Shown here: one piece after another, positions 1 to 64,000 of the stretch
Layout of the letters: every line of letters starts with the position of its first letter
Numbering within the stretch: the first letter of the stretch is position 1
Made by a program: the position numbers and the translations under genes
The notes under the pieces: generated by a model
What the model saw: the letters and a program-made list of their open reading frames with translations, nothing else
What the model was told of the DNA's origin: nothing
Databases searched by the model: none
Assembly: GCA_902386535.1 (NCBI GenBank)
Contig: CABMJK010000039.1
Coordinates: forward strand, 678 to 64,677
Length of the DNA: 64,000 nucleotides
Origin: Candidatus Burarchaeum australiense
GTDB lineage: Archaea > Micrarchaeota > Micrarchaeia > Burarchaeales > Burarchaeaceae
Reading direction: 5' to 3'

Positions 1-2545
1 CGAAAATCGGGTAGGCGCGGTTTATCTGCGGGGCAGTCTTCAGTTGCGAGTAGACATAGAAGTTTCCGGTGGTATCCTTCATGTAGCAGTTGGTGGGCGT
101 GAAGCGCGTGGTGCCGGCCGCATCCGCGTCGTCATAGCCGGCCTGGGGCGCTACAAGGCCCCGTGGATCGGCCACGACTTTCAGGTCCCCGGTCGAAGCG
201 TCCCGCTCGAGCCGCTCATTGCATATCGCGTAGCAGCCGTTTTCCGTGTCCTTGGCGAGGCTGGCGGGCGTGCCGCTGCAGACGTAATTCGGGTCAAAGG
301 CCGCCGTGTCCGGGAAAGGCATGCAGTCGGATGCGCACTTGAACCCGCTGGTGCCGGGCTTCATGGGCAGCTGGTTGGCGGAACTCACGCACTCCAGACC
401 AGTGCCACCCGTGGCTGCGGGGCCGCCGCACACGCGTGCAGTGTCATCGCAGGTTTCCCAGAATGAGCAGGGCGCGCACGTGCAGGCCTTGGGCTCGGAG
501 CGCATGAAGAAGCGGCTCTTGTCGGCAGTGTAATAGTTGCCGCAGAACTTGAAGAAATTGTAGTCGCGTGTCGCGCCTCCCGAGAAGTCGAGCATGTCGT
601 CCGGCTTTAGCAGCGTGTCGATTGTCGCATAGGGAGGCGTGGCGCCCGAGACAGAAGGCACTATCATGCCTATGTAGCCCGCGTTTGCCAGTGCCTCGAA
701 AATCCTCGTGTCCGGCGGCAGGCCCGTGAACGCGGGGTTGGCAAGGCCGGCATAGGCGCAGTCCGGGTTTGGAAGGTAGGCGTAGAGAAGCCAGCCGATG
801 GATTTTTTGCCGGCATATAGGGGGTTTGACTGCACGGCTTTGGCGCGCGCAACGGAATCGGTTATGGCCTGCGTGACTTCAGCCGTGCTTGGGCAAGTGG
901 ATGCGGTGCCGAGCGTCACCTCTCGCACCAGCATGTCGATGTCCGCCAAGTAGGCTTGCGGTATCGGCTGGGAGCTGCCGTCATCCTCGACCGCCACGAG
1001 GCAGGACTGCTTGAAAATCGTGACCATGGTGCCCGTACCATCGTCAATCTGGTCCTGAATCGGCTTGCAGCCGCCGTAGGCCGGATTCGCGTTCTTTATT
1101 TGTGTCGAGTATTGGTAACTAAACTTGTCCAGGACAAAAATCACTGGATAGATTGGGCCGTCGCTGGTTGAGGCGCTCTTGGAAACGGCGTTGGCCACAT
1201 CCTGCAGGTAGGGGTCGAACGACCATCCCTGCACGTTCAGCACGGGCAGGATGTTCATGTCGAGCAGTGTGCGGTAGTTGGGCGCGTTCATCATGTCCGA
1301 CATTTCGAAAGGCGCCAGGTCCATCGTGGGCAGGCAGCTTTCGCACAGACCGTATTCGTCGAGCTCGAGCTTGCCTTCCTTGTTGACCGCGCAGTCGCCG
1401 GTTTTTCCGGGGTTGACCTCCCACTCGACGCAGTAGCGAGTGGTGCCGACATCCTGGTAGGCCTTGCAGGTTGCTTCTACGGGATTTGCCGGCGCGGAGC
1501 ACTTGGCATAAACGGGCAGGTCCGAGGGGTTTGCATAATCGCTCAGGAGGAGCGCGTTCGGATGCGCCGTAAGGTCTGCCCACACCCTGTTCGCAGCGGG
1601 CGAGTGGCACCATTCGGGCATGCTTGGGATGATGGTGGAACTCGGAGGCGGCGTTTCGTCGGGGTCGGACCACGTGAGGCCATAGGTGTCGAAGAAAAGG
1701 TCGCCATCCGGGTCATAGGATCTCACGGTGCGGCACTGGCAGTCAGTCTCGTCAACCGGGAAGCCGTTGCTGTCGATTTCCGCATAGTTCAGCCCGTTTC
1801 CATTCATGTCCTTCCTGCACGCGCTCTGATATGCGCGGCCCTTGTTGCAGTTGCCCGAGGCGCAGAAGAGGGAGTTGGGAGCCTTCTCTGAACCCGGCAC
1901 GAGCGAGGAGGAAAGGGTCTTGGAGCCGGTGAAGAGGCAGAGGTAATCGGATGGCTGGATGCCGGGCGCAAGATTGAGGAATATGTTCCTGTATTGGTCG
2001 ATTGTGGGCTGATTGCCATTCGTGAGCACGTTTTCCTCCAGGAGCTTTTTGCTTGCAAGCCAGCCGTCGCCTCCGCCGAACGAGCGGTAAACGTTCTGCC
2101 ACCGGTCCGTCGTGCCCGGGGAGGCGAAGGCGCAGTATTTGTCGCTCATCGGGCAGTATTTCATAGCGTCCACGAAGCCGCCGCTATCCCAACTTTTCAC
2201 CCCTACGCCGAGCATGAACGGCTTCTGGAACTGGTTCTGATTATCGTTCAGCTGCTTGCTGAGCGCCGCGCCGCAGGGCTGGAACCAGCACCGCCCGCCC
2301 CTGAGGCCAGAACCTGTTTCGGAAAGGAAAGTCGGGCTCATGCCGCCTGGCGCAATCGTATCCGCCGGGTCCTGGCTCGCCCGCTCGCACACCAGGCACG
2401 AGCATCCTTCGCAGCCGTTTGGCGTGACTGTCGGTTGAACCGCGGTGGTCGAAAGATAATCGGGCTTCACTAGGCAGCCCGAAAGCAGGAGCGCGAGCGT
2501 CAGCGCAAGCACGGCAAATGCAAGATACTCGAATTGCTTTTTAAT
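1..2545 (-). CDS. Large secreted Cys-rich lipoprotein, C-terminus beyond left window edge (>848 aa); last gene of the membrane-paralog operon
   Basis: The minus frame with codon first bases at 2545, 2542 and so on has no stop between 2545 and 1. That is why it is absent from the M-to-stop ORF track; the other two minus frames are broken into the short listed ORFs. I hand-translated several stretches. The N-terminus reads (I)KKQFEYLAFAVLALTLALLLSGC, a charged n-region, hydrophobic core and lipobox L-S-G-C. The body is rich in Cys, Asn, Pro, Tyr and Trp. The start codon is unresolved (ATT 2545, GTG 2512, or ATG 2553/2550 if the A5 run 2538-2542 is really A6). Confidence 0.6.
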   Translation of the reverse strand, partial: MKKQFEYLAFAVLALTLALLLSGCLVKPDYLSTTAVQPTVTPNGCEGCSCLVCERASQDPADTIAPGGMSPTFLSETGSGLRGGRCWFQPCGAALSKQLNDNQNQFQKPFMLGVGVKSWDSGGFVDAMKYCPMSDKYCAFASPGTTDRWQNVYRSFGGGDGWLASKKLLEENVLTNGNQPTIDQYRNIFLNLAPGIQPSDYLCLFTGSKTLSSSLVPGSEKAPNSLFCASGNCNKGRAYQSACRKDMNGNGLNYAEIDSNGFPVDETDCQCRTVRSYDPDGDLFFDTYGLTWSDPDETPPPSSTIIPSMPEWCHSPAANRVWADLTAHPNALLLSDYANPSDLPVYAKCSAPANPVEATCKAYQDVGTTRYCVEWEVNPGKTGDCAVNKEGKLELDEYGLCESCLPTMDLAPFEMSDMMNAPNYRTLLDMNILPVLNVQGWSFDPYLQDVANAVSKSASTSDGPIYPVIFVLDKFSYQYSTQIKNANPAYGGCKPIQDQIDDGTGTMVTIFKQSCLVAVEDDGSSQPIPQAYLADIDMLVREVTLGTASTCPSTAEVTQAITDSVARAKAVQSNPLYAGKKSIGWLLYAYLPNPDCAYAGLANPAFTGLPPDTRIFEALANAGYIGMIVPSVSGATPPYATIDTLLKPDDMLDFSGGATRDYNFFKFCGNYYTADKSRFFMRSEPKACTCAPCSFWETCDDTARVCGGPAATGGTGLECVSSANQLPMKPGTSGFKCASDCMPFPDTAAFDPNYVCSGTPASLAKDTENGCYAICNERLERDASTGDLKVVADPRGLVAPQAGYDDADAAGTTRFTPTNCYMKDTTGNFYVYSQLKTAPQINRAYPIF

Positions 2546-2554
2546 CCCATCATC

Positions 2555-3565
2555 TCACAAAATTTTCGACAGGCCTTGCATCACTTCCTGGCTTTCAGCG
2601 CCGAATATCGGCGAGAAGGCCCTTATGAATAACACGGTGGCTGCCAGCGCAATAAGGGGCGTGAGTATTATTTCAAGTATGAGGGTGGCCAGGGTGGCGC
2701 TGATTGTTTGCACCGTGAGCTTGGCCTGCGCGGCCACGGCCAAATCGCCCGCGTAGGTCTGCATGGTGCCCCCCAGGTCGGCATAGACGCACTTGTTCGG
2801 GTCGAGGTCGGCGAACGACGTGTCAGACCTGGCAAGCTGCTGGCTCAGGAGCACGTCGGTCAGCAGGAAGATTATCGGAAAGACGAAGTAGAAGCCCAGG
2901 ACCAGCGCAATTAGCAGGCCTCCGGCGCCCCGCGTGAACGGGATTGCGCGCAGCACTATGCCGATTGGCAGGAAGAGGGGAATGAACCACGTGTCGATGT
3001 AATTAACGAGCAGCAGCGCGGTGTTCAGGCCAACACGGTATTGCACCAGCTTGTAGGCAAGCGCATGCAGGCTCTCGGTGAGCGGGTGGAGGCTCCAGCC
3101 GCACTGCACCTCGGTGCCGAAGAAGATGAAGCAGGTCCACTCGGCGCGCTCGACGCGCAGGTCCATTTTCACCACGTCCGCATAGAGCTTGTCTAGCTGC
3201 TGGTCGATGATGTCGAACCTGTCGTGCACGTACTCGAGCGGGTTGCTTGCAGGCGCGGGCGATATGGTTATGCCCCAGCCGGACGGGGCCGTGACTGCAG
3301 GCACCGTGAGCTGGGTGAAGACCGATGCGATGAAACTGGCAAGCGCAATGAGGCCGAGAATCATTATTGCCGAGGCAAATGTCTGCATGAGCTCGCCCAC
3401 GAGCCAGCGCCGCATGCGCTCGTTCCGCAGGGCCACGGCGACCATGTAGAGCAGGGCCAGCACGAAGATTATGATGAGGATTACCAGGATCGAGACTTGG
3501 AGTCCTGAGGCGCCTATCCCCTGCAGGGGGTTTTCCCAGACGTTTGCAAGCGTGGGCGGGGCCAT
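2555..3565 (-). CDS. Polytopic membrane protein, paralog P1 of the LRxIxFTRxxGG family (336 aa)
   Basis: ORF-track translation shows several hydrophobic segments. Motif B is GIVLRAIPFTRGAGGLLIALVLGFYFVFP; the C-terminal tail is FGAESQEVMQGLSKIL. It lies 2 nt downstream of the P2 stop. Confidence 0.75.
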   Translation of the reverse strand: MAPPTLANVWENPLQGIGASGLQVSILVILIIIFVLALLYMVAVALRNERMRRWLVGELMQTFASAIMILGLIALASFIASVFTQLTVPAVTAPSGWGITISPAPASNPLEYVHDRFDIIDQQLDKLYADVVKMDLRVERAEWTCFIFFGTEVQCGWSLHPLTESLHALAYKLVQYRVGLNTALLLVNYIDTWFIPLFLPIGIVLRAIPFTRGAGGLLIALVLGFYFVFPIIFLLTDVLLSQQLARSDTSFADLDPNKCVYADLGGTMQTYAGDLAVAAQAKLTVQTISATLATLILEIILTPLIALAATVLFIRAFSPIFGAESQEVMQGLSKIL

Positions 3566-3567
3566 AG

Positions 3568-4530
3568 TTACACCAACTGCGACAGGCGCATAAGGTCAAG
3601 CTCGCTGCCGAAAAGGCCTGCGAGCTCTCTGCCGAATGCGGCCAGCAATATGAAGTCAAGCGCGGGCAGGAAGACGGTCACGAAGCCCGCAGTTGCCGCC
3701 ATGAGCGCCATGGGCCCTATGCAGGCACCTTCGCCCGTGGCCAGACATTTGGGAGGCAGCGTAAGCGGCGCGTTGACGAGGGGCCCGTAGGCTATGAGCG
3801 CGTTGAGGAAGAGGAGCAGGGGCAGGCCCAGGTAGAGCACCAGGGCAAGGGCCATGAGCGCGCCGCCAAAGCCCCGCATGTAGGGAATGGAGCGGAAGAT
3901 GGCTCCGAGCGGGAAGAGCAGCAGGAGCGCACCGCTTGACGCGTACTGGAGCATGAAAAGCAGGGAGGAAATCGAGAGCATTGCGACCATCAGCGAGTTG
4001 AGTATGAAATAGCCTGCGCCCATTTTGGAGTAATAACCTGTGCCGGGGTCGATGCTCCAGCCTTGCGGGAGTATGAGGCAGATGCTGGTCAGGCACGAGA
4101 ACTTGCTCACCGATGCCTGCACCTCCCAGTGCTGGAGGACCGTTTGCACGGGCAGATAGTAATTGGCATAGGTGAGATGCTGCAAATCCGCGAGGTAGGT
4201 GGTGCTTGCCTGGAAGAAATCTCCGGCACCCGTGAAACCCGGCGGCAGCATGGGCGCAGGGCCCAGCGCAGGATGGAGGTAATAGTAGAAGAACGAGAGG
4301 TCGACGGCGCAGGCAATTCCTATGATGAAGGCAGCTCCGGCGACGAACATGACCGTTGCCGCGGCCTCGTAGATTTCGATTTTGGCCCAGGCCGTGATGG
4401 TGGGGACGCGGAAGAGCTTGCCCAGCATGTAGAGCAGCGAGACCGTGAGTATGGCGAGGAATGCGCTAAGCCCGATTATCGCAGACCAGGTTGCAAGGCC
4501 GGTGAGGCCTATCGTGCACGACGCCATCAT
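3568..4530 (-). CDS. Polytopic membrane protein, paralog P2 (320 aa)
   Basis: The track ORF 3568..5631 is trimmed to ATG-ATG at 4530/4527 (MMASCTIGL...). Its upstream 367 aa are Arg/Pro/His-rich off-frame sequence overlapping P3. Motif A is SLLYMLGKLFRVPTITAWAKIEIYE, motif B GAIFRSIPYMRGFGGALMALALVLYLGLP, tail FGSELDLMRLSQLV. It overlaps the P3 stop by 4 nt (ATGA). Confidence 0.75.
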   Translation of the reverse strand: MMASCTIGLTGLATWSAIIGLSAFLAILTVSLLYMLGKLFRVPTITAWAKIEIYEAAATVMFVAGAAFIIGIACAVDLSFFYYYLHPALGPAPMLPPGFTGAGDFFQASTTYLADLQHLTYANYYLPVQTVLQHWEVQASVSKFSCLTSICLILPQGWSIDPGTGYYSKMGAGYFILNSLMVAMLSISSLLFMLQYASSGALLLLFPLGAIFRSIPYMRGFGGALMALALVLYLGLPLLLFLNALIAYGPLVNAPLTLPPKCLATGEGACIGPMALMAATAGFVTVFLPALDFILLAAFGRELAGLFGSELDLMRLSQLV

Positions 4531-5273
4531 ACCACTCTCGCGAGTTGCGACACCTCTATCTCGCTTCCAAGGAACGAAGCGAACCATCTTATGAACGTGA
4601 GCGTCACCAGCAGGTTCATCACCGGCAGGAGTATGGAAACTATTATCACCCAGTATGCCATGGGCTCGATGAACTGGTGCCGGTTGGTGAGCATATTGCG
4701 GTATGCGACGTCGCCGCTGCACACGCCGTTGAAGGAGGTGGGGGCTGGTGGAATCGAGATGGTGGCATAGGGCGGCAGGACGGGCGGGTTTGGCGGTTTG
4801 AGGGTGGGAACGAAAATCATTTTGGCCACCATGGAGTAGTCTGCCATCACCATCAGGGGATAGACGATGTAGAGCCCTATGGCCACGGCCATCATTGCCC
4901 CGCCCACGGCGCGCGTGAACTTGATGGTCCTCAGCAGCACCCCGACCGGGAAGAGAAGCACGAAAATCTGCTTTGCTGCCTCGAGCAGCAGCCACTGCGC
5001 CTGCATGGCTATCGTGGCCGATGAGAGGGCCGTAAGCGCAACTCCGAGCGTGCCCTGCGTGGCGCCCAGGTATTTGCACGATGCTATGGAAAAGCCAGCC
5101 GTGCTTCCGAGTATCTGGCAGTAGGTGATTGTCGAGCTCACGGCGCCCACGCCAATCGCCGTTTCCTCCATCCTGCCCGTAAACACCGAGAGGTTGTAGG
5201 CAATCTCGTTCGTGTAGGCCTCGGCAAAGTAGAAGGAATCTATCGAGCCCGTGGTCAGCAGGTTGGTGCGCAC
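4527..5273 (-). CDS. Paralog P3, C-terminal part (248 aa from GTG); same frame as 5304..5738, separated only by a TAA
   Basis: Carries motif B (GVLLRTIKFTRAVGGAMMAVAIGLYIVYP) and tail LGSEIEVSQLARVV but lacks the family N-terminal TM and motif A. These are supplied by the upstream 144-aa ORF in the same reading frame. Confidence 0.6.
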   Translation of the reverse strand: MRTNLLTTGSIDSFYFAEAYTNEIAYNLSVFTGRMEETAIGVGAVSSTITYCQILGSTAGFSIASCKYLGATQGTLGVALTALSSATIAMQAQWLLLEAAKQIFVLLFPVGVLLRTIKFTRAVGGAMMAVAIGLYIVYPLMVMADYSMVAKMIFVPTLKPPNPPVLPPYATISIPPAPTSFNGVCSGDVAYRNMLTNRHQFIEPMAYWVIIVSILLPVMNLLVTLTFIRWFASFLGSEIEVSQLARVV

Positions 5274-5303
5274 TGTGGCAAGGTTGGGCAGGGCCGGGTT
5301 GAC

Positions 5304-5738
5304 TTAAGAGACTGCAGGCAGGTCGTCCGGGGCGAACTTGAAGGTCGAGGCCAGGCCTGGCAGCAGGTAGTTGTGGGCAGTCCACAGGAAGGATGCGAGC
5401 AGGAAGACGAAGACGAAGGAGATTATGGCCTGCACGAATTCGTCCCTCAGCATCACCTGCAGGTAGGGCATTTCCATCGAGGTTGCGATGATGTAGAGCA
5501 GGGCCATCACGAAGATCAGGATTAGGACCAGGAGGACCGATATGGCCTCCCAGCTGTTCCAGTCGTCGGGCACGCAGGCGCACTCGTTGCTGGCCGGCTG
5601 CCTCATACCGAACGGGCACGAGCCTATGCAATTGCCCGAAGCGTCTTTCTGGGCGAGGCCGAGGCAGCCGCTGAGAAGCAGGAGCGAGGCTGCCAAAAAT
5701 GCAAGCAAGCCGAATGCCCAGAGTTTTCCGATTTTCAT
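5304..5738 (-). CDS. Paralog P3, N-terminal part (144 aa): lipobox signal peptide, small Cys-rich segment, motif A
   Basis: MKIGKLWAFGLLAFLAASLLLLSGC is a signal peptide with lipobox. VMALLYIIATSMEMPYLQVMLRDEFVQ aligns with motif A of the other paralogs. The ORF ends at TAA 5304-5306, in frame with 4527..5273. Confidence 0.6.
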   Translation of the reverse strand: MKIGKLWAFGLLAFLAASLLLLSGCLGLAQKDASGNCIGSCPFGMRQPASNECACVPDDWNSWEAISVLLVLILIFVMALLYIIATSMEMPYLQVMLRDEFVQAIISFVFVFLLASFLWTAHNYLLPGLASTFKFAPDDLPAVS

Positions 5739-5775
5739 CTCATATCATCCTCGTGTCTCGCATCAGCCTCGCGCA

Positions 5776-7605
5776 TCATATCAGCCTCATCAGTCCCTCA
5801 ATCTCGATGTCCCCGCCCAGAAGGGGCGAGAAGACCTTGATGAACGTTATCGTTATTATGAAGTTGAAGATCGGCAGGATGAGGCCCGCGACTATCAGCT
5901 GGGCCAGCCCAATTACATCTCCCGTCACGACATAGTTGTTGGAGTCCAGGGCCGGCACCGCGCCCGATGTAAGGGAAGTCTGGTCAGTGCACTTTTTCTG
6001 CACTTCCGGGTCCGGGAGAATCGTGAGGCGCGCAGCATCGGCCGCACTGGTAACGAGGTCGCCCGCAGCCGCGTCATAGCCCGCGCACAGCTTGCAGGCC
6101 TCGGCCACGGACGGGTCCTCCCAGCACGCATTCGGAAGGCCGGGCAGCACCTCGTCGAAATAGTTCGGGTAGCTGGGCGGGCTTATGCCGGCTTTCCTGT
6201 AAGTTATGCGGCAGTCGGCGTTGGCGTTCGAGGGGCAGGTCGAGCACTCGGTTTTGTACGGATCCAAAAGCGGGTTCGAAACCACGTAATCGTTGCACGA
6301 GGCTATGAAAAGATTATTGAGTTGGGCATAGTCCCTGGCCTGCGCCCGGTACTTCGCCGAATCGGCGTCCCCTCCGTTTGCTTTCGCGAAAGCATTGCAG
6401 CCCGCGTCCATCGAGCACGGGAACGCGATGTCCAGGAAGGTGGCGGCGCAGCTGCGGTAGCACAAATCATAACTCGGATAGAGGGCCTTGGGAGGCGTGG
6501 TCGCATCCTTGCAATAGCCTTCGCACGCGTCATTGCACGCGGTTTGCGCGAAAGGCGGCGCGGCAGGATTTGGAGCCGTGCACGCTGCGGCGCACTTCTG
6601 GCCCACGCCCACGGGCACCTCGACGTAGAGGTCATTGCGCGGGCAGCAAGTGGCGAGGTCTATCTTGGAATTCGGGTCTATCAGCGGATCGCCATAATCT
6701 TCGCAGTATTGGATGCCGATTCCTGTGGGCTCGTTGTATTTCACGTTCAGTGAGATGGGGAAGGAGTATTGGAAGAGAAGGTAGGTCAGAGGATAGACCG
6801 TGAAGAGGGCGATGGCAATCGCAATCAGGAGCCCGCCCAGCTTGCGCGTGAAGAAGATGGCGCGCAGCACGACTCCGGCTATCAGCAGGAGCGGTATCAG
6901 GCTCGCCTGCAGGTATTGCAGGAAGAGCTGCTGCGCATTCAGCGAGGCGGCCAGCCGCATGGCCTCGTCCGCTATCTGCATGTCCCGGTCGCTGAAGATG
7001 TCCACGCCGGCGGCATAGCGCATCGAGAAGCCGGAGAAGAATGCGGGAAGCAGGTCAACTGCCACGAGGCTGAACTTGCCGGTGGATTTGCCTATCATCT
7101 TGACCGCGTGGATGGTGGAATCGTGCGTGAGCTTCAAGCTGATGTCGCGCAAGTCGGAAAGGTAGGTCTCGGCCATCAGGAATTGCTGCTCGCCGCTCGT
7201 GCAGGGGAGAGTGGGGGCGAGGGGGTTCGAGAGGTTGACCAGCGAGCACGAAAGCTGGCTGAGGGTTGAAAAGAGAAGGATGAGCATGAAGATTATGAGC
7301 ATGGACATGCCGGCCTGGAAGAACTCGGTGACGGCCCAGGCGTGCAGCTCCTTGCTCTGCGAGAACTCGGCCAGCAGGTAGACCAGCGAGATTATGAGTA
7401 TTGTCACGAACACTATGAGCAGCGAAGTGGTGCCCCAGTTATCCTGCAGCCACGAGGTGGTGACCTGGTTTTCGGAAGGCCCTGGCGCGTTGACGGGAAG
7501 GCCCGCGCACCCGGAGAGGGCCAGCACTAGGAAGATGAAGAGGAGCACGAGCGCAGTCGCCGCAAACGATGCACGGGCTCTCGGGGCCCTGTTTTCATTC
7601 TGCAT
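5776..7605 (-). CDS. Paralog P4 (609 aa) with lipobox signal peptide and an about 270-aa Cys-rich ectodomain insertion
   Basis: LVLALSGC is a lipobox. Motif A is SLVYLLAEFSQSKELHAWAVTEFFQ, motif B GVVLRAIFFTRKLGGLLIAIAIALFTVYP, tail LGGDIEIEGLMRLI. About 20 Cys lie between aa 285 and 560 (nt 5926-6753). Confidence 0.8.
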   Translation of the reverse strand: MQNENRAPRARASFAATALVLLFIFLVLALSGCAGLPVNAPGPSENQVTTSWLQDNWGTTSLLIVFVTILIISLVYLLAEFSQSKELHAWAVTEFFQAGMSMLIIFMLILLFSTLSQLSCSLVNLSNPLAPTLPCTSGEQQFLMAETYLSDLRDISLKLTHDSTIHAVKMIGKSTGKFSLVAVDLLPAFFSGFSMRYAAGVDIFSDRDMQIADEAMRLAASLNAQQLFLQYLQASLIPLLLIAGVVLRAIFFTRKLGGLLIAIAIALFTVYPLTYLLFQYSFPISLNVKYNEPTGIGIQYCEDYGDPLIDPNSKIDLATCCPRNDLYVEVPVGVGQKCAAACTAPNPAAPPFAQTACNDACEGYCKDATTPPKALYPSYDLCYRSCAATFLDIAFPCSMDAGCNAFAKANGGDADSAKYRAQARDYAQLNNLFIASCNDYVVSNPLLDPYKTECSTCPSNANADCRITYRKAGISPPSYPNYFDEVLPGLPNACWEDPSVAEACKLCAGYDAAAGDLVTSAADAARLTILPDPEVQKKCTDQTSLTSGAVPALDSNNYVVTGDVIGLAQLIVAGLILPIFNFIITITFIKVFSPLLGGDIEIEGLMRLI

Positions 7606-8557
7606 TGGGCATCTCCACCTCGAAGCCCCTGGACAGGAGCTTTGAGAAAGCCATTATGAAACTAACGGTTATCACGATTGCCAGGTTGGGCAGGAAAACC
7701 GCCTGCGGGATGAGGGAGGCGGCCTGGGCCAGCGGCAGGTTCGGGTCGCTTGCCACGTCCTTCGAGATGATGCCCGCCAGGTCCGGCGGCGTGGATGTGC
7801 GGTCGATTGAAGACATGTCCACGCCGGGCGCGAGCGGCGGGTTGCCGTTGACGATCACGATGTTCATCACGTAGGTGAGCGGCAGGACCAGCACCAGGCC
7901 CAGCGAGAGCGCTATCAGATAATCGGCCATCGTCCTCGTCTGCGGGAATATGCGGAGCAGGAAGGCAGCGGGCAGGAAAAACGGTATGATGACCATCTCG
8001 ATGGCGCCCAGCAGGGCCTTCTGCGCGGTGAGGCTTGCAATCAGCGGCATGAGCATGTTCATCAGCGCGTCCTGCGCGTTCGCCAGCGTCTTCTTTCCCG
8101 CGCTCTTGGCAGAACCTTCGGCGCCGGTGATGGGATTTGAGTTGAACTGGAAGTCGAGCGAGTCCAGCTGGTTCTGTATGCTGGCGCCTATCAGCGAGTT
8201 CACGAGCGGGTAGCCCTGGCCGTAGGCAAGGTTGTTCAGGTAATTGGTGGATGCGGTGAACATGTTGGCGCCCACGAGCGCCTGCGAGGCGGACGAGCCG
8301 GCAATCAGCATAAGATTCACGCCGAGTATGAGGCCCAGGGAGACCATGACCTGGAAGCCCGAGTTCTTGGCCCACGTTTCCCACTGCGGCCTGTGGAACG
8401 CCTGCGAGGCCATGTAGGCTAGAGCTATTATGAATATGGAAATCATCAGCAGGATGGCGATTGCCGATGCTTCCGCGTCGATGCTCACCAGGAAGTTGTC
8501 CGCGCTCGCTAGGCCGGCGAAAAGCAGGACAATGAAGGCCGCGATTGCAAATTTCAT
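7595..8557 (-). CDS. Paralog P5 (320 aa), most divergent member, Sec-type signal peptide
   Basis: MKFAIAAFIVLLFAGLASA is the signal peptide. Motif A is IALAYMASQAFHRPQWETWAKNS and motif B is the divergent AFLLRIFPQTRTMADYLIALSLGLVLVLP. It overlaps the P4 start by 11 nt. Confidence 0.7.
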   Translation of the reverse strand: MKFAIAAFIVLLFAGLASADNFLVSIDAEASAIAILLMISIFIIALAYMASQAFHRPQWETWAKNSGFQVMVSLGLILGVNLMLIAGSSASQALVGANMFTASTNYLNNLAYGQGYPLVNSLIGASIQNQLDSLDFQFNSNPITGAEGSAKSAGKKTLANAQDALMNMLMPLIASLTAQKALLGAIEMVIIPFFLPAAFLLRIFPQTRTMADYLIALSLGLVLVLPLTYVMNIVIVNGNPPLAPGVDMSSIDRTSTPPDLAGIISKDVASDPNLPLAQAASLIPQAVFLPNLAIVITVSFIMAFSKLLSRGFEVEMPNAE

Positions 8558-8598
8558 TTTTTACCACTCAGTTTTTGTCACTCATTCACGTTTACCAC

Positions 8599-9801
8599 TC
8601 ATATGAGCTTGTAGATCCCGTAGAACTGCGAGTCCCCGCCCAGCTGCTGGGAGAGAGAGCGGGTGGCTGAGAGCGTGATGATGATGCTGAAAACCGCGAG
8701 CGCGGCGGTTATCATGGCGTCGTGCGAAACGGCAGCAAGCGCGCCCTTGTTCGGGTCTGTGCGGTCGACGAGGCCATAGTAAATGTCGTTCACGTTGACG
8801 GCCGCATACTCCTTCAGCGTGGAGGCATACTTTACCAGGAATACGCTGTTTACCTTGCTATAGAGCGAAAGGGCCTTCGGATATTCTTGGAGCATGCAGA
8901 CCCAATAGCCATGCGCGAAGCCGACGCATTTGGGCGTATACCAGATGAACCACCAGGTTATCGAGCCGAGCCATGTGAATTCCTGCACGAACTGGTTGCA
9001 TATCATCGTGTCCTGCAGGTCCGGGGGCTCGTGCGGCAGATTGATTGTTATGTCGCGCATTATGGAGGGCTGGCTGTAAACGCCCGCGGCGAATACGAGG
9101 GTCATGGGATAAACGACGTAGGTGCCTATGGCAATGGCAATGAGGGTCGCGCCGAGCTTCCGCGAGAAGGTGAACGTGCGGAGCACTATGCCGAGAGGCA
9201 GAATCCACCGGAAGGAGTTGTCCCAGAAGAACTGGAGGAGCACGCTCTGGGCAGACTGTATGAAAATTGCGGCAGCCAGCGCGTCGAGGCCGGCGGCAAT
9301 GAGCGAACTCAGGACGTTGAGACCCGCATAGGGCGCGCCCGAGAAGGAGGCGCTGACCAGGAAGAGCGGAATCGCGATGTTGTAATAGAAGCTCGTCATC
9401 TTCGCCACGTAGCGGTCGGCGTCCAGGAGCTTGTTGTAAACCAGCAGCATGTAATCCGCGCTGCCGGCGAGGTAGCATTGGGCGAAATCGTACATGGCGC
9501 TGAAAGTCGGGGTGGGCGCGGGAGTGCACGAGGCTATGGGGGCCGGTGTTCCGCTCACCGTGCCGAATTGCAGATTCAACGGCCCCTGCGCCAGCTGGTT
9601 GACTCCGATGTCGACGAGCCCCATCCCGAGGGCAAGGCCGGCTATCAGAACGGTCGTGACTACGAGCTCGCGGTATTCGACCTTTGACCAGGCCTCGAGC
9701 GCGGGCAGGTGGAAGCCTTTTGAGAGCATGTAGGCCAGGCTAACGATGAGGGCTGAAATGAAGAGCGCGATCGCGGCTATCGGCAGCCAGTCAGAAAACA
9801 T
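8599..9801 (-). CDS. Paralog P6 (400 aa), first gene of the operon
   Basis: Motif A is SLAYMLSKGFHLPALEAWSKVEYRE, motif B GIVLRTFTFSRKLGATLIAIAIGTYVVYP, tail LGGDSQFYGIYKLI. A TATA-like element lies about 30 nt upstream of the ATG. Confidence 0.8.
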   Translation of the reverse strand: MFSDWLPIAAIALFISALIVSLAYMLSKGFHLPALEAWSKVEYRELVVTTVLIAGLALGMGLVDIGVNQLAQGPLNLQFGTVSGTPAPIASCTPAPTPTFSAMYDFAQCYLAGSADYMLLVYNKLLDADRYVAKMTSFYYNIAIPLFLVSASFSGAPYAGLNVLSSLIAAGLDALAAAIFIQSAQSVLLQFFWDNSFRWILPLGIVLRTFTFSRKLGATLIAIAIGTYVVYPMTLVFAAGVYSQPSIMRDITINLPHEPPDLQDTMICNQFVQEFTWLGSITWWFIWYTPKCVGFAHGYWVCMLQEYPKALSLYSKVNSVFLVKYASTLKEYAAVNVNDIYYGLVDRTDPNKGALAAVSHDAMITAALAVFSIIITLSATRSLSQQLGGDSQFYGIYKLI

Positions 9802-9831
9802 TCGTCTACCGCCCGGCTATCGACGAATAGG

Positions 9832-9842
9832 TATTTAAATTT
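9832..9842. promoter_or_regulatory. Palindromic TATA-like element (TATTTAAATT) in the divergent intergenic region between P6 and the GNAT gene
   Basis: This is the only AT-rich box in the 54-nt spacer. It lies about 30 nt from ATG 9801 (minus) and about 15-40 nt from the candidate plus-strand starts (9856/9874/9883). The archaeal TATA consensus is TTTAWATA. Confidence 0.45.
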
Positions 9843-9855
9843 CAAGGGGCGCGGA

Positions 9856-10296
9856 TTGTACGTGGGCTTCCTGGTGCGGCGCATGCGGGCTACGGACATT
9901 CCGGCAATAGCCGGGCTGAGCGAAAAATACTTCCCGCTTGCGCGCATAGACGAGGGCGAGGTGCGCCGGCGCACCTCGGGCGGCGTGGCCTACTTGGTGG
10001 CCGAGGAAGACGGGCAGGTCGTGGGCTTCGTGGGCGGGAAGCTGCGCGGGCGGGACGGCAGGATAAGCGGCATCGCGGTCAGCCCGGCATACGAGAGGCG
10101 CGGCATCGGCTCGGCGCTCCTCGAGCGCGCCACCGCGTTTGCACGGGAGAACGGCAGGGGCTCGCTTTCGCTGCTGGTCAAGGAGTACAACGTGAAAGCC
10201 GTGAGATTTTACACTTCGCACGGCTTCTCGCTGAAGGCCGCCAAGCCTGGCAAGGACGGCGGGGTGCTCCTGCTCTGGCGCGGGATAGAGAATTAG
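9856..10296 (+). CDS. GNAT family N-acetyltransferase (RimI-like)
   Basis: VVGFVGG...ISGIAVSPAYERRGIGSALLERATAFAREN...VKAVRFYTSHGF is a typical acetyl-CoA binding R-x-x-G-x-G motif. The true start is probably GTG 9874 or ATG 9883. Confidence 0.85.
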   Translation: MYVGFLVRRMRATDIPAIAGLSEKYFPLARIDEGEVRRRTSGGVAYLVAEEDGQVVGFVGGKLRGRDGRISGIAVSPAYERRGIGSALLERATAFARENGRGSLSLLVKEYNVKAVRFYTSHGFSLKAAKPGKDGGVLLLWRGIEN

Positions 10297-10302
10297 GATC
10301 AG

Positions 10303-10375
10303 TGGGGCCGCTGAGATTTGAACTCAGGTCACCAGGTCCCAAACCTGGTAGCATACCAGACTGGCCCACGGCCCC
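10303..10375 (-). tRNA. tRNA-Pro (anticodon UGG), no intron, no encoded CCA
   Basis: Hand-folded sequence: GGGGCCG TG GGCC.. anticodon stem CCAGG/CCTGG, loop UUUGGGA, T-arm CTGAG-TTCAAAT-CTCAG, acceptor CGGCCCC, discriminator A. Confidence 0.85.
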
Positions 10376-10434
10376 GGAAATTGCGGTGCAGTCTTTATGC
10401 CAGCACGCCTTTAAATTCCCGTGCCCTCGCTCGT

Positions 10435-10881
10435 CTATTGTTTCTTCTTTCCCCCGAAATTACCTCGGGGCTTGGGTATCTTCAGGTCGGGATAGGCGGC
10501 CATCAGCGATTCGGCGTCTATCCATGCCGCATAGCCGAGGTTCGTGAGCACACGCCTGATGAAGTAGGTCTCGGCCACGGGCACCTTGGCCGCATCGCCA
10601 GCTTCCGTGAGCTTTGCCTTCAGCTCACTGTTGTTTATCTTGCCGAATATCTCGGAAAGGTTTCCGTAGCCCTTGCGCTTTCCCTTCGTGAGATTGTCGG
10701 CGTAAGCATCTATTACTTCGGTCTTGATGCCCGCGAATTCGAAGCCCTTGCGGTCTATTGTGGCAGTTATGCCCGCCAGTATCGCGGCAACCTCCTCCGG
10801 CTTCGTGTTCGCGTCCGCGCCCATCTTCTTTATCGCAACCCAGCCTTTCACGTTAGCTGCAAATGTGACTTCCTCGCCCAT
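10435..10881 (-). CDS. Conserved hypothetical protein (148 aa)
   Basis: The ORF has protein-like composition. The start is moved to ATG 10881 (MGEEVTF...) because the TATA-like box GATTTATAAAAAT (about 10908-10923) would place the transcription start downstream of ATG 10899. Confidence 0.55.
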   Translation of the reverse strand: MGEEVTFAANVKGWVAIKKMGADANTKPEEVAAILAGITATIDRKGFEFAGIKTEVIDAYADNLTKGKRKGYGNLSEIFGKINNSELKAKLTEAGDAAKVPVAETYFIRRVLTNLGYAAWIDAESLMAAYPDLKIPKPRGNFGGKKKQ

Positions 10882-11006
10882 GCAAGCACCCCGCCCCATA
10901 TTCGGGGGTTATTTTTATAAATCAGAAAGCGGGCAAGCACGCAGGAAGGCAGGGGCATAAAAGTTATAAACAGCCGGGCACGAAGAGAAGGAGCATAGAT
11001 GGCGGT

Positions 11007-11807
11007 TTGAAAATGACTGCATTGCTGAGCATCCTGGCAGTAGTCTTGTCGGTGCTTTCAACCATTTTTCTCTGGCTAGCCATCTATATTTTCCGGGACA
11101 TTGTTTTGATGGCCGAGAAGTTTGAGAAAAAGAACCTTGGCTCGTCGGGCATCCTGATTGCCCTGCCATTGCTCCTCGTTACGCCGCTGGTCGGCTCATA
11201 CTACATCGCGACTACAGGAGACTTCCCGCCGCCTCAGATTTTCTTCATTGCCTTTTTCCTGCTGCTCGTCGGCAGCATCCTGCTGCTGAGGCCCATCGCG
11301 GGTCTCGTGCGGATTTTCGGCCGCCGGGGCTTCCCGAAATTCCTCATAGTGGGCTTCATACTCACGTATGGCTTGGCGAACTTGGCGTTCATAGTGCGCC
11401 TTCCCCTGCTGGAAGCGGTCAACCAGCTGCTCCTGGCTTCCGCCGAGATAATCCTGGGCATCTGCTTCCTGCTCCTTTCCGGCTACACGGCCAATTTCAA
11501 GGAAGTCTCGGTCAAGATATACAACAAGACGTTCAGCACGCATTACGAGCTTTCCTCCCTGTTTTTGATAGCCGGCTCGATAGTCCCGGTGGATTCCGTG
11601 CTGCTGACGATGATCATGAGGGAGTCGATCATCAACACTCCTGCGGATGCGATGATGGATGCTTCGGCCCTAAGATTCCTTGCGAAGTTTCTCCTCACAG
11701 TCTGCGGCATGATGGGGCTTCTCGGCATGCTCGTTTTCAGGAAGGCGGTCGAGGACTTCTGCTTCCGCTTCGGCTCGATGTCGGCGCTCATCAGGAAGGA
11801 AAAATAA
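11007..11807 (+). CDS. Hypothetical polytopic membrane protein (266 aa)
   Basis: At least six hydrophobic segments and no recognisable motif. GC looks somewhat lower than in the neighbours. Confidence 0.55.
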   Translation: MKMTALLSILAVVLSVLSTIFLWLAIYIFRDIVLMAEKFEKKNLGSSGILIALPLLLVTPLVGSYYIATTGDFPPPQIFFIAFFLLLVGSILLLRPIAGLVRIFGRRGFPKFLIVGFILTYGLANLAFIVRLPLLEAVNQLLLASAEIILGICFLLLSGYTANFKEVSVKIYNKTFSTHYELSSLFLIAGSIVPVDSVLLTMIMRESIINTPADAMMDASALRFLAKFLLTVCGMMGLLGMLVFRKAVEDFCFRFGSMSALIRKEK

Positions 11808-11899
11808 TTCCGAAGTGAAGCCCCAGACGCTCGTCTTGAGCGGGTCAAGAAGCGCCGCTTTTCGGATTCGCAGCTAGGTGCTTCTTGACACAATCGGAG

Positions 11900-12021
11900 A
11901 GCCCCAGACGAGAATTGAACTCGCTACCTACTGCTTTCTCGTTTCTTTTCCGCCGGCGCTTTTCTTTGGGAAAGAAAAGGGCCGCTACAAGGCAGTCGCT
12001 CTACCGATGAGCTACTGGGGC
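11900..12021 (-). tRNA. tRNA-Thr (anticodon UGU) with 50-nt intron at canonical 37/38 (intron 11936-11985)
   Basis: Hand-folded: GCCCCAG TA GCTC ATCGGTA GAGC G ACTGC CUUGUA|intron|A GCAGT AGGTA GCGAG TTCAATT CTCGT CTGGGGC T. The acceptor, anticodon and T stems all pair. Confidence 0.85.
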
Positions 12022-12025
12022 CGCA

Positions 12026-12042
12026 GGGAACCTACGGTTCCC
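12026..12042. repeat. Hairpin GGGAACC-TAC-GGTTCCC, 4 nt upstream of the tRNA-Thr 5' end
   Basis: A perfect 7-bp inverted repeat. It belongs to a motif also seen at 43252-43272, 58654-58670 and 61271-61285. Confidence 0.7.
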
Positions 12043-12176
12043 TTAAGTCCCGCTTTCTCGGCGCACCGAGAAAGGGGCACCATTCCGCCTCGCGGGCGGA
12101 ATGCGTGTAACCCTCCCTTCAGAAGGTTCACCTCATTTACGCGGGCGGAATTTAAAAACGCGCGGGCCCTGTCCAG

Positions 12177-13259
12177 CTACTTGGCCTTGACTTTCTCGGC
12201 TTCCTTGAGGCCCCTGTCCGCCTCTTCGTAAACCGGCTTCAGCGCCTCTGCGAAGTCTTCGGAAGTCAGGCGCATGCGGCCGCCGGAAAAGTAAACGTCG
12301 TCCAGTGAAAACGTGCTGCCGCCGGATGTGCCGGGCTTGTGATCCATGGAAACGTCGAGGCTGCGCTTTTGCGCCTTCATCGCCGCGTTGTAGTTCCCAA
12401 CCGCGCAATACAGCTTTGCCAGCGTAAGGTAGGCGAGCGGCAGCTGGTTGTCAGGAAGCTTATACAGTATCGTGCCATCACTGCGGAGAAGCGAGGAGCT
12501 GTCAAATGTGGGGTGGTCGTCGCGTTCCAACAGCGCCATTGCGGCTATTACCTCGAACTTCTGCAAAGGCGTCAGGCTTTTGAAGAAGCCCATTGCACCC
12601 GGCGAGTCAGTGTCTACAAAATAAGCGGAGTTCACCGGCGGGTTGTAGGCCGTGAGCGCTCTTTCAAAGGCCGCTATCCTCGCGCCGCTGTACCGCGAAG
12701 CGAATGCCAGCTCTATCGCAAGCTTCAGTGCGAGCACAGGGCCGCCGAGATTTTCTGCTGTGTCGAGCGCGGCAAACTTGCCGCGCGCATCCTGGGCAAG
12801 CACCAGTGCCTCCGATATGTTTGCGAATGATGGGACTGCAAGCGCGACTTCGTAGGCCACATATGCCCCAAGATCTTTCAACTCGTGTTTTACAGAGTCG
12901 GCAAAATCCGGGCCAGCTGCTGCGCGGGCGGCTTCGTAGGCACGCTCAATATTTTCCGGTTTTGGATATGCCACTGCGTGCTCAAAGGCGGCTTCGGCGG
13001 CGAGGTCTAGATGGGCCTGGCGCGCAGATTCTGTGGAATGCGCAGACGGGGAGTATTCTATGCGGGACGCGTGGGCGCGTTCGGGCTGCCTCGGAAGACT
13101 TTTAAGGCGCTCCTGAAGGGCATGATACCTTGCCAACGGATGCTCGTCATTGTGCCGCTTTTGATTTTTTATCGCTGCTCGAATGTTTGCTTTGTGAATG
13201 TCCGCCGTTGTGCCCCTATCAGGCAACTTCAGTAAAGAGTTTCCGCTCATCAAACCCAC
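12177..13259 (-). CDS. Hypothetical protein (360 aa), soluble, Ala/Leu-rich helical
   Basis: A long ORF with balanced composition. I recognise no motif. Confidence 0.5.
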   Translation of the reverse strand: MGLMSGNSLLKLPDRGTTADIHKANIRAAIKNQKRHNDEHPLARYHALQERLKSLPRQPERAHASRIEYSPSAHSTESARQAHLDLAAEAAFEHAVAYPKPENIERAYEAARAAAGPDFADSVKHELKDLGAYVAYEVALAVPSFANISEALVLAQDARGKFAALDTAENLGGPVLALKLAIELAFASRYSGARIAAFERALTAYNPPVNSAYFVDTDSPGAMGFFKSLTPLQKFEVIAAMALLERDDHPTFDSSSLLRSDGTILYKLPDNQLPLAYLTLAKLYCAVGNYNAAMKAQKRSLDVSMDHKPGTSGGSTFSLDDVYFSGGRMRLTSEDFAEALKPVYEEADRGLKEAEKVKAK

Positions 13260-13352
13260 CCCCTAAAACTAGTTGATTTTTATGGCTTTTCAGCTTTTTA
13301 AATGTTCACGACATAAGTAAGGCAGCAAACGAGACGAAATGGTGATTTTGAC

Positions 13353-13505
13353 ATGGGCAAATTTCCACTGGCAGACGCTACTCTGAAGCGCATCTGGATA
13401 TGCAGGAAGTGCAAGGGCCGCAACAAGCGGGGCGTCGAGAAGTGCAGGCGCTGCGGCTACCACTACATGAGGCCGAAGAGAACCGAGATTCGCGCGAAGA
13501 AGTAG
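13353..13505 (+). CDS. rpl40e: 50S ribosomal protein L40e (50 aa)
   Basis: Hand translation gives MGKFPLADATLKRIWICRKCKGRNKRGVEKCRRCGYHYMRPKRTEIRAKK, the CxxC...CxxC zinc ribbon and basic tail typical of L40e. It is below the 60-aa cutoff of the ORF track. A TATA-like GCTTTTTAAATG sits about 50 nt upstream. Confidence 0.85.
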   Translation: MGKFPLADATLKRIWICRKCKGRNKRGVEKCRRCGYHYMRPKRTEIRAKK

Positions 13506-13522
13506 GCGAAAAACGGGTGTGT

Positions 13523-13533
13523 TTTTTAATATT
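13523..13533 (+). promoter_or_regulatory. TATA-like box TTTTTAATATT upstream of mtaD
   Basis: It lies about 20-25 nt upstream of GTG 13552, consistent with a leaderless or short-leader archaeal mRNA. Confidence 0.4.
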
Positions 13534-13551
13534 CCCTCCGAAGCCCTACCC

Positions 13552-14841
13552 GTGGGAATTCTCATACGCAACGCGCTCGTGCTCACCCAGAATGAGCGGC
13601 GCGAGGTCCTGAAGGACTGCGACGTGCTAATCGAGGCTAATCGGATTGCCAAGGTAGGCAAGGGCATGCGCGAGAAGGCGGAGCACGTGCTTGATGGCAG
13701 GGGCAAGCTAGTCATGCCCGGCCTCGTGAACACCCATACGCACCTGGCCATGACCCTGCTGCGCGGCTATGCGGACGACATGAGGCTGGAGGACTGGCTC
13801 GAGAAGAAAATCTGGCCGCGCGAGGCCAAGCTTAAGCCCGCGGACGTGCGCGCGGGCTCCATGCTGGGCTGCCTGGAGATGATAAGGGGCGGCACTACCT
13901 CTTTTGTGGACATGTATTTCATGATGGGCGAGACTGCGGCCGCGGTCGAGAAGTGCGGCCTGCGCGCCAACCTCGCCCATGGCATGATCGATATGGACAA
14001 GCCGGAGAGGAGGAAGAAGGAGCTGGCTGCGGGCGAGGCATTCGTGCGCGAGTGGAACGGAAAGGTCAGAGGCAGGATCATGGCTTCCTTCGGGCCGCAC
14101 GCCATATACACCTGCTCGCGCGAGCTGCTTGAGAAGACGAATGAGCTCGCGCACAAGCACGACGTGAAGATTCACATTCATTTGAGCGAAAGCAGGAAGG
14201 AAGTGGTGGACTGCCTGGCAAAGCACTCGAAGAGGCCCGCAGACTACCTCGAGTCTTTCGGCTTCCTGAGCAAGAGAGTGATAGCCGCGCACTGCGTCTG
14301 GCTGAGGCGCGAGGAGTGCGCGCTCCTGGGCAAGCGCGGCGTGAGCGCCTCCCACGTGCCCGCGAGCAACATGAAGCTGGCGGGCGGGGGCGCGATGCCC
14401 ATTCCGGAGCTCGAGCAGGCAAAGGCGAACATCTGCCTGGGCACCGACGGCGCGGCCTCCAACAACTCGCTCTCGATGTTCGGGGCCATGAAGCTCTGCG
14501 CGCTGCTGCACAAGAATTCCCGGTGGGACGCCACGGTGGCTCCGGCGCAGCAGGTGCTCGACTTCGCCACCCGCAACGGGGCGCGGGCAATGGGCGCGGA
14601 GGCGGGAGCGATTGCGGAGGGCAGGCTGGCCGACCTCATCATGCTTGACCTGAGGAGCCCGAACCTCGTGCCGATGCACAGCGCGGTCTCGAACGTGGTG
14701 TATGCCGCGAGCGCGGGCAACGTCACCGACGTGATTGTCGACGGGAAGATTCTGATGCGGGAGAGGAAAGTGGTTGCCTTTGACGAGGAGAAAGTGATGG
14801 AGGCGGGCGAGAAGGCGGCGTTTGATTTGGTTTCGCGGTGA
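13552..14841 (+). CDS. mtaD: 5'-methylthioadenosine/S-adenosylhomocysteine deaminase (amidohydrolase, MtaD/DadD type)
   Basis: ILIRNALVLT...VMPGLVNTHTHLAMTLLRGYADDMRLEDWL...HLSES...VAAHCVWL...GTDGAASNN is the metal-binding signature of this amidohydrolase subfamily. The start is trimmed from GTG 13519 to GTG 13552, downstream of the TATA box. Confidence 0.85.
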   Translation: MGILIRNALVLTQNERREVLKDCDVLIEANRIAKVGKGMREKAEHVLDGRGKLVMPGLVNTHTHLAMTLLRGYADDMRLEDWLEKKIWPREAKLKPADVRAGSMLGCLEMIRGGTTSFVDMYFMMGETAAAVEKCGLRANLAHGMIDMDKPERRKKELAAGEAFVREWNGKVRGRIMASFGPHAIYTCSRELLEKTNELAHKHDVKIHIHLSESRKEVVDCLAKHSKRPADYLESFGFLSKRVIAAHCVWLRREECALLGKRGVSASHVPASNMKLAGGGAMPIPELEQAKANICLGTDGAASNNSLSMFGAMKLCALLHKNSRWDATVAPAQQVLDFATRNGARAMGAEAGAIAEGRLADLIMLDLRSPNLVPMHSAVSNVVYAASAGNVTDVIVDGKILMRERKVVAFDEEKVMEAGEKAAFDLVSR

Positions 14842-14938
14842 AGGCAGGTTGACGGGGAAAGGAAGCGGAGATGAGGCGAGGAAAGGTCGGGAAAGTTGGC
14901 GGGCTAGTAACAAGGGGCAGGAAAGAAGGCGGCGAGAG

Positions 14939-15664
14939 GTGGTGTGCGTGCTTGGAATAATCGGCGGGAGCGGCTTCTACAAAATTGTGAAGGGCGAGGA
15001 GAGGCACGTGGAGACGCCCTATGGCTGGAGAAAGGTCAGCCTGGGCCGCATTGGCGGAGGAAAGATTGCATTCATAGCAAGGCACGGTGAGTATCACACG
15101 GTCCCGCCGCACAGGATAAATCATCGCGCTAACCTCTACGCACTGCACAAGGTGGGCGCGAAGAGCATCGTGGGCATAAACGCGTGCGGCATAATCTCGA
15201 AGTTCAAGCCCGGCGAGATAATGACCATCGACGACTTCCTCGCGTTCCACATCGGCCCGGTCACGTTCCATGAAAGTTTTGCAGGAGGGGCGAAGCATGA
15301 GGACATGAGCGAGCCCTACAGCAGGAAGCTGAATGCGCTGATTGCACGGGCGGGCGGGAAGGCGAAGATTGCCGTGAAGAGCGGCGGCATTGTGGCGACC
15401 ACGTTCGGGCCGCGCTTCGAGACCCCGGCCGAGATAAGGGCCTTTGGGATGCTGGGCGCGAACTTGGTGAGCATGACGAGCGCCTACGAGGCGATTCTTG
15501 CGCGCGAGCTTGGCGCTAATTACTCGTCGATTGCCATCGGCACGAATTACGCGGCGGGCGTGAGCAAGAACCGGCTGTCGCATGCCGAGGTGATCGGGAT
15601 GATGGAAAAGAACGAGGCACGCGTGATAAAGATAGTGGGCGGGCTGGCAGGAAGCATGGGATAG
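14939..15664 (+). CDS. mtnP: S-methyl-5'-thioadenosine phosphorylase / purine nucleoside phosphorylase (MTAP family)
   Basis: VLGIIGGSGFY...FIARHG..H..PPHRINHRANLYAL...GPRFETPAEIR...LVSMT. The start is set to GTG 14939 because the upstream part of the track ORF is low-complexity and overlaps the end of mtaD. Confidence 0.85.
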   Translation: MVCVLGIIGGSGFYKIVKGEERHVETPYGWRKVSLGRIGGGKIAFIARHGEYHTVPPHRINHRANLYALHKVGAKSIVGINACGIISKFKPGEIMTIDDFLAFHIGPVTFHESFAGGAKHEDMSEPYSRKLNALIARAGGKAKIAVKSGGIVATTFGPRFETPAEIRAFGMLGANLVSMTSAYEAILARELGANYSSIAIGTNYAAGVSKNRLSHAEVIGMMEKNEARVIKIVGGLAGSMG

Positions 15665-15708
15665 AAAGTTGGCGGCAGATTTGCGGAGAGACTTACGGAG
15701 ATGATTGC

Positions 15709-16992
15709 ATGAGCAAAGTGAAGGATTTGGGCTTGAAGGCAGAGGGCGAGGACGAGCTTTCGTGGGCCCGCGAGAACATGCCTGCGCTGGCCAGCATAAG
15801 GAAGAGGTTCGAGAAGGAGAAGCCGTTCAGGGGCATGCGCATAGCCGTGGCCCTGCACCTGGAGAAGAAGACTGGCATATTGCTCGAGACCCTGAAGGCA
15901 GGCGGAGCCGCGGTTGCGGCCGCATCGTGCAACCCGCTCACCACCGACGACAGGGTGGCGGCCGCGCTGGCAGGGCAAATGGAAGTTTACGCGTGGGCGG
16001 GCGAGAATTCCAAGGAGTATGAGTGGTGCCTGGGCAAGGTGCTGGACTCGAAGCCCAACATAGTCATCGATGACGGCTGCGACCTCATACTAATGCTGCA
16101 TGACAAGAGGAAGGAGCTGCTGAAGGACGTGCGGGGCGCGTGCGAGGAGACCACGACGGGCGTGCGCAGGCTGCGGGCCATGGAAACCGATGGAAAGCTG
16201 AAGGTGCCGGTGATAGCCGTGAACGACGCCTATTCGAAGCATCTTTTTGACAACAGGTTCGGGACAGGGCAGAGCGCCGTGGATGCCATAATGCGCGCTA
16301 CCAATGTAGTGCTAGCGGGAAAACGCGTCGTAGTCGTGGGCTTCGGCTGGTGCGGCCGGGGCATTGCCGAGCGCATGCGGGGCATGGGTGCGCGCGTGAT
16401 CGTGGTCGAGGCTGCCGGCGCGCCGCTCAACGGCACGGAAAGCGGCTACCACCGGGCGCTCGAGGCGCTTTACTCGGGCTATGACGTCATGACCATGGAC
16501 GAGGCGGCCCGCGTGGGGGACATATTTGTTACGGCTACCGGCAACAAGCACGTCATAGCGCGCAGGCATTTCGAGCTGATGAAGGACGGCGCCATGGTGG
16601 CCAATGCCGGCCACTTCGACCTCGAGGTCGACGTGCAGGGCCTCAGGCAAATGGCGAAGAAGAGCAGGAAGCTCGGGCCGAACCTGGAGGAATATCTGCT
16701 TGGGAACGGCAGGAGGGTGCGGCTTCTTTCCGAGGGAAGGCTCGTGAACCTGGCGAGGCCGAGCGGCCAGGGCCATCCGGCGGAGATAATGGATGCCTCG
16801 TTTTCGCTGCAGGCGCTGAGTGCCGAACGAATAGCCAAGCAGGGCGGCAGCATGCTGCCCGCGGTCCACGATGTGCCGCCCCAGCTGGACGAGATGGTTG
16901 CGCGGCTCGTGCTCGAGTCGAGGGGCGTGCGGCTTGACAGGCTCACCAAGGAGCAGGAGCACTACGTCAACTCGTGGCGAGAGGGAACCTGA
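15709..16992 (+). CDS. ahcY: Adenosylhomocysteinase
   Basis: SCNPLTTDD, ETTTG, GFGWCGRG (NAD-binding), ATGNKHVI and GHFDLEV motifs over 427 aa. Confidence 0.95.
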   Translation: MSKVKDLGLKAEGEDELSWARENMPALASIRKRFEKEKPFRGMRIAVALHLEKKTGILLETLKAGGAAVAAASCNPLTTDDRVAAALAGQMEVYAWAGENSKEYEWCLGKVLDSKPNIVIDDGCDLILMLHDKRKELLKDVRGACEETTTGVRRLRAMETDGKLKVPVIAVNDAYSKHLFDNRFGTGQSAVDAIMRATNVVLAGKRVVVVGFGWCGRGIAERMRGMGARVIVVEAAGAPLNGTESGYHRALEALYSGYDVMTMDEAARVGDIFVTATGNKHVIARRHFELMKDGAMVANAGHFDLEVDVQGLRQMAKKSRKLGPNLEEYLLGNGRRVRLLSEGRLVNLARPSGQGHPAEIMDASFSLQALSAERIAKQGGSMLPAVHDVPPQLDEMVARLVLESRGVRLDRLTKEQEHYVNSWREGT

Positions 16993-17065
16993 AGTTCGAT
17001 TGGACCGTTTGGCTCCGACAACCGATTACATTTAAATACGGGCCGAGATAAGCTGTGCGATTCGC

Positions 17066-18163
17066 ATGGCAGAAGAAGACGAGTTTTCATCAGTGCCCAG
17101 CGGGCTTAGGAAAAAGCTGGAGGAGGCAAAGGCCAGGGAAAAAAACCCGCAGCCCGAACTCCCAAAGGCGGCTCCGGCACTCAAGAAGGAGGAAAAACCC
17201 GCGCAGTCGCTTCTTTCGCAGCTCATTCCGCCGGCAGCTAAAAAGGAGGAGAAAGCTGCGCAGCCTGCGCCAGAGGCACCCCGGCTTCCCCAGCCGAAAA
17301 GGGAGGAACAGCGGATTGAAAAAATAGCGCCAGCACCCGCCCGCGCACCAGTTCCCGCTGCGCCGGCGAAACCCATAATCTCGAAGAGCGCGGTGGAGGA
17401 AATTCCGGCCCGCAGGCCCGAAGCGCCTCCGGCAAGAAAACTGGAATCTCCCGCCCAAGCTTCGGCGGCCTCAGCAGCTTCACGGTCAGCAGCGCAACCT
17501 ATCAGGCCCACAATAGCAGTTCAGGCCGAGAAACGCCCCACGGTCGCAAGGATGCAAATCCGGGAACCGGCAAAAACCGAAGAGCATGAGCGCCGCGTGC
17601 CCATCAAGCATCTGACATCCATGTCAACGCCCCAGAGCGAGCAGCAGGTGGCCTATGTCGAGGCCGGGACCAACAAGCTGATCTACGTGGCGCTGATCAT
17701 CGCGGTCATCGCGATTTACTTCGCCTACGCCGCAAACAGCCAGGTCGGGATGATGAAGGAGCAGATACGGGGCGTGGCCGCGAGCCTGAAGGATTTCCGG
17801 GCGCGGGAGGTTTCGCTGAACGTGCCGCTTAACGGCAAGGTCATATTGAACAAGGACCTGCCGCTCTCGAACATATTCCCGCCCAACCTGAGGGCAACCG
17901 GCACGCTGACAATCCCCTTCAAGACGACCATCATTGCCAGGAATCCCTCGAGCGGCACGATTTACGAAATACCGCTGGACCAGAACGTGTCGGTGGACTT
18001 CGTCGCGCCGCTGAACTTCTCGAAGACGGGCGCGGGCCAGTCGCTAAGCATAAACGAGCAGATTCCGGTTACCAACCAAGTGACCCTGAGAATCACGGCC
18101 CGCGACGTGTGGGGCCCGGACCTAGATGCGATAATAAACAGCCTTGAAAGCGCCGGCAACTAA
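17066..18163 (+). CDS. Hypothetical single-pass membrane protein with Lys/Pro/Ala/Glu-rich N-terminal region
   Basis: The N-terminal about 190 aa are low-complexity (KKEEKPAQ / KKEEKAAQ repeats). This is followed by a TM segment (LIYVALIIAVIAIYFAYAA) and an about 150-aa C-terminal domain. Confidence 0.6.
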   Translation: MAEEDEFSSVPSGLRKKLEEAKAREKNPQPELPKAAPALKKEEKPAQSLLSQLIPPAAKKEEKAAQPAPEAPRLPQPKREEQRIEKIAPAPARAPVPAAPAKPIISKSAVEEIPARRPEAPPARKLESPAQASAASAASRSAAQPIRPTIAVQAEKRPTVARMQIREPAKTEEHERRVPIKHLTSMSTPQSEQQVAYVEAGTNKLIYVALIIAVIAIYFAYAANSQVGMMKEQIRGVAASLKDFRAREVSLNVPLNGKVILNKDLPLSNIFPPNLRATGTLTIPFKTTIIARNPSSGTIYEIPLDQNVSVDFVAPLNFSKTGAGQSLSINEQIPVTNQVTLRITARDVWGPDLDAIINSLESAGN

Positions 18164-18234
18164 GGACCGGACCGCACGCCTTACTTTTCGGCCAGCCTTG
18201 AAAGCACCCATCCCGAACGCCGGCGGCGCGCCGA

Positions 18235-18897
18235 TTAAGTTTCCGCCAGACGCGCCTTCTTTATTTCTAGCACGCCCGAACCGCCGCTCCACTTTTTCTC
18301 GGCCCGCTCGATGATGATGCGCTGCTTGAAGAAGGGCGCCCAGGTGACAAAAGTCTCGCCCTCGCCACCCTCGAAAATAGGGTGGACGCCTTTCGCCTTC
18401 CGCAGCTGTTCGAGCTCAACTATCGCCTTCTCATCTATTTTCCTGCCCAGCCAGCTAGCATCCATTCCCTCGGCCGCCACGCCGGTAACCAGAATCTCGA
18501 GGCCGCTGGCGACCATCTCGCGCAAATAGGAAATCGGCTCCTTGCGCCAGAGCGGCGCGAAGCTGTGCAGCCCGAGCTCCTCGCAGATTACGTCGATTCT
18601 CTGCTTCTGGTATTCGCTCTCGACCGCGCCGCTCACGACCGCGTCTATTTCCAGCCCTGCGAGAAGCTCCTTCAAATCCTGCAACTCGCGCTCGTTCGTC
18701 GTGCGCCTCAGCGTTTGCGGAATGCCCATTGCCTTTGCCTGCAGGGCGGTCAGTGGGATGTTCGGATGGTGGAACATCAGCGAGTCGGCCTCTGGCTCAA
18801 GCGTGATTAGGCGCTTCGCCTCGTAGCCCTGCTGGAGCGCGCAGAAGAGGGCGTAGGTCGAGTCCTTGCCGCCGGAGAAGAGCGAGGCGATGCGCAT
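18235..18897 (-). CDS. ATP pyrophosphatase of the MJ0570 / diphthine-ammonia ligase (Dph6 N-domain) family
   Basis: MRIASLFSGGKDSTYAL is the PP-loop SGGKDS motif. Size (220 aa) and downstream conservation fit the family. Confidence 0.8.
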   Translation of the reverse strand: MRIASLFSGGKDSTYALFCALQQGYEAKRLITLEPEADSLMFHHPNIPLTALQAKAMGIPQTLRRTTNERELQDLKELLAGLEIDAVVSGAVESEYQKQRIDVICEELGLHSFAPLWRKEPISYLREMVASGLEILVTGVAAEGMDASWLGRKIDEKAIVELEQLRKAKGVHPIFEGGEGETFVTWAPFFKQRIIIERAEKKWSGGSGVLEIKKARLAET

Positions 18898-18912
18898 GGG
18901 AAAATCACATCA

Positions 18913-19671
18913 TCAAACGGTTGCTCTTGGGGGAGGGGTGCGATTCCCGGCGCCGGTTGCGCGGTTGCCCGGCGTTGGGCTGGCAGCGGCCCGGAATTGC
19001 TGAGACCGCTGAACGATCGCTCCCTGAGCAGCGCGAATATTTTTTGGCAGTTCATCTAAAATGAACTCTGAGCAAAAGGGCAGGGTTGCGCGTTCCAAAA
19101 CATGGCGGGTCTTGAACCCGACTTGAAGCACATCCAAGTGGTCCCACATCTTGTCAAGCACTTTGTCCTGCGCCGGCAAGGCAAGCACTTCGGTAATTTT
19201 GACGAATGCTCTTGCAACTGCATCGTCCACACATAATCCGATGGGTGCCTTGACCAGGTAATTCACGATGTCGGCCGCGGTGCTTGAATTCGCCATCGAA
19301 CCGAGCACACATACCAGCGTTTGCGCTATCGACTGGTCTAGCGGTGGTTCTGCAGTCAGTACCGCGCCCGCGCGCGGCATTGCGGCCTCCAATGCAGTTC
19401 GGATGGAAGGATCATCGCCGTGAAATGCTTGACAATCCCAAATCGCGTCTGCCGCGCCTTTACGCACGGAAGGAAGCGGATGTGTTTCCAGAATTTCAAC
19501 CAGGGGCAGCACGGCGCCCGGGCCGCCCTTGTACCCAAGCTCATCTACCGCCAAGGCGCAGAGTTCCTTCCAGTCTCCCGGAGAGTTGTCGCCGCGATTG
19601 ATTATTATTTCGATTAGTTCCGCCCGTGCCTTGTCATCCAGATATGGGGTGCTGTTTTTGACCATAATCAA
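18913..19671 (-). CDS. HEAT/PBS-lyase-like repeat protein (252 aa)
   Basis: GAVLPLVEILETHPLPSVRKGAADAIWD resembles HEAT-like repeats. The C-terminal tail is Pro/Ala-rich. Confidence 0.5.
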   Translation of the reverse strand: MIMVKNSTPYLDDKARAELIEIIINRGDNSPGDWKELCALAVDELGYKGGPGAVLPLVEILETHPLPSVRKGAADAIWDCQAFHGDDPSIRTALEAAMPRAGAVLTAEPPLDQSIAQTLVCVLGSMANSSTAADIVNYLVKAPIGLCVDDAVARAFVKITEVLALPAQDKVLDKMWDHLDVLQVGFKTRHVLERATLPFCSEFILDELPKNIRAAQGAIVQRSQQFRAAASPTPGNRATGAGNRTPPPRATV

Positions 19672-19700
19672 ACCTGGGGCATCCTGATGACTTTGACGAG

Positions 19701-20924
19701 CTACTGCACGGCGCGCACCGCAGGTGTGCGGGATTGCGCTTGCGCGGCAGGAACGGCCTGCACGCCAGACCGCTGACCAACCTCGTTTAAGCGGGCGTTG
19801 ACTGCCCTGAGCGCTTGGCGAACATAACTGAGCGCATAATCCAGGTCTTTGCGAGTATAACGCGTTCCGGGGTCACCGAAGGTAAGGTCGTATTTCTGGA
19901 GTCTTGCATTCTGCTTCTCCAGAAGCCGCAGGTACTGGGCAACGGCCAGGAGTTGTTTGCGTGAAAGGTCTTCGCAGTTTTTCGCAAGCTGTCCGAGGGC
20001 ATCAGCAACGCACTTGTCGACTATGGGATGACGCCGTGCCTTGAAAAGAGGAGCCAACGCGAACTCATCCCCTGCTTTTCCCAGCACGCGCGCCAGGGAG
20101 CCGGCAATGGAAACATCTTTCTCAATGCCCAGCGTTGCGCCCAGATAAAGCTGGTGGGAATTCAGCTTCGCTTTCACGGCAGGATCCGCCGAACCGGCGA
20201 GGGTTTCAAGAGCGCCAGCCATGGCAACGCGCACCGCGTGCGGGACGTCGGGATAGGTGGTGTTGTCCAACCTCAAAACCAGGTCCTCCACTGCGCGAGA
20301 GCCGCCGTTTTCCCCGAGCCAGTTCACTGCGAGCACGATGCCGGGCACCATGCCGGGATGATCGTAATCTAGCTGCTCAAGACAGGAGTTAAACCGGACT
20401 TCGAAATTGCTTATGCGGGTTTCAACCCCGACAATAGCGGCCTGACGCGCAGTTTCGGATAATGCCGGGAGCTCGGACAGACGCGCCTTTATGGCCGTTA
20501 ATTCTGGCAGGGATAGGACGCAATGCGAAGTTTCTGAAGCTTTGACTAGCTGGAGCAAGGCATTGGCGATGTGGTCGTCCAGCATTTGAGAGGGCGTTGC
20601 CTCGAGCAGGTAGGGCAGGGCGCGCTTGTCGGCCAGATTTCCAAAAATAGTCACGATGGCCATGCGAAGTTGCTCGTTTGCCGTTTCGTGGTCGTCGGTT
20701 TTCAGCAATAAGCCAAGGCGGGGTATCCTTTTGGATATTTCTAACCTCGCAACAGTCCTTACGGGAGGTAGTTTTGATGTTGAAAGTTTTTCGAGGCTTT
20801 GGGCTGCATTGCAGCGCGCCGCAGGATTTGGGCCGCTTTCCGTGATTCCTACGAGACGCTCAATCTTTTCTGCAAAATCCTGGGTATACGTTTCAGGGTT
20901 TGGGGGTTCCGCGTGTTGAGACAT
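19701..20924 (-). CDS. HEAT-like repeat protein (407 aa)
   Basis: Repeated helical units such as RALPYLLEATPSQ...ANALLQL and RAVEDLVLRLDNTTYPDVPHAVRVAMAGALETLAG. Confidence 0.5.
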   Translation of the reverse strand: MSQHAEPPNPETYTQDFAEKIERLVGITESGPNPAARCNAAQSLEKLSTSKLPPVRTVARLEISKRIPRLGLLLKTDDHETANEQLRMAIVTIFGNLADKRALPYLLEATPSQMLDDHIANALLQLVKASETSHCVLSLPELTAIKARLSELPALSETARQAAIVGVETRISNFEVRFNSCLEQLDYDHPGMVPGIVLAVNWLGENGGSRAVEDLVLRLDNTTYPDVPHAVRVAMAGALETLAGSADPAVKAKLNSHQLYLGATLGIEKDVSIAGSLARVLGKAGDEFALAPLFKARRHPIVDKCVADALGQLAKNCEDLSRKQLLAVAQYLRLLEKQNARLQKYDLTFGDPGTRYTRKDLDYALSYVRQALRAVNARLNEVGQRSGVQAVPAAQAQSRTPAVRAVQ

Positions 20925-21065
20925 GCCTGGTAATATGCCTTTTTAGATTTTTAAAGGTTTGAGCGGTCGCTGGTGCGGGGGATACGGACAAGACCCGACC
21001 ATCAGTGCGAGTGGTGAGGCGAAGTCTCGACAATCAGTGTGAATTATGCGGCCGGACCTCTGGGC

Positions 21066-23222
21066 TCAGCCGTACATCGTATTCACGGTCTCGGCGAATT
21101 TCCTCATGCCTTCAAGCCTTTCCTTGGTGACCGTGGGCCTGATGGTCTTGTAGGCATGGTCGAAGTTGGCCTTGCTGACCTTCGACGCCTCGGACCGTAT
21201 GGCTTCCATGCCCGCCTCGCGGCAGATTGCCTCGATGTCTGCGCCCGTATAGCCTTCAGTCATGGCTGCGAGCACCTTCACGTCAACGTCCTTGTCAAGC
21301 GGCATCTTCTTCGTGTGCACCTTGAAAATCTCGAGCCGCGTCTTCTCGTCGGGCACGGGTATTTGCAGCACGCGGTCGAACCTGCCGGGCCGCAGGAGCG
21401 CGGGGTCGACGAGCTCAGGCCTGTTGGTCGCGCCCAGCACGACCACATTCTTCAGGTTCAGCAGGCCGTCCATTTCGGTCAGCAGCGTGTTCACGACCCG
21501 CTCGCCCACGTGGGAATCGGACTCGCCGCCCGAGCGCGCGCTCGCTATGGCGTCAATCTCGTCGATGAAGATTATGCAGGGCGAGGCCATCCTCGCCTTC
21601 CGGAAAATCTCGCGTACCATCTTCTCGCTCTCGCCCACCCATTTGCTGAAAACTTCGGGTCCCTTTATCGAGATGAAATTCACCTGGCTCTCGGTGGCCA
21701 CAGCCTTCGCGACCAGCGTCTTGCCGGTGCCGGGCAGTCCCACGAGCAATATTCCCTTCACAGGCCTTATGCCCATCTTGCGGAACACTTCGGGCTTCTT
21801 GAGCGGCAGGTCCACGGCCTCGGCCAGCTCCTTCTTCACGTGCTCGAGCCCGCCCACGTCGCCCCACTTCACGTTCGGTATCTCGACGAACACCTCGCGC
21901 AGGGCGCTGGGGTGGATGTCGCGCAGCGCGGACATGAAGTCCTCGCGCGTCACCTGGAGGCTTTCGAGAATCTTGGGCGGTATGAATTCCTGCTCCAGGT
22001 CAATCTTGGGCAAGATGCGCCTCAGAACGCGCATGGCACCCTCTTTCGTGAGCGAGGAAAGGTCAGCGCCGGTGTATCCGTGGGTGATGCTTGCCAGCTC
22101 GTCGAGCGAGACGTCCTCGGCTATGGGCATGTTGCGCGTGTGTATCTGCAGGATTTCCTTGCGCGCGTTCCTGTCAGGTATGCCGATTTCAATCTCGCGG
22201 TCAAAGCGGCCCGGTCTGCGGAGTGCGGGGTCAATGGCATTCGGCCTGTTGGTCGCGCCTATGACGATCACATGCCCGCGCGCCTTCAGTCCGTCCATCA
22301 AAGTCAGGAGCTGGCTCACCATCCTGCGCTCGACCTCGCCCGTTACCTCCTCGCGCTTGGGCGCAATCGCGTCCAGCTCGTCCATGAATATTATTGTGGG
22401 CGCGTTCTCCTCGGCATCCTTGAACACCTGCCTCAGCTTCTCCTCGCTCTCGCCCACGAACTTGCTCACGAGCTCGGGTCCCGCAATATGAATAAAATTC
22501 GCCTCGCTCTCGCTCGCAACCGCGCGCGCCAGCAGGGTCTTGCCCGTGCCGGGCGAGCCGTAAATAAGCACGCCTTTGGGCGCCTCGATGCCCAGTCTTT
22601 CGAAAAGCTCGGGGTGCCGCATGGGCAGCTCGACCATCTCGCGAATCTTCTGCACCTCCTCCTTCAGTCCGCCGATGTCCTCGTAGGAAATGCTAGACGT
22701 CACTTTGCCCATGTCCTTGATGGGCTCCTCCTTGACCTCGACCTCGGTGCCCTCGCTCACGAGCGCAATGCCCTGGGGCTGCACGACAGCCGCAACCAGC
22801 GGGAAGGAAGTGCCGAAAAGGCCGACGTAGAGCGTGTCGCCGCGCGTGAGCGCCCTGCCCTTGAGCTTGTTCTTTATGAAAGAGCCGAAGTCCGGCGAGA
22901 AACGCATGGGCTGGTTGGGCGCGAGAATGACCTTCTTGGCCTCCTTGAGTTGCGCCTTGCGCACGTAAATCTTGTCGCCTATGGCCACGCCCGCATTCTG
23001 CCTAAGATAACCATCCATCCTGATTACGTTCAGCCCCTCGTCCTGCGGGTGCGCCTGCCACACTACGGCCGCCGTAATCCTTTTTCCTTTCAACTCGACA
23101 ATGTCGCCGCTCGTGACCCCAAGGACCTTGTAGGCCCGGGAATCTATGCGCACGATGCTGCGCCCCACGTCATTCTGCAACGCCTCGACTACCTTGAGTT
23201 CAATGCCATTTGTCTCAGCCAT
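21066..23222 (-). CDS. cdc48: CDC48/VCP-like AAA+ ATPase (two AAA domains plus N-domain)
   Basis: Two Walker A motifs ([22 protein letters not shown]), two Walker B motifs ([16 protein letters not shown]), and the CDC48 N-domain start [21 protein letters not shown]. Confidence 0.95.
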
Positions 23223-23367
23223 GTTATCGTCCTCTTTTGAATTCCAATTTCCGCGAAAGCATTTCGCCGCCAGCCTTTATATAAGTTTAAACTCCGGCGA
23301 TGCTCCGAGGTCATATATTGGACATCAAATATTTAAATTTAATTACCCCCTCCGCCCATCTGAGGGC

Positions 23368-23928
23368 ATGGACGTCCTATTCCACTTCCTTTTCACGCTG
23401 ATGGCACTCTATGCCGCGCGCGTGCACGTGAGGCACCACCACCTCGCGCCGCTCATCTTCGCCTTCGTGGCCACGCTGCCGGACGTGGACCACTTCCTCG
23501 GCCTCGTCGCCCGCGGCACGCTGCACAACATATTCGTCACGTTCTTCTTCCCGCTCATACTCATCGCCCTCGCGTTCAAGTACGAAAAATACGGGGTGTT
23601 CTGGAAGCAGATGAGCATACTGTTCTTCCTCGTGCTGGTCTCGCATCCCATCCTGGACTTCTTCACGTCCTACAGCGTGGTTTACTTCTATCCCGTGAGC
23701 ATGCAGCACGTGGACTTGACGAACTTCGACATACAGTTGAACGTGGAGGGCGAGACCTATCCGATTGTTTCCTCCGCGAGCGCGGGCGTCCTGGTCTATG
23801 CCTTCATCCTGGCCGGCGCCTTCTTCCTAGAGGAACTCGTGGAAATCCAGGACCGCACGCACCGGGGCTTCCGGTATGCGCTGGGCCGCCTTGGCGAGCA
23901 GGTAAGGAGCTGGTTGAGGGAACCCTGA
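23368..23928 (+). CDS. Membrane-bound metal-dependent hydrolase, DUF457/YdjM-like
   Basis: The start is set to ATG 23368 (MDVLFHFLFTL...) because the track ORF N-terminus overlaps the cdc48 start region. LPDVDHFLG and SHPILDFF are His/Asp motifs in TM helices. Confidence 0.6.
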   Translation: MDVLFHFLFTLMALYAARVHVRHHHLAPLIFAFVATLPDVDHFLGLVARGTLHNIFVTFFFPLILIALAFKYEKYGVFWKQMSILFFLVLVSHPILDFFTSYSVVYFYPVSMQHVDLTNFDIQLNVEGETYPIVSSASAGVLVYAFILAGAFFLEELVEIQDRTHRGFRYALGRLGEQVRSWLREP

Positions 23929-23990
23929 AAAAGACATAAATACTTTTCAAGGGGTAATTATGTCGTCTGCGCCGCCTAAGGCTGGGAGGC

Positions 23991-24449
23991 ATGGTGGCGA
24001 AGTTGGGGGAATTAGTGATGACGATTGATAGACCGGGAGGAGACTTGGCGCTTAGGATTGCGAGTGGGAATCAGACGCAACCAGCCGCCAGGCAGAGAAA
24101 ACGCAACGATTTTGAGCTGATGGACGGAATGAAGCGCACGAGCGGACAAAGAATGCTATTCGACATACAATTCGGTACTACGAGCGCTTCCGCAGTCTTG
24201 GTCAACGAGCTTGGCCGCAGCATCTTGGAGGAAATGGATGGAAGCCCGGCAGCCCGCAGCCTTTTGCAAGAGAGATTGGGGGAAGTATCTAAAATTTTGC
24301 AGGGGCTCATAAAAGACGGCTATGTGGAAATCGAGCGCCGCGAAGGCGGGCAGGCTTTGCTTAAGATAACCGAAAGCGGTTTGAAATATATTACTTCAGG
24401 AATGACGAGCGAACATGAGGCAGTCGTGGTTAGCGGCGTGCACAGGTAG
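23991..24449 (+). CDS. Hypothetical winged-helix DNA-binding protein
   Basis: The C-terminal LGEVSKILQGLIKDGYVEIERREGGQALLKITESGLKYI resembles a MarR/ArsR-type wHTH. Confidence 0.45.
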   Translation: MVAKLGELVMTIDRPGGDLALRIASGNQTQPAARQRKRNDFELMDGMKRTSGQRMLFDIQFGTTSASAVLVNELGRSILEEMDGSPAARSLLQERLGEVSKILQGLIKDGYVEIERREGGQALLKITESGLKYITSGMTSEHEAVVVSGVHR

Positions 24450-24451
24450 GC

Positions 24452-25444
24452 CTAATCCAGCCTTGTCTTTTCCAAGAAGATTCCGTGCCTACTCGTGACC
24501 TTGCCGATTCTCCACGCCCTTATTTCATGCCTCTTCGCAATCGAGATGCAGGCATCCGCGTCCTTCTCGGGCAGGACCACGCACATGCCGACGCCCATGT
24601 TGAACGTGCGGTACATCTCGCGCTCGCTTATTTTTGCCGCGCGCCATAAGGCCCTGAAAATTGCCTGGGGCTCGGGCATGTCGTCCAGCTCGATGCCGAC
24701 CCCGGCCCGCTCGGCGATGCGGTTCAGCTTGGAGAATGCGCCTCCGGTTATGTGCGCCAGTCCGTGCACCTCGAGCGAGTTCACCATCTCGAGCACGGGC
24801 CGCACGTAAATGCGCGTTGGCACGAGCAGCTCCTGCAGCCATTTCTTCTCCTTGAGCACCTTGCGCGCAAGAGTCAGCGCGTTGGAATGAATGCCGCTGC
24901 TCTCAAGCCCGATGACCGCGTCGCCGGGCTTCATGGCCTCGCCAGTTATCGGCTTCCCGCTTTCCACCACGCCCAGGCAGGTTGCGGCCAGGTCAAAGCC
25001 AGTGCAGCCCTTCTCGCCCTTTATGACGTCGCGCATGATGGCGGTCTCGCCGCCCACGACGGAAACATCGGCCTCCTTTGCGCCTTCCACGAGCCCCTTC
25101 ATGAGCTCGCGCGTGAGCTTCGCGTCCTCCTTTTCGAGCGCAAGATAATCTACAAGCGCAACGGGCCGCGCGCCCACGCAGATTATGTCATTCACGTTCA
25201 TCGCTATGCAGTCAATGCCAACCGTGTCAAACTTGCGCAGCTTCTGCGCAACGAGAACCTTCGTGCCCACGCCGTCGGCGTGCATCGCGAGTATCTGGTC
25301 GCCCCGCCGCAGGAGGCCCGCGTAATGGCCGTAGATGGGCAGAACGTCTCCGCAATGGGTGGAGCGCAGCAGCGCGTCTATCTCCGCGTGCATGCCCTTC
25401 ACCTTGCGCACGTCAACGCCTGCCTTGGAATAATCGAAAGCCAT
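24452..25444 (-). CDS. purM: Phosphoribosylformylglycinamidine cyclo-ligase (AIR synthase)
   Basis: The start is trimmed to ATG 25444 (MAFDYSKAGVDV...). DGVGTK motif and typical PurM length. The upstream part of the track ORF overlaps purD in another frame. Confidence 0.9.
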   Translation of the reverse strand: MAFDYSKAGVDVRKVKGMHAEIDALLRSTHCGDVLPIYGHYAGLLRRGDQILAMHADGVGTKVLVAQKLRKFDTVGIDCIAMNVNDIICVGARPVALVDYLALEKEDAKLTRELMKGLVEGAKEADVSVVGGETAIMRDVIKGEKGCTGFDLAATCLGVVESGKPITGEAMKPGDAVIGLESSGIHSNALTLARKVLKEKKWLQELLVPTRIYVRPVLEMVNSLEVHGLAHITGGAFSKLNRIAERAGVGIELDDMPEPQAIFRALWRAAKISEREMYRTFNMGVGMCVVLPEKDADACISIAKRHEIRAWRIGKVTSRHGIFLEKTRLD

Positions 25445-25449
25445 TTGGT

Positions 25450-26793
25450 TCACCCGCCGTCCTTGCGCCGCAGCGCATCCATATGCGCGATTCTCTTTTT
25501 TATAAGTTCCGCGGTCCCGATGTCGCGCCTGTGGAATAGCTTGCCGGTCACATGTGAGCACGCGCGCTCGGTCCGACGCTCGGCCTCCTCGATGTTGTCG
25601 CCCTGCCCGACCAGCGCCACCGTGCGCGAGCCCAGCATCAGGAGCTTTCCCTCGCGCTCGTCCACGCTCGCGTAGAAAATCCTGCACCCGCCATTGCGGC
25701 CTATGGCGTCCTCGTTCACCTCGATGGGCTCGCCCTTCAGCGGCTTTTCCGGATAGCCTTCGGGCACGAGATATTTGCAGACGCTCGCCTTCTGAGCGAA
25801 CCGCATCTCGCCGCGCGCGAGCCTGCCCTCGCCTATGCCCGCGGCAATCCCGGCGAAATCGCCCTCGAGCAGGGGCAGCACGTTCATGGCCTCGGGGTCG
25901 CCGAAGCGCGAGTTGAACTCTATCACCTTGACCCCGCGGGCAGTGGCCATGAACTGGCCGTACAAAATTCCGCGGTAGGGCGCGCCCGCCTTTGCGAGCG
26001 CGGAAACTGTTGAACGCATTATGTCGAGCGCCTCGTCGCGCTCGCGCTCCGAGAGGAAGGGCAGGAGGTGGTTTGCGTCGGAATAGCTCCCCATGCCGCC
26101 CGTATTTGCGCCTTTATCGCCTTCCAATGCCAGCTTGTGGTCCTGCACGAGCGGCATGCCCGCGAGCCCGCGGCCGTCGACAAAGGCCTGCAGCGTGAAC
26201 TCCTCGCCCTCCAATTTTTCTTCTACGACAACGCTTCCCAATTTCCCGATGTTGGCCGAGATAACTTCAGCGGCATACCGCTTGGCCTCCTCGCCATCCC
26301 TCAGCTGCTTGCCCGTGACCTTCACACCCTTGCCTCCCGTGAGGCCCGCGGGCTTTATCGCCACTGCGCCGCCCAGCTCGTCAATGAAATCGGCCGCCTC
26401 GCGCGCATCGCCTGTCGCGAGGAACTTCGGGCAGCCGGCAATCTTGTTCTTTCGCATGAGCTCGCGCGCGAAGGACTTGTCCCACTCGATGCGCGCAGCG
26501 GCGCGCGAAGGCCCGCAGACCAGCACCTCGTTTTTTTCGAGCTCATCGACAACCCCTTTCTCAAATGCCGCATCCGGTCCGATTACTGCAACCTCGACCT
26601 TTCGCGTCTGGGCCCATTTGGCAACCGAAACGGCATCACAAATATCGCCCACCGCCCATTCCTCGCTCAACCTCATTATGCCGGGATTGCGGGCGCTCAT
26701 GAAGGAGTAAAGCTCGCAGCCGTCCGCACGCGCAAGCGCGTCGGCCATGGCGTGCTCGCGCCCGCCGCTTCCGACTAACAAGACCCGAACCAT
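25450..26793 (-). CDS. purD: Phosphoribosylamine-glycine ligase
   Basis: MVRVLLVGSGGREHAMA..., ATP-grasp body, 447 aa. Confidence 0.9.
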   Translation of the reverse strand: MVRVLLVGSGGREHAMADALARADGCELYSFMSARNPGIMRLSEEWAVGDICDAVSVAKWAQTRKVEVAVIGPDAAFEKGVVDELEKNEVLVCGPSRAAARIEWDKSFARELMRKNKIAGCPKFLATGDAREAADFIDELGGAVAIKPAGLTGGKGVKVTGKQLRDGEEAKRYAAEVISANIGKLGSVVVEEKLEGEEFTLQAFVDGRGLAGMPLVQDHKLALEGDKGANTGGMGSYSDANHLLPFLSERERDEALDIMRSTVSALAKAGAPYRGILYGQFMATARGVKVIEFNSRFGDPEAMNVLPLLEGDFAGIAAGIGEGRLARGEMRFAQKASVCKYLVPEGYPEKPLKGEPIEVNEDAIGRNGGCRIFYASVDEREGKLLMLGSRTVALVGQGDNIEEAERRTERACSHVTGKLFHRRDIGTAELIKKRIAHMDALRRKDGG

Positions 26794-26821
26794 GGAATCA
26801 TCCTAAATCAGCTGCCTGAAT

Positions 26822-28312
26822 TTAGTGGACCATCGTCGCTTCTTCCCAGTACCTTTTCTCCGAGCTTCCGCCCTTGAGAATCGCATTCACCTTTTTCGCG
26901 AGCGGGGTCGGATAGTCCTCGTGCAGGCAGCCGTTGCACATTTGGTCCGCCTTCAGGCCGATGGCCTCGTTCATCGCGCCTATGGTCTGGTAGGCCAGCG
27001 AGTCCGCGCCCAGCATCTTGCGTATTTCCTCCACGCTGTGGTTTGCGCCTATAAGCTCCTTGTGCGTGGACATGTCGATGCCGTAGAAGCACGGGCCGAC
27101 GATGGGTGGGCAGGTTATGCGCACGTGCACCTCCTTGGCCCCGCCTTCCTTCAGCAGGCGCACGATGATGGAGGTCGTGGTCCCGCGCACTATGCTGTCG
27201 TCTATCAGGACGACGCGCTTGCCCTTGAGCAGGGACCTGAGGGGGTTGAACTTCACCCGCACCGCGGCCTCGCGGTCGCGCTGCTGCGGCATTATGAACG
27301 TGCGGCCCACGTAGCGGTTCTTTATCAGGCCCTCCAGGAAAGGTATGCCGGATTTCCGCGCATAGCCCTCGGCCGCGGGCCGCGCCGTGTCGGGCATGGG
27401 CACCACCACGTCGGCCTTGGCAGGCGCGTCGCGGGCCAGGAGCTCTCCGAGTTTCAGCCTGATCTGGTAAACGTTGCCCGCGTCCAGGTTGGAGTCGGGG
27501 CGCGAGAAGTATACGTACTCGAACATGCAGGTCGCGAACCGCGCATTCACCAGCTGCTTCAGTGTGAGCTTGCCGTCCTTCAGCAGGAGGGCCGAGCCGG
27601 GCGCGACAAAGCCCTTCATCGGAATCTTGTTTATGTCCAGGCACACGCTTTCGCTCGCCACCATGAAAAGCTCGTCGTTCCAGCCGTAGCAAAGGGGCTT
27701 TATGCCGTGCGGGTCGCGGAAGGCGAAGAGCTCTCCCTTGCCCGTCACCAGGCCTTCGCAGTAGGCGCCGTCAAAAGTCTTCATGCAGTATTCGGCGGCC
27801 TTGAAGAAGTCGCCCTTGTTTTTCCTGAGCGCCTCGGCGAAAACGTCCACGATTATCTCGCAGTCGCACTTGGAGCTGAGCGCCCTGCCTTCCTTCTGCA
27901 CCAGCGCGCGCATCTGGTGGTAATTCACGAGGTTGCCGTTGTGCGAGTTCGCCATGCCGCCCCGGATGTCGCTCACGATGAAGGGCTGGGCGTCCTTGGC
28001 GCTGGGCGTGCCCGTGGTAGGATAGCGCACCGAGCCCACTCCGAGCCAGCCGTTCAGACCTGCCACGAACTCCCGGGTTATTGCATCCGTCACCAAGCCC
28101 ATGCCTTTCTGGAGCTCGATTGAATCCCCTTCGACCACCGCAATGCCCGCGCCATCCTGACCCCTGTGCTGCTGGGCCAGAAGGGCGAGATATATGGCGT
28201 TTGCCACAGGCTTGTGCTTGTAGGAGTAGGCAGCCACCACGCCGCAAGCTTCCCGTTTCTCGTAATTGCGAGAACTCATCGGACAGCTTGAACATCCGTT
28301 ACGCCAATTCAT
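26822..28312 (-). CDS. purF: Amidophosphoribosyltransferase
   Basis: N-terminal nucleophile ..EACGVVA, the PRTase motif VVLIDDSIVRGTT, and a C-terminal Cys cluster. The true start may be the internal Met (MSSRNYEK..). Confidence 0.9.
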   Translation of the reverse strand: MNWRNGCSSCPMSSRNYEKREACGVVAAYSYKHKPVANAIYLALLAQQHRGQDGAGIAVVEGDSIELQKGMGLVTDAITREFVAGLNGWLGVGSVRYPTTGTPSAKDAQPFIVSDIRGGMANSHNGNLVNYHQMRALVQKEGRALSSKCDCEIIVDVFAEALRKNKGDFFKAAEYCMKTFDGAYCEGLVTGKGELFAFRDPHGIKPLCYGWNDELFMVASESVCLDINKIPMKGFVAPGSALLLKDGKLTLKQLVNARFATCMFEYVYFSRPDSNLDAGNVYQIRLKLGELLARDAPAKADVVVPMPDTARPAAEGYARKSGIPFLEGLIKNRYVGRTFIMPQQRDREAAVRVKFNPLRSLLKGKRVVLIDDSIVRGTTTSIIVRLLKEGGAKEVHVRITCPPIVGPCFYGIDMSTHKELIGANHSVEEIRKMLGADSLAYQTIGAMNEAIGLKADQMCNGCLHEDYPTPLAKKVNAILKGGSSEKRYWEEATMVH

Positions 28313-28354
28313 ATCAATACCTCAACTGCAAACCTTTTAATCTGATGTTGCGCC

Positions 28355-29194
28355 TTACCGCTTCTCCCTGAAATGCCCAACGATGTTCCTGAACAGCCGC
28401 AGGTTCATGGATTCCGAAGGCAGCGCCTTGCCCGCGCGCTTCAGCAGCTCTTTTTGCAGCGGCCAGTCGTACAGGCCCGTGGATTCCATCGCCCTTTCCG
28501 GGTGGGGCATTAGTCCCAGCACCTTGCCGTCTTCGGAAGTTATGCCGGCTATGTCAGCCAGGGCGCCGTTCGGGTTGTAGGGAAACTCGCCATTGGCCGC
28601 ACTCAAATCCTCCCTGGCATACTGGAAGCAGATCATTTTCTTTTCCTTGAGTTTTCGCAGCACTTCGTCCGTGCAATAGAAATTCCCTTCCCCGTGCGCA
28701 ATCGGGCAGCGGATGCGCTCGATGCCCCGGGTCCACAGATTTTCTGCCGCCGGCTTCAGCGTGACGTACCTGCATTCCAGCACGCCAGTCCTGTTCGGCA
28801 TCAGCGCGATGTTCCTCTCGTATTTCCTGCCGAACGCGGGCAGGAGGCCGAGGTTGGCAAGTATCTGGAAGCCATTGCATATTCCGAGCACCAGATTGTC
28901 GCCATCCAGGAACTCGCCCAGTTCATCCCAAAGATTGTTGCGCACCCGGTTGGCATACGCATTTCCCGCGCCAGTGTCATCCCCATAGGCAAAGCCGCCA
29001 GGGAAGATGACCAGGCGATAATCGGACAGCAGTTTTCTCTTGTCTATCAAGTCGTTTATGTGCACGATGTCCGAGGCCATGCCCGCCCGCTTCAGAGCCT
29101 CCCGCGTTTCCATCTCGGAGTTGATGCCGTAGCCACTCATGATGATGGCCTTCTCGGCAAGTTGAGTTGCGCGGTTTTGTTTTGAAATGCCCAT
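28355..29194 (-). CDS. purQ: FGAM synthase, glutamine amidotransferase subunit
   Basis: The class I GATase catalytic elbow LGICNGFQIL and the HPER motif near the C-terminus. Confidence 0.9.
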   Translation of the reverse strand: MGISKQNRATQLAEKAIIMSGYGINSEMETREALKRAGMASDIVHINDLIDKRKLLSDYRLVIFPGGFAYGDDTGAGNAYANRVRNNLWDELGEFLDGDNLVLGICNGFQILANLGLLPAFGRKYERNIALMPNRTGVLECRYVTLKPAAENLWTRGIERIRCPIAHGEGNFYCTDEVLRKLKEKKMICFQYAREDLSAANGEFPYNPNGALADIAGITSEDGKVLGLMPHPERAMESTGLYDWPLQKELLKRAGKALPSESMNLRLFRNIVGHFREKR

Positions 29195-29195
29195 C

Positions 29196-32100
29196 TCAAT
29201 ACCCCTTGAACGTCGATTTGTAGGCTTCCTCGAGCTGCGCCATTGGAAGGTCGACGATTTTTTTGGCCGCGGTTATCGTGAAGTTGGAACCGCCGACCGT
29301 GCCCAGCAGGTGCGCGGCCTCGCCCAGAATCTTCTCTAACTTTTGCCTGTTTTCCGGGCAGACGGTGACGACAAACCTTCCCTGGGACTCGGAGAAGAGA
29401 TAAAAGTCCGGCCGCATGACCTGCGGGATTGCAAGCTTCATGCCTAGCCGGCCTGCGATGGAGACTTTGGCCAGCGCAATGCCCAGTCCTCCGTGGCTCA
29501 CAGGAAACGCGGAGGCGACCAGTTCCTGCTCGATGGCCGAGCTCAATTTCTCATATCTTGCCTTTGCCGCATTTGCATCGAGTTTCGGAACATTGTTGCC
29601 CGGACTGCCCAAATAGGCAAAATATTCCGAGCCGCCCAGCTCCTCGAGAGTTTCGCCGACGACATAAACCAAATCGCCCGCGCATTTCGCATCCATGGAC
29701 ACTGCCTTTGTAACGTCCGCGTGTATGCCGATTGAGGAAATGAGCAGCGTGGGAGGCACCGACATCTTCACGGGCCTGTTGTCCGCGTCAAAGCCTGAGA
29801 AATCATTGAACATGCTGTCCTTGCCGGAGATGAAGGGCGTGCCGAATGCGGTCGCATAATCATAGCAAGCCTTGGCTGCGCGCTTCAGCTGCCCGAGCCT
29901 CTCGGGCTCGTTCGAGGAGCACCAGCAGAAGTTGTCCAAAAGCGCGAGCCTGTCCAGCGGCACGCCGATGGCGATGAGGCCGCGTATTGCCGTGTCGATG
30001 GCTGCAGCCGCCATGCCATAGGGGTCTATTTCAGAATAGAGAGGATAGAGGCCCTGCGAAAGGCCCACGCCTTTCTTGGAATCGGGCACCACCTTGGTCA
30101 GCGAAGCCATTGCCTGCACTTCGCCCTTGCCCTGCAGGGGCCCGAGCACGTGACCGCCCTGCACAACATAGTCATACTGCGTGGAAATGTATTCCTTCGA
30201 GCACAGGTTCTTCCTGCGCATCATGTCCAGCAAGGTTGGGCCGAGGTCGGACGGGCAGGCCTGCCTTGGCTCCGGATAATTTTTCTGCGAGTAGGCGGTT
30301 TTAAGGTGCTTTTTCGGCAGCCCGTTATGCAGGAATTCCAACTCGACGTCCATCACGGTTTCGCCGTTCCATTCGACCACGCACTTGCCTGAATCGGTGA
30401 ACTTTCCGATCACCGTGGCTTCCACATCCCTTCTTTGCAGCAGCTCCAGGAGGGCGGCGAGCTTGGCCGGCGGCACTGCGAGCGTCATGCGCTCCTGGGA
30501 TTCCGAAACCCATATTTCCCAGGGTGCCATGCCGGGATATTTCAGCGGGACTTTCTCCAATTGGACGTGGCAGCCGCCCGACTCCTTTGCCATTTCCGCC
30601 ACAGAGCAGGAAATCCCGCCCGCGCCGTTGTCAGTTATGCTGGTGTAAAGCTCGAGGCCGCGCGCCTCTTTTACTATGGCATCGCTCAGCTTCTTCTGCG
30701 TGATGGGGTCTCCGATTTGGACCGCAGTCATAGGGCTGCCGGAGTCCAGGGCCTCGGATGAAAAAGTGGCACCATGGATTCCGTCTTTGCCAACGCGGCC
30801 GCCCGCCATGACTATGAGGTCGCCGGGCTGCGCCTTCTTTTCGTAAAGTTTCCTGCCCACTTTCCGTTTCACAGAACGCACATTCTGCTGCTGCAGAATG
30901 GCGCCCCTTTCTCCTGTGGGAGAAAGAGGGAGGGGCCCCTTTCCGCTGCCTGCGGAAAGAGGGCCGTTTTCCTCGCGCGGCATCACGCCCACGGTGCCCA
31001 CGAAAATCAGGGGCTTGCCTGCATAGCGGGCATCGAAATAGCACCAGCCCTGCGGGGTCGGGATGCCGGAGCAGTTCCCTCCGACGGCAACGCCCCGCAC
31101 CACGCCGTCGAGAATCTGTCTGGGCGGGAGAATCGGGTTTGACTTGCCCTTTCCGCGGTACAATTCCGGCGAGGTTTCCGGGTCTGCAACGCAGTAGCCG
31201 TAGTAGTTGATGCACGGCTTTGCGCCGAGCCCGAAGCCGATGGTGTCGCGGTTGACCCCGACTATACCCGTGAGCGCGCCTCCGAAGGGGTCGAGGGCCG
31301 ACGGCGAGTTGTGCGTCTCGACCTTGTGCGTGACAAGATTGGAATCATCGAACTTGATGGCGCCCGAGTTGTCGGTGAACACGCTCACGCAGATGTCGTC
31401 CTTTCCCCTTTCCTTCCTTATGCGGTTCGTGGCTCCCTGAATGTAAGTCTTGTAGAGCCCTTGCGGAACGTCGTCATCCATGGCAGACGCGAATATCGTA
31501 TGCTTGCAGTGCTCGCTCCAGGTCTGCGCCAGCGACTCGAGCTCCACGTCCGTCGGCTTCCTACCTTTTTTGCCGAAGTGGGTGCGTATCGCCTTGAGCT
31601 GACCCAAATCCAGCGCAAGCGGCCCGCGCCGCGCGCCGGTCTTGGCATCCACTATCCCTTCCTTCCCCAGTTTCGCGAGCTCCGCGTCGCCAATGTCAAG
31701 GTCCACGGGTTCGGCCACGGGCATGTCGTTCAGCTGGACGCGCGGCACGACCACACCCATACCCTTCTCGCCATATTCCTGCCGGGTTTTCACGTGCACG
31801 CGGTTGACCAGCGGGTTCGCGAGCGTGGTTGCAAGTTTTTTCACAGATGCAGCGGATAATTTTCCCTTGACCAGGAAAAGCTGGGAGGTGTGGACCGCCT
31901 CGTCCTGCCTGAAGCGCACCTTGAAAAAGTCCTCGATGGTCTGCTTCGCGGTATTTCCGGCATTGTCGGTCACGCCGGGCAGGAAGCCGACCTCGATGGC
32001 AAAATCGAAATCGCCCCTTGTCGCCGCGTCTATCTTGAAATCCTGGACAACCGGGTTGATTAGCTGGGCGGCTATTTTCCCGAGTTCGCCCGCATTGAAG

Positions 32101-32246
32101 TCGCGAGATTCCGTTGAAATCGTGTAAACGTCCACTAGCAGGACTTCCTCCGCGGATGAAAAGCCCAGGGAGCGCAGCCTGTCAGTGCGGGATTTCACCC
32201 GGGGGTCTTGTTTATACTGGACCTCGATCCGGTGAGCAGAAGCCAT
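29196..32246 (-). CDS. purL: FGAM synthase II with an about 200-aa N-terminal PurS-like/linker extension (1016 aa)
   Basis: PurL core motifs are SEHCKHTIF, ETHNSPSALDPFGGA and two AIRS-type domains. The protein is about 250-300 aa longer than small archaeal/bacterial PurL as I remember them. The stop is 1 nt from the purQ start. Confidence 0.9.
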   Translation of the reverse strand: MASAHRIEVQYKQDPRVKSRTDRLRSLGFSSAEEVLLVDVYTISTESRDFNAGELGKIAAQLINPVVQDFKIDAATRGDFDFAIEVGFLPGVTDNAGNTAKQTIEDFFKVRFRQDEAVHTSQLFLVKGKLSAASVKKLATTLANPLVNRVHVKTRQEYGEKGMGVVVPRVQLNDMPVAEPVDLDIGDAELAKLGKEGIVDAKTGARRGPLALDLGQLKAIRTHFGKKGRKPTDVELESLAQTWSEHCKHTIFASAMDDDVPQGLYKTYIQGATNRIRKERGKDDICVSVFTDNSGAIKFDDSNLVTHKVETHNSPSALDPFGGALTGIVGVNRDTIGFGLGAKPCINYYGYCVADPETSPELYRGKGKSNPILPPRQILDGVVRGVAVGGNCSGIPTPQGWCYFDARYAGKPLIFVGTVGVMPREENGPLSAGSGKGPLPLSPTGERGAILQQQNVRSVKRKVGRKLYEKKAQPGDLIVMAGGRVGKDGIHGATFSSEALDSGSPMTAVQIGDPITQKKLSDAIVKEARGLELYTSITDNGAGGISCSVAEMAKESGGCHVQLEKVPLKYPGMAPWEIWVSESQERMTLAVPPAKLAALLELLQRRDVEATVIGKFTDSGKCVVEWNGETVMDVELEFLHNGLPKKHLKTAYSQKNYPEPRQACPSDLGPTLLDMMRRKNLCSKEYISTQYDYVVQGGHVLGPLQGKGEVQAMASLTKVVPDSKKGVGLSQGLYPLYSEIDPYGMAAAAIDTAIRGLIAIGVPLDRLALLDNFCWCSSNEPERLGQLKRAAKACYDYATAFGTPFISGKDSMFNDFSGFDADNRPVKMSVPPTLLISSIGIHADVTKAVSMDAKCAGDLVYVVGETLEELGGSEYFAYLGSPGNNVPKLDANAAKARYEKLSSAIEQELVASAFPVSHGGLGIALAKVSIAGRLGMKLAIPQVMRPDFYLFSESQGRFVVTVCPENRQKLEKILGEAAHLLGTVGGSNFTITAAKKIVDLPMAQLEEAYKSTFKGY

Positions 32247-32332
32247 ACGTTACCAATAAGGCCGAAAAAATAAAAAGCTAGACGCGGGCCGGAGGGGCTG
32301 GAGAGACAAGGTGGGGCGGTGGAGCGGGATAG

Positions 32333-32342
32333 CTATTTAAAC
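32333..32342 (+). promoter_or_regulatory. TATA-like box CTATTTAAAC upstream of the pilin-like operon
   Basis: Its centre is about 25 nt upstream of ATG 32363, suggesting a leaderless transcript. Confidence 0.45.
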
Positions 32343-32362
32343 CGCGCCTGAAAGATTTCCGC

Positions 32363-33124
32363 ATGAGAACGAGGGCGCGGACGAACGAGGGCGGATTGAA
32401 GTGCCCCCTGCGGGCGCAGGCAAGCGTCGAGATTATAATCATACTGGCCTCGCTCCTCCTTGTTTTCGGGCTCATACTCAACGCCGCCGGATTGCGGCTT
32501 GGCGACACGCGCACCTTTGCGGACAACGAGATGACGGGCGCGGGAGTAAGCGGCATTGCGGCAGCGGCCGACGAAGTCTATGCCGAAGGCGTTGGCAGCC
32601 AAAGGCTGGTGAAGCTCAGCCTGCCGGCCTCTGTGGTGCAGGGCAGGAGCTTTGTGGACGGCCACCTGCTCGGCGTGCAGCTGCTGAACGCCCGGGGCCC
32701 GACGGACATCAACGCCCGGGCCGGGGCGCCGATGCAGGGCTCGCTGCCCGACACGCCGGGCGATCACCAGGTGCGCGTGAAGGCTGCGCAGGGATTTGTA
32801 ATAATTGGGGAGACCTCACTGTCTATTGAGCCGACGCTGCTCTATGCATATCTAGGGAAGACCGGCGAGTCTGAAGCAAAACTCACGATAATCAACACGG
32901 GTAATGAGCCGCTCACGCTCTCGCTTTCCCTCGACTGGCCAAATCAGGCCGTCAGCGCAGCGCTGGACCAAACCTCGCTTTCGCTGCAGCCTGGCGAGGC
33001 GCGCACGGTCAGCGTGAAGTTTGCGAGCGGTGAGACTGCAGGCACCTATGCAGGCGAGCTCGTGCTTGATGCCAGCAACGGGGAACAGTTCAACGTCGGG
33101 GTGATGGCAGATGTCCTCGCGTAG
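32363..33124 (+). CDS. Class III signal peptide (archaeal type IV pilin-like) protein A (253 aa)
   Basis: MRTRARTNEGGLKCPLRAQ|ASVEIIIILASLLLVFGLIL has the QxSxE motif followed by a hydrophobic helix, as in archaeal class III signal peptides. The C-terminal part looks beta-rich. Confidence 0.7.
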   Translation: MRTRARTNEGGLKCPLRAQASVEIIIILASLLLVFGLILNAAGLRLGDTRTFADNEMTGAGVSGIAAAADEVYAEGVGSQRLVKLSLPASVVQGRSFVDGHLLGVQLLNARGPTDINARAGAPMQGSLPDTPGDHQVRVKAAQGFVIIGETSLSIEPTLLYAYLGKTGESEAKLTIINTGNEPLTLSLSLDWPNQAVSAALDQTSLSLQPGEARTVSVKFASGETAGTYAGELVLDASNGEQFNVGVMADVLA

Positions 33125-33575
33125 GCAAAGGGCGCAGGCAGGAGAAAGCGGAGCGCCGTGCCCCCTGCGGGCGCAGGCGAGCGTCGAGCTGCTCATAATG
33201 TCCTTTTTCGCAGTCGCCATCATACTCGCGCTTTTCTCAGTCTACACCAACATGCTGAACGTGAATTCCGGCGACTCCCAGCTGAGGCATGCGCAGGCAG
33301 TGGCCGGCCGGCTTGCCGGCGCCATGAACGCGGTCGGGCAGGGCATTGACGGGAGCGAGGCACGCGTGAGCCTGGCCGATGCGTCGGGGCTCGAAGTCTC
33401 GTTCCAGGGCAGGAGCGTGCGGGCCGCGTGGAGTAATTACGGAGGTGGCAGGAGCGAGGCCTCTTCGCCCACGTTCACGGACAACGTTGATTTCAGCGTG
33501 GGCCCGGGCGGGGCTGGCGGCAAGAATCTGATTGTGAAAAAAGACGGGGAAAAAATAGTCGTGAGGCAGGCCTGA
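33111..33575 (+). CDS. Class III signal peptide (pilin-like) protein B (154 aa)
   Basis: ...GAPCPLRAQ|ASVELLIMSFFAVAIILALFSVY. The leader motif CPLRAQASVE is identical to protein A. It overlaps gene A by 14 nt. Confidence 0.7.
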   Translation: MSSRRQRAQAGESGAPCPLRAQASVELLIMSFFAVAIILALFSVYTNMLNVNSGDSQLRHAQAVAGRLAGAMNAVGQGIDGSEARVSLADASGLEVSFQGRSVRAAWSNYGGGRSEASSPTFTDNVDFSVGPGGAGGKNLIVKKDGEKIVVRQA

Positions 33576-33576
33576 C

Positions 33577-34158
33577 ATGGAGATGAAAATGAAGAAGATG
33601 GTGGGCGAGGGCGCAAGGAAAGGGCAGGTCATAAGCTATGACCTGATGCTCGCGACTACCGTAGCAGTGGCACTGCTGGGCGTCGTGCTGCTTGCCTCGA
33701 ACACGATTACGGCCGCGAGCGGGGCAGCGTATGACGAGGGCGCGCTGGTGGCGGATGGGGCATTGGCGCAGCTCGTGCTCACGCCGGGCTCGCCCGCTGA
33801 CTGGGCTGCGGGCGCGGCTGCCGGCACTGCTGCAGGCACCGGAGCAGGCGCAGCCTATGAGGCGCATTCGCTCGGCCTTGCAGAGAGACGCGGCGTGCTC
33901 GACAAGGAAAAGGTGGAGGCGTTTGCGGAACTCGATGGGCTGGCCGACGCGGAAGGCGGCCGCGTGTCTTTGCGCGAGAGGCTCGGGCTTTTGCGCGAGG
34001 GCGCCGCATATGATTTCCGGTTCGAGGTGCGCGGGCTTGACGGCTCGGCACTTTATGCCACGGGCCAGGAGCCAACGGGGAACGTGTTCGCGAGCAGGCG
34101 GCTGGTCGAGCTCGACGGCTCGCCTGTGACTGCGGTGATGATGGTTTGGAAGAAATAG
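33577..34158 (+). CDS. Class III signal peptide (pilin-like) protein C (193 aa)
   Basis: ...GARKGQ|VISYDLMLATTVAVALLGVVLLA. It starts 1 nt after the stop of gene B. Confidence 0.65.
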   Translation: MEMKMKKMVGEGARKGQVISYDLMLATTVAVALLGVVLLASNTITAASGAAYDEGALVADGALAQLVLTPGSPADWAAGAAAGTAAGTGAGAAYEAHSLGLAERRGVLDKEKVEAFAELDGLADAEGGRVSLRERLGLLREGAAYDFRFEVRGLDGSALYATGQEPTGNVFASRRLVELDGSPVTAVMMVWKK

Positions 34159-34213
34159 GAAAGAGTGAAGGGCGGGGAATGTGGCGGATGATGGAAATGC
34201 GAGGGATGGAAGA

Positions 34214-34603
34214 ATGCGCGGAATAATATTCACGGTGGACGCGGTCACTGCGGCAGCTTTCCTAGTCGTGCTCCTGTCAACCGCATTCCTGCTGATAAGC
34301 GCGCTGCCGGCCGGGCAGCCTGCCGAAGACCACTTCGCGCACGACGTGCTGGCAGTGTTGGATGGGAAGGCGGGGGCAGGGCTGAATGACGCGCAAGTGA
34401 GGCAGATGTTCCTGCAGGCCAACAAGTGCGGCTCGATTGTTGTAAGGGACGCGGCTGGTTTCGTCGTAGATTCCGCCTACGCGTGCGGCTGCGGCCAGGG
34501 CACCGAAACAGTTGCTTACAGAAGCCTCGTAAAAGTGGGCGCTGGCGGGGCGCTTGAAATCAATTTGGCAAAGGCAAGCGCGTGCCCGAGAACTGGGAGT
34601 TGA
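34214..34603 (+). CDS. Pilin-like protein D (129 aa from ATG 34214)
   Basis: MRG|IIFTVDAVTAAAFLVVLLSTAFLLI is a short basic leader plus hydrophobic helix. The track ORF starts at GTG 34181. Confidence 0.6.
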   Translation: MRGIIFTVDAVTAAAFLVVLLSTAFLLISALPAGQPAEDHFAHDVLAVLDGKAGAGLNDAQVRQMFLQANKCGSIVVRDAAGFVVDSAYACGCGQGTETVAYRSLVKVGAGGALEINLAKASACPRTGS

Positions 34604-34608
34604 AGGCC

Positions 34609-35415
34609 ATGAAAAAAGGTTTTGCATTCACCCTGCTGTTCGTGCTCATAGCCTCGCTGCTGGTCTTCATGGCGGCCGATGCGCTCAAATGGAAGACGGG
34701 CGAGCCGTCCTTCCGCGGGGTTTCGAAAAGCGCAGACATAGCTGATGACGTGGCACAGGACTTTTTCACGCTCATGAATGTTTCGGTTGGCGCCTCGCGC
34801 AATGCTACGCATGCGACGCTTTCGTTCGGCGACTCGCTGCCCTCGCGCCTCGCGGCACCGGAAGATGCCGTCACCAGCTACGTGCAATTCATCGAGGGCG
34901 AATACGCGAATGCAACGAATGCAAATATCAGCGTGCTTGGAACCAGTCCTGCAATCCGATTCTCGGCGCCAGACTTCAGCTATGAATACGGCAGCTGGAG
35001 CAAGGGCAGCGTCTCGCTCGTGGGCGAGGCTGATGCGTATTTCATCACTGCAAGGCTTGACAAGGAGTGCGGCGCGTGCCAGGCCGAAGGGGCGTGGAAC
35101 TGGACTGACGGGGGCACGTTCGTGATGCTCGACATCCAGGACTCGCAGGGCACGGCCGTGGCGCCCGGAGACAAGTCGAGCGGCTACATCAACCCCCAGC
35201 AGTACAACTATTTTGAAGTCATGCTCGCCGACAACTCTTCTTCGTTCCAGCTTTCAGCATTTGGCAACGAACTCGCGATTGCGCCGGCCAACGTGAAGGC
35301 GACCATCAATTCCAAGGTTTCGATCAGGCATGCTGGAGAGATAAGGGCAGCAATGCCGGTCGACCTCATTGTCGATGGAACCGAGTTTAACGGCGTGCCA
35401 TTGCTCGAAAAGTGA
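34609..35415 (+). CDS. Pilin-like protein E (268 aa from ATG 34609)
   Basis: MKKG|FAFTLLFVLIASLLVFMAA followed by a Ser/Asn/Ala-rich globular part. The track ORF starts at 34582, overlapping gene D. Confidence 0.6.
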   Translation: MKKGFAFTLLFVLIASLLVFMAADALKWKTGEPSFRGVSKSADIADDVAQDFFTLMNVSVGASRNATHATLSFGDSLPSRLAAPEDAVTSYVQFIEGEYANATNANISVLGTSPAIRFSAPDFSYEYGSWSKGSVSLVGEADAYFITARLDKECGACQAEGAWNWTDGGTFVMLDIQDSQGTAVAPGDKSSGYINPQQYNYFEVMLADNSSSFQLSAFGNELAIAPANVKATINSKVSIRHAGEIRAAMPVDLIVDGTEFNGVPLLEK

Positions 35416-35480
35416 CGGGCGGGTTTAAATAGTCCTGGCGCGGAAAGCAATGCAGTAAGGCGAGGGTAACGAGGGAAACC

Positions 35481-36929
35481 ATGCCGCAGGCATTTGCGCC
35501 AAGAGGCGAAACAGCAGCCGCTCATCTTGAGCAGGCCAGGGCCATGTACGACCAGTACATTGGAATGAATCCCACTCTTGCGCGCATAGTAGTCGTGGAT
35601 GTTTTCGAGAACGGACAGCTGCAGGACAGGTTCCTGGGCTTCAAGCTCGGCAACCGGATTTACGATTTCAGGACAGACCAGGCAACGGGCCGCGAGCGCG
35701 GCTGGGTGACCGAGGCAGACCTCAATCCGGCCGGCGGCAGGCAGGTTTACGCGTGGTCGTTCGAGAAGGACCGGCGGCTCGAGGGCCTGGGCAGCGAATT
35801 TCTCAACGCAGACCTCAGGCAGATGGGCGGGCAGACGCTGGTGCAATACGCGATTCATGGAAGGCTCGGGCAGGCAGGCTCGACCAACGCCAACCTTGGA
35901 AGCGTGCCGGTCAGGCAGGAAGGGACCGGAACTGCGGCCAGGCACATGCCAACTTCCGGAGCGCCTAGCAGCGACAGGATGTTTACGCGCATGTCAGACC
36001 ACACGCTCGCCATTGGCGAGGCCTCCCACGCAGTCGTGCGGGGCGAACTGAAAATTCCGGAGTCCACGCTGAGGCTCGGCTCCGCGCAAGTGCAGGACGT
36101 GAAGGATTTACAGACCTTGTTGAACTCGTTGGGGATTAGTGACGCGTCCGGCCACAGGCTCGAGGTCACGGGCGTTTTCGACCAGCAGACGAAGGAGGCC
36201 GTGACTGCCTGGCAAAAATACATCAACGACGCATATCACCGGGAAGGCGAGGGAAAACTGCTTTTGGAGGACGGGGTTTTCGGGCAACACACGAGGCATT
36301 TTACCCGCGTGATAATGGGGCTCGATCGGGAGGAGGGCTATGGCTTCGGGGGCGGCCGCACGATCGCTCCGGAACCACGGGACGTGGAAGGCGTTGGGAG
36401 CAGGGGGCCTGGCGAAGTGGAGAAACTCGAAGAGGCGCCGGGGCAGGCCACGGCAGGCGACGAGCAACCTGCGCCTGAAACTTCCGCGCCCGGTGCGTCG
36501 GCACAGCAACCGGAAGAGCCGGTCCAGCAGCAGGCAAGGAAAGTGAGCTGGCCCATCATGGGCGCGGGCGGGCAACTTCCGATAGAACCGATTGAGAAAT
36601 TCAGGAGTGGACAGCTCCTGAGCCTGCCGGCGGTAGAGGGCACGAGCGTGATCGCGCCGGTTGACGGGACTGTGACCGACATTTCAATAGGCATTTTCAG
36701 CGGCTATGTCAGGATTAGAGGCGATGACTGTCGGGAATATTTCATAGGCCATCTGAGCCCGGTGAGCATAAGGACAGTCTCAGTCAACGGGCATGTTACA
36801 GGAGGCCGCACCGTTCTGGGCCAGGTGGGCGGGCCGGACATAGTGCACGGCTATGCGAGAATAGAATTCAAGATTACCAAAAATGGTGCGGCGCTGGATC
36901 CGAGCAGGGTTGTTGGCAGCGAATACTAG
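35481..36929 (+). CDS. Protein with peptidoglycan-binding (PG_binding_1-like) domain and C-terminal LytM/M23-like domain lacking the catalytic His residues
   Basis: VQDVKDLQTLLNSLGISDASGHRLEVTGVFDQQTKEAVTAWQKYIN matches the PG_binding_1 pattern. EGTSVIAPVDGTVTDI...GYVRIRGDD..YFIGHLS...GHVTGGRTVLGQVGG...YARIEFKITKNGAALDP matches the M23 fold pattern, but HxxxD and HLHFE are replaced. No obvious signal peptide. Confidence 0.65.
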   Translation: MPQAFAPRGETAAAHLEQARAMYDQYIGMNPTLARIVVVDVFENGQLQDRFLGFKLGNRIYDFRTDQATGRERGWVTEADLNPAGGRQVYAWSFEKDRRLEGLGSEFLNADLRQMGGQTLVQYAIHGRLGQAGSTNANLGSVPVRQEGTGTAARHMPTSGAPSSDRMFTRMSDHTLAIGEASHAVVRGELKIPESTLRLGSAQVQDVKDLQTLLNSLGISDASGHRLEVTGVFDQQTKEAVTAWQKYINDAYHREGEGKLLLEDGVFGQHTRHFTRVIMGLDREEGYGFGGGRTIAPEPRDVEGVGSRGPGEVEKLEEAPGQATAGDEQPAPETSAPGASAQQPEEPVQQQARKVSWPIMGAGGQLPIEPIEKFRSGQLLSLPAVEGTSVIAPVDGTVTDISIGIFSGYVRIRGDDCREYFIGHLSPVSIRTVSVNGHVTGGRTVLGQVGGPDIVHGYARIEFKITKNGAALDPSRVVGSEY

Positions 36930-36936
36930 ACTATTT

Positions 36937-37404
36937 TTATCTGCCTTCAGCCATGATAACGATGTCCGCAGTATTCCGCAGGGCAGCCGAGAAGCCGGGC
37001 TGCGCGCCAATCACGATCGTCTCCTTGCCGAGTTCCTTTGCCTTCACGAGCACGGGCCTGAAGTCCGTGTCCCGCGTCATGAGGGCAAGAATCTGGATGG
37101 CCGGGTTGTAGACCTGCTGCATCGCATCCACGGCCATGGTAACGTCCACGTCGCCCGTGGTTATCACCGGCTCGTAGCCCTGGTTGGTCATGGCCTCGAT
37201 GAGCTTGTCGCTCGCGTACTGGTCGAGATACATTTTGCAGACCTTGAGCTTGCCGTACTTGGATAGCTTGCGCTTCACGTCCTCCAGGTCGACGTTTATG
37301 TCCTTGCGTATGACGTTAGGCCCGTCCACTAGAAGAGCAATGTTCTTCGAATGCTCGCGCTCCTTCTTCATTATCGCCCTTATTTTTTCCATCACCGAAG
37401 GCAT
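36937..37404 (-). CDS. NYN/LabA-like (DUF88) domain protein
   Basis: IALLVDGPNV...VITTGDVDVTMAVDAM....ILALMTRDTDFRPVL is the NYN ribonuclease-like acidic motif set. Confidence 0.7.
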   Translation of the reverse strand: MPSVMEKIRAIMKKEREHSKNIALLVDGPNVIRKDINVDLEDVKRKLSKYGKLKVCKMYLDQYASDKLIEAMTNQGYEPVITTGDVDVTMAVDAMQQVYNPAIQILALMTRDTDFRPVLVKAKELGKETIVIGAQPGFSAALRNTADIVIMAEGR

Positions 37405-37436
37405 TCGAACACCACGCAGGCAACTGAATTACGGGC

Positions 37437-38159
37437 TTACAGGCGGAACAGGCGCCGGCAATTCTTTTCCACCAGCCCCTCAACATCTTCGCGCTTCATG
37501 CCGCGCGCTTCCGCGATAATTTCCGCGCCGGCAAAGCAAGCGAGCAAGTCCTTGCCTATGGCAGGCGCATCGCTTTCCGCAAGAAGGTATTCGGGCTCCA
37601 CGCTTTTAACTGCTTCCGTCCGGCTCCGCGACCTGAGCGGCGGCACGGAGACGAACCAGCCCGCATCGGCGGCCCGCTTCGCCAGCTCGGCCGAGCCAGA
37701 GAAGCAGTGCAGCATCACGCGCTCGCACCCGCTTTTCGCCAGCAGCTCGAACCCCTTTTCCTCGGCCTCGCGCAAATGTATCACAACGGGCAGGTTCAGT
37801 TCGTGCGCAAGGGCAAGCTGGGCCTCGAAGGCCCGCACCTGCCGCGCCCGGCCCTCCTCATCCTTGGCCCACTTGTAGTCCAGCCCTATCTCACCCACTG
37901 CCGCCAGCTTGCCGGCCTGACCGCGCACGTAGTCGATCGTGTGCTGTATGACGGTTTCACTCGTGCCCATGGCAATCTGGGGCGCGAGGCCCGCGGCGCA
38001 CCAGACGTAATCCTTGTTGGCCTCTGCCAGCCCGATGTTCCTCTTGCTCGTGGGCAGGTCCGAGCCGCACGTGATGAGCCCGTTCAGCCTGCTTTTGCAA
38101 TGCCCGAGCATCTCCTGCGGCCGCTCGAAGCCCTCGAGGTGGCAGTGCGCGTCAAACAT
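37437..38159 (-). CDS. tatD: TatD family metal-dependent hydrolase
   Basis: MFDAHCHLE..., ..GEIGLDY.., VVIHLREA.., MLHCFSG.., ESDAP. Confidence 0.85.
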   Translation of the reverse strand: MFDAHCHLEGFERPQEMLGHCKSRLNGLITCGSDLPTSKRNIGLAEANKDYVWCAAGLAPQIAMGTSETVIQHTIDYVRGQAGKLAAVGEIGLDYKWAKDEEGRARQVRAFEAQLALAHELNLPVVIHLREAEEKGFELLAKSGCERVMLHCFSGSAELAKRAADAGWFVSVPPLRSRSRTEAVKSVEPEYLLAESDAPAIGKDLLACFAGAEIIAEARGMKREDVEGLVEKNCRRLFRL

Positions 38160-38324
38160 GGCAAATCACGGTCAGACTATGGCGGGTCGGAAATATTAAT
38201 GCGGCTGGTGCCGGCAGCGGGGGCGACGCGCCCGGGCGCGCTGAAACGCTTAATATATTTTACTATGGAATAAGGGCAGGTCTCAAATGCAGAGCCGGGC
38301 AGAATCAAACTTGAGAGGGATTGC

Positions 38325-38720
38325 ATGAGCGGCGAAAAAAACTTCGGTTCAATGAAGGACCTCAAGGTGGGCAAGTACGTCATAATTGACGACGAGCCGT
38401 GCCGCGTGGTGGGCGTTGAGAGCAGCGCGCCGGGAAAGCACGGGGCTGCGAAGATGCGCGTGTCCGCCATAAGCATTTTCACGGGCAGCAAGAAGACGCT
38501 CATGAAGCCCAGCGACGCCGACTGCGAGATACCCGTCATCGAGAGGAAGAACGGGCAGATAGTCTCGATGGTGGAGAACACGGCGCAGATAATGGACTCC
38601 GAGACTTTCGAGACCTTTGAGATGCCGGTGCCCGAGGAGATGAAGGCGGATGCAGCTGCGGGCAAGGAAGTCGATTATATTTTGGCCATGGGCAGGAAGC
38701 TGCTCATGCGCATACACTAG
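38325..38720 (+). CDS. eif5a: Translation initiation factor 5A
   Basis: KVGKYVIIDDEPCRVVGVESSAPGKHGAAKMRV contains the hypusination loop GKHG. Confidence 0.95.
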   Translation: MSGEKNFGSMKDLKVGKYVIIDDEPCRVVGVESSAPGKHGAAKMRVSAISIFTGSKKTLMKPSDADCEIPVIERKNGQIVSMVENTAQIMDSETFETFEMPVPEEMKADAAAGKEVDYILAMGRKLLMRIH

Positions 38721-38728
38721 GTGGTTTT

Positions 38729-39082
38729 GTGGACATTGAGATTATTGAGGACAAGGAGAACCTGCTTCTGGGAAGGCGGGAAGTGAAATTTTTGGTCAAG
38801 TTCATGGGCCCCACGCCCGACAGGAACAAGGTGCGGGAGCTCGTGCGCGCCAAGCTGGGCGTCGACCCGAAGCTCGTGGTCGTGGGCAACATAGCGCAGC
38901 CGTTCGGCGTGCAGGAAGCGCGGGGCGAGGCGCGGGTCTACAAGACCGAGGAAGGCAAGAAGATGGAGCGCGAGTACATACTGGCGCGCGAGAACGGCAC
39001 CAAGGGCAAGAAGAAGGAGGCCGGCGCTGCGCCAGCTGCGAAAGCGCCCGAGAAGAAAGAGGCACCGGCCGAGAAGAAGTAG
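38729..39082 (+). CDS. rps24e: 30S ribosomal protein S24e with Lys/Ala/Pro/Glu-rich C-terminal tail
   Basis: IEIIEDKENLLLGRREVKFLVKFMGPTPDRNKVRELV...GEARVYKTEE. Confidence 0.9.
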   Translation: MDIEIIEDKENLLLGRREVKFLVKFMGPTPDRNKVRELVRAKLGVDPKLVVVGNIAQPFGVQEARGEARVYKTEEGKKMEREYILARENGTKGKKKEAGAAPAAKAPEKKEAPAEKK

Positions 39083-39121
39083 ACTGGGCAGGGCTCGTTG
39101 AAGCTTGTTGAATGACGAGGT

Positions 39122-39319
39122 GTGATGATCATGGCAGACGAAAAAAAGGAAAAACCGGAAAAGCACGCAGAGAAGAAGCCAGACAAGAAAAAGAAGTTCA
39201 AGGCTTACAAGAAGCTCAGGACCTGCCCGAAGTGCGGGTCCAGCAGCAGGCTTGCCGAGCACCCTGACAGGCTCTCGTGCGGCAAGTGCGGCTACATGGA
39301 GCACAAGAACAAAGCTTAA
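39122..39319 (+). CDS. rps27ae: 30S ribosomal protein S27ae
   Basis: A Lys-rich N-terminus followed by the zinc ribbon [24 protein letters not shown]. Confidence 0.9.
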
Positions 39320-39329
39320 GGGCGAGGTT

Positions 39330-40100
39330 TTGTCGACCTATCGGCGCTTCTGGGCCTGCCTCCTGCTTTCCTCGCTGCTTTTTTTCACCATTGTGCTGGG
39401 CCTCAAGGCATTGCCCCAACTTGAACTTCCGGCCTACGCGAGGGCGGGGGAAATCGCCATTGTGGGCCTCGCGCTGCTGGCGTTCGCGCAGAAGGAGGAG
39501 GGCGCGTGGCAGGTGCTTGCCGGCGCAGGAGCGCTCGCCCTTGTTTACGTGGTCGCCTCGCGCGCGGATGCCTACACGGCCACAGCGGTGCTCTCGGTGG
39601 GCTTCGCCTCTTCGCTCTTCTACTATTATGCGCGCACGGGAAAAGACTTCACGGGAACCTTGAGGGAGCTCGGGATAACGAGGAAAAGATTCGTCGGCGA
39701 GGCGCTTTACGGCGTGTTCCTGACCCTGGCCATCTACGGCTGCCTGCTGCTCATGTTCGCCATCTACTCGCGCCTGGGCATAGCGGACTCGGAAAAGGTC
39801 GTGCAGGTGATCGAGGGCGTGCCGCTGAGCGTGCTGCTACTGGCGGTATTCATAAGCCCGATCACCGAGGAGCTTTTCTTCCGCGGCCTGCTCGCCCCGC
39901 GCATCGGCATCCTGGGTTCGAGCATAATCTTCGCGATCTCGCACGTGACCTACGGCTCGGTAATGGAAATCCTGAACGTGTTCATCGTGGGCCTGATATT
40001 CGCCTGGGTCTTCCTCTCGCGCCGCTCGCTCATCTCGCCCATGGTGTCGCATGCGATAATAAATGCTACCGCCGTATATCTCACGCGTTTCGCGCTGTGA
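39330..40100 (+). CDS. CPBP (CAAX) family intramembrane glutamic endopeptidase
   Basis: SPITEELFFRGLL and FAISHVTYG motifs in a polytopic protein. The start is set to in-frame TTG 39330, just after the S27ae stop; track ORF 39252 overlaps S27ae. Confidence 0.75.
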   Translation: MSTYRRFWACLLLSSLLFFTIVLGLKALPQLELPAYARAGEIAIVGLALLAFAQKEEGAWQVLAGAGALALVYVVASRADAYTATAVLSVGFASSLFYYYARTGKDFTGTLRELGITRKRFVGEALYGVFLTLAIYGCLLLMFAIYSRLGIADSEKVVQVIEGVPLSVLLLAVFISPITEELFFRGLLAPRIGILGSSIIFAISHVTYGSVMEILNVFIVGLIFAWVFLSRRSLISPMVSHAIINATAVYLTRFAL

Positions 40101-40152
40101 GCCGCGAGGGCTTGCGGCGGGCGCGGCTAAGCCGATATCCGATGGTGAACTC

Positions 40153-41121
40153 ATGCTGTGCATAGGAATCGAATCAACGGCGCACACGCTGGGCGTGGGG
40201 ATTTTTGACGGCAAGCGGATGCTGGCCAACGAGAAGGACATGTATAGGCCGAAGAAGGGGGGCATACACCCGCGCATGGCCGCAGACCACCACGCCGAGG
40301 TTTTCGGCGAGGTCCTGCGCAGGGCAATCGCAAAGGCGCGCGTTGAGCCAAAGGAAATCGACCTGGTGGCCTATGCGCGCGGGCCGGGGCTCGGGCCCTG
40401 CCTGAAGGTCGGGCTTGCGGGCGCGATGGCGCTGGCCTCCCGGCTCGGAGTGAAACTGGTGCCCGTCAACCACTGCTCTGCGCACGTGGAGATTGGCGCG
40501 CTCTATTGCAAGATGAAGGACCCGCTCGTGCTTTACGTGAGCGGAGGCAACACGCAGATAGTCACTCGCGAGCAGAAAAACCGCACTCGCGGCTATCATG
40601 CGATGGGCGAGACGCTCGACATCGGCGTGGGCAACCTCATAGACGTCTTCGCGCGCTCGCTGGACGGGGAGTTCGCGCACGGTTCGGTTGTCGAGAAGCT
40701 CGCGCTCGGAGGGAAATACCTGCCGATGCCCTACACAGTGAAGGGCATGAACATGACATTCAGCGGCCTGCTCACGGACGCGACCAAGCAGCTCGGCGGC
40801 CACGACAGGAAAGACGTGTGCTTCTCGCTGCAGGAGACCGCATTCTCGATGCTCACCGAAGCCACGGAAAGGGCGCTCACGCTCACCAGGAAGAAGGAGG
40901 TGCTGGCCTGCGGCGGGGTCGCACAAAACAAGAGGCTGTGCGAGATGCTCAAGCTCATGGCAAGGGAGCACGGCGCTCGCTTTGCCACCTCGCCGGCGGA
41001 ATTCAACGCCGACAATGGCGCGATGATAGCCTACACGGGGCTGCTCGCGCGGCGGCACGCGATGGACTGGCGCAGGACGGACGTGAACGCCAAGTGGAGG
41101 CTCGACGAGGCGGTAATTTGA
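40153..41121 (+). CDS. kae1: tRNA N6-adenosine threonylcarbamoyltransferase Kae1
   Basis: MLCIGIESTAHTLGVGI..., ..GGIHPRMAADHH.., VSGGNTQ.. The start is at ATG 40153. Confidence 0.9.
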   Translation: MLCIGIESTAHTLGVGIFDGKRMLANEKDMYRPKKGGIHPRMAADHHAEVFGEVLRRAIAKARVEPKEIDLVAYARGPGLGPCLKVGLAGAMALASRLGVKLVPVNHCSAHVEIGALYCKMKDPLVLYVSGGNTQIVTREQKNRTRGYHAMGETLDIGVGNLIDVFARSLDGEFAHGSVVEKLALGGKYLPMPYTVKGMNMTFSGLLTDATKQLGGHDRKDVCFSLQETAFSMLTEATERALTLTRKKEVLACGGVAQNKRLCEMLKLMAREHGARFATSPAEFNADNGAMIAYTGLLARRHAMDWRRTDVNAKWRLDEAVI

Positions 41122-41729
41122 ACCCACAACGACTAATCGCAAAGGGCGCGGAAGCCGACGTATTCGCGGGCAGCATTGCGGGCCTTCCTGCAGTTTTCAA
41201 GATACGCAAGCCCAAGGCCTACCGTGTGAAGGCGCTCGACGAGTCGCTGAGGCTCGCTAGGACGAAAAAAGAGGCAAGGCTGCTGCACGCTGCAAAAGAG
41301 GCGGGCGCGCGATGCCCGCTCGTGCTCTCGGTGGGCAAGTACGAAATAGCGATGAGCAGGCTGCCTGGCAGGCTGATGAGGAAGCTCTCTGGACGCGACA
41401 TGGCTGCAATCAGCCCTGCCGCAGGCCGTCTCCTGGCCTCGCTGCACGCCGCGGGCATAAGCCATGGGGATTTCACACCTGCCAACATCATGGTCGACGG
41501 CCGCGCAGTCTCGGTCATAGACTTCGGCCTGGGGGAGTTCACGCGCCAGGACGAGGAGCTGGCCACCGATGTGCTGCTCATGAAGAAATCCCTGCCTACG
41601 GAGGCTTACACGGGCTTCCTGCGTGCCTACAAGGGCGCGCGGGGCAGGGGCGCGGCAAATGCTACGCTTGCACGGCTGGAGGAAATAGAAAAACGCGGAA
41701 GGTATGTGGTTCGCGGAGCGTTGGCCTAG
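41118..41729 (+). CDS. bud32: Bud32/PRPK-type small atypical kinase
   Basis: (M)NPQRLIAKGAEADVF..., HGDFTPANIMV, IDFGLG. TTG start 41118 overlaps the kae1 stop (TTGA). The upstream part of track ORF 40506..41729 is an off-frame overlap with kae1. Confidence 0.8.
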   Translation: MNPQRLIAKGAEADVFAGSIAGLPAVFKIRKPKAYRVKALDESLRLARTKKEARLLHAAKEAGARCPLVLSVGKYEIAMSRLPGRLMRKLSGRDMAAISPAAGRLLASLHAAGISHGDFTPANIMVDGRAVSVIDFGLGEFTRQDEELATDVLLMKKSLPTEAYTGFLRAYKGARGRGAANATLARLEEIEKRGRYVVRGALA

Positions 41730-41762
41730 GGGCTAGGCGCCGTCCGACAAGTTGCGCTTGAC

Positions 41763-41876
41763 CTACAACTCGCCGATGCGGCGCTTCACCATTCGCTTCA
41801 GGCGCTTCCTTCTCTTCTTTACCCACTTCCAGCGCATGCGGCCGGCCTTCTTCCATTTGCGCGGTCTAGAACCCAT
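41763..41876 (-). CDS. rpl41e: Small basic protein resembling archaeal ribosomal protein L41e (37 aa)
   Basis: Hand translation gives [38 protein letters not shown] recall the RMRWKW-type Arg/Lys-rich peptide from archaeal L41e entries. It starts 4 nt downstream of the ACT gene stop and is below the track cutoff. Confidence 0.6.
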
Positions 41877-41880
41877 CGGA

Positions 41881-42258
41881 TTACCTCAATGCCCTCGCGG
41901 CATGCTCGATGCTGCTCGGCTTTATTGCGAATTGCAACTTGTCGCCCTCCTTGCCCAGCACGTAGACGCACTCGACGTCCACGCCCGAGTTGGAAAGCTT
42001 TCTCGCGATTTTCGCCAGCTCGCCGGGCCTGTCCGGGACGCTCACTACCAGGATGTCGCTTACTGTCAGACGGAAGCCCGCCTTTTCGAGCACCTTCTTG
42101 GCCGTGGCCTCGTCCTCGGTCACCAGCCGTATTACCCCGTAGTCGCCCTGCCCCTGCGCGTTGATGGACTTTATGTTCACGCCTACATTGCCCAGCTCGG
42201 TGCAGATATCAGCGAGAGCGCCAACCCTATTCTCGGTTAAAATTGTCAGCTGCTTCAT
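41881..42258 (-). CDS. ACT domain-containing protein (two ACT-like halves)
   Basis: [26 protein letters not shown] and [24 protein letters not shown]. Confidence 0.75.
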
Positions 42259-42322
42259 TAGCTCACCTTCGCCCTAATTTGACGGGTAAGCCTTTTAAGC
42301 GTATTTTATGGCTCGGTGGCGC

Positions 42323-43021
42323 TCAACCGCCCCCTATGACCCCTTTGCCCGTCAAATAAGCCATGTAGCTTTCGACATATGCTTTTGCCTGCTCGTCCGA
42401 AAACCTGTCTTTCAAATTGCCCCGCTTCTCTATGTCAATCACCACGGTGACATTATTCCGGGTAAGGGTGCCGAAGTGATAGTTGATGTAATCCGTTGCG
42501 TCTTGGATCGCAGAATCGCTCGCAGACGGAATCTCTTTTTTTAATTCATTTTTATCGAATTTTGTCCGATCGGTTTTGTAGAAGTACTGGGGCTCTCCGA
42601 AAATTTTGACGTCCATCTGCTCAGACGTTGAGGAGTAGTCGAACAGGCGGTTGATGGCCAATCCTGCTAGCAAATATCTGCTGCAGTTAACGCCCACGCA
42701 TTCGGTGACCTGGGTTTGGATGTGAAACGAGAAGGAGTCCGGATACTTGCCGGCCTCATAAACGTAAAATTGCTGCGAGTCTTCAGTCCAATTTGCACCG
42801 GGATTCGCGGTGGGTTTTTCGTCATAGGTCAGCTCGCTCTTTTCGCCAAACGGCACGTTGAGCTGCCGGAAGTTGTCCTCGGAAAAGAACCAGGCCTTCT
42901 TTTCTTCGGGGAGCGGCTTGTAACCCAGCGCCTGATTAAGGACGGGCTCGGTTAAACTGCAACAGCCGTAAAAGACCAGGCTAAGGAAGAGCGCGGCGAC
43001 TACCAGTTTCCGGGATTCCAT
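42323..43021 (-). CDS. Hypothetical lipoprotein (232 aa), lower-GC gene
   Basis: MESRKLVVAALFLSLVFYGC is a signal peptide plus lipobox-like Cys. The gene has AT-rich codon usage relative to its neighbours. Confidence 0.55.
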   Translation of the reverse strand: MESRKLVVAALFLSLVFYGCCSLTEPVLNQALGYKPLPEEKKAWFFSEDNFRQLNVPFGEKSELTYDEKPTANPGANWTEDSQQFYVYEAGKYPDSFSFHIQTQVTECVGVNCSRYLLAGLAINRLFDYSSTSEQMDVKIFGEPQYFYKTDRTKFDKNELKKEIPSASDSAIQDATDYINYHFGTLTRNNVTVVIDIEKRGNLKDRFSDEQAKAYVESYMAYLTGKGVIGGG

Positions 43022-43119
43022 GGCACTCGATTCTCTTTTCGAGCCCGGGTTTATGAAGGTTTGCAGGCAGATTGCGGCCTGCGCGGTCGAGCCCGGGGGC
43101 TCAGGGGCGGTGAAAAAAG

Positions 43120-43251
43120 CGCCGAGAGAGGGATTTTCATTTCTTTTCCGCAGGCGCTTTTCTTTCTAAGAAAAGGGCCTTTTTGAACCCTCAAGGGCTT
43201 TCGCCCGGCAGATTAGCAATCTGCTGCCCGACCAGGTTGGGCGTCCTCGGC
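43120..43251 (-). tRNA. tRNA-Ser (anticodon GCU) with an about 48-nt intron inside the T-loop (about 43134-43181)
   Basis: Hand-folded: GCCGAGG AC GCCC AACCTGGTC GGGC A GCAGA UUGCUAA TCTGC, long variable arm CGGGCGAAAGCCCT, T-stem GAGGG TTCAAA|intron|T CCCTC, acceptor TCTCGGC, discriminator G. An oligo-T run follows the 3' end. Confidence 0.75.
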
Positions 43252-43272
43252 ATAAGAACCTACGGTTCTTAT
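43252..43272. repeat. Hairpin ATAAGAACC-TAC-GGTTCTTAT abutting the tRNA-Ser 5' end
   Basis: A perfect 9-bp inverted repeat with the same GAACC-NNN-GGTTC core as at 12026, 58654 and 61271. Confidence 0.7.
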
Positions 43273-43295
43273 TATCTCCCTTTTTGTTTTTCTAA

Positions 43296-43570
43296 AGTGC
43301 AATGGGATTGCCGAGTTCGATGCGTCCTTCCCCGTAAGATTATCCGCGCCTAGGCTCCACCCCGTTACCCCAAAGCATGGACGCAAATATTTAGGGTTGC
43401 TCCTTTCGGCCTGGCCCGGTTCACATAAGAGCCCATCTCTGGAGGCAGGGCTTCGACGCTTCGGCACGGGTCCCGCGGCAAAGGGCGAACCTTGCCCGGC
43501 CATTCGGTCCCGCCTAAGAGGATTTGCGGTGCAAGGTACCCCTAGCTCCCCGACCTATCCCACTGCGAAG
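43296..43570 (-). ncRNA. Signal recognition particle RNA (7S/SRP RNA)
   Basis: The minus strand contains GGGCCAGGCCGAAAGGAGCAACC, which resembles the conserved helix-8 motif (GNAR tetraloop plus AGCA). 5' GCAGTGGGAT pairs with 3' ATCCCATTGC. There is a 5' GGGGAGCTAGGGG Alu-like start and a TATA box about 25 nt upstream. The ends are approximate. Confidence 0.7.
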
Positions 43571-43587
43571 AATTAGGGTTGTTTGGG

Positions 43588-43597
43588 TTTTATATAC
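43588..43597 (-). promoter_or_regulatory. TATA box (minus strand GTATATAAAA) for the SRP RNA
   Basis: A strong TATA-like element about 20-30 nt upstream of the inferred SRP RNA 5' end. Confidence 0.5.
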
Positions 43598-43628
43598 TTG
43601 ATGCTCGAACTACACGACGGGTGCGAAC

Positions 43629-44636
43629 ATGGCTGAAAATGATGACACTTATCTTCCAAGGATAGTAGTTTCGGGAGTCGGAGGAGCGGGCTGCAACACG
43701 GTAAACCGGCTTGCGCATGTGGGCGTGAAGGGCGCGGAGCTGCTGGCTTTTAACACTGACAGGAAGCACCTGAACGTGATAAGCGACAAGACCAAGAAAT
43801 ACGTCCTGGGCGACAGCGTGACGCACGGCCTGGGCGCGGGCGGCTATCCCGAGGTCGCGCTCAAGGCCGCGGAGCTTTCGCGCGGCGAGATAGAGGCCGT
43901 GCTCGAGGGCACGGATTTGATGTTTCTCGCTGCGGGCATGGGCGGCGGCACGGGCACGGGCGCTGCCCCGGTAATCGCGGACGTGGCGCGCAAGCAGGGC
44001 GCAATCGTCATAGCCATAGTCACCTATCCCTTCCTTCTCGAGCGCGCAAGGCTCAAGCGGGCCGAGGAGGGCATTGAAAACCTCCGAAGGTTCGTGGACA
44101 CCATAGTGGTCATAGACAACAACAGGCTCGTGGAGTTCGTGCCCAACCTGCCAATCGAGCAGGCATTCAACATCGCGGACGAGATCACGGCCCGTGCGGT
44201 GCGCGGCATTGCCGAGACCATCACCACCCCATCGCTCATCAACCTCGACTTTTCGGACGTGAAGACTGTCATGAGCAACGGCGGGGTCTCGATGATTGCG
44301 GTGGGTGAGTCCAAGGGCTCGCAGAGGGGGCGGGACCTGGTGAGCAACACGCTGCACCACAGGCTTCTTGACGTCGATTACAGGGGCTCGACGGGAGTTC
44401 TCCTGCACATCACCGGCTCCGCGGACATGACCCTGGGCGAGGCGAACCAGGCCGGCGAGGAGATAACCGCCGAGGTGGACCCGAACGCCAACGTGATTTG
44501 GGGCGCGCGGCTCGACCCCACTTTTGATAACAAGCTGGAGGCCTTCGCCATCTTCACGGGCATAAAGGCACCCTACATCGTGGGCAAGCACCCTGTGGAG
44601 AAGGAGAAGTTCAGCTTCGAGCTCGAGGGAGTTTAG
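43629..44636 (+). CDS. ftsZ: Cell division GTPase FtsZ
   Basis: GVGGAGCN and the tubulin signature GGGTGTGAAPV, over 335 aa. Confidence 0.95.
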   Translation: MAENDDTYLPRIVVSGVGGAGCNTVNRLAHVGVKGAELLAFNTDRKHLNVISDKTKKYVLGDSVTHGLGAGGYPEVALKAAELSRGEIEAVLEGTDLMFLAAGMGGGTGTGAAPVIADVARKQGAIVIAIVTYPFLLERARLKRAEEGIENLRRFVDTIVVIDNNRLVEFVPNLPIEQAFNIADEITARAVRGIAETITTPSLINLDFSDVKTVMSNGGVSMIAVGESKGSQRGRDLVSNTLHHRLLDVDYRGSTGVLLHITGSADMTLGEANQAGEEITAEVDPNANVIWGARLDPTFDNKLEAFAIFTGIKAPYIVGKHPVEKEKFSFELEGV

Positions 44637-44723
44637 TCCTCCGGCGCGGAGCTATGGGGAAATATAGGTTCCGGGCAAAATATATAGTATATTTTAAAAA
44701 GCCGGAAAGCCAGAATTTGGTGC

Positions 44724-46694
44724 GTGTTAAAGCACGCAAAGATAACCCCCATAGGGAACCGGTTCTATCCTTGGCCTAACGGAGCGGTTGCCAGACCTCG
44801 CGACCCGGCAGACTTCGCCAACGCCGAGCCGAAGGCGGAAAAAAGGACAGGATGGTCGGAGGAGGCGTTGAAAAAACACGAGGCACGTGTGGCGCACCTA
44901 AGGGCACTGAGTGAAGACTACTGGGGAAAACAGGCGCACATTGAAGGCAGTGAAGAGTTACTCGGTAAGGAGGCGGCGAAAAAAAATCAAGAATTTCTTT
45001 TGGAGAGGTATTACAGGGTATGTTCAAGAAAGAAAAAAGGATGGCTGGAGGAAAAGGAAGACCTGGAGAAGAAGCTGTTGTGGGCATATGATCATTTACT
45101 ACGTGAAATTGCAAACCAAACTCAAGGTTTGCGACTTGAGAAATTCGGCAGCACCCTGGACGCGGACGATTTCTTTGTGTGGGGCCAACTGGGCGTGTTG
45201 AAGGCAATCGAAAAATATGTGCCTGAAAAAAAAGGGTATTTCGAGTTCTACCTGAGGACATGCATACGTAACGCGATTCGGGACGGAATCAAGGATGAGC
45301 AAGGCACCATACACATAGCAGAAGACACCGTAAGCGAACTGGGGCAACTTAAAAAAGCGATAGAAAAACTTACGCAACAGAATGAAGCGCGGGTGGCGCG
45401 CCTCGTAGAAGAAAGGAGCTTGGGTGAAAGACAGTTAAGTGATGCAGAACTGCGTTTAATCAGAAACTGCGGCAAGCCCACGGAAGCCGAACTTGCCGCT
45501 GAGATGGAAGTAACGGTGGAAACTATCAAACGGCTTTTCGAGATAGACCGCTTATTTTTCAATGCTTCCCTGGACGCGCCTGTGAACCGGCAATCGCAAG
45601 GCGAAGACGATGACGCACGGATGCAGTTCTGCGCCGGACCTGGGCTTAAACCGGATGAATACGCGATAATTAGCGCGGTGCTGGAAATCGTCAGGCAAGT
45701 CGTTGAAAAATACGTTTCGGCGAAAGGGGTCAGCGCGCAAACCAGAGAACTGATGCTTGCTAAAATTGACGGTCTTCTCCCGGATTTCATCTCGCTCGAA
45801 GAGGTTGCGGAAACCTTCGGTATGAATCCGAACTATGTGCGAAACACGTTCAGCCAATACCTGGCAGGACCTTTGGGCGATGCGCTGACTGCGCTCGAAA
45901 TCGACGCCGTGCCGATATTTGAAGTCAATCTCGACGTAGTGGAGCGCATGCGCGAAATCGGGAATTGCGCTGGAAAAGAAGCTACGAGTGAGACGCGGAG
46001 GCCGCCGGACTATTGGAAAGACCTGGAAAACAACCTAAACTATCTGCGAGATAATGCCGATGGCGTCTATGCCCCGGACAGCAGCTCAGTGGCTGCAAGG
46101 CCAGTCAAACATTCATTGGACTCGGGGTATTTTCCGGACCACACGTATTCAAGTCTCGCCGCACTTGCAGGGCTTAGATTGAGGACGGAGGAGCCGACGA
46201 TTCATGATGATTTTGACGTGTTTGCGCGGGCGCTCCTGCCACACGTGAAAGACGGAATTATGCCGCCTACGGCCCATTTCAAAGGAAATGGCCTTGAAGA
46301 CCTATACTATAGCATCTTGAACAACTGGGGCGGGAAGGAAGCGGTTATGCGGAAGTTGGCAGAGCGCGGCTTGATCCCCCATGTCGAAGATTGCATTGCG
46401 CATTTGTCGAACAAAGGCCGGCCGAACATGCGCAATGATTTCGGCCTTTTCACCGAGGCGCTGCTGCCGCACATTACGGAAGACGGACGAATCCCCTCGT
46501 ATACGTATTTCAAAAATAACGGAATCGCCACCATTTACAGGTACATTATGGACGTCTGGGGCGGACCTGAAGCAGTCCTGCAAAGAATGAATGGCCTGGG
46601 TATGCTTGGACCGACTAATGGAGAAACCGTGCAGCCGCCGGCCGCAGAGGAGAAGGAGCCGGAATACGCGCTTGTTGGTGCTGGAACCAGATAA
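44724..46694 (+). CDS. Sigma-70 family-like protein (regions 2, 3 and 4 recognisable) with C-terminal tandem repeats resembling homing-endonuclease-associated repeats
   Basis: [46 protein letters not shown] aligns with E. coli RpoD [69 protein letters not shown]...SLDAPV resembles region 3, and [21 protein letters not shown] resembles region 4.2. GC is visibly lower than in flanking genes. The GTG start is uncertain. Confidence 0.7.
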   Translation: [656 protein letters not shown]

Positions 46695-46713
46695 ACGGTT
46701 GCTCGGCTCATCA

Positions 46714-46986
46714 TCACTTGTAGAAGTTTCCCAGCCACCAGTCTTTCACGAAAGGCAACGTGAGCGTCGAGAGCGCGTAGGCGGCAGCGGGCACGAGCGC
46801 CGTGAGCCAGGGGTTCGGGGCGGCAATGATTACGAAAAGGATTACTGCGAGGACGTAGGTCATTAGCGTGATCAGGCCCCTCCTTGCGGCGCTAGTCTCC
46901 CAGGCCTTGTCGGCCTCGACGCGTGCATTGCGCTGCTTTATCGAGTGCAGTTCGCGCTTCAGTTCTGCTTGCAGATTCTCGCGCAT
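46714..46986 (-). CDS. Small membrane protein (coiled N-terminus plus 2 TM)
   Basis: 90 aa with two hydrophobic segments. It starts 4 nt downstream of the S2P stop. Confidence 0.5.
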   Translation of the reverse strand: MRENLQAELKRELHSIKQRNARVEADKAWETSAARRGLITLMTYVLAVILFVIIAAPNPWLTALVPAAAYALSTLTLPFVKDWWLGNFYK

Positions 46987-46990
46987 TTGA

Positions 46991-48649
46991 CTACCTCCAC
47001 AGCCACGGCAGCAGATTGATTATGAATGCAAGCGCTATGGCATAGGTTATGAGCTTCAGCCAGAACTTGTCCGGCACGGCAATGGCCATGAGCTTCTGGC
47101 CGTCGAAGACAGGCAGCGGGAAGAGGTTCACAGAGCCTATCAGGAAGTTCAGCACGAAGGTGAGAGCGAGCACGTTGTACACGAAGTTCAGCCAGCCCCA
47201 ACCCGGAGCAAAGGTGTTGGTGTAGATTAGCGTGCCCAGACGCGTGCCCAGGAAGACGAAGGAGCCGCCGTCCGCGTTCGTGAACTGCATGCTCACGAAA
47301 GAGTTGTCTCCCGCCTTCGTTTCGTAAACCGTCTGCATGCACGCGGTGCTTTCGCAGTTTTCGGGCGCCATGCGCAGGAGGCTGATGGAGCCGTTGCTGT
47401 CAAGGCTCACGAGCGCCCGCGAGCCGTTCATCACTCCGAAGCTAATGGTGTCCCCTCCAGTCAGATTGGAAAGGCCGGTCACCACGGAGTCGGGCCCGTC
47501 GACGTGCAAGTCGTTGACCGAAAGGAGCGGCACGGGCGCAATCACGGGCGTATCATTGACATAGGCGCTCACGAGGACTGCGCGGTCCTCGAGTGGCGAG
47601 ACCGCGAGCAGGAAGAGGCAGAGCAGGCCGAAGGCGGCGAACATGGTGACGAAGTTGGATGTCGAGCCCGCGACCAGGACGTCGCGCTGCTTGTTCGGGG
47701 CCGCATTGTCGAGCTGCTTCTCGTCCGGGTCGACGAAAGCGCCGACCGGCAGGATGCCGAAGAGGACCACGCCGGCGGACTTGAGTTTTATGTTGTGCAG
47801 GCGCGCGAGTATGCCGTGCGCCCCCTCATGCACCACGAGGATGATCACGAGTGCAAGTATGCCTTCGAGCAAGGGGATGTTCTTGCCGGGAATGATGGGC
47901 GCAGCGCCCGGGGCCGCGGCCGCCAATGCCGTGCCTCCATGGAGAAGGAATTGCGCCATTGCAAGCAGGATGGCGACTGCATTGGCCACCAGGCCGAGAA
48001 TGCCCGCCATGGTCACGCCGCCGACCAGCAGAAGGCCCAGGACGCCATACTGAAGCAGTTCATTGCCCGAACCCCCGCGCGTGCTGACCGAGCCCATCGG
48101 GAGGTTCGAGATTACCGAATAGGCGACAGGCAGGACTAGCGGCATCACGAGGAGCGATGAAAGCAGCAGGATTGCCAGCGAGACCAGGCACGTGCGCTTG
48201 GAGATGCCTTTGAACATCACTAGCGAGAGGAGGCCGAAGCCGAAGACAAGGCCGAACTCGCAGAAGGCTTTCCAGAACCCGGGCCACGCCTTTGCGAGCG
48301 TCTCGAGCTTCTTGAGGCCGTACTCGGTGCGCAGGAGCATGAGGCCCCACTCGCCTTCAATGCCGAGCAGGCGCCGCAGGGCCTCGCCGCTCAGGCCGAG
48401 CAGGCCGATGATGGCTATGAACTTGAGCACGCCGTTCACGTCGTAGTCCAGAAGCCAGAAGAAGAGCGCCGCTGCCGCCACCACTATCACGAGCGAGAGC
48501 ACGTGGCGCAGAGTCTGATTGGCAATTGCTGATGAGGGCTGCGCGGAACTTTTTTTCGCAGCTGCACGCGAAGGGCGTTTTTCCCCGGCCGCGAGCGCGG
48601 AACTTTTTTTTGCTGCCGCAGCCTTTGCCCTAGCAAGTCTAGACGCCAT
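46991..48649 (-). CDS. Site-2 protease family (M50) intramembrane metalloprotease
   Basis: HEGAHGILAR (HExxH in a TM helix) and NLFPLPVFDGQKL (NxxPxxxxDG motif). Polytopic, with a Lys/Ala-rich N-terminus. Confidence 0.85.
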   Translation of the reverse strand: MASRLARAKAAAAKKSSALAAGEKRPSRAAAKKSSAQPSSAIANQTLRHVLSLVIVVAAAALFFWLLDYDVNGVLKFIAIIGLLGLSGEALRRLLGIEGEWGLMLLRTEYGLKKLETLAKAWPGFWKAFCEFGLVFGFGLLSLVMFKGISKRTCLVSLAILLLSSLLVMPLVLPVAYSVISNLPMGSVSTRGGSGNELLQYGVLGLLLVGGVTMAGILGLVANAVAILLAMAQFLLHGGTALAAAAPGAAPIIPGKNIPLLEGILALVIILVVHEGAHGILARLHNIKLKSAGVVLFGILPVGAFVDPDEKQLDNAAPNKQRDVLVAGSTSNFVTMFAAFGLLCLFLLAVSPLEDRAVLVSAYVNDTPVIAPVPLLSVNDLHVDGPDSVVTGLSNLTGGDTISFGVMNGSRALVSLDSNGSISLLRMAPENCESTACMQTVYETKAGDNSFVSMQFTNADGGSFVFLGTRLGTLIYTNTFAPGWGWLNFVYNVLALTFVLNFLIGSVNLFPLPVFDGQKLMAIAVPDKFWLKLITYAIALAFIINLLPWLWR

Positions 48650-48739
48650 ACCGCACCTTTCTTGCCCAACTATAATAAAGCTTCTGAAATTGCGCGGAAC
48701 GCGCCCATGTATTTAAAGTTTTGGAGGCCTAAGCGCATC

Positions 48740-49246
48740 ATGGCTGATTGCGAGATTTGCGGGCGCGAGGGCGCGGGCTACGTGGTGCAGCTGGAGGGCG
48801 CGAGGATGAGGACCTGCGCCGAGTGCGCCAAAGGCGGAAAGATCCTGGAGCGGCCGGCATACGAGCCGCCGAAGCGCGCACAGGCAGCCGGCGCAGGGCG
48901 GATGGGCGGCGCGGCAATGGCTCCGCAGGTGAGGCGCGGGCCGCAGGAACTCGAGATTGCAACTGATTTCTCCGAGCGCATAGTGGCAGCGAGGCAGCAC
49001 ATGCACATCGAGCGCAAGGTGCTTGCAGAAATGGTAAGCGAGAAGGAATCCTTCCTGGAAAGGGTGGAGCACGGGAACGCCCAGCCCGGCGAAGTGCTCG
49101 CGCGCAAGCTCGAGAAGGCGCTTGGCATCAAGCTGCTAGGGCAGGATGCGGGCGAGTCCTATGGCTCGGCGCCGATGGACAAGAGGAAGGACCTGACGCT
49201 GGGTGACATTGTTTTTGTGAAAAAGAAAAAGAGCGAGGAAGAATAG
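48740..49246 (+). CDS. mbf1: Archaeal multiprotein-bridging factor 1 (Zn-ribbon plus HTH_XRE)
   Basis: MADCEICGREG...CAECAK followed by an XRE-type HTH (IERKVLAEMVSEKESFLERVEHG). The start is trimmed to ATG 48740. Confidence 0.8.
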   Translation: MADCEICGREGAGYVVQLEGARMRTCAECAKGGKILERPAYEPPKRAQAAGAGRMGGAAMAPQVRRGPQELEIATDFSERIVAARQHMHIERKVLAEMVSEKESFLERVEHGNAQPGEVLARKLEKALGIKLLGQDAGESYGSAPMDKRKDLTLGDIVFVKKKKSEEE

Positions 49247-49294
49247 TTTGCGGGCGAGGAAAAGAACGAGAAAAGTCATTGCACAGGCGATTTT

Positions 49295-50323
49295 GTGGGC
49301 GTTCAGCTCGGCGACATTGTAGTGAAGGAAAGGCTCGAGATTTCCGCGCTTTCCGGCAGGCGCGTGGCCATAGACGCCTACAACGCCCTCTACCAGTTTC
49401 TCTCGATAATAAGGCAGCGGGACGGCACGCCGCTCATGGACAGCAAGGGCAGGGTGACGAGCCATCTTTCAGGCATCTTCTACCGCACCGCGCGGCTGCT
49501 CGAGGCGGGCGTGAAGCCGGTCTACATCTTTGACGGCAAGCCGCCGGCGCTGAAAAGGCGCGTGCTGGGCGAGCGGGCAGAGGTGAGACTGGAGGCGAAC
49601 GAGAAATGGCAGAAGGCGCGGGAGGCCGGGGATTTGGAGGGCGCGAGGAAATACGCGCAGGCAAGCTCAAGGCTTACGGGCACGATGGTCACGGAAAGCA
49701 AGGAGCTTTTGCAGGCCATGGGCGTGCCCTTCGTGCAGGCGCCCAGCGAGGGCGAGGCGCAGGCAGCCTGGATGACGCAGGAGCGCAAGGTCGACATATG
49801 CTCATCCCAGGACTATGACGCGCTCCTCTTTGGCGCACCCGAGCTCGCGCGCAACCTCACGATAAGCGGGAGGCGCAAGCTGCCCGGCAAGGACGTTTAT
49901 GTCGAAGTGGAGCCCGAGCTCATAATACTGAAAGACACGCTGGCCGCGCTGGGCATTGAAAGGAAGCAGCTCATCTGGATAGGCATACTCATAGGCACGG
50001 ACTTCAACGAGGGAGTGAAGGGCATCGGGCCCAAGAAGGCGCTGAAAATAGTCAAGGAGGCGGGCAGCTTGACCGAGGCAGTGGAGGCCAGCAAGGGCGA
50101 GTTCGAGGTCGAGCCCGCCGAAGTCGAGGACTTCTTCCTGCATCCGCCGGTTGACGCGAATGCCGCGGTTGAGTTTGGCGAGCCTGACAGGAAAAAGATT
50201 TTGGAATTCCTGTGCAAGGAGCACGACTTCATGGAGGAGCGCGTTTCCGGCGTGGCTGATTCCATCGTGAAGAAAGCGGGCGAGAAGGGCGTGCAGAGCG
50301 GGCTCGGGCAGTGGGTGAAGTAG
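49295..50323 (+). CDS. fen: Flap endonuclease 1
   Basis: MGVQLGDIV...AIDAYNALYQFL...GTPLMDS.G..TSHL.G.FYRT..LLE.G.KPVYIFDG and a C-terminal PIP-like QSGLGQWV. Confidence 0.95.
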   Translation: MGVQLGDIVVKERLEISALSGRRVAIDAYNALYQFLSIIRQRDGTPLMDSKGRVTSHLSGIFYRTARLLEAGVKPVYIFDGKPPALKRRVLGERAEVRLEANEKWQKAREAGDLEGARKYAQASSRLTGTMVTESKELLQAMGVPFVQAPSEGEAQAAWMTQERKVDICSSQDYDALLFGAPELARNLTISGRRKLPGKDVYVEVEPELIILKDTLAALGIERKQLIWIGILIGTDFNEGVKGIGPKKALKIVKEAGSLTEAVEASKGEFEVEPAEVEDFFLHPPVDANAAVEFGEPDRKKILEFLCKEHDFMEERVSGVADSIVKKAGEKGVQSGLGQWVK

Positions 50324-50360
50324 GGGAGCAGTCTGGCAAGCGCGAGCCCATCAAAGGCGA

Positions 50361-51563
50361 CTAATACACCCCCACCTTGCCCTCGACTATCAACTCTGTT
50401 ATCTTAGTCACGTTTGCCAGCCATTCATCCACGACCCCGCGCACCTTGCCCTGCATTTCTGGCAGCTGGGCTTCCTTGCCGTCGCTCAGGAAGAGCTGAA
50501 TGCCTGCGCTCTGCGGCTGGTCGATGGGCTTGCCTATTGCTGAGAGAAGCGAAACGTTGCAGGCCTCGATGTCCGGGTAAAGGTTCACGATGTCCTCGGC
50601 AATCTCGAACGCGAGCACGCTGTAGATTTTGCCCACGTGGTTGACTGGATTCTTCCCGCACGCAGCCTCCATGGTCATGGGCCGGCCCGGCGTGATCAAA
50701 CCATTCACGCGATTCCCGCGGCCGACCTCGCCGTCGTCCCCCATCTCGGCGCTCGTGCCGCTCACGGTCAGGTAGACGCTGCCCTTCTTCACGTCATCGC
50801 CGGTGTTGATTTGCACAGTCACCTGGCGCTCGGTGAACTTCTTCGCGGTCGCAAGCACGTCCTTGGTCACCTGCTCCTTAATTTTCACATACTCGTCAAG
50901 GCTGTTCACGAATCTTGACACGAACGCGATGGCAACCGTAAGGGTGATGTGGTTGCCGGAGCGGAGGCCCATCACCTTTATATCCTCGCCCACGGCCGGC
51001 TGCTTCTTCTTGTATTCCTTCGAATTCAGCATCTGCTCGGCCTCGTAGACTATGCGCTCGGTCTCGCTGAGGGGCGCAAACCCGACGCCGAAGCTGGTGT
51101 CGTTGGCGAAGGGTATCCTGGGCCCTCGCAGGAAAACGTCGACGAGGTCCTTCGAGCCCGGCGAGATTCTTTTTTCGATGCGGGTGTTGGACGAATCGAG
51201 GAAGCGCATGTTTTCCTTCAGGTACTTGAGCGCGGCCTCCTCGGCTATGCCCGCGGCGTCGATTTTCTTCCCCTCTACGTCATCGCACGCCCTTCCGCAC
51301 AGGATGATGTCGATGGGGCGCGTGAACCGGCCGCCGCCGAACTTGACTTCGGTGCCGCCGCCCACGACCAGGCCCTTGTCCACGTTGTGGTGCATTATCT
51401 TTCCGTAGACATGCAGATACTCTTTGCAGAGCGCGCGGCTTGCGTGCTCCATTATGCCGTCAATCAGCGTGTCGGGGTGGCCGACGCCCTTCCGCTCAAC
51501 GTGCTCAAACGGCTTTTCCTCTATCAGGGGGACATTCAGGTTTTCTATGGTGATGTTTCTCAT
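50361..51563 (-). CDS. mat: Archaeal-type S-adenosylmethionine synthetase
   Basis: [15 protein letters not shown], 400 aa, typical archaeal MAT layout. Confidence 0.9.
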
Positions 51564-51694
51564 GGGAATCGATTTACTGTGGGCTCGCGGGAATATAAAT
51601 GTTTGCAGGATATTCTGATTGGAATAAAATATGAATGACTGCTGGAACTACGTCTTGCCTTCAAGAAGCTCCTTGGCCCGGGTCACGCTCGCCG

Positions 51695-52945
51695 CTACTT
51701 CTCACCCAATAATTCTTTCGCCCTCGTGACGCTCACGTTCTTCTCCTTCGCCATGCGCGCGGCAAGCTCGTCAATCTGCGCGCCCTTGGCGCCCGCCATC
51801 ACCGCGATGTTGCGCGCGTGCAGACCCATGTGGCCGCGCTGGATGCCCTCGCCCGCAAGCGCGCGCAGGGCGGCGAAGTTCTGCGCCAAGCCGACGGCTG
51901 CCACGATGCCGCACAGCTCGCGGGCGCTTTTCACGCCGAGAATCTTGACGCACGCCTTTGCCACGGGATGGGTTTTCGTCGCGCCTCCGACCAGCCCGAG
52001 CGCAAGGGGCAACTCAATCTCGCCCACCAAATCGCCGGCCGCGTTTTTGCTGTAGCGCGTGAGAGGTTTGTAAGTGCCGCTGAAGGCAGCATAGGAATGC
52101 GCGCCAGCCTCGACCGCGCGCCAGTCATTCCCGGTCGCAACCACGACCGCGTCTATGCCATTCATGATGCCCTTGTTGTGCGTGGCCGCGCGGTAGGGGT
52201 CGCAGTCCGCGAGCGCCCAGGCATCGAGTATGCACTCTATCAGCTCCTCGCCCAGAACTGCCTTCGGAAATATTGCTTTCGCGCGCGCGAGCCGCTTCAC
52301 CGCGAGGTTTGTCAGGATGCGGAGCCTCACGCTTCCGCTCGTGAGCTTCTCGAACTCGGGCGCCAGGCGCTCGCACATGGTGTTCACGGCGTTCGCACCC
52401 ATGGCATCCCCGCAGTTAACGTGCAGGTGCACGACCAGCATCTTGCCGCGCACGGACTTGAGCTCGCGCACCTCTATTTCCTTGCACCCGCCACCCACCT
52501 TGATGAGCATCGAATCATATGAGTTCGCCTGCTCGATGAGCGCCTTCTTCGCCGCAGCTATCGCCGCCTTGGCCTTCGCGAAATCCTTAACGCCCACCAG
52601 CTGGATCTGGCCTATCATCATGGGATCGTCGGCGCTGGCCTCGAACCCGCCCGCCTCGCGCGCCACCTTCGCGCCGTTGGAGGCCGCGGCCACGACGCTC
52701 GGCTCCTCGATGGCCATCGGCATGAGCACGTCACGGCCGTTGATTTTGAAGTTGGTCGCGATGCCGAGCGGCAGCGGGAAAGTGCCGATTACATTCTCAA
52801 TCATCCTCTCGGCGATGGGCTCGTCAAGGGCGCCAAACTTCTCGAGAAGCGAGACCTCCTCCGCGGCCAGCCCCGCGAACTCGGCTATCTTCTTGCGCCG
52901 CTCGGCCAGGGGGAGCTTGTAGAAGCCCGTAAGCGATGAATCCAT
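51695..52945 (-). CDS. hmgA: Hydroxymethylglutaryl-CoA reductase (archaeal, about 416 aa)
   Basis: EEPSVVAA, DAMGANAVNTMCE, GGATK and ALAGEGIQRGHM motifs. Confidence 0.9.
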   Translation of the reverse strand: MDSSLTGFYKLPLAERRKKIAEFAGLAAEEVSLLEKFGALDEPIAERMIENVIGTFPLPLGIATNFKINGRDVLMPMAIEEPSVVAAASNGAKVAREAGGFEASADDPMMIGQIQLVGVKDFAKAKAAIAAAKKALIEQANSYDSMLIKVGGGCKEIEVRELKSVRGKMLVVHLHVNCGDAMGANAVNTMCERLAPEFEKLTSGSVRLRILTNLAVKRLARAKAIFPKAVLGEELIECILDAWALADCDPYRAATHNKGIMNGIDAVVVATGNDWRAVEAGAHSYAAFSGTYKPLTRYSKNAAGDLVGEIELPLALGLVGGATKTHPVAKACVKILGVKSARELCGIVAAVGLAQNFAALRALAGEGIQRGHMGLHARNIAVMAGAKGAQIDELAARMAKEKNVSVTRAKELLGEK

Positions 52946-52989
52946 GAGCCCCTCTTTCTCGCTACCTTTTTATATTCCTTCATCACCAT

Positions 52990-54198
52990 ATGCGGCACAT
53001 GACGAATGCAGCTCTTCTGGAAAGGCCGGACAACGCGCGAAGCGTATTCAGCCTCACGGGTTCGGGCGCCCCGCCGCAGTTGGCAGAAGGCCAGATTTGG
53101 ATTCTCCTGCGCATCTACGGCGAGAACGGCATCACCCATCAGTTCGCGATTCAGGACGGCAGCCAGTTTCTTGACATGGACAAGAACCCGCTTTCGCTCG
53201 CGCCAGGCACCTATGCGAAATGCTACAATTGGTCTGACCTCTACTCGGTCGACCAGTCGGTGGACGCCTACAACCCCCGCCTGTCATGGATAGACGACGA
53301 TGCGCCGGGCGCCAAGGTGCGGGCAGACTATGTCACGCTCAAGTGGACAAAGGAACTGCTGCCTGACGACAGGCTGGTGCTTTTCCGCCACTGGGAGAAT
53401 GACAGGATCGTGGATTCGGGAGTTGCAAAACAGCGCGGAAATAAGCTTTACCGGGCGGACGGGACCCAAATCACGGAGGCGGTTTCCACAATCGAGATCG
53501 GAAGCTGGTTCAATCAGAAAATAATGGAAGGCACGCTTGACATCAGGGACTCGAGCCTCAACAATATGGGATGGACCAGGCCCATAATGGACGAACTGTG
53601 GGAAGCGCCCCAGACAACGACAGCGCCTGAAACTCCGCACCAGATGCCGCCCCGGCAAAGGCCCGCGGAAAGCCCCCGTGAGACTTCGCAAGCACCAAGC
53701 ACCGATCAGGGGAGCAGGGGCCGGACCGTGAACATAACATTCTACTACATACCGCATGAGAGCGACAGCAGGTTCGCGAGCGGAGCAGTGGACATACTGG
53801 AAGAAGGAAGGCGCAACGGCGCCTACATGGACAGAAATGGGACTTACTGGCGCTATACGGGACCCGAGCCGCATGATTTCTCGCGCGCCAATGCACCCAT
53901 AACGCAGTGGACCGAGGACCGGCCGCGGGCAAACCACACGCTCGCGGTGCCGCATGAATGGCAGGAAAAATGGATCGTCCTGGTGCGGGACGGGCGGGTG
54001 CTGGCGAGCGGCCATGGCGAGGACAGCGGAGGAGCGTTCACTTCAGGCAGCGGAAAGATAGACGTTTACACTGGCGAAGGGCAGGCAGCCTATGAGGCAG
54101 GCTATGACAAGCATTTCAATACGGGAACCGCAACCGCCTATTTCTTCGACAGCCAAGCAGACATGAACTCATTCATAAGCAGAAAGGGCTGGCAATAA
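52990..54198 (+). CDS. Hypothetical protein with C-terminal 3D-domain-like (MltA/DPBB-type) region
   Basis: TLAVPHEWQEKWIVLVRDGRVLASGHGEDSGGAFTSGSGKIDVYTGEG follows the 3D-domain pattern (tiAvd..., DtGgaI.g..iDvy). The N-terminal 300 aa are unassigned. No signal peptide seen. Confidence 0.5.
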   Translation: MRHMTNAALLERPDNARSVFSLTGSGAPPQLAEGQIWILLRIYGENGITHQFAIQDGSQFLDMDKNPLSLAPGTYAKCYNWSDLYSVDQSVDAYNPRLSWIDDDAPGAKVRADYVTLKWTKELLPDDRLVLFRHWENDRIVDSGVAKQRGNKLYRADGTQITEAVSTIEIGSWFNQKIMEGTLDIRDSSLNNMGWTRPIMDELWEAPQTTTAPETPHQMPPRQRPAESPRETSQAPSTDQGSRGRTVNITFYYIPHESDSRFASGAVDILEEGRRNGAYMDRNGTYWRYTGPEPHDFSRANAPITQWTEDRPRANHTLAVPHEWQEKWIVLVRDGRVLASGHGEDSGGAFTSGSGKIDVYTGEGQAAYEAGYDKHFNTGTATAYFFDSQADMNSFISRKGWQ

Positions 54199-54210
54199 TT
54201 CACTGGAAGT

Positions 54211-55629
54211 CTAGCCAGCCCGCGGCTCGCCCATCACATTGCCCACGACCCAGTTGGCATCGAACTCCCGCAAATCGCTTTCCCTTTGCCCGATGCCCAA
54301 GTATAGGATGGGCTTTCCGGTGGCCTTGTAAATAGAAATCGCAGTGCCGCCCTTTGCATCCACGTCCGCCTTGGTGAGCACGACCGCATCCACGCCCACA
54401 TACTTGTCGAACTCGCGCACCTGCTCCACGACCGCGTTTCCCGCAATGGCCTCGCCGACGTAGATTTTGAAGTCCGGCTTAACCACGCGCACAATTTTCG
54501 CCAGCTCCTGCATGAGGTTCTTGCTCGTCTCCTGCCTGCCCGCGCTGTCGATGAGCACCACATCTATTCCCTTGCTCCTCGCGTGCTCGCGCGCATTGAA
54601 GGCGACTGCCGCCGCATCCGAGCCGTAGGCGCCGCCGATGGCCTTCACGCCCAGCCTGTCGGCCCACTGCATGCCCTGCTCCTGCGATGCCGCCCTGAAG
54701 GTGTCGGCCAATGCAATCACGCTCGTCATGCCCTTCTCGCGCATCAGGTTCACGAACTTCGCTATCGTGGTCGTCTTGCCGGCCCCGTTCGGCCCTAGGA
54801 ACAAAATGATGAAAGGCTTCTCGCCCTTGCCGCGCGCCAGGCGCGGGACGTCGGGCTTTTCGCTCTCCATCACCGACAGGAGAGCGGCCTCGATGCTCTT
54901 GCCTATGGCTTCCTTCATGCCATCCTTCCCGATTTTCCTGCCCACGAGCTGCCGCTTTATCTCGTCCTTGAGCGCCTGCGCGACCTCATAGGCCACGTCG
55001 GCCTCGAGCATGTCGAGCTCGAGCTGCTCCAGCAGGTCATCCACGTCCTTTTCCTTGATGGTTATGTTGGAGCTGAAGAGCGAGCGCATCTTGCTTTCGA
55101 TGCTGAGCCGCACGTCGAGCTTCGACTCCTTCTTCGGCTCGGCAAGCCCGGGCTTGCCCAGTGGGGCGGCCTGTGCGGGCGCCGACCTCGCTAGCGCCGC
55201 AGGTGCCGGCCTCGCAGGCGCCAACCTGGCAGGGGCAGTGGGCGCCGCAGAAACATTTTCCCGGGTCTGTTCGGGCTCCGGAGCCCGCGGCTTCGGAAGC
55301 ACAACGGTCTCGGACTTTTTTGTTTCGGCTTTTGGAACGTGCTTCGGAATCTGTGCGACAGGCTTTGACGCAACCTGCTTTGGCTCGGCTTTTCTCGGCT
55401 CAACAGGTTTCGGCAAAGGCTTTTCGACTTTCTTCGGCTCGGGGGCAGGAACTTCCTCAGCCTCCTTCATCAATTCCTGCTTCGGCTCTTCAATTGGCTC
55501 CGCCTTCAGGGCTTCCTTCGGCTCCTCGAGCTTTCCCTCAGCTTCGGGCTTGCCCTCGAGCTTCGCCTCCTCCCGGCCGGTAAGCTTGTCGACAAACGAC
55601 TTCAGCTTGTTCTTGAGGATTCCGAACAT
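54211..55629 (-). CDS. ftsY: Signal recognition particle receptor FtsY with long acidic/Lys-Pro-rich N-terminal region
   Basis: The NG domain has GPNGAGKTTT, DTFRAA and LTKADV motifs. Confidence 0.95.
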   Translation of the reverse strand: MFGILKNKLKSFVDKLTGREEAKLEGKPEAEGKLEEPKEALKAEPIEEPKQELMKEAEEVPAPEPKKVEKPLPKPVEPRKAEPKQVASKPVAQIPKHVPKAETKKSETVVLPKPRAPEPEQTRENVSAAPTAPARLAPARPAPAALARSAPAQAAPLGKPGLAEPKKESKLDVRLSIESKMRSLFSSNITIKEKDVDDLLEQLELDMLEADVAYEVAQALKDEIKRQLVGRKIGKDGMKEAIGKSIEAALLSVMESEKPDVPRLARGKGEKPFIILFLGPNGAGKTTTIAKFVNLMREKGMTSVIALADTFRAASQEQGMQWADRLGVKAIGGAYGSDAAAVAFNAREHARSKGIDVVLIDSAGRQETSKNLMQELAKIVRVVKPDFKIYVGEAIAGNAVVEQVREFDKYVGVDAVVLTKADVDAKGGTAISIYKATGKPILYLGIGQRESDLREFDANWVVGNVMGEPRAG

Positions 55630-55704
55630 CGGAACTCACCGGTAAAGTAGAAATGCGCACAAGCGCCTGAGATTGCGGCTCGCCGTCGCCTCCCCACTAC
55701 CCAC

Positions 55705-56172
55705 TCAGTCGCCTTCTTGCGCCACCTTGCCCTTGTCGATTATGGTCTTGGCGCGCGAGTCTATTTCCGACAGGTGCTCGGCTATCTGCGCTATCGCCGT
55801 CTGCGTCCTGTCGCCCGCCTCTTCGGTGCGCTTCAGCCTGTCCTGCAGGATTTCAACGCCCTCCTTGAGGTCCTTCTCGGCCATGAAACCCGCACCTATG
55901 TCAATCATAACCTTGCCCTCGTTTATGAGCTTGGCCTTCATCATGGCGCCGGCGCCTATGGGCACCATCACGCCCTGGGATGCCTTCTCCAGGCTGCCGA
56001 GAGTTTCAATCGCACTGCGCAGGTCGGCCACGGCCGCCTGGAGCGCCGCAAGCTGCTGCTGCAGGGCGCGCGACTGGTCGTTGTAGCCCTGCGCTTCGTA
56101 GGCCAGCCTGGCTAGCTCTTCCTGATATGCCTGCGCCAATGCGCCCTCCTGCTTAGCGGCCATGAACATCAC
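55705..56172 (-). CDS. pfdA: Prefoldin alpha subunit
   Basis: A coiled coil, beta hairpins (VMVPIGAGAMMKAKL...VMIDIGAGFMAEK) and a second coiled coil. Position upstream of ftsY fits. Confidence 0.85.
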   Translation of the reverse strand: MMFMAAKQEGALAQAYQEELARLAYEAQGYNDQSRALQQQLAALQAAVADLRSAIETLGSLEKASQGVMVPIGAGAMMKAKLINEGKVMIDIGAGFMAEKDLKEGVEILQDRLKRTEEAGDRTQTAIAQIAEHLSEIDSRAKTIIDKGKVAQEGD

Positions 56173-56209
56173 CTGAACTGTTTTTGGGGTGGATGTTTTT
56201 TATATCTAC

Positions 56210-56398
56210 TCATGCCTTTGCGATCGACTCGATCACGAGCGCCCGGCGGTTGAGCCCGCTCTTGCTGCCGAAGAAGGAGTAGGCCAGCTCGCGCGCCCTG
56301 GACTCGCTCGGCGCATCGAACTCGCGCGCAAAAGGTCTCATTTCCAATCGCGCGCCCTTGCCCAGCCTCATGACACCCTTTACCGTGAATTTTGCCAT
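56210..56398 (-). CDS. rplX: 50S ribosomal protein LX (L18Ae/L20A family)
   Basis: MAKFTVKGVMRLGKG...FAREFDAPSESRARELAYSFFGSK. Size and position in the superoperon fit. Confidence 0.8.
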   Translation of the reverse strand: MAKFTVKGVMRLGKGARLEMRPFAREFDAPSESRARELAYSFFGSKSGLNRRALVIESIAKA

Positions 56399-56439
56399 TC
56401 ACATCACCCGCCAAAATCATCATTTCTTTTCTCTCTGAA

Positions 56440-56769
56440 CTACTGCACCTGCGTGCCATCCGAAATCTCGCGGTCAGGCACGACGAGCGCCAGCCGGCCG
56501 TCCTTGTCCATGCCAGCCAGCATCATACCCTGCGACTCGATTCCCTTCACATTACGGGGCTGAAGATTATAAACCATGATTATGCGCTTTCCCGGCAGGG
56601 ACTCGGGCGCGTACTGGTCGCCTATGCCCGCGACTATCTGCCGCTTCTCCTCGCCCAGCCTGAGCGAGAGCTTGAGCAGCTTCGCCGTGCCCTCCACGCG
56701 CTCCGCGGCCTCGACCAGCGCGATTCGCAGGTCCAGCTTCTTGAAATCGTCAAAGGACGCGTATTCCAT
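56440..56769 (-). CDS. tRNA-binding domain protein (CsaA/Trbp111-like OB fold)
   Basis: DFKKLDLRIALVEAAERVEGTAKLLKLSLRLGEEKRQIVAGI...YNLQPRNVKGIESQGMMLA. Confidence 0.8.
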   Translation of the reverse strand: MEYASFDDFKKLDLRIALVEAAERVEGTAKLLKLSLRLGEEKRQIVAGIGDQYAPESLPGKRIIMVYNLQPRNVKGIESQGMMLAGMDKDGRLALVVPDREISDGTQVQ

Positions 56770-56796
56770 GCTCCCACTCCAAAAACAGGTCTTCTT

Positions 56797-57474
56797 TCAG
56801 CCTATGAAATCCAGGGCCTCTTCAAGCCTGCCCATCTCGAACCCGGTCGTGCTCTCGCCCACCACATAGCCCTTGCTGTTGACCAGCGCGCAGAGCCGCA
56901 CGAAAGGCATGCCGACGTTCAGCGAGCCTATCGCGCCCTTGACCTTCAGCGCGCCTTCGAGCATCTCGAGCTCGGCCGCGCTCGTCTTCGTGTGGGCCAG
57001 GAAACCCTTGTTGGTGGCCATGCACGCGGCGCCCACGGTCGGATAGCCGGCGATGCGCGTCGACACCAGCTCGATGCCGAGGCACTCGCCAATCTTCTTC
57101 AGCTCGGCCGCGGGAACCTCGGGGTTCGCCACCCCGCCCTTGTCGTTTATGACCAGGTTGTTGCCGCACGCGCTCAGCCTGCCCTTCAGCACGTGCACGT
57201 TCAGCCCGAGTTTCTTGAACGCGGCCTTCTCCGAGGTTGAAGCCTGCTCGGGCACTATTATGCCGTTCGAGTTCATGGCGCAGAAGATGCCCAGCAGGCC
57301 CGATCCGTCGACGGTCATGCGGTGGACCTCGACGTCCAGCGCCTCGCGGCAGGCATTCTCGAGCTTGGACGAGCAGGGTGTTCCCAGAAGCAGCTTGTGC
57401 TCTCCGCACACGCCGTAGATGCCTATGAACTGATTACCGTAATCACTCGTCTTAGCGCGGCCCACAAAAATCAC
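56797..57474 (-). CDS. eif6: Translation initiation factor 6
   Basis: Pentein-like repeats (GNNLVINDKGGVANPE, ..GYPTVGAACMATNKGFLAH). Position between L31e and LX fits. Confidence 0.85.
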   Translation of the reverse strand: MIFVGRAKTSDYGNQFIGIYGVCGEHKLLLGTPCSSKLENACREALDVEVHRMTVDGSGLLGIFCAMNSNGIIVPEQASTSEKAAFKKLGLNVHVLKGRLSACGNNLVINDKGGVANPEVPAAELKKIGECLGIELVSTRIAGYPTVGAACMATNKGFLAHTKTSAAELEMLEGALKVKGAIGSLNVGMPFVRLCALVNSKGYVVGESTTGFEMGRLEEALDFIG

Positions 57475-57564
57475 TATAAAGTTTATTAGTCTCGGCCTTC
57501 GCGCTCGCGCCCGGGACCGCCCGCTTCTTCGAACCGGCCCGCAAGCGCTACAGGCGCAATCCGC

Positions 57565-57987
57565 TCACTTCTTCATTTCGGCCTTGACGGCTTCCTTTGC
57601 GGCCTTCTGCTCGGCGTCGCTGAGCACTTTCTTGGAAACCGGGGCCTCGGCCTTGGGCTCCTCCTTCTTCTCCGCCGCCTTCGCAGGCGCAGCGGCCTTG
57701 CCCTTGGCTCCGAGCTTCGCATCGTCCGGCCTTGAGCCGAATAGATTTAGCCTGACAACGCCGTCCTCGTCCTTGATGGCGGTGACCTTCACGCTCCGGG
57801 GCGGGCTCATGCAGGCCTGCGAGGAAATGAACTCGTTCAGGCTGGTGCCTATGCGCACGTCGTTGCTTTTCATGTGCCTTTTCCCAAAAGCCTTTATCTC
57901 ACGTATTGCGTATTTCGAGCGCCTCACGTGGGGCATGGAAAATATGCAGCCCAGCGGAATCGTATAAACCCGTTCAATGTTTGCCAT
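57565..57987 (-). CDS. rpl31e: 50S ribosomal protein L31e with an about 55-aa Lys/Ala-rich C-terminal extension
   Basis: ERVYTIPL....P...R...AIREIKAFGKRHMKSNDVRIGTSLNEFI. Confidence 0.9.
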   Translation of the reverse strand: MANIERVYTIPLGCIFSMPHVRRSKYAIREIKAFGKRHMKSNDVRIGTSLNEFISSQACMSPPRSVKVTAIKDEDGVVRLNLFGSRPDDAKLGAKGKAAAPAKAAEKKEEPKAEAPVSKKVLSDAEQKAAKEAVKAEMKK

Positions 57988-58007
57988 TCAATTCACCTTT
58001 CGTCAAC

Positions 58008-58235
58008 CTACTTGCTCCTAGTATTCGCCCTGCCCTTCAAAGCCACGTCGTAGCGCTCATGCATGTTGAAATTCCTTTCCTTGAGCTTGAGCTTCCTCGT
58101 CCTCCAGTGCCTGCGCTTCAGGTTCTGCGTCACGCGCCGGGCGGTCTTCGCCATCACGAACAGCGGCACGCGCCTGTTGGATTTTGCGGCCTTGCCGAGC
58201 CGCGATTTCATCAACGAACTCTTGTTCCTGCTCAT
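58008..58235 (-). CDS. rpl39e: 50S ribosomal protein L39e (75 aa, about 24-aa C-terminal extension)
   Basis: MSRNKSSLMKSRLGKAAKSNRRVPLFVMAKTARRVTQNLKRRHWRTRKLKL. The start is set to ATG 58235. Confidence 0.85.
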   Translation of the reverse strand: MSRNKSSLMKSRLGKAAKSNRRVPLFVMAKTARRVTQNLKRRHWRTRKLKLKERNFNMHERYDVALKGRANTRSK

Positions 58236-58318
58236 AATTTCACATCCGATTTTTCCATCCGCCAAACGAACATTACTTCCGCCGTATTTCCAGCGCCCTC
58301 ATCGGCCGCGCGACCCGC

Positions 58319-58645
58319 CTATTTCCGCCGTATTTCCAGGCTTCCACCCTTCTTCTCGGTCAGCTTCTCGAGCAGCCCGACGAGCTGCTCATCCGAGACC
58401 TTCGCGCCGAGCTGCTTGTTACTGTAGAGCGTGACAATCACGCGCGCGACCTGCATATAGAGGTCGGACGCGGAGAGGCGCACGTTCATCAGCCGCTCGT
58501 ACGCGGCCGGCTCCATCGCGGCCCGCAGGACCGAACGCAGCTGGGATTCGGCCTCCTGCATCTTCTGCATCTCGGCCAGCTTCTTCCTTATCAGCTTCTC
58601 GCGCCGGGCGCCGGATTCGTCTTCGCCTTCTTCCACCAAATTCAC
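58319..58645 (-). CDS. PDCD5/TFAR19-like dsDNA-binding protein
   Basis: ...RKKLAEMQKMQEAESQLRSVLRAAMEPAAYERLMNVRL......VTLYSNKQLGAKVSDEQLVGLL. Conserved position next to S19e. Confidence 0.8.
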   Translation of the reverse strand: MNLVEEGEDESGARREKLIRKKLAEMQKMQEAESQLRSVLRAAMEPAAYERLMNVRLSASDLYMQVARVIVTLYSNKQLGAKVSDEQLVGLLEKLTEKKGGSLEIRRK

Positions 58646-58653
58646 CCTACGCA

Positions 58654-58670
58654 GGGAACCGTAGGTTCCC
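58654..58670. repeat. Hairpin GGGAACC-GTA-GGTTCCC between the S19e stop and the PDCD5-like start
   Basis: A perfect 7-bp inverted repeat. Flanks CGCA...T are shared with the copy at 12026, and the neighbouring motif TAACCCTCCCTTC (58677-58689) is also present at 12108-12120. Confidence 0.7.
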
Positions 58671-58689
58671 TCACGTTAACCCTCCCTTC

Positions 58690-59115
58690 CTAAACTGCTC
58701 CGCCCTTCACATCCTTTGCAACGGAATCCATGAATGCCCGGCCCTTCGCCGTGAGCACGCGGCCCTCCTTCTTGACCTTGGTGACCAGGCCCGCCTTCTC
58801 GAGCTGCTGCAGGCCCTTCCTTATTATCGAGCCGCCGGCCTTTGAGAAGTGCCTCCTGCTGACGCCCGTCCTCTTCTTCGAGCCGTAGGCAGTCCTGAGC
58901 CTGCTCACGCCCTTGTTGCCGTCAACGTAAAGCTTGCGCAGCATCGAGGCGCACCTGAGCTGCCAGAAGTTCTTCTGCGCCGGCGCTCTCTGCCTGCCGG
59001 CGCCGCTCTTCACAAAAGTCATCCACGCGGGCGCCTTGATGGCCTCGAAATCCTTCAGCTTCTCGGCTGCCCGCTCGACGACCTTCCGCGCTTCCACATC
59101 GTACACTGTGACCAT
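58690..59115 (-). CDS. rps19e: 30S ribosomal protein S19e
   Basis: MVTVYDVEARKVVERAAEKLK....APAWMTFVKSGAGRQRAP...NFWQLRCASMLRKLY. Confidence 0.9.
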   Translation of the reverse strand: MVTVYDVEARKVVERAAEKLKDFEAIKAPAWMTFVKSGAGRQRAPAQKNFWQLRCASMLRKLYVDGNKGVSRLRTAYGSKKRTGVSRRHFSKAGGSIIRKGLQQLEKAGLVTKVKKEGRVLTAKGRAFMDSVAKDVKGGAV

Positions 59116-59119
59116 TTAC

Positions 59120-59437
59120 TCACCTTTTATACCGAAAACGCCTTTCAGCACCGCAACTGCATTTGTAAACCACGCATCGAGAATGCGGATCGAGCCGCAC
59201 CTTGACACTGCGGCCCGGAACCCAAGGCGTGTTGCACTTTTTACAATAGCTTCTTTTTAACCCTTTCGACGGTCTCGCGCGGTATCTTGTGGCGAGCCTT
59301 TTCGCGAGCTGCACGTACCTTCTAGCCCTCTCGGGATTGCCCGCCAACTCGGTCTGCGCCCTCGCCAGCAGGAGCTCGATGCGCTCGAGCGCGATTTGCT
59401 TGATGCCGAGTTGGGGCTGGGTTCGCTGGCTTCGCAT
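59120..59437 (-). CDS. rnp4: RNase P protein component 4 (Rpp21/Rnp4)
   Basis: IALERIELLLARA...ARRYVQLAKRLATRY.....LKRSYCKKCNTPWVPG.....RL......VVYKCSCG is a zinc ribbon. The start is set to ATG 59437. Confidence 0.8.
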   Translation of the reverse strand: MRSQRTQPQLGIKQIALERIELLLARAQTELAGNPERARRYVQLAKRLATRYRARPSKGLKRSYCKKCNTPWVPGRSVKVRLDPHSRCVVYKCSCGAERRFRYKR

Positions 59438-59487
59438 GGAATTATGAGGGAATAAAAGATTATTAATGGCTGATTCGTACAGCAAGC

Positions 59488-60027
59488 ATGCCGAAGAAGG
59501 AAGCTAAGAAAAAGAATGTTGTATCCAGTTTGCTGACGTTCCCGCTTCTTGCGTGGTTTGCCTGGGTTTTCGCGTATTCTGTGATACGCCTGCTCTACGA
59601 TTTGACTGGACCGGCTCAACATCAACTGAATGAGGCTGTCAATCTCTTTGCATTCACTGAAACGCTGGGGATTTTCACATATATCATGTCCGGAGTCTCG
59701 ATTCTGATCATAGCATACATACTGCTTTCAATCGGCTGGAAAGCAAGGGCAAAGTATGGGCTGAGTTGGCAAAAGAGCGCCATCTACGGTGCAATTGCAG
59801 GCGTGGCTGGCTTTGGAATATGGCTGGCTGTAGCCCTTGTGTTCATGATTGCCGAAGCGTCATTGTATCTGCTGTACGGGGCGCCAGGGCGCATGAGTTA
59901 TGTTATTGCATACCTAGGCGCATCAATCCTGCCGGCTGCAATAGGTCTTATTTTCTGGGCACTTACGGGCGCAGCCGGATCTGTCTTGGGCAATGTTCTG
60001 TCTGAGAAGAAAAATGAATGGGCCTGA
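59488..60027 (+). CDS. Hypothetical membrane protein (179 aa, 4-5 TM), lower GC
   Basis: Hydrophobic segments throughout and no motif recognised. Confidence 0.5.
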   Translation: MPKKEAKKKNVVSSLLTFPLLAWFAWVFAYSVIRLLYDLTGPAQHQLNEAVNLFAFTETLGIFTYIMSGVSILIIAYILLSIGWKARAKYGLSWQKSAIYGAIAGVAGFGIWLAVALVFMIAEASLYLLYGAPGRMSYVIAYLGASILPAAIGLIFWALTGAAGSVLGNVLSEKKNEWA

Positions 60028-60088
60028 GTGATTTGTTAAGCAGAGGCGATGAGTAAACTATTTAAACAGTTGAGTATATTATTTACTC

Positions 60089-60667
60089 ATGCTCGAAGAA
60101 CTCGTCACGTCAAAGGTCAAGAGAAAGCTGCTGGTCCTCTTTCTCACCAATCCGGACAGGAAGTTCTACGTGCGGGAGATGGCGCGGAAGACGGGCGAGC
60201 AGACGAACGCAGTAAGGCGCGAGCTGGACAAGCTGGAGCGGCTCGGCCTGGTTGCGAAGGAGAGGACTGCGAACCTACTTTACTACCGCACGGACAGGCG
60301 CTGTCCCATCTACGAGGAGCTCAAGCACATAATAATGAAAACCGAGGGGATCGGAACTGTGCTGAAGCAAGGGCTGGAAGGCGCGGAAAAGGTGCGATTT
60401 GCATTCATCTACGGTTCGTTCGCGAGCGGTGAGGAGCGGGCCGGCAGCGACATTGACGTGATGGTTGTGGGAGGCATCTCGCCGGAGGAGCTGGGGCCGA
60501 AAATAAGGACCGTGGAGAGGCAAATAGGCCGGGAGATAAACCAGGTTGTATTTCCTGAAACCGAGTTCTTAAAAAGGAGGCGTGAGGGGTTTATAGCGAA
60601 TGTAATGAAAGGGAAGAAAATAATGCTGGTGGGCGACGAGGATGAACTTAAGCGATTTACTGGCTGA
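60089..60667 (+). CDS. wHTH plus minimal nucleotidyltransferase (MNT-type antitoxin-like) protein
   Basis: An N-terminal ArsR-like wHTH (FYVREMARKTGEQTNAVRRELDKLERLGLV) followed by the NTase motif YGSFASGEERAGSDIDVMVV. Confidence 0.75.
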   Translation: MLEELVTSKVKRKLLVLFLTNPDRKFYVREMARKTGEQTNAVRRELDKLERLGLVAKERTANLLYYRTDRRCPIYEELKHIIMKTEGIGTVLKQGLEGAEKVRFAFIYGSFASGEERAGSDIDVMVVGGISPEELGPKIRTVERQIGREINQVVFPETEFLKRRREGFIANVMKGKKIMLVGDEDELKRFTG

Positions 60668-61073
60668 GGACCGCGTGAAAAAAGTGCAGCCGGACAGGCT
60701 GCAGGCGCAGGAATGCCTGAAGGCCGCCGGGCGCGACGTGAGGGTCGCAAAGAAGATGCTGGCTGAAGATTTTGACTGGGCGTTTTCCGTTGCGTACAAT
60801 GCCATGCTGCAGTCCGCCAGGGCGCTGATGTTTGCGGACGGTTACGCGCCGGTTGGGGAAAACCACCACAAGATAGCAGTAGACTATGCAGACGTGAAGC
60901 TCGGCACAAAGTTCAAGGAAAAAGTCGAACTGTTTGATGATATGCGGAAAAAGCGCCACAAGGCAGTTTACGAGAAGGTCGGCGCCATCTCGGAATACGA
61001 GGCCAGGCACGCGATAGAAACTGCCGATGATTTCCTGCGGAAAGTAAGGGAGAAGCTAGGGGCTGAAAAATAA
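60642..61073 (+). CDS. HEPN domain protein (toxin-like partner of MNT)
   Basis: A helical protein with AFSVAYNAMLQSARALM and RKKRHKAVYE (an Rx4-6H-like motif). It overlaps the upstream NTase gene by 26 nt. Confidence 0.7.
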   Translation: MNLSDLLAEDRVKKVQPDRLQAQECLKAAGRDVRVAKKMLAEDFDWAFSVAYNAMLQSARALMFADGYAPVGENHHKIAVDYADVKLGTKFKEKVELFDDMRKKRHKAVYEKVGAISEYEARHAIETADDFLRKVREKLGAEK

Positions 61074-61075
61074 GA

Positions 61076-61265
61076 TGGGCCTGAGGAGATTTGTTCGGCC
61101 CCGTTTGCATCGGGGTTTAGAAAGGGGGCGCGGAGCGTGCCCCCTTCTTTGAACTCCTGACCTACGGCTCTCCCAGACGGGAACCGGGTGCTCACAGCCG
61201 CTTTGAGATTATATCAAAGCGCGTCATATAAGACCGCCGCTCTGACCGGACTGAGCTACAGGCCC
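61076..61265 (-). tRNA. tRNA-Ile-like with anticodon UAU and two introns (57 nt at 37/38, 61170-61226; about 58 nt in T-loop, about 61090-61147)
   Basis: Hand-folded: GGGCCTG TA GCTC AGTCCGGTCA GAGC G GCGGT CUUAUA|intron1|A GCCGT AGGTC AGGAG TTCAAA|intron2|T CTCCT CAGGCCC A. The anticodon stem has two G-U pairs. Identity is inferred from the anticodon, the 5-nt variable loop and the GGGCC.. acceptor. Confidence 0.65.
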
Positions 61266-61270
61266 AATCA

Positions 61271-61285
61271 GGAACCCCTGGTTCC
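61271..61285. repeat. Hairpin GGAACC-CCT-GGTTCC, 5 nt upstream of the tRNA-Ile 5' end
   Basis: A 6-bp inverted repeat with the same core as the other three copies. Confidence 0.6.
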
Positions 61286-61349
61286 CGATACCTTCCTCCC
61301 TTTAGGCGTGCAAATTTAAATTAACTTAACCCGTGCCTGGCGCCCAGAA

Positions 61350-62570
61350 TTAGTAGCGCACGATTACCTTCTCGCCCACGTTCACGATGTTGTCGAGCGC
61401 GAGCGTGAGGCGCTGGCCCAGCGCGGTCTGGATAACGAGCATGCCCTTGCGCCTGTCCACGCCAATAATTTTGCCTATGTAGGCGCCAATCTCGCTCAGC
61501 ACCTCCTTGTTCTCGAGCTTCATCGAGCTGACTACGCTCATGCGGATTAGCTTGAGCGCCCATATCGAGACGAACGCCATGGCGATGCTCGCCACTATGC
61601 TTATCACGAATTCGGAGAAGGTGGCATCGGCCAGCACCCAGTCCGCGGCCGAGGAGAATAGCAGCCAGAGGATCATTATCATGATGAGGTACATTCCCTG
61701 GCGCGCGACCTCGAACTTCCTGCCCTCCTGCAGCAGGTCCACTATCCTGCCGAGAACCACGAGCACGGCCGCCCAGGGCAGCAGTATGAGCAGGCTGCGT
61801 ATGACCAGCGCCGAGGTTTTCACCACGTCGGTGCCCGCATGGGCTGCGCTGGAATAGGCCTGCACGCCGAGCCAGAGCGAGATTACGAAGAAGGGCAGGG
61901 CGGCCAGGTAGGCTATGAGCGAAATTTTCTCGACCGAGATGTGGAGGTCCAGCAGACCCGTGAGCCGGTAGTCTATGCCAAAGCCCTTGATGAGCAGGTA
62001 AATTCCGAGCAGGGCGGCGAGCAGCTTCCAGCCCACACCCAGGTAATCGCCAATCACGAGCGCGAGCAGCAGGAGCGCGGGAATGCCGAAGACCAGTTGG
62101 GCGTAATAGGGCTCGCGCAGCTTTTCCAGAAGCACGAAATAGGTTTTCTCCAGCTCCTGCGCCTGCTTCATCACCACGTTCTTCTTCGAGTCTATCTTCA
62201 CGCGGGACTGGATGATGGGCAGCACTTCCTCGTCGCTCGCGCCGTCGCTCACGAACACGCAACTGTCGGCCTTGAACTGGCTCAGCACGCGCTCAAGCTG
62301 GCCGCTGATTTCCTTGTCCGCCTGGTAGCCGAGCTTCGGGCTGCCCGTGAGCGTGACCACCTCGACCTCCTCCTCCTTGGAGAGCTCGTCGTAGGTCCTG
62401 ATCGCCTCGAAAATCGTATTGGCGTCCGGCTCCTCGGGGTCCGCGAGCGCCAGCTTGGTGGCCGCCTCGAGGTTGGCCTTCCTGCCGATGACAGGCCCGC
62501 TGATCTTGACCTTCTCGGACAGGTCGCTGTCCCGGTCTATGCAGAGCACGAGCACCTTGCGCTTGAGCAT
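61350..62570 (-). CDS. DUF373 family archaeal membrane protein
   Basis: An N-terminal soluble domain (VLVLCIDRDSDL...DANTIFEA....FVSDGASDE) followed by about 7 TM and a C-terminal small beta domain. I recognise the layout as DUF373. Confidence 0.65.
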   Translation of the reverse strand: MLKRKVLVLCIDRDSDLSEKVKISGPVIGRKANLEAATKLALADPEEPDANTIFEAIRTYDELSKEEEVEVVTLTGSPKLGYQADKEISGQLERVLSQFKADSCVFVSDGASDEEVLPIIQSRVKIDSKKNVVMKQAQELEKTYFVLLEKLREPYYAQLVFGIPALLLLALVIGDYLGVGWKLLAALLGIYLLIKGFGIDYRLTGLLDLHISVEKISLIAYLAALPFFVISLWLGVQAYSSAAHAGTDVVKTSALVIRSLLILLPWAAVLVVLGRIVDLLQEGRKFEVARQGMYLIMIMILWLLFSSAADWVLADATFSEFVISIVASIAMAFVSIWALKLIRMSVVSSMKLENKEVLSEIGAYIGKIIGVDRRKGMLVIQTALGQRLTLALDNIVNVGEKVIVRY

Positions 62571-62709
62571 GGAGGGATATGTGAAATTAGGGATTTAAAT
62601 AGGGAAATGGTTTACGAGGATGAGGGGGAGGACGGGCACCGTATCGCCCGGATGCGAATAACGCTTTTAAAACTGCACGTCTCCAATTACTCCATTCTAC
62701 TCAGGTGAA

Positions 62710-63246
62710 ATGATGAAAGTGGTACCAGGCCAGTTGCTCGGAACGGAAGAGGAAGTCATGCCGGGAGCGAACGCGGTGCTCGAGGGCAGCGACATAGTTG
62801 CCAGCGCCGTGGGCGAGGCCGAAGTGAAGAACAAGGTCGTGACCGTGCGCGCCCAGGGCATACCCGTGATGGTAAAGCCCGGCGACATCGTGGTGGGCAG
62901 GGTGGAGGCGGTTTTCGAGCCCGTGGCGCTCGTCAACCTCGGCCTGGACAGGACGAAGGACGGCCGCCAGGTCACTCTGCCGGGCTATGCGGTGCTCCAC
63001 GCCTCGCACGTGCGCAGCGGCTTCGTGAAGAACGTGCACGACGAGGTGAAGATAGGCGACATTTTGAAGGCACGGGTCGAGGAGATAAAGAGGGAGGACG
63101 TGGGCCTCACGATAAAGGAGAAGGGCCTTGGAGTGATAATCGCGTTCTGCACGAATTGCAGGACGAAAATGGAAAGGCGCGGGCCGGACTTCTACTGCGG
63201 AGTCTGCGACCGCGTTGAGAAAAGAAAAACGGCCGAGATAGATTAG
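62710..63246 (+). CDS. csl4: Exosome complex RNA-binding protein Csl4
   Basis: N-terminal domain, an S1 domain (PGDIVVGRVEAV...HVRSGFVKNVHDEVKIGDILKARV) and a zinc ribbon (CTNCRTKM....FYCGVC). Confidence 0.85.
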   Translation: MMKVVPGQLLGTEEEVMPGANAVLEGSDIVASAVGEAEVKNKVVTVRAQGIPVMVKPGDIVVGRVEAVFEPVALVNLGLDRTKDGRQVTLPGYAVLHASHVRSGFVKNVHDEVKIGDILKARVEEIKREDVGLTIKEKGLGVIIAFCTNCRTKMERRGPDFYCGVCDRVEKRKTAEID

Positions 63247-63266
63247 CCGGGTTTGGAGGGATTGAG

Positions 63267-63539
63267 ATGAAACTTGAATTCCTGAAGGACGAGAAGAATC
63301 ACATCGAGCTCATACTGCACGGCGAGGACCACTCCTTCCCGAACGCTCTGCGCGAGAAGATTCTCGAGGAGAAGGGCGTGGAGTTCGTCTCGGTCACGAG
63401 GGAGCACCCGACAGCAGCATTCCCGAAGCTGGTTCTCAAGACCAAGGGCAGGAGCGCGCGCGACGTGCTCGCCGAAGCGGTAAAGGCGCTGCAGAAGGAC
63501 ACGAAGGAATTCCTTGGGCCGATGAAGAGGAATGTCTGA
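63267..63539 (+). CDS. rpoL: DNA-directed RNA polymerase subunit L (Rpo11)
   Basis: MKLEFLKDEKNHIELILHGEDHSFPNALREKILEEKGVEFVSVTREHP. Confidence 0.9.
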   Translation: MKLEFLKDEKNHIELILHGEDHSFPNALREKILEEKGVEFVSVTREHPTAAFPKLVLKTKGRSARDVLAEAVKALQKDTKEFLGPMKRNV

Positions 63540-64000
63540 GTGAAAAACTTCCGCGTAATCGGAATCGATGACTCTTCTTTTACTCATGGGCAGCGCGAAT
63601 GCATGCTCGTGGGGGTCGTTTGCAGGCGCGGCGAGGTGGAAGGCATACTGACCTCCCGCGTGACGGTTGACGGCACTGATGCCACCGACAGGATTGCGGA
63701 AATGGTGCGCTCGTCGCGCTTCGCGCCGCAGCTCAGGTGCGTGCTGCTGAACAGCATCATGATGGGCGGCTTCAACGTTGTGAACATCCGGAAGCTGAGC
63801 GACGAGCTGGGCATGCCGGTGATAGCGATTACGCGGAAGAGGCCGGACAGGCTTGCGGCAGGGCGCGCCATAAAAAAACATTTCGCGGACTGGAAGCAAA
63901 GGCTGGCAATCGTCCGGCGTGCGGGCCGGGCGCGGGAATGCGGTCACAAATATAAAGTCTACCTGCAAATAGCAGGCACAGGTCTGGCGCAGGCAGAGGA
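63540..64000 (+). CDS. DUF99/UPF0215 family protein, C-terminus beyond right window edge
   Basis: Hand translation from GTG 63540 gives MKNFRVIGIDDSSF....LVGVVCRRGEVEGILTSRVTVDGTDATDRIAEMVRSSRF..QLRCVLLNSIMMGGFNVVNIRKLSDELGMPVIAITRKRPD. The frame is open to position 64000, so it is absent from the track. Confidence 0.7.
   Translation, partial: MKNFRVIGIDDSSFTHGQRECMLVGVVCRRGEVEGILTSRVTVDGTDATDRIAEMVRSSRFAPQLRCVLLNSIMMGGFNVVNIRKLSDELGMPVIAITRKRPDRLAAGRAIKKHFADWKQRLAIVRRAGRARECGHKYKVYLQIAGTGLAQAE

Follow-up and report, generated by a model that had tools for sequence, protein, structure and literature searches.

Murein-targeting proteins have already been published for archaea. Archaeal proteins that combine M23 and PG_binding_1 domains can kill bacteria, and Woldo of Halogranum salarium, which has one M23 domain, two PG_binding_1 domains, an intact active site and a Tat signal, is bactericidal (PMC12352652). 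In the same survey, 68% of archaeal modular peptidoglycan hydrolases had no recognised signal peptide (PMC12352652). Among DPANN archaea, large transglycosylase proteins of Woese- and Pacearchaeota have been reported before as murein-lytic proteins (PMC8204110). Two further systems come close to the locus described here, the degenerate LytM (dLytM) factors of bacteria and the endolysins or virion-associated M23 lysins of phages. The protein of 482 amino acids that is encoded by the open reading frame (ORF) 35481-36929 on the + strand of Candidatus Burarchaeum australiense (Micrarchaeia, DPANN) shares features with all of these.

Like the dLytM factors EnvC, NlpD, DipM and SpoIIQ, the protein has an M23/LytM fold in which the scaffold is kept and the zinc ligands are lost, and the LytM domain of EnvC is its top structural match. 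Unlike them, it belongs to an archaeon without murein and has neither a signal peptide nor a lipoprotein signal. It carries a PG_binding_1 domain and an apparently novel N-terminal domain, where EnvC has a coiled coil and NlpD and DipM have LysM domains, and it keeps one catalytic histidine. No amidase partner, partner hydrolase or second member of the N-terminal-domain family is encoded in the 64-kb stretch of DNA that was analysed (the window). With Woldo-type hydrolases (PMC12352652) it shares the archaeal combination of Peptidase_M23 and PG_binding_1, and domain shuffling is likely for both. Compared with Woldo, the domain order is reversed (PG_binding_1, then M23), the site is dead, an N-terminal domain is added and the signal peptide is absent. 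The definition used in PMC12352652 asks for at least one wall-binding and at least one catalytic domain; the protein has this domain combination, but four of the five conserved catalytic residues appear substituted in the alignments. The part of the supplementary tables of PMC12352652 that was covered contains no Burarchaeum entry. The proteins of Woese- and Pacearchaeota also place murein-targeting domains in DPANN archaea and were interpreted as serving attachment to or attack on bacteria (PMC8204110). They are very large, predicted to be extracellular and built on SLT domains, whereas the present protein is small, leaderless, M23-derived and predicted to be inactive. It resembles the phage lysins in being leaderless and modular, with PG-binding and M23 parts, and the nearest M23 domains outside its family are phage-like. 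It differs from them in its dead active site, the lack of a viral context and an N-terminal domain that is absent from the viral collections searched.

Three folded modules with disordered linkers between them make up the protein, in the order N-terminal domain, PG_binding_1 and M23/LytM (Table 1). The AlphaFold model of the N-terminal domain has a pLDDT of 75 and a pTM of 0.72. Pfam gave no match for this domain, and Foldseek found nothing credible in PDB or BFVD (best E 0.1-0.17, probability <=0.33). With its roughly 120 amino acids matching no known fold or family, in sequence or in the predicted structure, the domain appears to be novel.

Table 1. Positions of the gene, its modules and nearby signals in the window.
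Feature	Position	Strand	Remarks
Pilin-like cluster, five consecutive small ORFs	32363..35415	+	charged N-terminus then hydrophobic helix, e.g. 'LRAQASVE', 'KGQVIS'; context only
Archaeal TATA-like box TTTAAATA	35424..35431	+	about 50 nt 5' of the start codon, inside the 65 bp that separate the gene from the last pilin-like ORF
GAGGG, Shine-Dalgarno-like	35471..35475	+	6 nt 5' of ATG 35481; read from sequence
Coding sequence	35481..36929	+	482 aa, without signal peptide or transmembrane segment
N-terminal domain, residues 9-126	35505..35858	+	helix then beta-sheet; family-defining
Disordered linker 1, residues 127-189	35859..36047	+	pLDDT 30-47; insertion, gap in homologues
PG_binding_1-type helical module, residues 190-284	36048..36332	+	Pfam match 205-246 = nt 36093-36218
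Disordered Pro/Glu/Ala-rich linker 2, residues 285-376	36333..36608	+	pLDDT 35-41 mostly, about 55 at the ends
Degenerate M23/LytM domain, residues 377-479	36609..36917	+	active-site equivalents G377, S381, H424 (kept), R460, E462

The middle module had been described as PG_binding_1-like, and Pfam bears this out. PF01471 matches residues 205-246 with an E value of 4.6e-8 and 33.6 bits against a cutoff of 23; the match spans profile positions 3-39 of 57, and relatives reach 92 bits. Most of the module has a pLDDT of 87-96, falling to about 61 at residues 251-260, and its helices at residues 204-216, 235-255 and 269-278 (pLDDT about 90) form a helical bundle. The whole-chain Foldseek search matched the PG-binding parts of SleC (9h68, probability 0.99) and 1lbu (probability 0.96), with E values of only 0.09-0.19. 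Identity to the PG-binding module of P0004 is 47%.

The M23/LytM fold that the preliminary description gave for the C-terminus stays under the cutoff in Pfam alone (PF01551, residues 382-474, E 1.1e-5, 26.0 bits against 28.7). With this profile P0005 and P0017, the nearest relatives, reach 49 and 70 bits, and a profile of the C-terminal domain matches solved M23 structures in the PDB with an E value of 3e-29, with DipM, EnvC and SpoIIQ among the matches. Homology to M23 is therefore secure despite the sub-cutoff score. Residues 377-479 were modelled with a pLDDT of about 90, and the top fold match is the LytM domain of EnvC (4bh5_A, E 9.6e-6, TM 0.68 relative to the target chain), followed by a cyanophage pre-ejectosome protein as the second-best match. 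All 23 Foldseek matches with E <= 1e-3 are M23/LytM-domain proteins save one, the choline-binding protein 5gt1, which is itself matched by the M23 profile. Both domain types are thus those described at the outset as bacterial and murein-associated.

In the alignments, the motif HxxxD, which holds two zinc ligands, corresponds to G377...S381, in a segment that is also deleted relative to P0005 and P0017. The motif HxH, which holds a catalytic histidine and the third zinc ligand, corresponds to R460-I-E462 and is H-x-H in all ten other M23 domains of the alignment. The central catalytic histidine H424 ('IGHL'), which is invariant across the M23 alignment, is kept. All three zinc ligands and one of the two catalytic histidines are replaced, that is, four of the five active-site residues. 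Non-catalytic conserved columns are kept in 18 of 24 cases against one of five catalytic columns (Fisher p = 0.036; 29 columns in all), and the loop directly before HxH accounts for three of the six scaffold positions that are lost. As aligned, the loss is selective for catalytic residues and not general. It had been noticed before alignment that the metal ligands are replaced, with ARIEF at the place of HxH, and that the domain is a degenerate LytM domain; alignment and Foldseek agree with both statements and add the retained H424. A LytM fold that lacks zinc ligands is also what characterises the degenerate LytM regulators. As far as its sequence tells, the protein is a catalytically dead derivative of a murein-hydrolase family.

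Among 1.84 billion representative proteins, the N-terminal domain is common to only four other clusters at 50% identity (P0002/P0037, P0003/P0038, P0005 and P0017). P0037 from Ca. Burarchaeum sp. E19 (MAG) is the sole named member, and the others come from unassigned metagenome contigs. A scan of GTDB species representatives found the domain in one other genome. It was found neither in IMG/VR viral contigs nor in JGI metagenome contigs, and a second metagenome scan seeded with P0005 and P0017 re-found only P0005. Identity of the N-terminal domain to the relatives is 24-39% in MAFFT alignments, and the proteins share the entry motif 'AR.VSWP' and the C-terminus '...DP..V.G..Y'. Inspection of the sequences found no signal peptides among the family relatives. 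P0005 and P0017 have complete M23 sites (HxxxD, middle His, HxH) beside the same PG-binding module. P0037 and P0038 end in a different, unrelated module; that of P0037 had no Pfam match and no PDB sequence match, and our impression is that it resembles a Cys/His peptidase. The three family members with visible context all follow a tRNA gene, none follows pilins, and TIM lies downstream in both cases with a downstream flank (P0005, P0037). As P0005 with its M23 domain and P0037 with the other module occupy the same tRNA...TIM locus, catalytic modules appear to have been swapped at one locus.

The preliminary description held that the gene was horizontally acquired. A simple recent import from bacteria does not agree with the native-like composition of the gene (GC 0.61 and GC3 0.71, resembling neighbouring genes) or with a tiny family that has a novel N-terminal domain and Burarchaeum as its only named member. 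The family appears to consist of rare, leaderless, lineage-restricted murein hydrolases, so far from Burarchaeum-type archaea and unassigned metagenome contigs. Within it the dead form is a singleton, as no orthologue with more than 50% identity was found in the databases, and a word-indexed search with the whole protein returned only the protein itself. For this reason conservation of the dead state, and hence selection for it, is conjectural.

The database entry for the same protein of Ca. Burarchaeum australiense has 461 amino acids and begins at M22. Residues 9-21 align with conserved residues of the relatives and lie within a predicted helix, and the start at 35481 is therefore preferred over the deposited one. 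The window has 10 copies of TTTAWATA, where shuffles lead one to expect 0.59, and the sites that were compared with ORF starts, at 17031 (17066 gene), 43589 (FtsZ) and 9832 (8599-9801 gene), all lie just 5' of gene starts. The GAGGG motif upstream of the start codon probably acts as a Shine-Dalgarno sequence. A scan of the window for bacterial promoters and terminators was uninformative, the DNA being archaeal. The archaeal origin, which had been stated from the beginning, is indicated by an archaeal SRP RNA and an intron-containing tRNA in the window and by genes for aIF5A, S24e, FtsZ, FEN1, an archaeal SAM synthetase and HMG-CoA reductase; the window contains no murein genes. As had been stated likewise, no signal peptide is visible. 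The protein has no signal peptide, transmembrane segment or lipobox, its maximum KD19 hydropathy being 1.18, where the five upstream ORFs reach 2.4-2.8, and a class III (prepilin) signal peptide is absent.

The five ORFs that precede the gene by 65 bp have class-III-like N-termini and QxSxE-like motifs. The position directly after a pilin operon that was given in the preliminary description is thus correct for five pilin-like ORFs, but their identity as pilins is weak in Pfam (Class_IIIsignal, E 0.1; DUF7287, E 0.18). Co-occurrence of the gene with the pilin operon in relatives had been named as a check; the family members with visible context lie after tRNA genes and not beside pilins. No synteny was shared between the pilin-like ORFs, NYN and TatD of the window and L001 by tblastn. 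P0004 and P0008, which match the PG-binding module best, are followed after 51-53 bp by genes for an archaeal T2SSE ATPase (2oap E 1e-84; FlaI) and a T2SSF/UpsF-like protein. Their loci are orthologous, with ATPases that are 92% identical, and therefore count as one additional lineage and not two. The weaker PG-binding relative P0040 was rejected as pilus evidence, since the mobile region around it looks bacterial and has no bearing on pili. The idea that the protein is delivered or displayed by the adjacent filament gains from the neighbourhood of P0004 and P0008 to type-IV-pilus genes, but the TATA-like box of the gene, the lack of a class III signal and the relatives located away from pilins speak against it. 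Gene position alone hints at a functional tie to a type-IV filament. In an extended version of this idea, the N-terminal domain would be a new export or docking module that couples a leaderless, module-swapping, murein-targeting family to an archaeal type-IV filament for pilus-associated attachment to or attack on bacterial walls, and the copy with the dead LytM domain would be a non-cutting adhesin or adaptor. We consider this speculative and improbable; if true, it would imply a bacterial and not an archaeal host or prey for Burarchaeales.

The explanation that we prefer, tentatively and with a little less than even confidence, is that the three-module, leaderless, dead derivative of the family is now a non-enzymatic murein binder or adaptor, or the partner of a hydrolase, where archaeon and bacterium meet. 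The protein would no longer cut murein, and its PG-binding bundle and empty LytM groove would still recognise it, as expected from the domain family. By analogy with EnvC, NlpD and DipM, it may act without enzymatic activity, either by binding or connecting or by assisting or regulating an active hydrolase, and the setting would be the contact of the archaeon with bacterial cells. Because the protein has no signal peptide, transmembrane segment or class III signal, extracellular action requires a non-classical export route. The protein, made in the cytoplasm, would leave the cell by such a route, and the module most likely to provide targeting or docking is the conserved N-terminal domain. Since the closest relatives keep intact M23 sites beside the same PG-binding module, a role toward bacteria, as put forward in the preliminary description, seems the most economical reading.

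The loss of four of the five active-site residues would also fit a decaying relic, a functionless, inactivated copy of an active family hydrolase that is heading for loss in a reduced DPANN genome. Two long disordered insertions missing from the relatives, the singleton state without a conserved orthologue and a slightly lower codon adaptation (CAI 0.59 against 0.64-0.76 in housekeeping genes) are consistent with decay. We regard decay as unlikely, though a serious competitor, since the frame of 482 codons is intact and preceded by a promoter-like box and a Shine-Dalgarno-like motif, all three domains are predicted to fold confidently, and the scaffold is kept far better than the catalytic residues, unlike in neutral decay. 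Genomes of DPANN archaea are small and inclined to purge dead genes. A protein that stays inside the cell and never meets murein is rather unlikely; here the PG_binding_1 bundle and the LytM scaffold would be protein-protein modules in the assembly or regulation of a type-IV filament. The absence of export signals in the whole family and in PG-binding-only relatives would then be explained, and so would the closest PG-binding modules immediately 5' of pilus ATPase and platform genes and the place of the gene after pilin-like ORFs. The degenerate LytM domain of SpoIIQ, which is among the PDB matches, is a pure protein-protein module. However, the complete M23 motifs of P0005 and P0017 make sense only with cleavage of peptide or murein, family members elsewhere are not near pilus genes, and the present gene has its own promoter-like box.

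Signal peptides are typically absent in endolysins, and the protein could be the remnant of a virus or mobile element, that is, a leaderless endolysin or virion-associated lysin from a bacteriophage or an integrated element. PHROG endolysin families match the PG-binding part, though at the level of the domain only, the nearest M23 domain outside the family (P0019) has phage-like surroundings that include an SU10-type capsid gene, a cyanophage protein is the second-best fold match, and the relatives adjoin tRNA genes, which are common integration sites. This origin is quite improbable given the housekeeping neighbours in the window and in L001 and L002, with no integrase, capsid or terminase gene among them, the native composition and an N-terminal domain found neither in IMG/VR contigs nor in BFVD structures. 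Still less probable is an enzyme that works with an alternative metal site, for example of H424, H456, E462 and D453, or by a metal-independent mechanism. One catalytic histidine is retained, a glutamate stands at the last zinc ligand and H456 lies four residues before R460, but none of the three canonical ligands is kept and part of the HxxxD segment is deleted. Known LytM domains that have lost such residues, as in EnvC, NlpD and DipM, are inactive. That both recognisable domains are typically bacterial might point to an artefact of assembly or binning, with a bacterial gene on a chimeric contig. We rejected contamination or chimerism on gene context and composition and hold its chance to be minute: archaeal genes lie on both sides in a 64-kb stretch of uniform composition, an archaeal-type TATA-like box stands 5' of the gene, and the relatives occur in archaeal contexts, namely a Burarchaeum MAG and contigs with a similar tRNA/TIM neighbourhood.

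For most DPANN archaea of groundwater, host and way of life have not, to our knowledge, been established, and genes that target murein are among the few hints in their genomes that some deal with bacteria and not with other archaea. The locus adds a hydrolase family that is restricted to one lineage, has a new N-terminal domain and lacks a classical export signal, and it provides evidence for the swapping of catalytic modules at one conserved locus. It also adds a degenerate LytM domain in an archaeon, a type of pseudoenzyme studied so far as a regulator of bacterial cell division; in the literature we found no published description of such a domain in archaea. Should the dead copy have a function, it offers a concrete and testable way into the question of how an archaeon of this kind recognises the walls of bacteria. 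Should it simply be decaying, the gene adds little to what is already published on peptidoglycan hydrolases of archaea. The recurrence of the same PG-binding module next to pilus-assembly genes of archaea is a lead.

The gene had been counted as the third bacterial-flavoured gene of the window, together with a 3D-domain gene at 52990 and a sigma-70-like gene at 44724. The 3D domain is a weak assignment, scoring 14.3 bits where the cutoff is 23.8 (E 0.047). ORF 52990 was also considered as sharing the N-terminal beta-hairpin domain of the protein and was rejected, with an hhalign probability of 1.6% and a BLASTP E value of 0.05 for one pair. The sigma-70-like gene holds, with a Sigma70_r2 match of 30.6 bits against a cutoff of 24.

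The protein encoded directly after the five pilin-like ORFs is an M23-derived protein without the canonical zinc site (HxxxD plus HxH), and is descended from, or sister to, proteins with intact sites. The frame named in the preliminary description is present and unbroken. In Pfam, its PG_binding_1-like module scored above the cutoff (33.6 bits against 23; residues 205-246), and the Peptidase_M23 match at residues 382-474 fell slightly under it (26.0 bits, E 1.1e-5; cutoff 28.7). The M23/LytM pattern is nevertheless securely assigned, because the C-terminal domains of its relatives P0005 and P0017 reach 49 and 70 bits on PF01551, a profile of the target domain and relatives matches solved M23 structures (E 3e-29), and a Foldseek comparison of the AlphaFold model with the PDB places the EnvC LytM domain first (4bh5_A, E 9.6e-6), with further M23 structures after it. 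Among the profile matches are lysostaphin, LytM, ShyA and zoocin A, as well as the inactive EnvC, DipM and SpoIIQ. The model has three folded modules, with disordered linkers at 127-187 and 285-376, and its helical module resembles the PG_binding_1-containing structures 9h68 and 1lbu (Foldseek against the PDB). The second-best fold match to the protein is a cyanophage pre-ejectosome protein.

The C-terminal domain was aligned with its active relatives and with eight further M23 domains (10 other sequences). The HxxxD position is occupied by G377...S381, with a deletion, and the HxH position by R460-I-E462, where both histidines are present in 10 of 10 other sequences. The central His, H424, is retained. 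This check of the catalytic positions confirmed the proposed replacement of the metal ligands. Among strongly conserved columns (n=29), the target retains 18 of 24 non-catalytic positions and, at the catalytic ones, 1 of 5 (Fisher p = 0.036). Therefore, the losses centre on the active site and the scaffold is otherwise preserved; of the six scaffold positions lost, three are in the loop just before HxH. Known degenerate LytM pseudoenzymes show active-site loss on a preserved scaffold.

The window is archaeal. It carries an archaeal SRP RNA (43300-43565) and an intron-containing tRNA, encodes aIF5A, S24e and S27ae close downstream of the target, and also encodes FtsZ, FEN1, an archaeal-type SAM synthetase, HMG-CoA reductase and FtsY. 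Candidatus Burarchaeum australiense belongs to the Micrarchaeia (DPANN), and its genome was assembled from groundwater at a legacy waste site in Australia (PMC8561730). The version of the target deposited for it, P0001, has the same sequence and is annotated from M22 (461 aa). The start at 35481 is preferable since residues 9-21 match conserved residues of relatives in the alignment and lie partly within a predicted helix. The 21 extra residues (35481-35543) thus include conserved positions, and the public annotation probably cuts the N-terminus short. No leader is concealed further upstream because the ORF was taken from the earliest start codon that follows a stop.

Features of the target, its surroundings and its relatives
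Feature	Position	Strand	Remark
Five consecutive pilin-like ORFs	32363-35415		Upstream of target
TATA-like box TTTAAATA	35424-35431	+ (coding)	In 65-bp gap before target
Target ORF	35481-36929	+	Uninterrupted, 482 aa
N-terminal module	Residues 9-126		pLDDT 70-84
PG-binding helical module	Residues 190-284		pLDDT ~90
M23/LytM module	Residues 377-479		pLDDT ~90
TTTAWATA sites	9832, 17031, 23276, 23330, 32334, 35424, 43589, 48710, 60059, 62594		
P0005			N-domain + PG_binding_1 + intact M23
P0017			N-domain + intact M23
P0002/P0037 and P0003/P0038			N-domain + two PG-binding repeats + different C-terminal module
Stand-alone PG_binding_1-repeat proteins P0004, P0008 + ATPase	L005:5628-7504, L006, L007, L008, L009; L012:3-3797		No signal peptide

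When 1.84 billion representative proteins were scanned exhaustively with HMMER, 36 matches to the target were obtained at E <= 1e-3, most of which cover the PG-binding or M23 module only, and by this search the target is close to an orphan. The N-terminal domain (~120 aa) has no Pfam match and is common to just four other 50%-identity clusters among these representatives. P0005 and P0037, the latter from another Ca. Burarchaeum sp. MAG, share a locus with a minus-strand tRNA before and triosephosphate isomerase (TIM) after the gene, and P0038 is likewise preceded by a tRNA. Since their C-terminal modules differ, the catalytic module has been exchanged at a conserved locus. The target sits at another locus, and neither a paralogue of it nor TIM was found within the 64-kb window. 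The module in M23's place in P0037 (L001:254-1513) and P0038 (L004:977-2062) is ~180 aa long; in P0002/P0037 and P0003/P0038 it has no Pfam or PDB match, and it is a candidate undescribed wall-hydrolase domain. The tRNAs adjoining family members in L001 and L004 look interrupted. Upstream of P0038, a Gly/Glu/Pro-rich ORF (L004:2-565) ends in a hydrophobic helix and basic tail (…AFLLLFFLFALRRRKNEED), which resembles a C-terminal sorting or anchor signal.

The affinities of the target modules are mosaic: the N-domain is nearest P0037 (37%), the PG-binding module is nearest P0004 (47%), and the M23 domain is almost equally close to family members and phage-like M23 domains (33-42%). P0019, the M23 protein closest to the target outside the family, is encoded in a phage-like block (L010:1-12835) that also has a 2017-aa ORF and encodes an SU10-type major capsid protein and a LysM protein. 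Together with the cyanophage fold match, this hints at a relationship between the M23 module and virion-associated lysins.

A tie to the adjacent filament, suggested in the preliminary description, stood only in part. In each of the five upstream ORFs, a hydrophobic helix comes after a charged N-terminus, along with QxSxE-like motifs; Pfam support for their pilin identity is weak. The first (32363-33124, +) has a C-terminal Ig-like region with sub-threshold Cep192/ASH/HYDIN-type matches (~24.7 bits, cutoff 27), a domain that one would not usually expect in a pilin-like protein of an archaeon. TTTAWATA occurs at 10 sites in the window versus 0.59 expected, the checked sites being intergenic and just upstream of gene starts, and the sites provide a usable map of TATA-like promoter boxes in this archaeon. 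Because one such box lies in the gap before the target and GAGGG precedes its ATG, the target is likely transcribed independently of the pilin-like ORFs. Among relatives, no other N-domain family locus with visible context lies beside pilin genes. On the other side, P0004 and P0008, which are PG-binding-only proteins and match the PG-binding module of the target best, are encoded 51-53 bp upstream of a gene for a secretion ATPase; among solved structures, this ATPase is most closely related to the archaeal GspE of Archaeoglobus (2oap, E 1e-84) and to FlaI. L012, the only locus to extend so far, continues with a T2SSF/UpsF-like platform gene and also has one more PG-binding-like ORF upstream. 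The P0004 and P0008 loci are orthologous, and therefore add one independent lineage with this subfamily beside type-IV-filament genes; their ATPases are 92% identical versus only ~30% for the PG-binding proteins, indicating that the PG-binding gene evolves fast. The link of the target to a type-IV filament is suggestive.

The protein had been described as a murein-recognition protein of bacterial origin. Its observed features held, and this interpretation is supported in part. We tentatively suggest, with somewhat less than even confidence, that the target would bind murein via its predicted domains and be unable to cut it, and that in bacterial contacts it would serve as binder, adaptor or partner to an active hydrolase; its N-terminal domain would be a candidate for non-classical export or docking. 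A relic without function is unlikely, and uniform decay would not give active-site-focused loss on a kept scaffold. A role inside the cell, unrelated to murein and linked to pilus assembly, seems rather improbable. As had been noted, no signal peptide is visible: the target has no hydrophobic segment (maximum 19-residue Kyte-Doolittle mean 1.18 versus 2.4-2.8 in the five upstream ORFs), and none of P0005, P0017, P0002/P0037 and P0003/P0038 has a signal peptide. A recognised signal peptide occurs in only 32% of surveyed archaeal modular hydrolases (PMC12352652).

That the target is a remnant of a virus or mobile element is highly unlikely; it is native-like in composition (GC 0.61, GC3 0.71, near the adjoining ORFs), and its N-terminal domain was not found in IMG/VR contigs and resembles no fold among predicted viral structures or PDB entries. 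We give very little credence to residual activity, which would need alternative ligands, and hardly any to an assembly artefact, with GC uniform along the window (0.54-0.62).

Archaeal murein-targeting proteins are already known as a class. Murein-lytic domains and sigma-70 genes are established in DPANN genomes (PMC8204110), the source paper of the MAG reports that a neighbouring lineage has an M23B peptidase (PMC8561730), and a 2025 survey of archaeal modular hydrolases covers M23 plus PG_binding_1 proteins (PMC12352652); the searched part of its supplementary tables contained no Burarchaeum entry. Woldo from that survey is bactericidal, whereas the target lacks the canonical zinc site. When we searched the literature for archaeal degenerate LytM domains, only a bacterial paper came up. 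New here are the dead LytM state in an archaeon, an N-terminal domain unlike known ones in an extremely narrow family, module swapping at one locus, and a PG-binding subfamily placed by archaeal pilus genes.

Elsewhere in the window, two ORFs of 687 and 609 aa (3568-5631 and 5776-7605, both -) matched no Pfam family at E <= 1e-3. The supposed 3D-domain protein, a 402-aa ORF (52990-54198, +) without signal peptide, has weak support, its sole Pfam 3D match being sub-threshold (E 0.047, 14.3 bits against 23.8); its similarity to the N-terminal domain of the target was not significant. The sigma-70-like gene was verified: the 656-aa ORF (44724-46694, +) passes the Pfam cutoff for Sigma70_r2 (30.6 bits; cutoff 24), with a sub-threshold Sigma70_r3 match, and is clearly atypical in composition (GC 0.52, GC3 0.57 versus ~0.8 in housekeeping genes). 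A 122-nt tRNA (11900-12021, -) was identified by Rfam and not called by ARAGORN, and its length fits an intron-containing archaeal tRNA.

Follow-up and report, generated by a model that had tools for sequence, protein, structure and literature searches.

Sigma-70 factors of groups 2 and 3 (RpoS, SigB/F/G, FliA/WhiG) consist of region 1.2 followed by the sigma-2, sigma-3 and sigma-4 domains, without region 1.1, in a core of about 350 aa. Phage sigma factors (phrog_351) evolve fast, carry extra domains and use the core polymerase of their bacterial host, and ECF41/42-type sigmas join a sigma core to a C-terminal extension and function without an anti-sigma factor. In DPANN archaea, transcription is performed by the archaeal RNA polymerase with TBP, TFB and TFE (PMC8204110). 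Sigma-70 genes without anti-sigma partners have been reported in this group, with an emphasis on Woesearchaeota (fam00359; Castelle et al., 2021, PMC8204110), and divergent rpoS-like genes have been described in DPANN viruses and a prophage (PMC12647753). These genes have been noted before but never explained.

The window, by which we mean the whole stretch of 64,000 nt that was analysed, lies on an archaeal contig of 'Ca. Burarchaeum australiense' (Micrarchaeota, DPANN). The archaeal genome that the original prediction had assumed around the ORF is borne out by an archaeal SRP RNA, by genes for FtsZ, FEN1, an archaeal-type AdoMet synthetase, Kae1 and HMG-CoA reductase, and by neighbouring proteins that are 100% identical to 'Ca. 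Burarchaeum australiense' records. No bacterial-type core RNA polymerase gene occurs within the 64-kb window, and a bacterial core polymerase is not expected in a DPANN archaeon. The organism is a tiny archaeon of groundwater habitats with a streamlined genome of 1.2 Mb, and its window also holds a PG_binding_1/Peptidase_M23-like gene at 35481-36929. The features considered here are the following.

43300-43565: Archaea_SRP RNA, an archaeal marker on the contig.
44637-46713, no strand: single-gene insert of 2.08 kb, an accessory segment.
44676-44700, plus strand: AT-rich TATA/BRE-like element, predicted promoter.
44724-46694, plus strand: sigma-70-family protein gene, 656 aa, GTG start, GenBank VVC03913.1.
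44724-45041, plus strand: N-terminal region, aa 1-106, basic (pI 9.6).
45042-45320, plus strand: sigma-2 domain, aa 107-199, matched by the Pfam region 2 profile at 30.6 bits, with key positions degenerate.
45321-45617, plus strand: sigma-3 domain, aa 200-298, from alignment, with AlphaFold2 (AF2) pLDDT >90.
45618-45926, plus strand: sigma-4 domain, aa 299-401, a helix-turn-helix (HTH) plus tail, from a 34-sequence alignment.
45984-46181, plus strand: module 'R0', aa 421-486, homologous to the N-terminus of a 308-aa gene found in the same slot in Ca. Burarchaeum sp.
46188-46382, plus strand: C-terminal repeat R1, aa 489-553, from self-alignment and a repeat HMM.
46416-46613, plus strand: C-terminal repeat R2, aa 565-630, from self-alignment and a repeat HMM.

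The 656-aa ORF has exactly the coordinates and strand assigned to it in the original prediction, which had recognized sigma-70 regions 2, 3 and 4.2 by eye; a 34-sequence alignment puts these regions in the same places. Profile searches yield significant sigma-70 matches, with Pfam Sigma70_r2 (PF04542) at 30.6 bits against a cut-off of 24 (aa 141-193) and NCBIfam TIGR02937 at 46.0 bits against 42.9, whereas Sigma70_r3 (PF04539; aa 251-294) remains just below its cut-off (24.1 versus 25.3 bits) and the region 4 profile (PF04545) gives no match in the protein. The top-scoring profile of all is phrog_351, 'RNA polymerase sigma factor' (56 bits, E 4.7e-15). A phmmer search of the PDB retrieves SigA (E 2.8e-7) in an alignment that takes in region 2 as well as regions 3-4, and the AF2 model, which has a pLDDT of ~90 across aa 80-400, matches a sigma factor in every one of its top Foldseek alignments to the PDB (E ~6e-7, 300-370 aligned columns) and phage sigmas among the BFVD structures. 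Three comparisons extend over regions 3-4: the Foldseek matches, the 34-sequence alignment and the alignment to the PDB. Judged by these profiles and by the predicted structure, 44724-46694 codes for a sigma-70-family protein that has diverged very far.

The core of this protein, comprising region 1.2, sigma-2, sigma-3 and sigma-4 (aa ~45-401), continues into a C-terminal domain that is all-helical. Residues ~45-101 are helical in the AF2 model and align with sigma region 1.2 and the adjoining spacer, both in the 34-sequence alignment and in the PDB alignment (query 32-219). The series of domains and the length of the core are those of group 2/3 factors, from which the protein differs in having a C-terminal extension of ~255 aa and an insertion of ~29 aa in sigma-3 (aa ~222-250) that other sigma factors lack. 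It also falls far under the cut-off of every subgroup, and its host is an archaeon in which the bacterial core enzyme is not expected. The NCBIfam subgroup models all score alike, at 30-38 bits. The name RpoS on VVC03913.1 is an over-annotation (TIGR02394, 32.6 bits against a cut-off of 378.7; NF004207, 27.8 against 394), and the SigBFG model is likewise far from its cut-off (37.7 bits against 234). MzaA, the sigma factor of the MZA anti-phage system, was considered and set aside, the PADLOC match being too weak (14.5 bits, E 0.002) and NCBIfam NF041931 scoring 18.3 bits against a cut-off of 800. The ECF41/42-type factors lack sigma-3 and carry SnoaL-like or TPR extensions, and no sequence relation between them and the 656-aa protein was seen.

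Although the fold appears to be kept, the alignments indicate that the determinants of canonical sigma function have been lost. Of 74 sigma consensus positions, 34 are kept. In region 2.2, QEGN is replaced by VWGQ (the consensus LIQEGN reads FFVWGQ), and the beta-prime clamp-helix residues, equivalent to E. coli Q406, E407 and N409, are unconserved; a sigma-like protein of a sister genome (P0065) retains SEG in this region. The -10 residues have fared similarly: in region 2.3, ATWW has become LRTC, with T and C in place of W433 and W434, and the Y430 equivalent is retained as Y176. Elsewhere in sigma-2, RTIRxP is replaced by GTIHIA. In the region 4.2 recognition helix, RERVRQ (RERxRQ) is replaced by PNYVRN, leaving R588 as the only one retained among the equivalents of the -35 contacts R584, E585, R588 and Q589. 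The charge of both domains has also shifted, to a pI of 5.37 for sigma-2 (median of homologues, 9.43) and of 4.25 for the sigma-4 HTH, the lowest of 28 (median, 8.6). The acidity of sigma-2 and sigma-4, together with the loss of DNA-contact arginines, argues against the canonical surfaces being used to bind DNA. The earlier suggestion of a DNA-binding regulator is consequently weakened, though it stays plausible. Because residues needed by a working sigma factor have been lost, the 656-aa protein is probably a repurposed accessory protein.

The two C-terminal repeats, of ~65 aa each, are recognized by a self-alignment score of 141, compared with 26 +/- 4 for shuffled sequences. Similarity of R0 to R1 and R2 is not significant, and R0 may represent a degenerate third repeat. 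In being helical, in their length of ~55-65 aa and in a W/F...G-x-P...GG...G-L pattern, these repeats resemble the homing-endonuclease-associated repeats of PF18780, which sit on selfish or mobile genes between conserved genes, a further likeness to the 656-aa gene. The protein differs from PF18780 proteins in having neither a direct Pfam match nor a nuclease domain. Direct assignment of the repeats to PF18780 is not supported: the Pfam profile gives no match at E<=10 in the 656-aa protein and none in the related 308-aa and 226-aa proteins described below, and a profile built from marine PF18780 proteins scores 2.7 bits on the 656-aa protein. R2 has a weak in-register match (E 0.006) to a marine protein containing PF18780. 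The relationship between the repeats and PF18780 would be a transitive one, in which R0 leads to the 308-aa protein (6e-5), this to a marine protein (44% identity over 48 aa), and the latter to PF18780 (33.9 bits); the marine PF18780 protein adjoins a serine recombinase. The repeat HMM picks up no further copy, either elsewhere in the window or among 17 related loci, and a PDB sequence search with the C-terminal domain, which has a pLDDT of 37 when modelled by AF2 from the single sequence, returned nothing.

Comparison with related genomes reveals that the ORF is an accessory gene, inserted relative to its syntenic relatives. The insert is bounded by the stop codon of ftsZ (44636) and by that of a gene for a 90-aa membrane protein (46714), which adjoins an M50 protease gene; these flanking core genes are convergent. 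The slot is empty in two relatives (L053 and L054) whose FtsZ is 91.6% identical to that of the window and in which a 5-nt gap separates the flanking genes. It is empty also in L001, L007 and L009, where M50, with or without the 90-aa gene, abuts FtsZ. In L051 and L052, the same slot is filled on the same strand by a different gene of 308 aa, the two copies of which are 100% identical. This 308-aa gene has in common with the 656-aa protein only a sigma-4-like HTH plus tail and a repeat module, and the sigma-4 tail is shared in addition with a 226-aa protein of L001. Modules shared among the three proteins are connected at BLASTP 6e-5, hhalign 2.3e-4 and BLASTP 2e-9. R0 matches the 308-aa protein at 6e-5 and the 226-aa protein at 0.006 (BLASTP), and sigma-4 plus tail matches the 308/226-aa proteins at a BLASTP value of 1e-4 and, by hhalign, at E 2.3e-4, although the homology is weak (E 1e-4 to 6e-5; hhalign probability 44%) and the domain order permuted.

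Further sigma-like genes of relatives occupy other positions and are mutually very divergent. Among them are P0065, annotated 'sigma factor, partial', which adjoins MAT, and a 246-aa gene in L051 with a profile E of 4.6e-24. The 656-aa ORF and these sigma-like and slot genes all have low GC3 (0.57, 0.48, 0.48 and 0.55, as against 0.65-0.83 in their neighbours). Acquisition as a one-off bacterial import does not fit the distribution observed: within the order, relatives have several other sigma-derived genes, very divergent and variably placed, and the slot gene of a sister genome shares the sigma-4-like HTH and the repeat module.

The foreign character of the segment itself is well founded. 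The low GC noted previously extends over the ORF (GC 0.519; GC3 0.57 versus 0.75-0.83 in flanking genes), and 44637-46713 ranks first among 249 two-kb windows for tetranucleotide deviation, so that in composition no other segment of the window is as foreign as the insert. No bacterial or viral donor can be named, since the best matches in all collections searched are generic sigma factors at ~25-35% identity. A word-indexed search and an exhaustive phmmer search of 1.84 billion representatives found nothing closer than generic sigmas at E ~1e-5, the top three matches being low-complexity or repeat artefacts. Searches of GTDB genomes, IMG/VR and JGI metagenome contigs revealed no closer homologue, and neither did tblastn against phages and plasmids, in which identity to any phage sequence reached at most 26%; an alignment-based scan of IMG/VR recovered phage sigmas only, at 22-32% identity. 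The absence of a close homologue is a soft negative, as searches of representatives can hide sequences and hid VVC03913.1 itself. The gene nevertheless resembles the DPANN sigmas of PMC8204110 in being a bacterial-type sigma-70 gene on a DPANN contig with no anti-sigma, while differing from them in its occurrence in Micrarchaeota (Burarchaeales), its repeat domain and its lack of close relatives.

The insert is bordered by neither an integrase gene nor viral genes, no nuclease domain is found in the 656-aa protein or beside the insert, and searches for flanking direct or inverted repeats that might serve as att sites gave short matches at chance level. Given these results, we infer a mobile-element origin solely from the behaviour of the gene. 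By their description, the genes reported in DPANN viruses and a prophage are similar in being very divergent, in bearing the label rpoS and in their link to DPANN mobile elements (PMC12647753), whereas the 656-aa gene has no viral genes around it and finds only phage sigmas, at ~25% identity, in IMG/VR.

The AT-rich spacer noted previously upstream of the ORF is present at 44676-44700 and has the appearance of a host-type signal, not of a mark of foreignness. The sequence TATTTTAAAA is situated 25-34 nt 5' of the GTG start, and boxes of the TATTTAAA or TTTAAATA type precede the starts of many host genes in the window by 23-45 nt. In L051, the 308-aa gene has TTTATAAAG ~27 nt before its ATG. 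The best reading of this element is an archaeal TATA promoter of the host type, and its distance from the start codon predicts that the mRNA of the 656-aa ORF is leaderless or near-leaderless.

We consider the 656-aa gene to be a fast-evolving, mobile-element-type, sigma-derived regulator or adaptor and not a canonical sigma factor, a reading to which we assign a probability of about 0.5. According to this proposal, the gene would come from a rapidly evolving pool of sigma-derived HTH and repeat genes, virus-borne or free-standing and selfish, that turns over in Burarchaeales, and the archaeal machinery would transcribe it into a leaderless mRNA. With its clamp-helix, -10 melting and -35 residues replaced, the product would not act as a canonical sigma. 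It would most likely serve as a regulator or adaptor that uses the basic N-terminus, the retained sigma-4-like HTH and the repeats to contact DNA or a partner protein, with targets belonging to the host or to a mobile element.

A less probable account, though the best placed of the alternatives, is that the gene is a decaying relic, a transferred sigma gene that is functionless in an archaeal cell and is drifting. Replacement of the canonical determinants, the lack of a close homologue and atypical codon usage would all be expected of such a gene, and the empty slots in close relatives indicate that it is dispensable. Against decay stands the integrity of the frame in a streamlined 1.2-Mb genome: 656 open codons have a chance of ~6e-15 at the composition of the ORF, and the other five frames of 44724-46694 contain 14-36 stops each. 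The AF2 core is confidently folded, the host-type TATA box is well placed, the repeat domain has been duplicated and is still in frame, and several relatives keep related genes.

It is also conceivable, but improbable, that the protein works as a sigma-like factor for the archaeal RNA polymerase, its sigma-2 domain having been re-adapted to the archaeal clamp coiled-coil, and that it directs or modulates initiation at particular promoters. We know of no precedent for a sigma-like factor on an archaeal RNA polymerase. The full sigma-2/3/4 architecture is modelled with high confidence, a change of partner would be expected to alter the interface residues, and the lineage has multiple sigma-like paralogues, which suggests that they are used, but the -10 melting tryptophans and -35 contacts are lost, the domains are acidic, and close relatives dispense with the gene. 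Sigma factors of DPANN archaea occur without anti-sigma factors (PMC8204110), and the fused C-terminal domain could assume a regulatory role. Equally doubtful, in our estimation, is the broader proposition that Burarchaeales maintain a lineage-specific, diversifying sigma-70-derived family that docks on the archaeal RNA polymerase, at the clamp coiled-coil or flap, and steers or blocks transcription. If it were true, a eukaryote-like polymerase would be subject to an added sigma-like layer, serving promoter control or virus-host conflict, and the 656-aa protein would be the most complete member of the family.

An assembly or binning artefact, in which a bacterial or phage fragment bearing an ordinary bacterial sigma was misjoined to the archaeal contig, is very unlikely. 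The insert has the most deviant composition in the window, and the source MAG has a redundancy of 5.4% (PMC8561730), but the flanks are collinear with those of other Micrarchaeota and a misjoin would need two precise joins within short intergenic spacers. Moreover, an independent NCBI MAG and a Logan assembly each have a distant relative of the gene in this slot, the promoter is of the host type, no similar bacterial or phage sequence was found, and other Burarchaeum contigs bear sigma-like genes beside archaeal genes. Chimerism is thus unlikely in view of the synteny conserved on either flank and of the filled slot in independent assemblies. The least probable reading is the effector proposed previously, which would be secreted or injected and would bind a bacterial partner's RNA polymerase. 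The general idea of DPANN archaea as episymbionts and the PG_binding_1/Peptidase_M23-like gene might speak for it, but the protein has neither a signal peptide nor a membrane segment (hydropathy peaks at 1.25), the beta-prime clamp-helix residues are not conserved, and the known hosts of Micrarchaeota are archaea.

For DPANN sigma-like genes in general, this locus adds that they can be accessory, polymorphic single-gene insertions and not core genes, and that a single order can harbour several mutually very divergent copies, some of which retain only the sigma-4-like HTH and a repeat module. Accessory insertion, divergent copies and lost determinants together lead away from the notion of bacterial transcription in an archaeon and toward sigma domains being put to new use by mobile elements or regulators. 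A pair of empty and filled sites and concrete constructs are now at hand for experiments. The case also flags both the RpoS mis-annotation and the database artefact by which the protein is concealed from representative-based searches.

An open reading frame at 44724-46694 on the + strand, with a GTG start and a product of 656 aa, is present exactly as the original prediction had described it. The other five frames across this interval carry 14-36 stops, and the chance of an open frame of such length is ~6e-15 at local composition. Membership of the encoded protein in the sigma-70 family, previously proposed from alignment by eye, is solid: Pfam Sigma70_r2 matches aa 141-193 at 30.6 bits (cut-off 24), NCBIfam TIGR02937 scores 46.0 bits (cut-off 42.9), PHROG 351 ('RNA polymerase sigma factor') matches at E 4.7e-15, and Sigma70_r3 reaches 24.1 bits over aa 251-294 (cut-off 25.3). 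A phmmer search of PDB sequences finds cyanobacterial SigA (2.8e-7), with region 2 and regions 3-4 in order. The AlphaFold2 model, built from a 34-sequence alignment, has a pLDDT of ~90 over aa 80-400; its leading Foldseek matches in the PDB are all sigma factors in initiation complexes (E ~6e-7, 300-370 columns), and its leading BFVD matches are phage sigma factors. The protein is organized as follows.

Before sigma-2: region 1.2-like helix, the first element
aa 107-199: sigma-2
aa 200-298: sigma-3, carrying an insertion of ~29 aa
aa 299-401: sigma-4
After sigma-4: C-terminal extension of ~255 residues

By gene content the window is archaeal, and the surroundings of the gene include the following features.

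43300-43565, - strand: Archaea_SRP RNA (Rfam RF01857, 100.6 bits), directly upstream of ftsZ
Directly upstream of the 656-aa frame: FtsZ gene
Nearby: genes for M50 protease, an MBF1-like protein, FEN1, archaeal-type AdoMet synthetase, HMG-CoA reductase and Kae1

The M50 protease shares 100% identity with a protein from a 64.8-kb contig of Candidatus Burarchaeum australiense, and exact look-up identifies GenBank records VVC03911/15/21/25 as the FtsZ, 90-aa protein, FEN1 and HMGR of the window. The host is MAG LFW-281_7, a member of the Micrarchaeota (DPANN) from Australian groundwater, and sigma is nowhere mentioned in its published description (PMC8561730). The 656-aa protein is recorded as VVC03913.1 under the name 'RNA polymerase sigma factor RpoS'. 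This annotation is wrong: the RpoS model gives 32.6 bits against a cut-off of 378.7, and none of the NCBIfam subgroup models comes near its cut-off.

The low GC content noted earlier is borne out by a GC of 0.519 and a GC3 of 0.57, against 0.75-0.83 for GC3 in neighbouring genes, and in the tetranucleotide comparison segment 44637-46713 is the most deviant among 249 two-kb windows. Two adjacent HEAT-repeat-like genes at 18913-20924 (-), with GC3 of 0.58-0.60, are almost as atypical. The AT-rich spacer upstream of the gene, also described earlier, contains TATTTTAAAA 25-34 nt before the GTG start. Because many host genes in the window have similar boxes (TATTTAAA- or TTTAAATA-type) 23-45 nt upstream of their starts, the spacer is best read as a putative archaeal TATA/BRE promoter that would yield an mRNA with little or no leader. 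At the left edge of the insert, directly 3′ of the ftsZ stop, lies a perfect short hairpin (CTCCG-GCG-CGGAG, 44639-44651, +), which may be a transcript end signal of ftsZ.

Comparison with neighbouring genes in related genomes, as had been suggested, identifies the 656-aa gene as an insertion relative to syntenic relatives. Among Micrarchaeota with M50 proteases 35-56% identical to that of the window, the M50 protease and ftsZ genes are convergent and abutting (gaps of 0-60 nt); in B9_G16 a small membrane-protein gene separates them. The slot was also compared in closer relatives, with FtsZ 91.6% identical to that of the window.

Window: filled by the 656-aa gene
Contigs L051 (Ca. Burarchaeum sp. 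GCA_030646255.1) and L052 (Logan assembly): filled by a 308-aa gene on the same strand
Contigs L053 and L054 (ENA): empty, with a 5-nt gap

The FtsZ proteins of L051 and L053 are 95.5% identical and both are farther from that of the window, so gain or loss at the slot is recent. The 656-aa gene, inserted singly into this polymorphic slot, is accessory; the flanks of segment 44637-46713 contain no direct repeats and neither an integrase nor viral genes. A 232-aa frame with no family match (42323-43021, -; GC3 0.65) separates the ACT-domain gene from the SRP RNA. The ACT-to-ftsZ interval of L051 spans only 711 nt, too short for this 699-nt gene plus the SRP RNA, and the frame therefore seems to be a second insertion, adjacent to the sigma slot, that is specific to the window. 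In B9_G16 a 455-aa gene with no family match (contig L001, 6806-8173, +) separates the MBF1-like and M50 protease genes, which abut in the window; here the conserved neighbourhood has one more variable slot.

The original prediction had the gene probably acquired from a bacterium or virus. Its composition is indeed foreign, but a donor sequence was found in no collection searched. Word-indexed search returned nothing closer than generic sigma factors (~25-35% identity), and the same held for GTDB genomes, IMG/VR, JGI metagenome contigs, and phage and plasmid collections. An exhaustive phmmer search of 1.84 billion representatives likewise gave nothing closer, with 37 matches at E<=1e-3 and 0 at E<=1e-10; the top three matches were repeat artefacts. 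Because representatives can hide members, the lack of a closer sequence is a soft negative. VVC03913.1 is itself such a case: the representative of its 90%-identity cluster is a 56-aa metalloprotease-like fragment (P0068) unrelated to it, and it consequently cannot be returned by representative-based homology searches. Other real homologues could be hidden likewise.

The protein keeps 34 of 74 well-conserved alignment positions. The losses fall on functional determinants, labelled here by E. coli sigma-70 numbering. The clamp-helix-binding motif of region 2.2 changes from LIQEGN to FFVWGQ, the W433/W434 pair of region 2.3 to T and C (the Y430 equivalent is kept), RTIRxP to GTIHIA, and RERVRQ of region 4.2 to PNYVRN. 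Sigma-2 is unusually acidic (pI 5.37 vs a median of 9.43), and so is the region 4.2 HTH, whose pI of 4.25 ranks lowest among 28; the first 106 residues of the protein are basic.

Within the C-terminal extension, two repeats (aa 489-553 and aa 565-630) show a clear relationship, with a score of 141 vs 26 +/- 4 for shuffles, and a third, degenerate copy at aa 421-486 is possible, its similarity not being significant. Neither the window nor 17 related loci contain further copies. A 592-aa marine protein scores 33.9 bits against Pfam PF18780 ('homing endonuclease associated repeat'), and its first repeat shares 44% identity over 48 aa with the corresponding module of the 308-aa protein. The 656-aa protein has no PF18780 match, and its direct match to the marine repeat is weak (E 0.006 pairwise, 2.7 bits with a profile); assignment of its repeats to PF18780 is a lead. 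On its metagenome contig (L057, OQVM01003054, 3067-7776), the marine protein carries such repeats on either side of a central domain with no family assignment, and its gene has a small HTH gene and the gene of a large serine recombinase as neighbours.

The 308-aa slot protein of L051 has no Pfam match; its N-terminal part matches aa 421-543 of the 656-aa protein (BLASTP 6e-5), and it has a 226-aa homologue in B9_G16 (2e-9). Taken jointly with this homologue, the 308-aa protein matches sigma-4 plus tail (aa 299-401) over its last ~100 residues, with an hhalign E of 2.3e-4 and a probability of 44%; a pairwise BLASTP gives 1e-4. The 226-aa protein matches Pfam Sigma70_r4 weakly (E 1e-3). Its gene lies between ftsY and a conserved 372-aa gene, a position occupied by a 12-nt gap in the window. 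Module order is permuted among the three proteins; the homology of the 656-aa protein to this slot-gene family is weak, but position and matches in two distinct segments back it.

The sister MAG (GCA_030646255.1) encodes two further sigma-like genes. P0065 (contig L002, 1-642, -), a partial gene that covers regions 2-3 and adjoins the AdoMet synthetase gene, is named 'sigma factor, partial' by NCBI; its product is 30% identical to the 656-aa protein over region 2 and keeps the canonical SEG and WWIRQ motifs, and the protein collection contains no close relative of it. A 246-aa gene upstream of the IF5A gene (L051, 806-1546, +) has regions 2 and 4 (Pfam r2 23.7 bits, r4 22 bits; profile E 4.6e-24). 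GC3 of all these sigma-like genes is below that of their neighbours. The two have diverged strongly, both from one another and from the 656-aa gene; Burarchaeales genomes therefore carry several highly divergent genes of sigma origin, whose positions vary.

The 656-aa gene is a genuine, intact, archaeal-encoded and compositionally foreign member of the sigma-70 family, with degenerate sigma determinants, an added repeat domain and related modules in neighbouring genomes. We infer that it would be one of a pool of mobile-element-type genes with sigma-derived HTH and repeat modules that turn over fast, that an archaeal promoter would drive its expression, and that its product may act as a regulator or adaptor rather than an initiation factor. 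The intact frame, the folded core of the model, the putative promoter and the retained duplication in the C-terminal domain speak against a drifting relic. A sigma factor re-adapted to the archaeal polymerase would have no precedent. An assembly chimera is unlikely, given synteny on both sides of the insert and independent occupation of the slot in other assemblies. The anti-bacterial effector engaging bacterial RNA polymerase, offered earlier as an option, finds no support, the protein having neither signal peptide nor membrane segment. Read as a sigma-derived regulator or adaptor, the gene fits reports of DPANN sigma-70 genes without anti-sigma factors (PMC8204110) and of divergent rpoS-like genes in DPANN viruses and a prophage (PMC12647753). 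Sigma genes in DPANN are thus already known; what is new is the evidence that such a gene is accessory and polymorphic, together with its family of reduced relatives, its lost canonical determinants and its fusion to repeats.

Elsewhere in the window, Rfam calls a tRNA spanning 122 nt at 11900-12021 (-), absent from the ARAGORN output, that is probably an intron-containing archaeal tRNA. A 482-aa protein at 35481-36929 (+), with PG_binding_1 at 33.6 bits and a sub-threshold Peptidase_M23 at 26 bits, is predicted to be bacterial-type and murein hydrolase-like in this archaeon. At 60089-61073 (+), inside a second low-GC stretch (59-61 kb), a nucleotidyltransferase gene (Polbeta/NTP_transf_2) overlaps a HEPN-domain gene, a putative toxin-antitoxin-like pair.

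Follow-up and report, generated by a model that had tools for sequence, protein, structure and literature searches.

A tRNA-Ile gene with a UAU anticodon and two introns, and the probable decoding of AUA in Candidatus Burarchaeum australiense

How does Candidatus Burarchaeum australiense read the codon AUA? In most archaea, AUA is read by a tRNA-Ile2(CAU) that carries agmatidine made by TiaS (PMC8450103, PMC6000648). Burarchaeum belongs to the order Burarchaeales (Micrarchaeota, class Micrarchaeia, DPANN) and is represented by a 1.2-Mb metagenome-assembled genome (MAG) with a GC content of 57.6% (PMC8561730). Its proteins VVC03929, VVC03945 and VVC03953, encoded on a contig of 64,824 bp, are matched exactly by three proteins of the DNA analysed here. 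This MAG originates from Australian groundwater and has a completeness of 96.8%, and only 18 tRNA types were found in it (PMC8561730). We analysed one stretch of 64,000 nucleotides, about 5% of the MAG and here called the window, in which a preliminary description had pointed out a tRNA gene with two introns and proposed that the organism may read AUA with a UAU anticodon. Based on the structure of this gene, its relatives and the codon usage of its surroundings, Burarchaeum very probably decodes AUA with a UAU tRNA-Ile. We consider it highly likely that the locus is the functional gene for this tRNA and that the tRNA replaces the tRNA-Ile2(CAU)/TiaS route.

The gene comprises 190 nt on the minus strand and runs from 61265 down to 61076. 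These coordinates, as given in the preliminary description, are exact, while the strand had gone unstated there. The dimensions it had reported, 57 nt after position 37, an insert of about 58 nt in the T-loop and a product of 75 nt, are all correct. The parts of the gene that remain in the mature tRNA are as follows.

61076..61265, minus strand: whole tRNA-Ile(UAU) gene, a precursor body of 190 nt with its 5' end at 61265 and the discriminator A73 at 61076
61227..61265, minus strand: exon 1, 39 nt, with the acceptor 5' strand, D-arm, anticodon stem 5' strand and C32 U33 U34 A35 U36 A37
61228..61230, minus strand: anticodon UAU, positions 34-36, from ARAGORN on the spliced sequence and from the BHB register
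61149..61169, minus strand: exon 2, 21 nt, with A38, the anticodon stem 3' strand, the variable loop AGGUC, the T-stem 5' strand and U54-A58
61076..61090, minus strand: exon 3, 15 nt, with A59 U60, the T-stem 3' strand, the acceptor 3' strand and A73

Read 5' to 3', exon 1 consists of GGGCCUG, UA, GCUC, AGUCCGGUCA, GAGC and G, followed by the stem GCGGU and the loop CUUAUA. Exon 2 continues with A-GCCGU, AGGUC and AGGAG-UUCAA, and exon 3 (AU-CUCCU-CAGGCCC-A) terminates at A73, so that CCA is not encoded. Joined together, the three exons form the 75-mer GGGCCUGUAGCUCAGUCCGGUCAGAGCGGCGGUCUUAUAAGCCGUAGGUCAGGAGUUCAAAUCUCCUCAGGCCCA. Its minimum-free-energy fold is a cloverleaf, and ARAGORN calls it tRNA-Ile(tat), an isotype name derived from the anticodon alone. 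The spliced product has the layout of a class I tRNA, with acceptor, D, anticodon and T stems of 7, 4, 5 and 5 bp, anticodon and T loops of 7 nt, and the conserved nucleotides U8, A14, G18G19, U33 and U54U55C56. After splicing, UAU occupies positions 34-36 between U33 and A37 in the anticodon loop CUUAUAA. The body has the features of an Ile acceptor: A73, the pair G1-C72 within the acceptor stem GGGCCUG/CAGGCCC, the wobble U31.G39 and the 5-nt variable loop AGGUC. The acceptor, A73, variable loop and anticodon loop that the preliminary description had read from the locus are thus all found in the spliced 75-mer.

Archaeal introns are marked by the bulge-helix-bulge (BHB) motif, in which a helix of 4 bp separates two bulges of 3 nt and the cut in each bulge follows its second nucleotide. 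We enumerated all BHB arrangements in the precursor and compared the frequency of the motifs with that in shuffled introns. Intron 1 and its motif (BHB-1) are located as follows.

61170..61226, minus strand: intron 1, 57 nt, at the canonical position 37/38, with a strict hBHBh' motif
61229..61232, minus strand: BHB-1 central helix, 5' strand, C32 U33 U34 A35
61172..61175, minus strand: BHB-1 central helix, 3' strand, UGGG, near the 3' end of intron 1

Two strict hBHBh' candidates were obtained. One lies within a G/C-run hairpin of intron 2 and has flanks of 2 bp; the other, at 39|97 of the precursor (tRNA position 37/38), is the only strong one. Its central helix CUUA/UGGG lies between the bulges UA|U and AG|A; the inner helix has 4 bp (GACG/CGUC), and the anticodon stem with its 5 bp serves as the outer helix. 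Cutting at these bulges restores the tRNA. A strict BHB exactly at 37/38 occurred in 0.3% of the intron shuffles. Since this motif fixes the cut at 37/38, the anticodon is UAU.

The second intron interrupts the T-loop and has a relaxed motif (BHB-2).

61091..61148, minus strand: intron 2, 58 nt, at T-loop position 58/59, with a relaxed hBH motif and an interior of two hairpins
61151..61154, minus strand: BHB-2 central helix, 5' strand, G53 U54 U55 C56
61093..61096, minus strand: BHB-2 central helix, 3' strand, GAAC, followed by the bulge AA|A

This motif contains a GUUC/GAAC helix, the bulges AA|A and AA|A, an outer helix of 3 bp, which requires a shift of the T-stem by one register, and an inner helix of 1 bp. 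A T-loop BHB motif was present in 3.7% of the intron shuffles. The cuts in the relaxed hBH motif restore the T-loop UUCAAAU, which is the commonest one in the alignment of 26 family members described below. The ends of the intron, GUUCAA| and GAACAA|, are invariant in five genes.

Both introns are also found in relatives of Burarchaeum. An orthologous gene (L121:1754-1935), which comes with a MetK 81% identical to that of Burarchaeum and a syntenic ribosomal-protein cluster and was also recovered on a contig of 742,788 bp (L128), has both of them at the same sites. Its three exons match those of Burarchaeum at 37/39, 21/21 and 15/15 positions (73/75 in total), and the differences in exon 1 are confined to the D-loop. 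Intron 1 is 81% identical between the two, whereas intron 2 is only about 50% identical, with nothing but the ends at the splice sites conserved. In BHB-1 of L121, the central helix strand UGGG is replaced by UAGG, which turns a U.G pair into a U-A pair and keeps the pairing. Because the base after UUCAA is a G in this orthologue, a cut at 59/60 is ruled out for intron 2 and the 58/59 position is supported.

A pattern scan of metagenomes returned five loci, among them two further UAU genes with two introns, one from a close relative (L127) and one from a more distant one (L129). One of these loci, L125, is a false match to a terminator hairpin after a bacterial tRNA and was discarded. The contig of another relative, L123 (MetK 88% identical), starts inside intron 2 with ...GCGAACAA|AUCCCCUCAGGCCCA, and the T-loop intron is carried by L123, L127 and L129 alike; in L129 it is accompanied by a compensatory U49-A65 pair in the T-stem. 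Locus L126 encodes a tRNA-Ile(GAU) that has no 37/38 intron; its T-loop is interrupted at the same site by an intron whose homology is recognisable. In its acceptor stem and T-arm, this GAU gene nearly matches the UAU gene L129. At the level of the spliced product, the Burarchaeum tRNA is 97% identical to that of L121, 88% to that of L129 and 85% to L095, an intron-less tRNA-Ile(UAU) from Micrarchaeota. The combination of intact exons, drifting intron interiors and invariant intron ends is expected under selection for splicing and is not the pattern of a pseudogene.

The sequences around the gene contain candidate transcription signals.

61312..61320, minus strand: TATA-like box UUUAAAUUU, read by eye, a candidate archaeal promoter 47-55 nt upstream of the mature 5' end
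61066..61070, minus strand: T5 run, read by eye, a candidate archaeal terminator 6 nt past the 3' end

The gene is flanked by a gene for a DUF373 membrane protein and by a convergent MNT/HEPN pair, and the T5 run is antisense to the last codons of the HEPN gene. A conserved cluster encoding Rpr2, S19e, L39e, L31e, eIF6, LX, prefoldin and FtsY adjoins this region. Runs of T are also present downstream of the orthologues in L121, L123, L127 and L129. Together with the identity of the exons and the retention of the insertion site and its ends, they point to purifying selection on the exons and the splice motifs.

In its unspliced form, the gene escapes the standard tools. ARAGORN called no tRNA in the unspliced gene, the Rfam tRNA model scored it at 15.3 bits against a threshold of 29 (E-value 3.9 in a search of 701 bases), and the locus was not among the Rfam tRNA matches in scans of the whole window. 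A heuristic scan of the 64-kb window for more intron-split tRNAs returned none beyond the three known ones. When the precursor was folded without constraints, the structure of minimum free energy (-83.0 kcal/mol) had the D-arm paired to a segment of intron 1; a structure that contains the cloverleaf together with both BHBs comes out 13.8 kcal/mol less stable. Folding of the whole precursor recovered neither BHB. We treat this BHB-free fold as a limit of minimum-free-energy folding at 190 nt and not as counter-evidence to splicing; the pairing between the D-arm and intron 1 is a weak counter-indication.

To place the gene in a family, we scanned genomes, one for each species, for Ile-like tRNAs that have CUUAUA or UUUAUA loops. 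The at least 120 loci obtained are a sample and not a census, and the source genome itself is not among the matches listed. Counted by record title, the matches listed comprise at least 29 archaea, at least 52 CPR bacteria (Patescibacteria) and at least 39 other bacteria. Six of the archaea listed are labelled only as "archaeon"; all of those listed with a lineage label are DPANN (Woese-, Pace-, Nano-, Micr-, Aenigmat-, Iain- and Nanohalo-archaea). The preliminary description had stated that a UAU tRNA-Ile is known only from a few lineages such as Nanoarchaeum, a view that is out of date given the ARMAN genes published in 2011 and the at least 29 archaeal genomes listed here. The number of CPR genes among the matches listed suggests that tRNA-Ile(UAU) is common in these bacteria as well.

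Among the 29 archaeal genes listed, 26 could be parsed cleanly, 22 of them with an intron of 26-117 nt at 37/38 and four without an intron; of the other three, L090 gave a doubtful parse and two gave none. None of the other archaeal genes among the matches listed has a convincing T-loop intron. Adding the genes of Burarchaeum, L121 and L129 to the 22 from the scan gives 25 DPANN introns at 37/38. In 23 of these 25, the sequence directly before the 3' bulge is UAAG, UGAG, UAGG or UGGG, that is, every purine combination able to pair with C32-A35. After the resulting C32-A35:URRG helix comes a bulge in which two intron nucleotides are joined by position 38, an A in 22 of the 25 genes. The 26 spliced DPANN tRNA-Ile(UAU) sequences, including that of Burarchaeum, align without gaps outside the D-loop. 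Their consensus cloverleaf shows compensatory changes at 15 of 21 pairs and no broken pair, and the U31.G39 wobble of the Burarchaeum tRNA is common to 20 of the 26 members.

Next to its structure, the use of the codon bears on the role of this tRNA. The frequency of AUA in the genome was one of the checks suggested in the preliminary description; in 11 Pfam-confirmed genes of the window, 95 of the 260 Ile codons are AUA (36.5%; 19.4 per 1000 codons). This share is high for a sequence of 59% GC. The meaning of the codon was examined at the 11 AUA sites of MetK in 119 homologues, where the residues are I in 67%, V in 20%, L in 7% and M in 3%. The AUC sites of MetK have the same residue profile as the AUA sites, and at its AUG sites M accounts for 43%. 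Most of the homologues belong to the same phylum, and their translation used the standard code; both points make the test somewhat weaker. Judged by codon counts and aligned residues, AUA is a frequent sense codon for isoleucine, and a dedicated decoder would therefore be needed.

We also searched for the components of the usual route. With a TiaS sequence of A. fulgidus, validated against PDB 4rvz, as query, tblastn gave no match in the 64-kb window, which represents about 5% of the MAG, or in 129 loci of other genomes (1.0 Mb). A Pfam search that covered 50 of the window's 60 ORFs with 100 aa or more showed no TiaS, EndA or RtcB domain, and no tRNA-Ile2(CAU) was found in the window. A literature search returned nothing relevant on DPANN with TiaS or agmatidine. 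By analogy to the report for the phylum (PMC3239211), both tiaS and tRNA-Ile2(CAU) are presumably absent from the Burarchaeum genome. For the splicing enzyme, fragments of the ARMAN-2 epsilon2 endonuclease from PDB 4fz2 were used as query and retrieved 1416 homologues from a protein collection. The best 120 of these 1416 are close relatives of the ARMAN-2 enzyme with lengths of 368-406 aa, mostly 383-391 aa, and their source names are mostly Micrarchaeota or Micrarchaeia, with a few Marsarchaeota or Nitrososphaerota. The Burarchaeum endonuclease was found neither in the 64-kb window nor among these best 120 of 1416 homologues.

Several other readings of the locus have to be weighed against these data. 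The gene could be a decaying pseudogene, a former tRNA gene disrupted by the T-loop insertion or by both insertions, with AUA read in some other way. The rejection of the locus by standard tRNA finders, the relaxed nature of the T-loop BHB and a minimum-free-energy fold of the precursor that does not resemble a tRNA would fit this idea. Against it stand the intact exons, which differ from those of L121 at two of 75 positions while the interior of intron 2 has diverged to about 50% identity. Moreover, the T-loop insertion occupies the same site in at least five contigs, with invariant ends (GUUCAA|...GAACAA|) and a compensatory change in the T-stem, and T-runs follow the gene in all orthologues. 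Decay is very unlikely in our judgement. Even less credit is due to a different splice register that would produce a mature anticodon other than UAU, an alternative that the preliminary description had raised as a shifted cut. A weaker hBH candidate is indeed found one nucleotide off on each side (38|98, UCUU/GGGA), but its outer helix has 4 bp and it lacks an inner helix, and its use would remove 59 nt and leave an anticodon loop of 5 nt. The motif at 39|97, the sole strong BHB, is strict with flanks of 5 and 4 bp and is kept in L121. Its design is common to 23 of the 25 DPANN introns, with an A at position 38 in 22 of 25. We therefore rejected the shifted register, and the idea of a different anticodon fails on the BHB at 37/38 together with this shared design; we regard it as highly improbable.

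The tRNA could also have a UAU anticodon without being an Ile acceptor, if AUA were reassigned, for example to Met. Nothing specific speaks in favour of such a reassignment apart from the fact that the ARAGORN isotype rests on the anticodon only. The residues at the AUA sites of MetK (I 67%, V 20%, M 3%) are indistinguishable from those at AUC sites and differ from the AUG sites with 43% M. The acceptor, A73 and body, which reach 85% identity with L095, the tRNA-Ile(UAU) without an intron from Micrarchaeota, argue against it as well, as does the near match of the acceptor stem and T-arm of L129 to those of the tRNA-Ile(GAU) of L126, so that we give reassignment almost no weight. A functional but redundant gene is a different case. 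Here, the genome would keep tRNA-Ile2(CAU) and TiaS, and the UAU tRNA would be an extra decoder of AUA. The search for tiaS and the CAU tRNA within Burarchaeum covers about 5% of the MAG, and the tRNA inventory of the MAG is incomplete, with 18 tRNA types at 96.8% completeness (PMC8561730). However, the CAU/TiaS pair is missing in Nanoarchaeum equitans and K. cryptofilum (PMC8450103) and in ARMAN-2, -4 and -5 (PMC3239211), all of which have a UAU tRNA-Ile, and the use of AUA for 36% of the Ile codons fits a dedicated and efficient decoder. Redundancy is unlikely on this evidence.

The reading of the locus as the gene for the decoder of AUA in Burarchaeum, which the preliminary description had put forward, is supported by the UAU anticodon fixed by the BHB, the conserved introns, the fit to the family and the heavy use of AUA. 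According to the proposed mechanism, transcription of the minus strand would yield a precursor of at least 190 nt. An archaeal tRNA splicing endonuclease would cut the strict BHB at 37/38, releasing 57 nt, and the relaxed T-loop BHB at 58/59, releasing 58 nt. The three exons would then be ligated, the leader trimmed by RNase P and CCA added. The mature tRNA would be charged by IleRS, and its U34, probably modified, would pair with the A of AUA. In this way, the UAU tRNA would replace the tRNA-Ile2(CAU) and TiaS-made agmatidine that archaea usually employ. Ile tRNAs of haloarchaea in which position 34 was mutated to U acquire cnm5U, and they bind AUA better than AUG and AUG better than AUU (PMC3895270).

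The closest known system is that of the ARMAN archaea. Fujishima et al. 2011 described tRNA-Ile(UAU) in ARMAN-2, -4 and -5, which are without tRNA-Ile(CAU) and TiaS (PMC3239211). The Micrarchaeota member of this set is ARMAN-2, Candidatus Micrarchaeum acidiphilum, whose pre-tRNA-Ile(UAU) contains a 25-nt intron with a strict BHB at 37/38 that the three-unit epsilon2 endonuclease cleaves in vitro (PMC3239211). A relaxed hBH intron of tRNA-Cys, at 59/60, is another substrate of this enzyme (PMC3239211). The Burarchaeum gene shares the phylum, the anticodon and the strict BHB at 37/38 with the tRNA-Ile(UAU) of ARMAN-2. It differs in that the ARMAN-2 gene has a single intron of 25 nt, whereas the Burarchaeum gene has one of 57 nt at 37/38 and another of 58 nt at 58/59.

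In N. equitans and K. cryptofilum, a tRNA-Ile(UAU) termed "tRNA-Ile3" replaces the missing tRNA-Ile2(CAU)/TiaS pair (PMC8450103, PMC6000648). The gene of K. cryptofilum contains an intron, as that of Burarchaeum does, and has the GAU isoacceptor as its closest relative. Both organisms belong to other lineages, and a T-loop intron is not described for them in these two papers. In the multi-intron tRNA genes of Thermoproteales and Thaumarchaeota, too, a gene can hold more than a single BHB intron, T-loop positions are used, motifs are relaxed and the standard finders fail (PMC8450103). Those lineages have an (alpha-beta)2 endonuclease, while Burarchaeum is a member of DPANN and the enzyme of Micrarchaeota is of the epsilon2 type according to the literature. 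A UAU anticodon likewise replaces a modified CAU in tilS-less bacteria such as Mycoplasma mobile (PMC3575796), but the bacterial genes are without BHB introns.

The UAU strategy has thus already been reported for Micrarchaeota, and the only new detail is that the T-loop holds a second, conserved intron, which the GAU isoacceptor of a related lineage also has. The gene leaves the current understanding unchanged. It extends the ARMAN observation of 2011 to another order of Micrarchaeota, with both types of intron in one tRNA, and some DPANN tRNAs with conserved T-loop introns would need a splicing enzyme of broad specificity. It also fills a gap in the annotation, as the published genome lists 18 tRNA types and both ARAGORN and Rfam miss the gene. 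Without it, the genome would seem unable to read a codon that specifies one third of its isoleucines. The hints at widespread UAU decoding in DPANN and CPR bear on completeness estimates and on the maintenance of the genetic code in reduced genomes.

Two broader ideas can be put forward tentatively, and we hold them, taken together, to be possible but rather doubtful: that the 58/59 intron is an old heritable feature of both Ile isoacceptors of Burarchaeales-like archaea and, more broadly, that UAU is the rule in DPANN and CPR. The second idea, if true, would mean a convergent loss of TiaS and TilS in two ultra-small radiations. If the first were true, the UAU decoder would have arisen from a duplicated, intron-bearing GAU gene, or the intron would have been copied between both genes. 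This idea is based on the GAU gene of L126, whose intron at 58/59 is homologous and whose acceptor stem is that of the UAU gene in L129. Here, the kinship between UAU and GAU isoacceptors in K. cryptofilum finds a parallel, since the UAU gene of L129 shares both the acceptor stem and the T-loop intron with the GAU gene of L126.

A T-loop intron like that of the tRNA-Ile(UAU) gene also occurs in an Ile tRNA with a different anticodon, which lies on a metagenome locus (L126, Ga0315280_10066517):

L126:1456-1654, + strand, tRNA-Ile(GAU) gene with a T-loop intron at 58/59 and without a 37/38 intron

The intron of this GAU gene recognisably resembles its counterpart in the orthologous UAU gene of a relative (L129), and both genes share the 58/59 site and the acceptor stem. 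This similarity, together with the identical acceptor stem, indicates that the intron is common to Ile isoacceptors. Such sharing would result from duplication or copying. In two close relatives, L127 (55-142, – strand of the locus) and L123 (1-29; its 5′ strand is missing at the contig end), C62 replaces U62. Due to this exchange, the mature T-stem gains an A52·C62 mismatch, while the G50·U62 wobble in the outer helix of the bulge-helix-bulge (BHB) splice motif becomes a G50-C62 pair.

Within intron 1, the segment UCAAAGCGGC (window 61197-61206, – strand) is identical at nine of ten positions to the D-arm segment UCAGAGCGGC of the exon (61236-61245, – strand), and a further intron stretch, CGCUUUGA, can pair with either the intron copy or the D-arm copy. 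The minimum-free-energy fold of the precursor (–83.0 kcal/mol) contains the D-arm pairing; the splicing-competent fold, consisting of the cloverleaf and both BHBs, reaches –69.2 kcal/mol. A relative's locus with the orthologous gene (L121) has kept the CGCUUUGA arm, and its D-arm-like copy is identical at 8/10 positions. The copy could be a folding switch or a remnant of the intron's origin, or it could have arisen by chance (∼0.04 expected).

The flank of the tRNA-Ile(UAU) gene looks like an insertion hot spot. Between this gene and the Rpr2 gene lies the following segment:

59488-61073, + strand, MNT (nucleotidyltransferase)/HEPN pair and a 179-aa membrane ORF

The HEPN stop codon and the 3′ end of the tRNA are 2 nt apart, and the T-run of the tRNA lies antisense to the final HEPN codons. 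The tRNA gene directly adjoins Rpr2 in L127; in L121, other genes separate the tRNA from DUF373.

AUA is used more often than AUU (36.5% and 22% of the Ile codons in 11 window genes) in a sequence of 59% GC, and accounts for 11 of the 14 Ile codons of the AdoHcyase gene. Among the at least 120 listed loci with Ile-like UAU tRNAs from the one-genome-per-species scan, 52 belong to candidate phyla radiation (CPR) bacteria (Patescibacteria), including many Saccharibacteria and Paceibacteria, 29 to archaea, nine are Planctomycetes-type and three come from Streptomyces (one on a plasmid). DPANN are the sole archaeal lineage labels among the matches listed. Direct decoding by UAU may be widespread in the two ultra-small radiations, DPANN and CPR.

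The window contains three further RNA genes:

10302-10375, – strand, tRNA-Pro(UGG)
11900-12021, – strand, tRNA-Thr(UGU) with a 52-nt anticodon-loop intron (Rfam, 54.8 bits)
43300-43565, – strand, archaeal SRP RNA (Rfam RF01857, 100.6 bits)

The tRNA-Thr gene was not called by ARAGORN. Two of the three tRNA genes in the window, Ile(UAU) and Thr(UGU) but not Pro(UGG), carry introns. The SRP RNA, which scores only slightly over the 96.5-bit threshold, is shorter than the model and reduced in its central region.

Two ORFs have notable Pfam matches:

44724-46694, + strand, 656-aa ORF, Pfam Sigma70_r2 (E 2.9e-7, over the cut-off) and Sigma70_r3 (narrowly under it)
35481-36929, + strand, 482-aa ORF, PG_binding_1 (peptidoglycan-binding) and Peptidase_M23 (narrowly under the Pfam cut-off)

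The Sigma70 matches are unexpected for an archaeon; at the corresponding position, L123 encodes a 649-aa ORF without a Pfam match on record. In this DPANN archaeon, PG_binding_1 combined with the sub-cut-off Peptidase_M23 match corresponds to the architecture of a bacterial-type cell-wall hydrolase.
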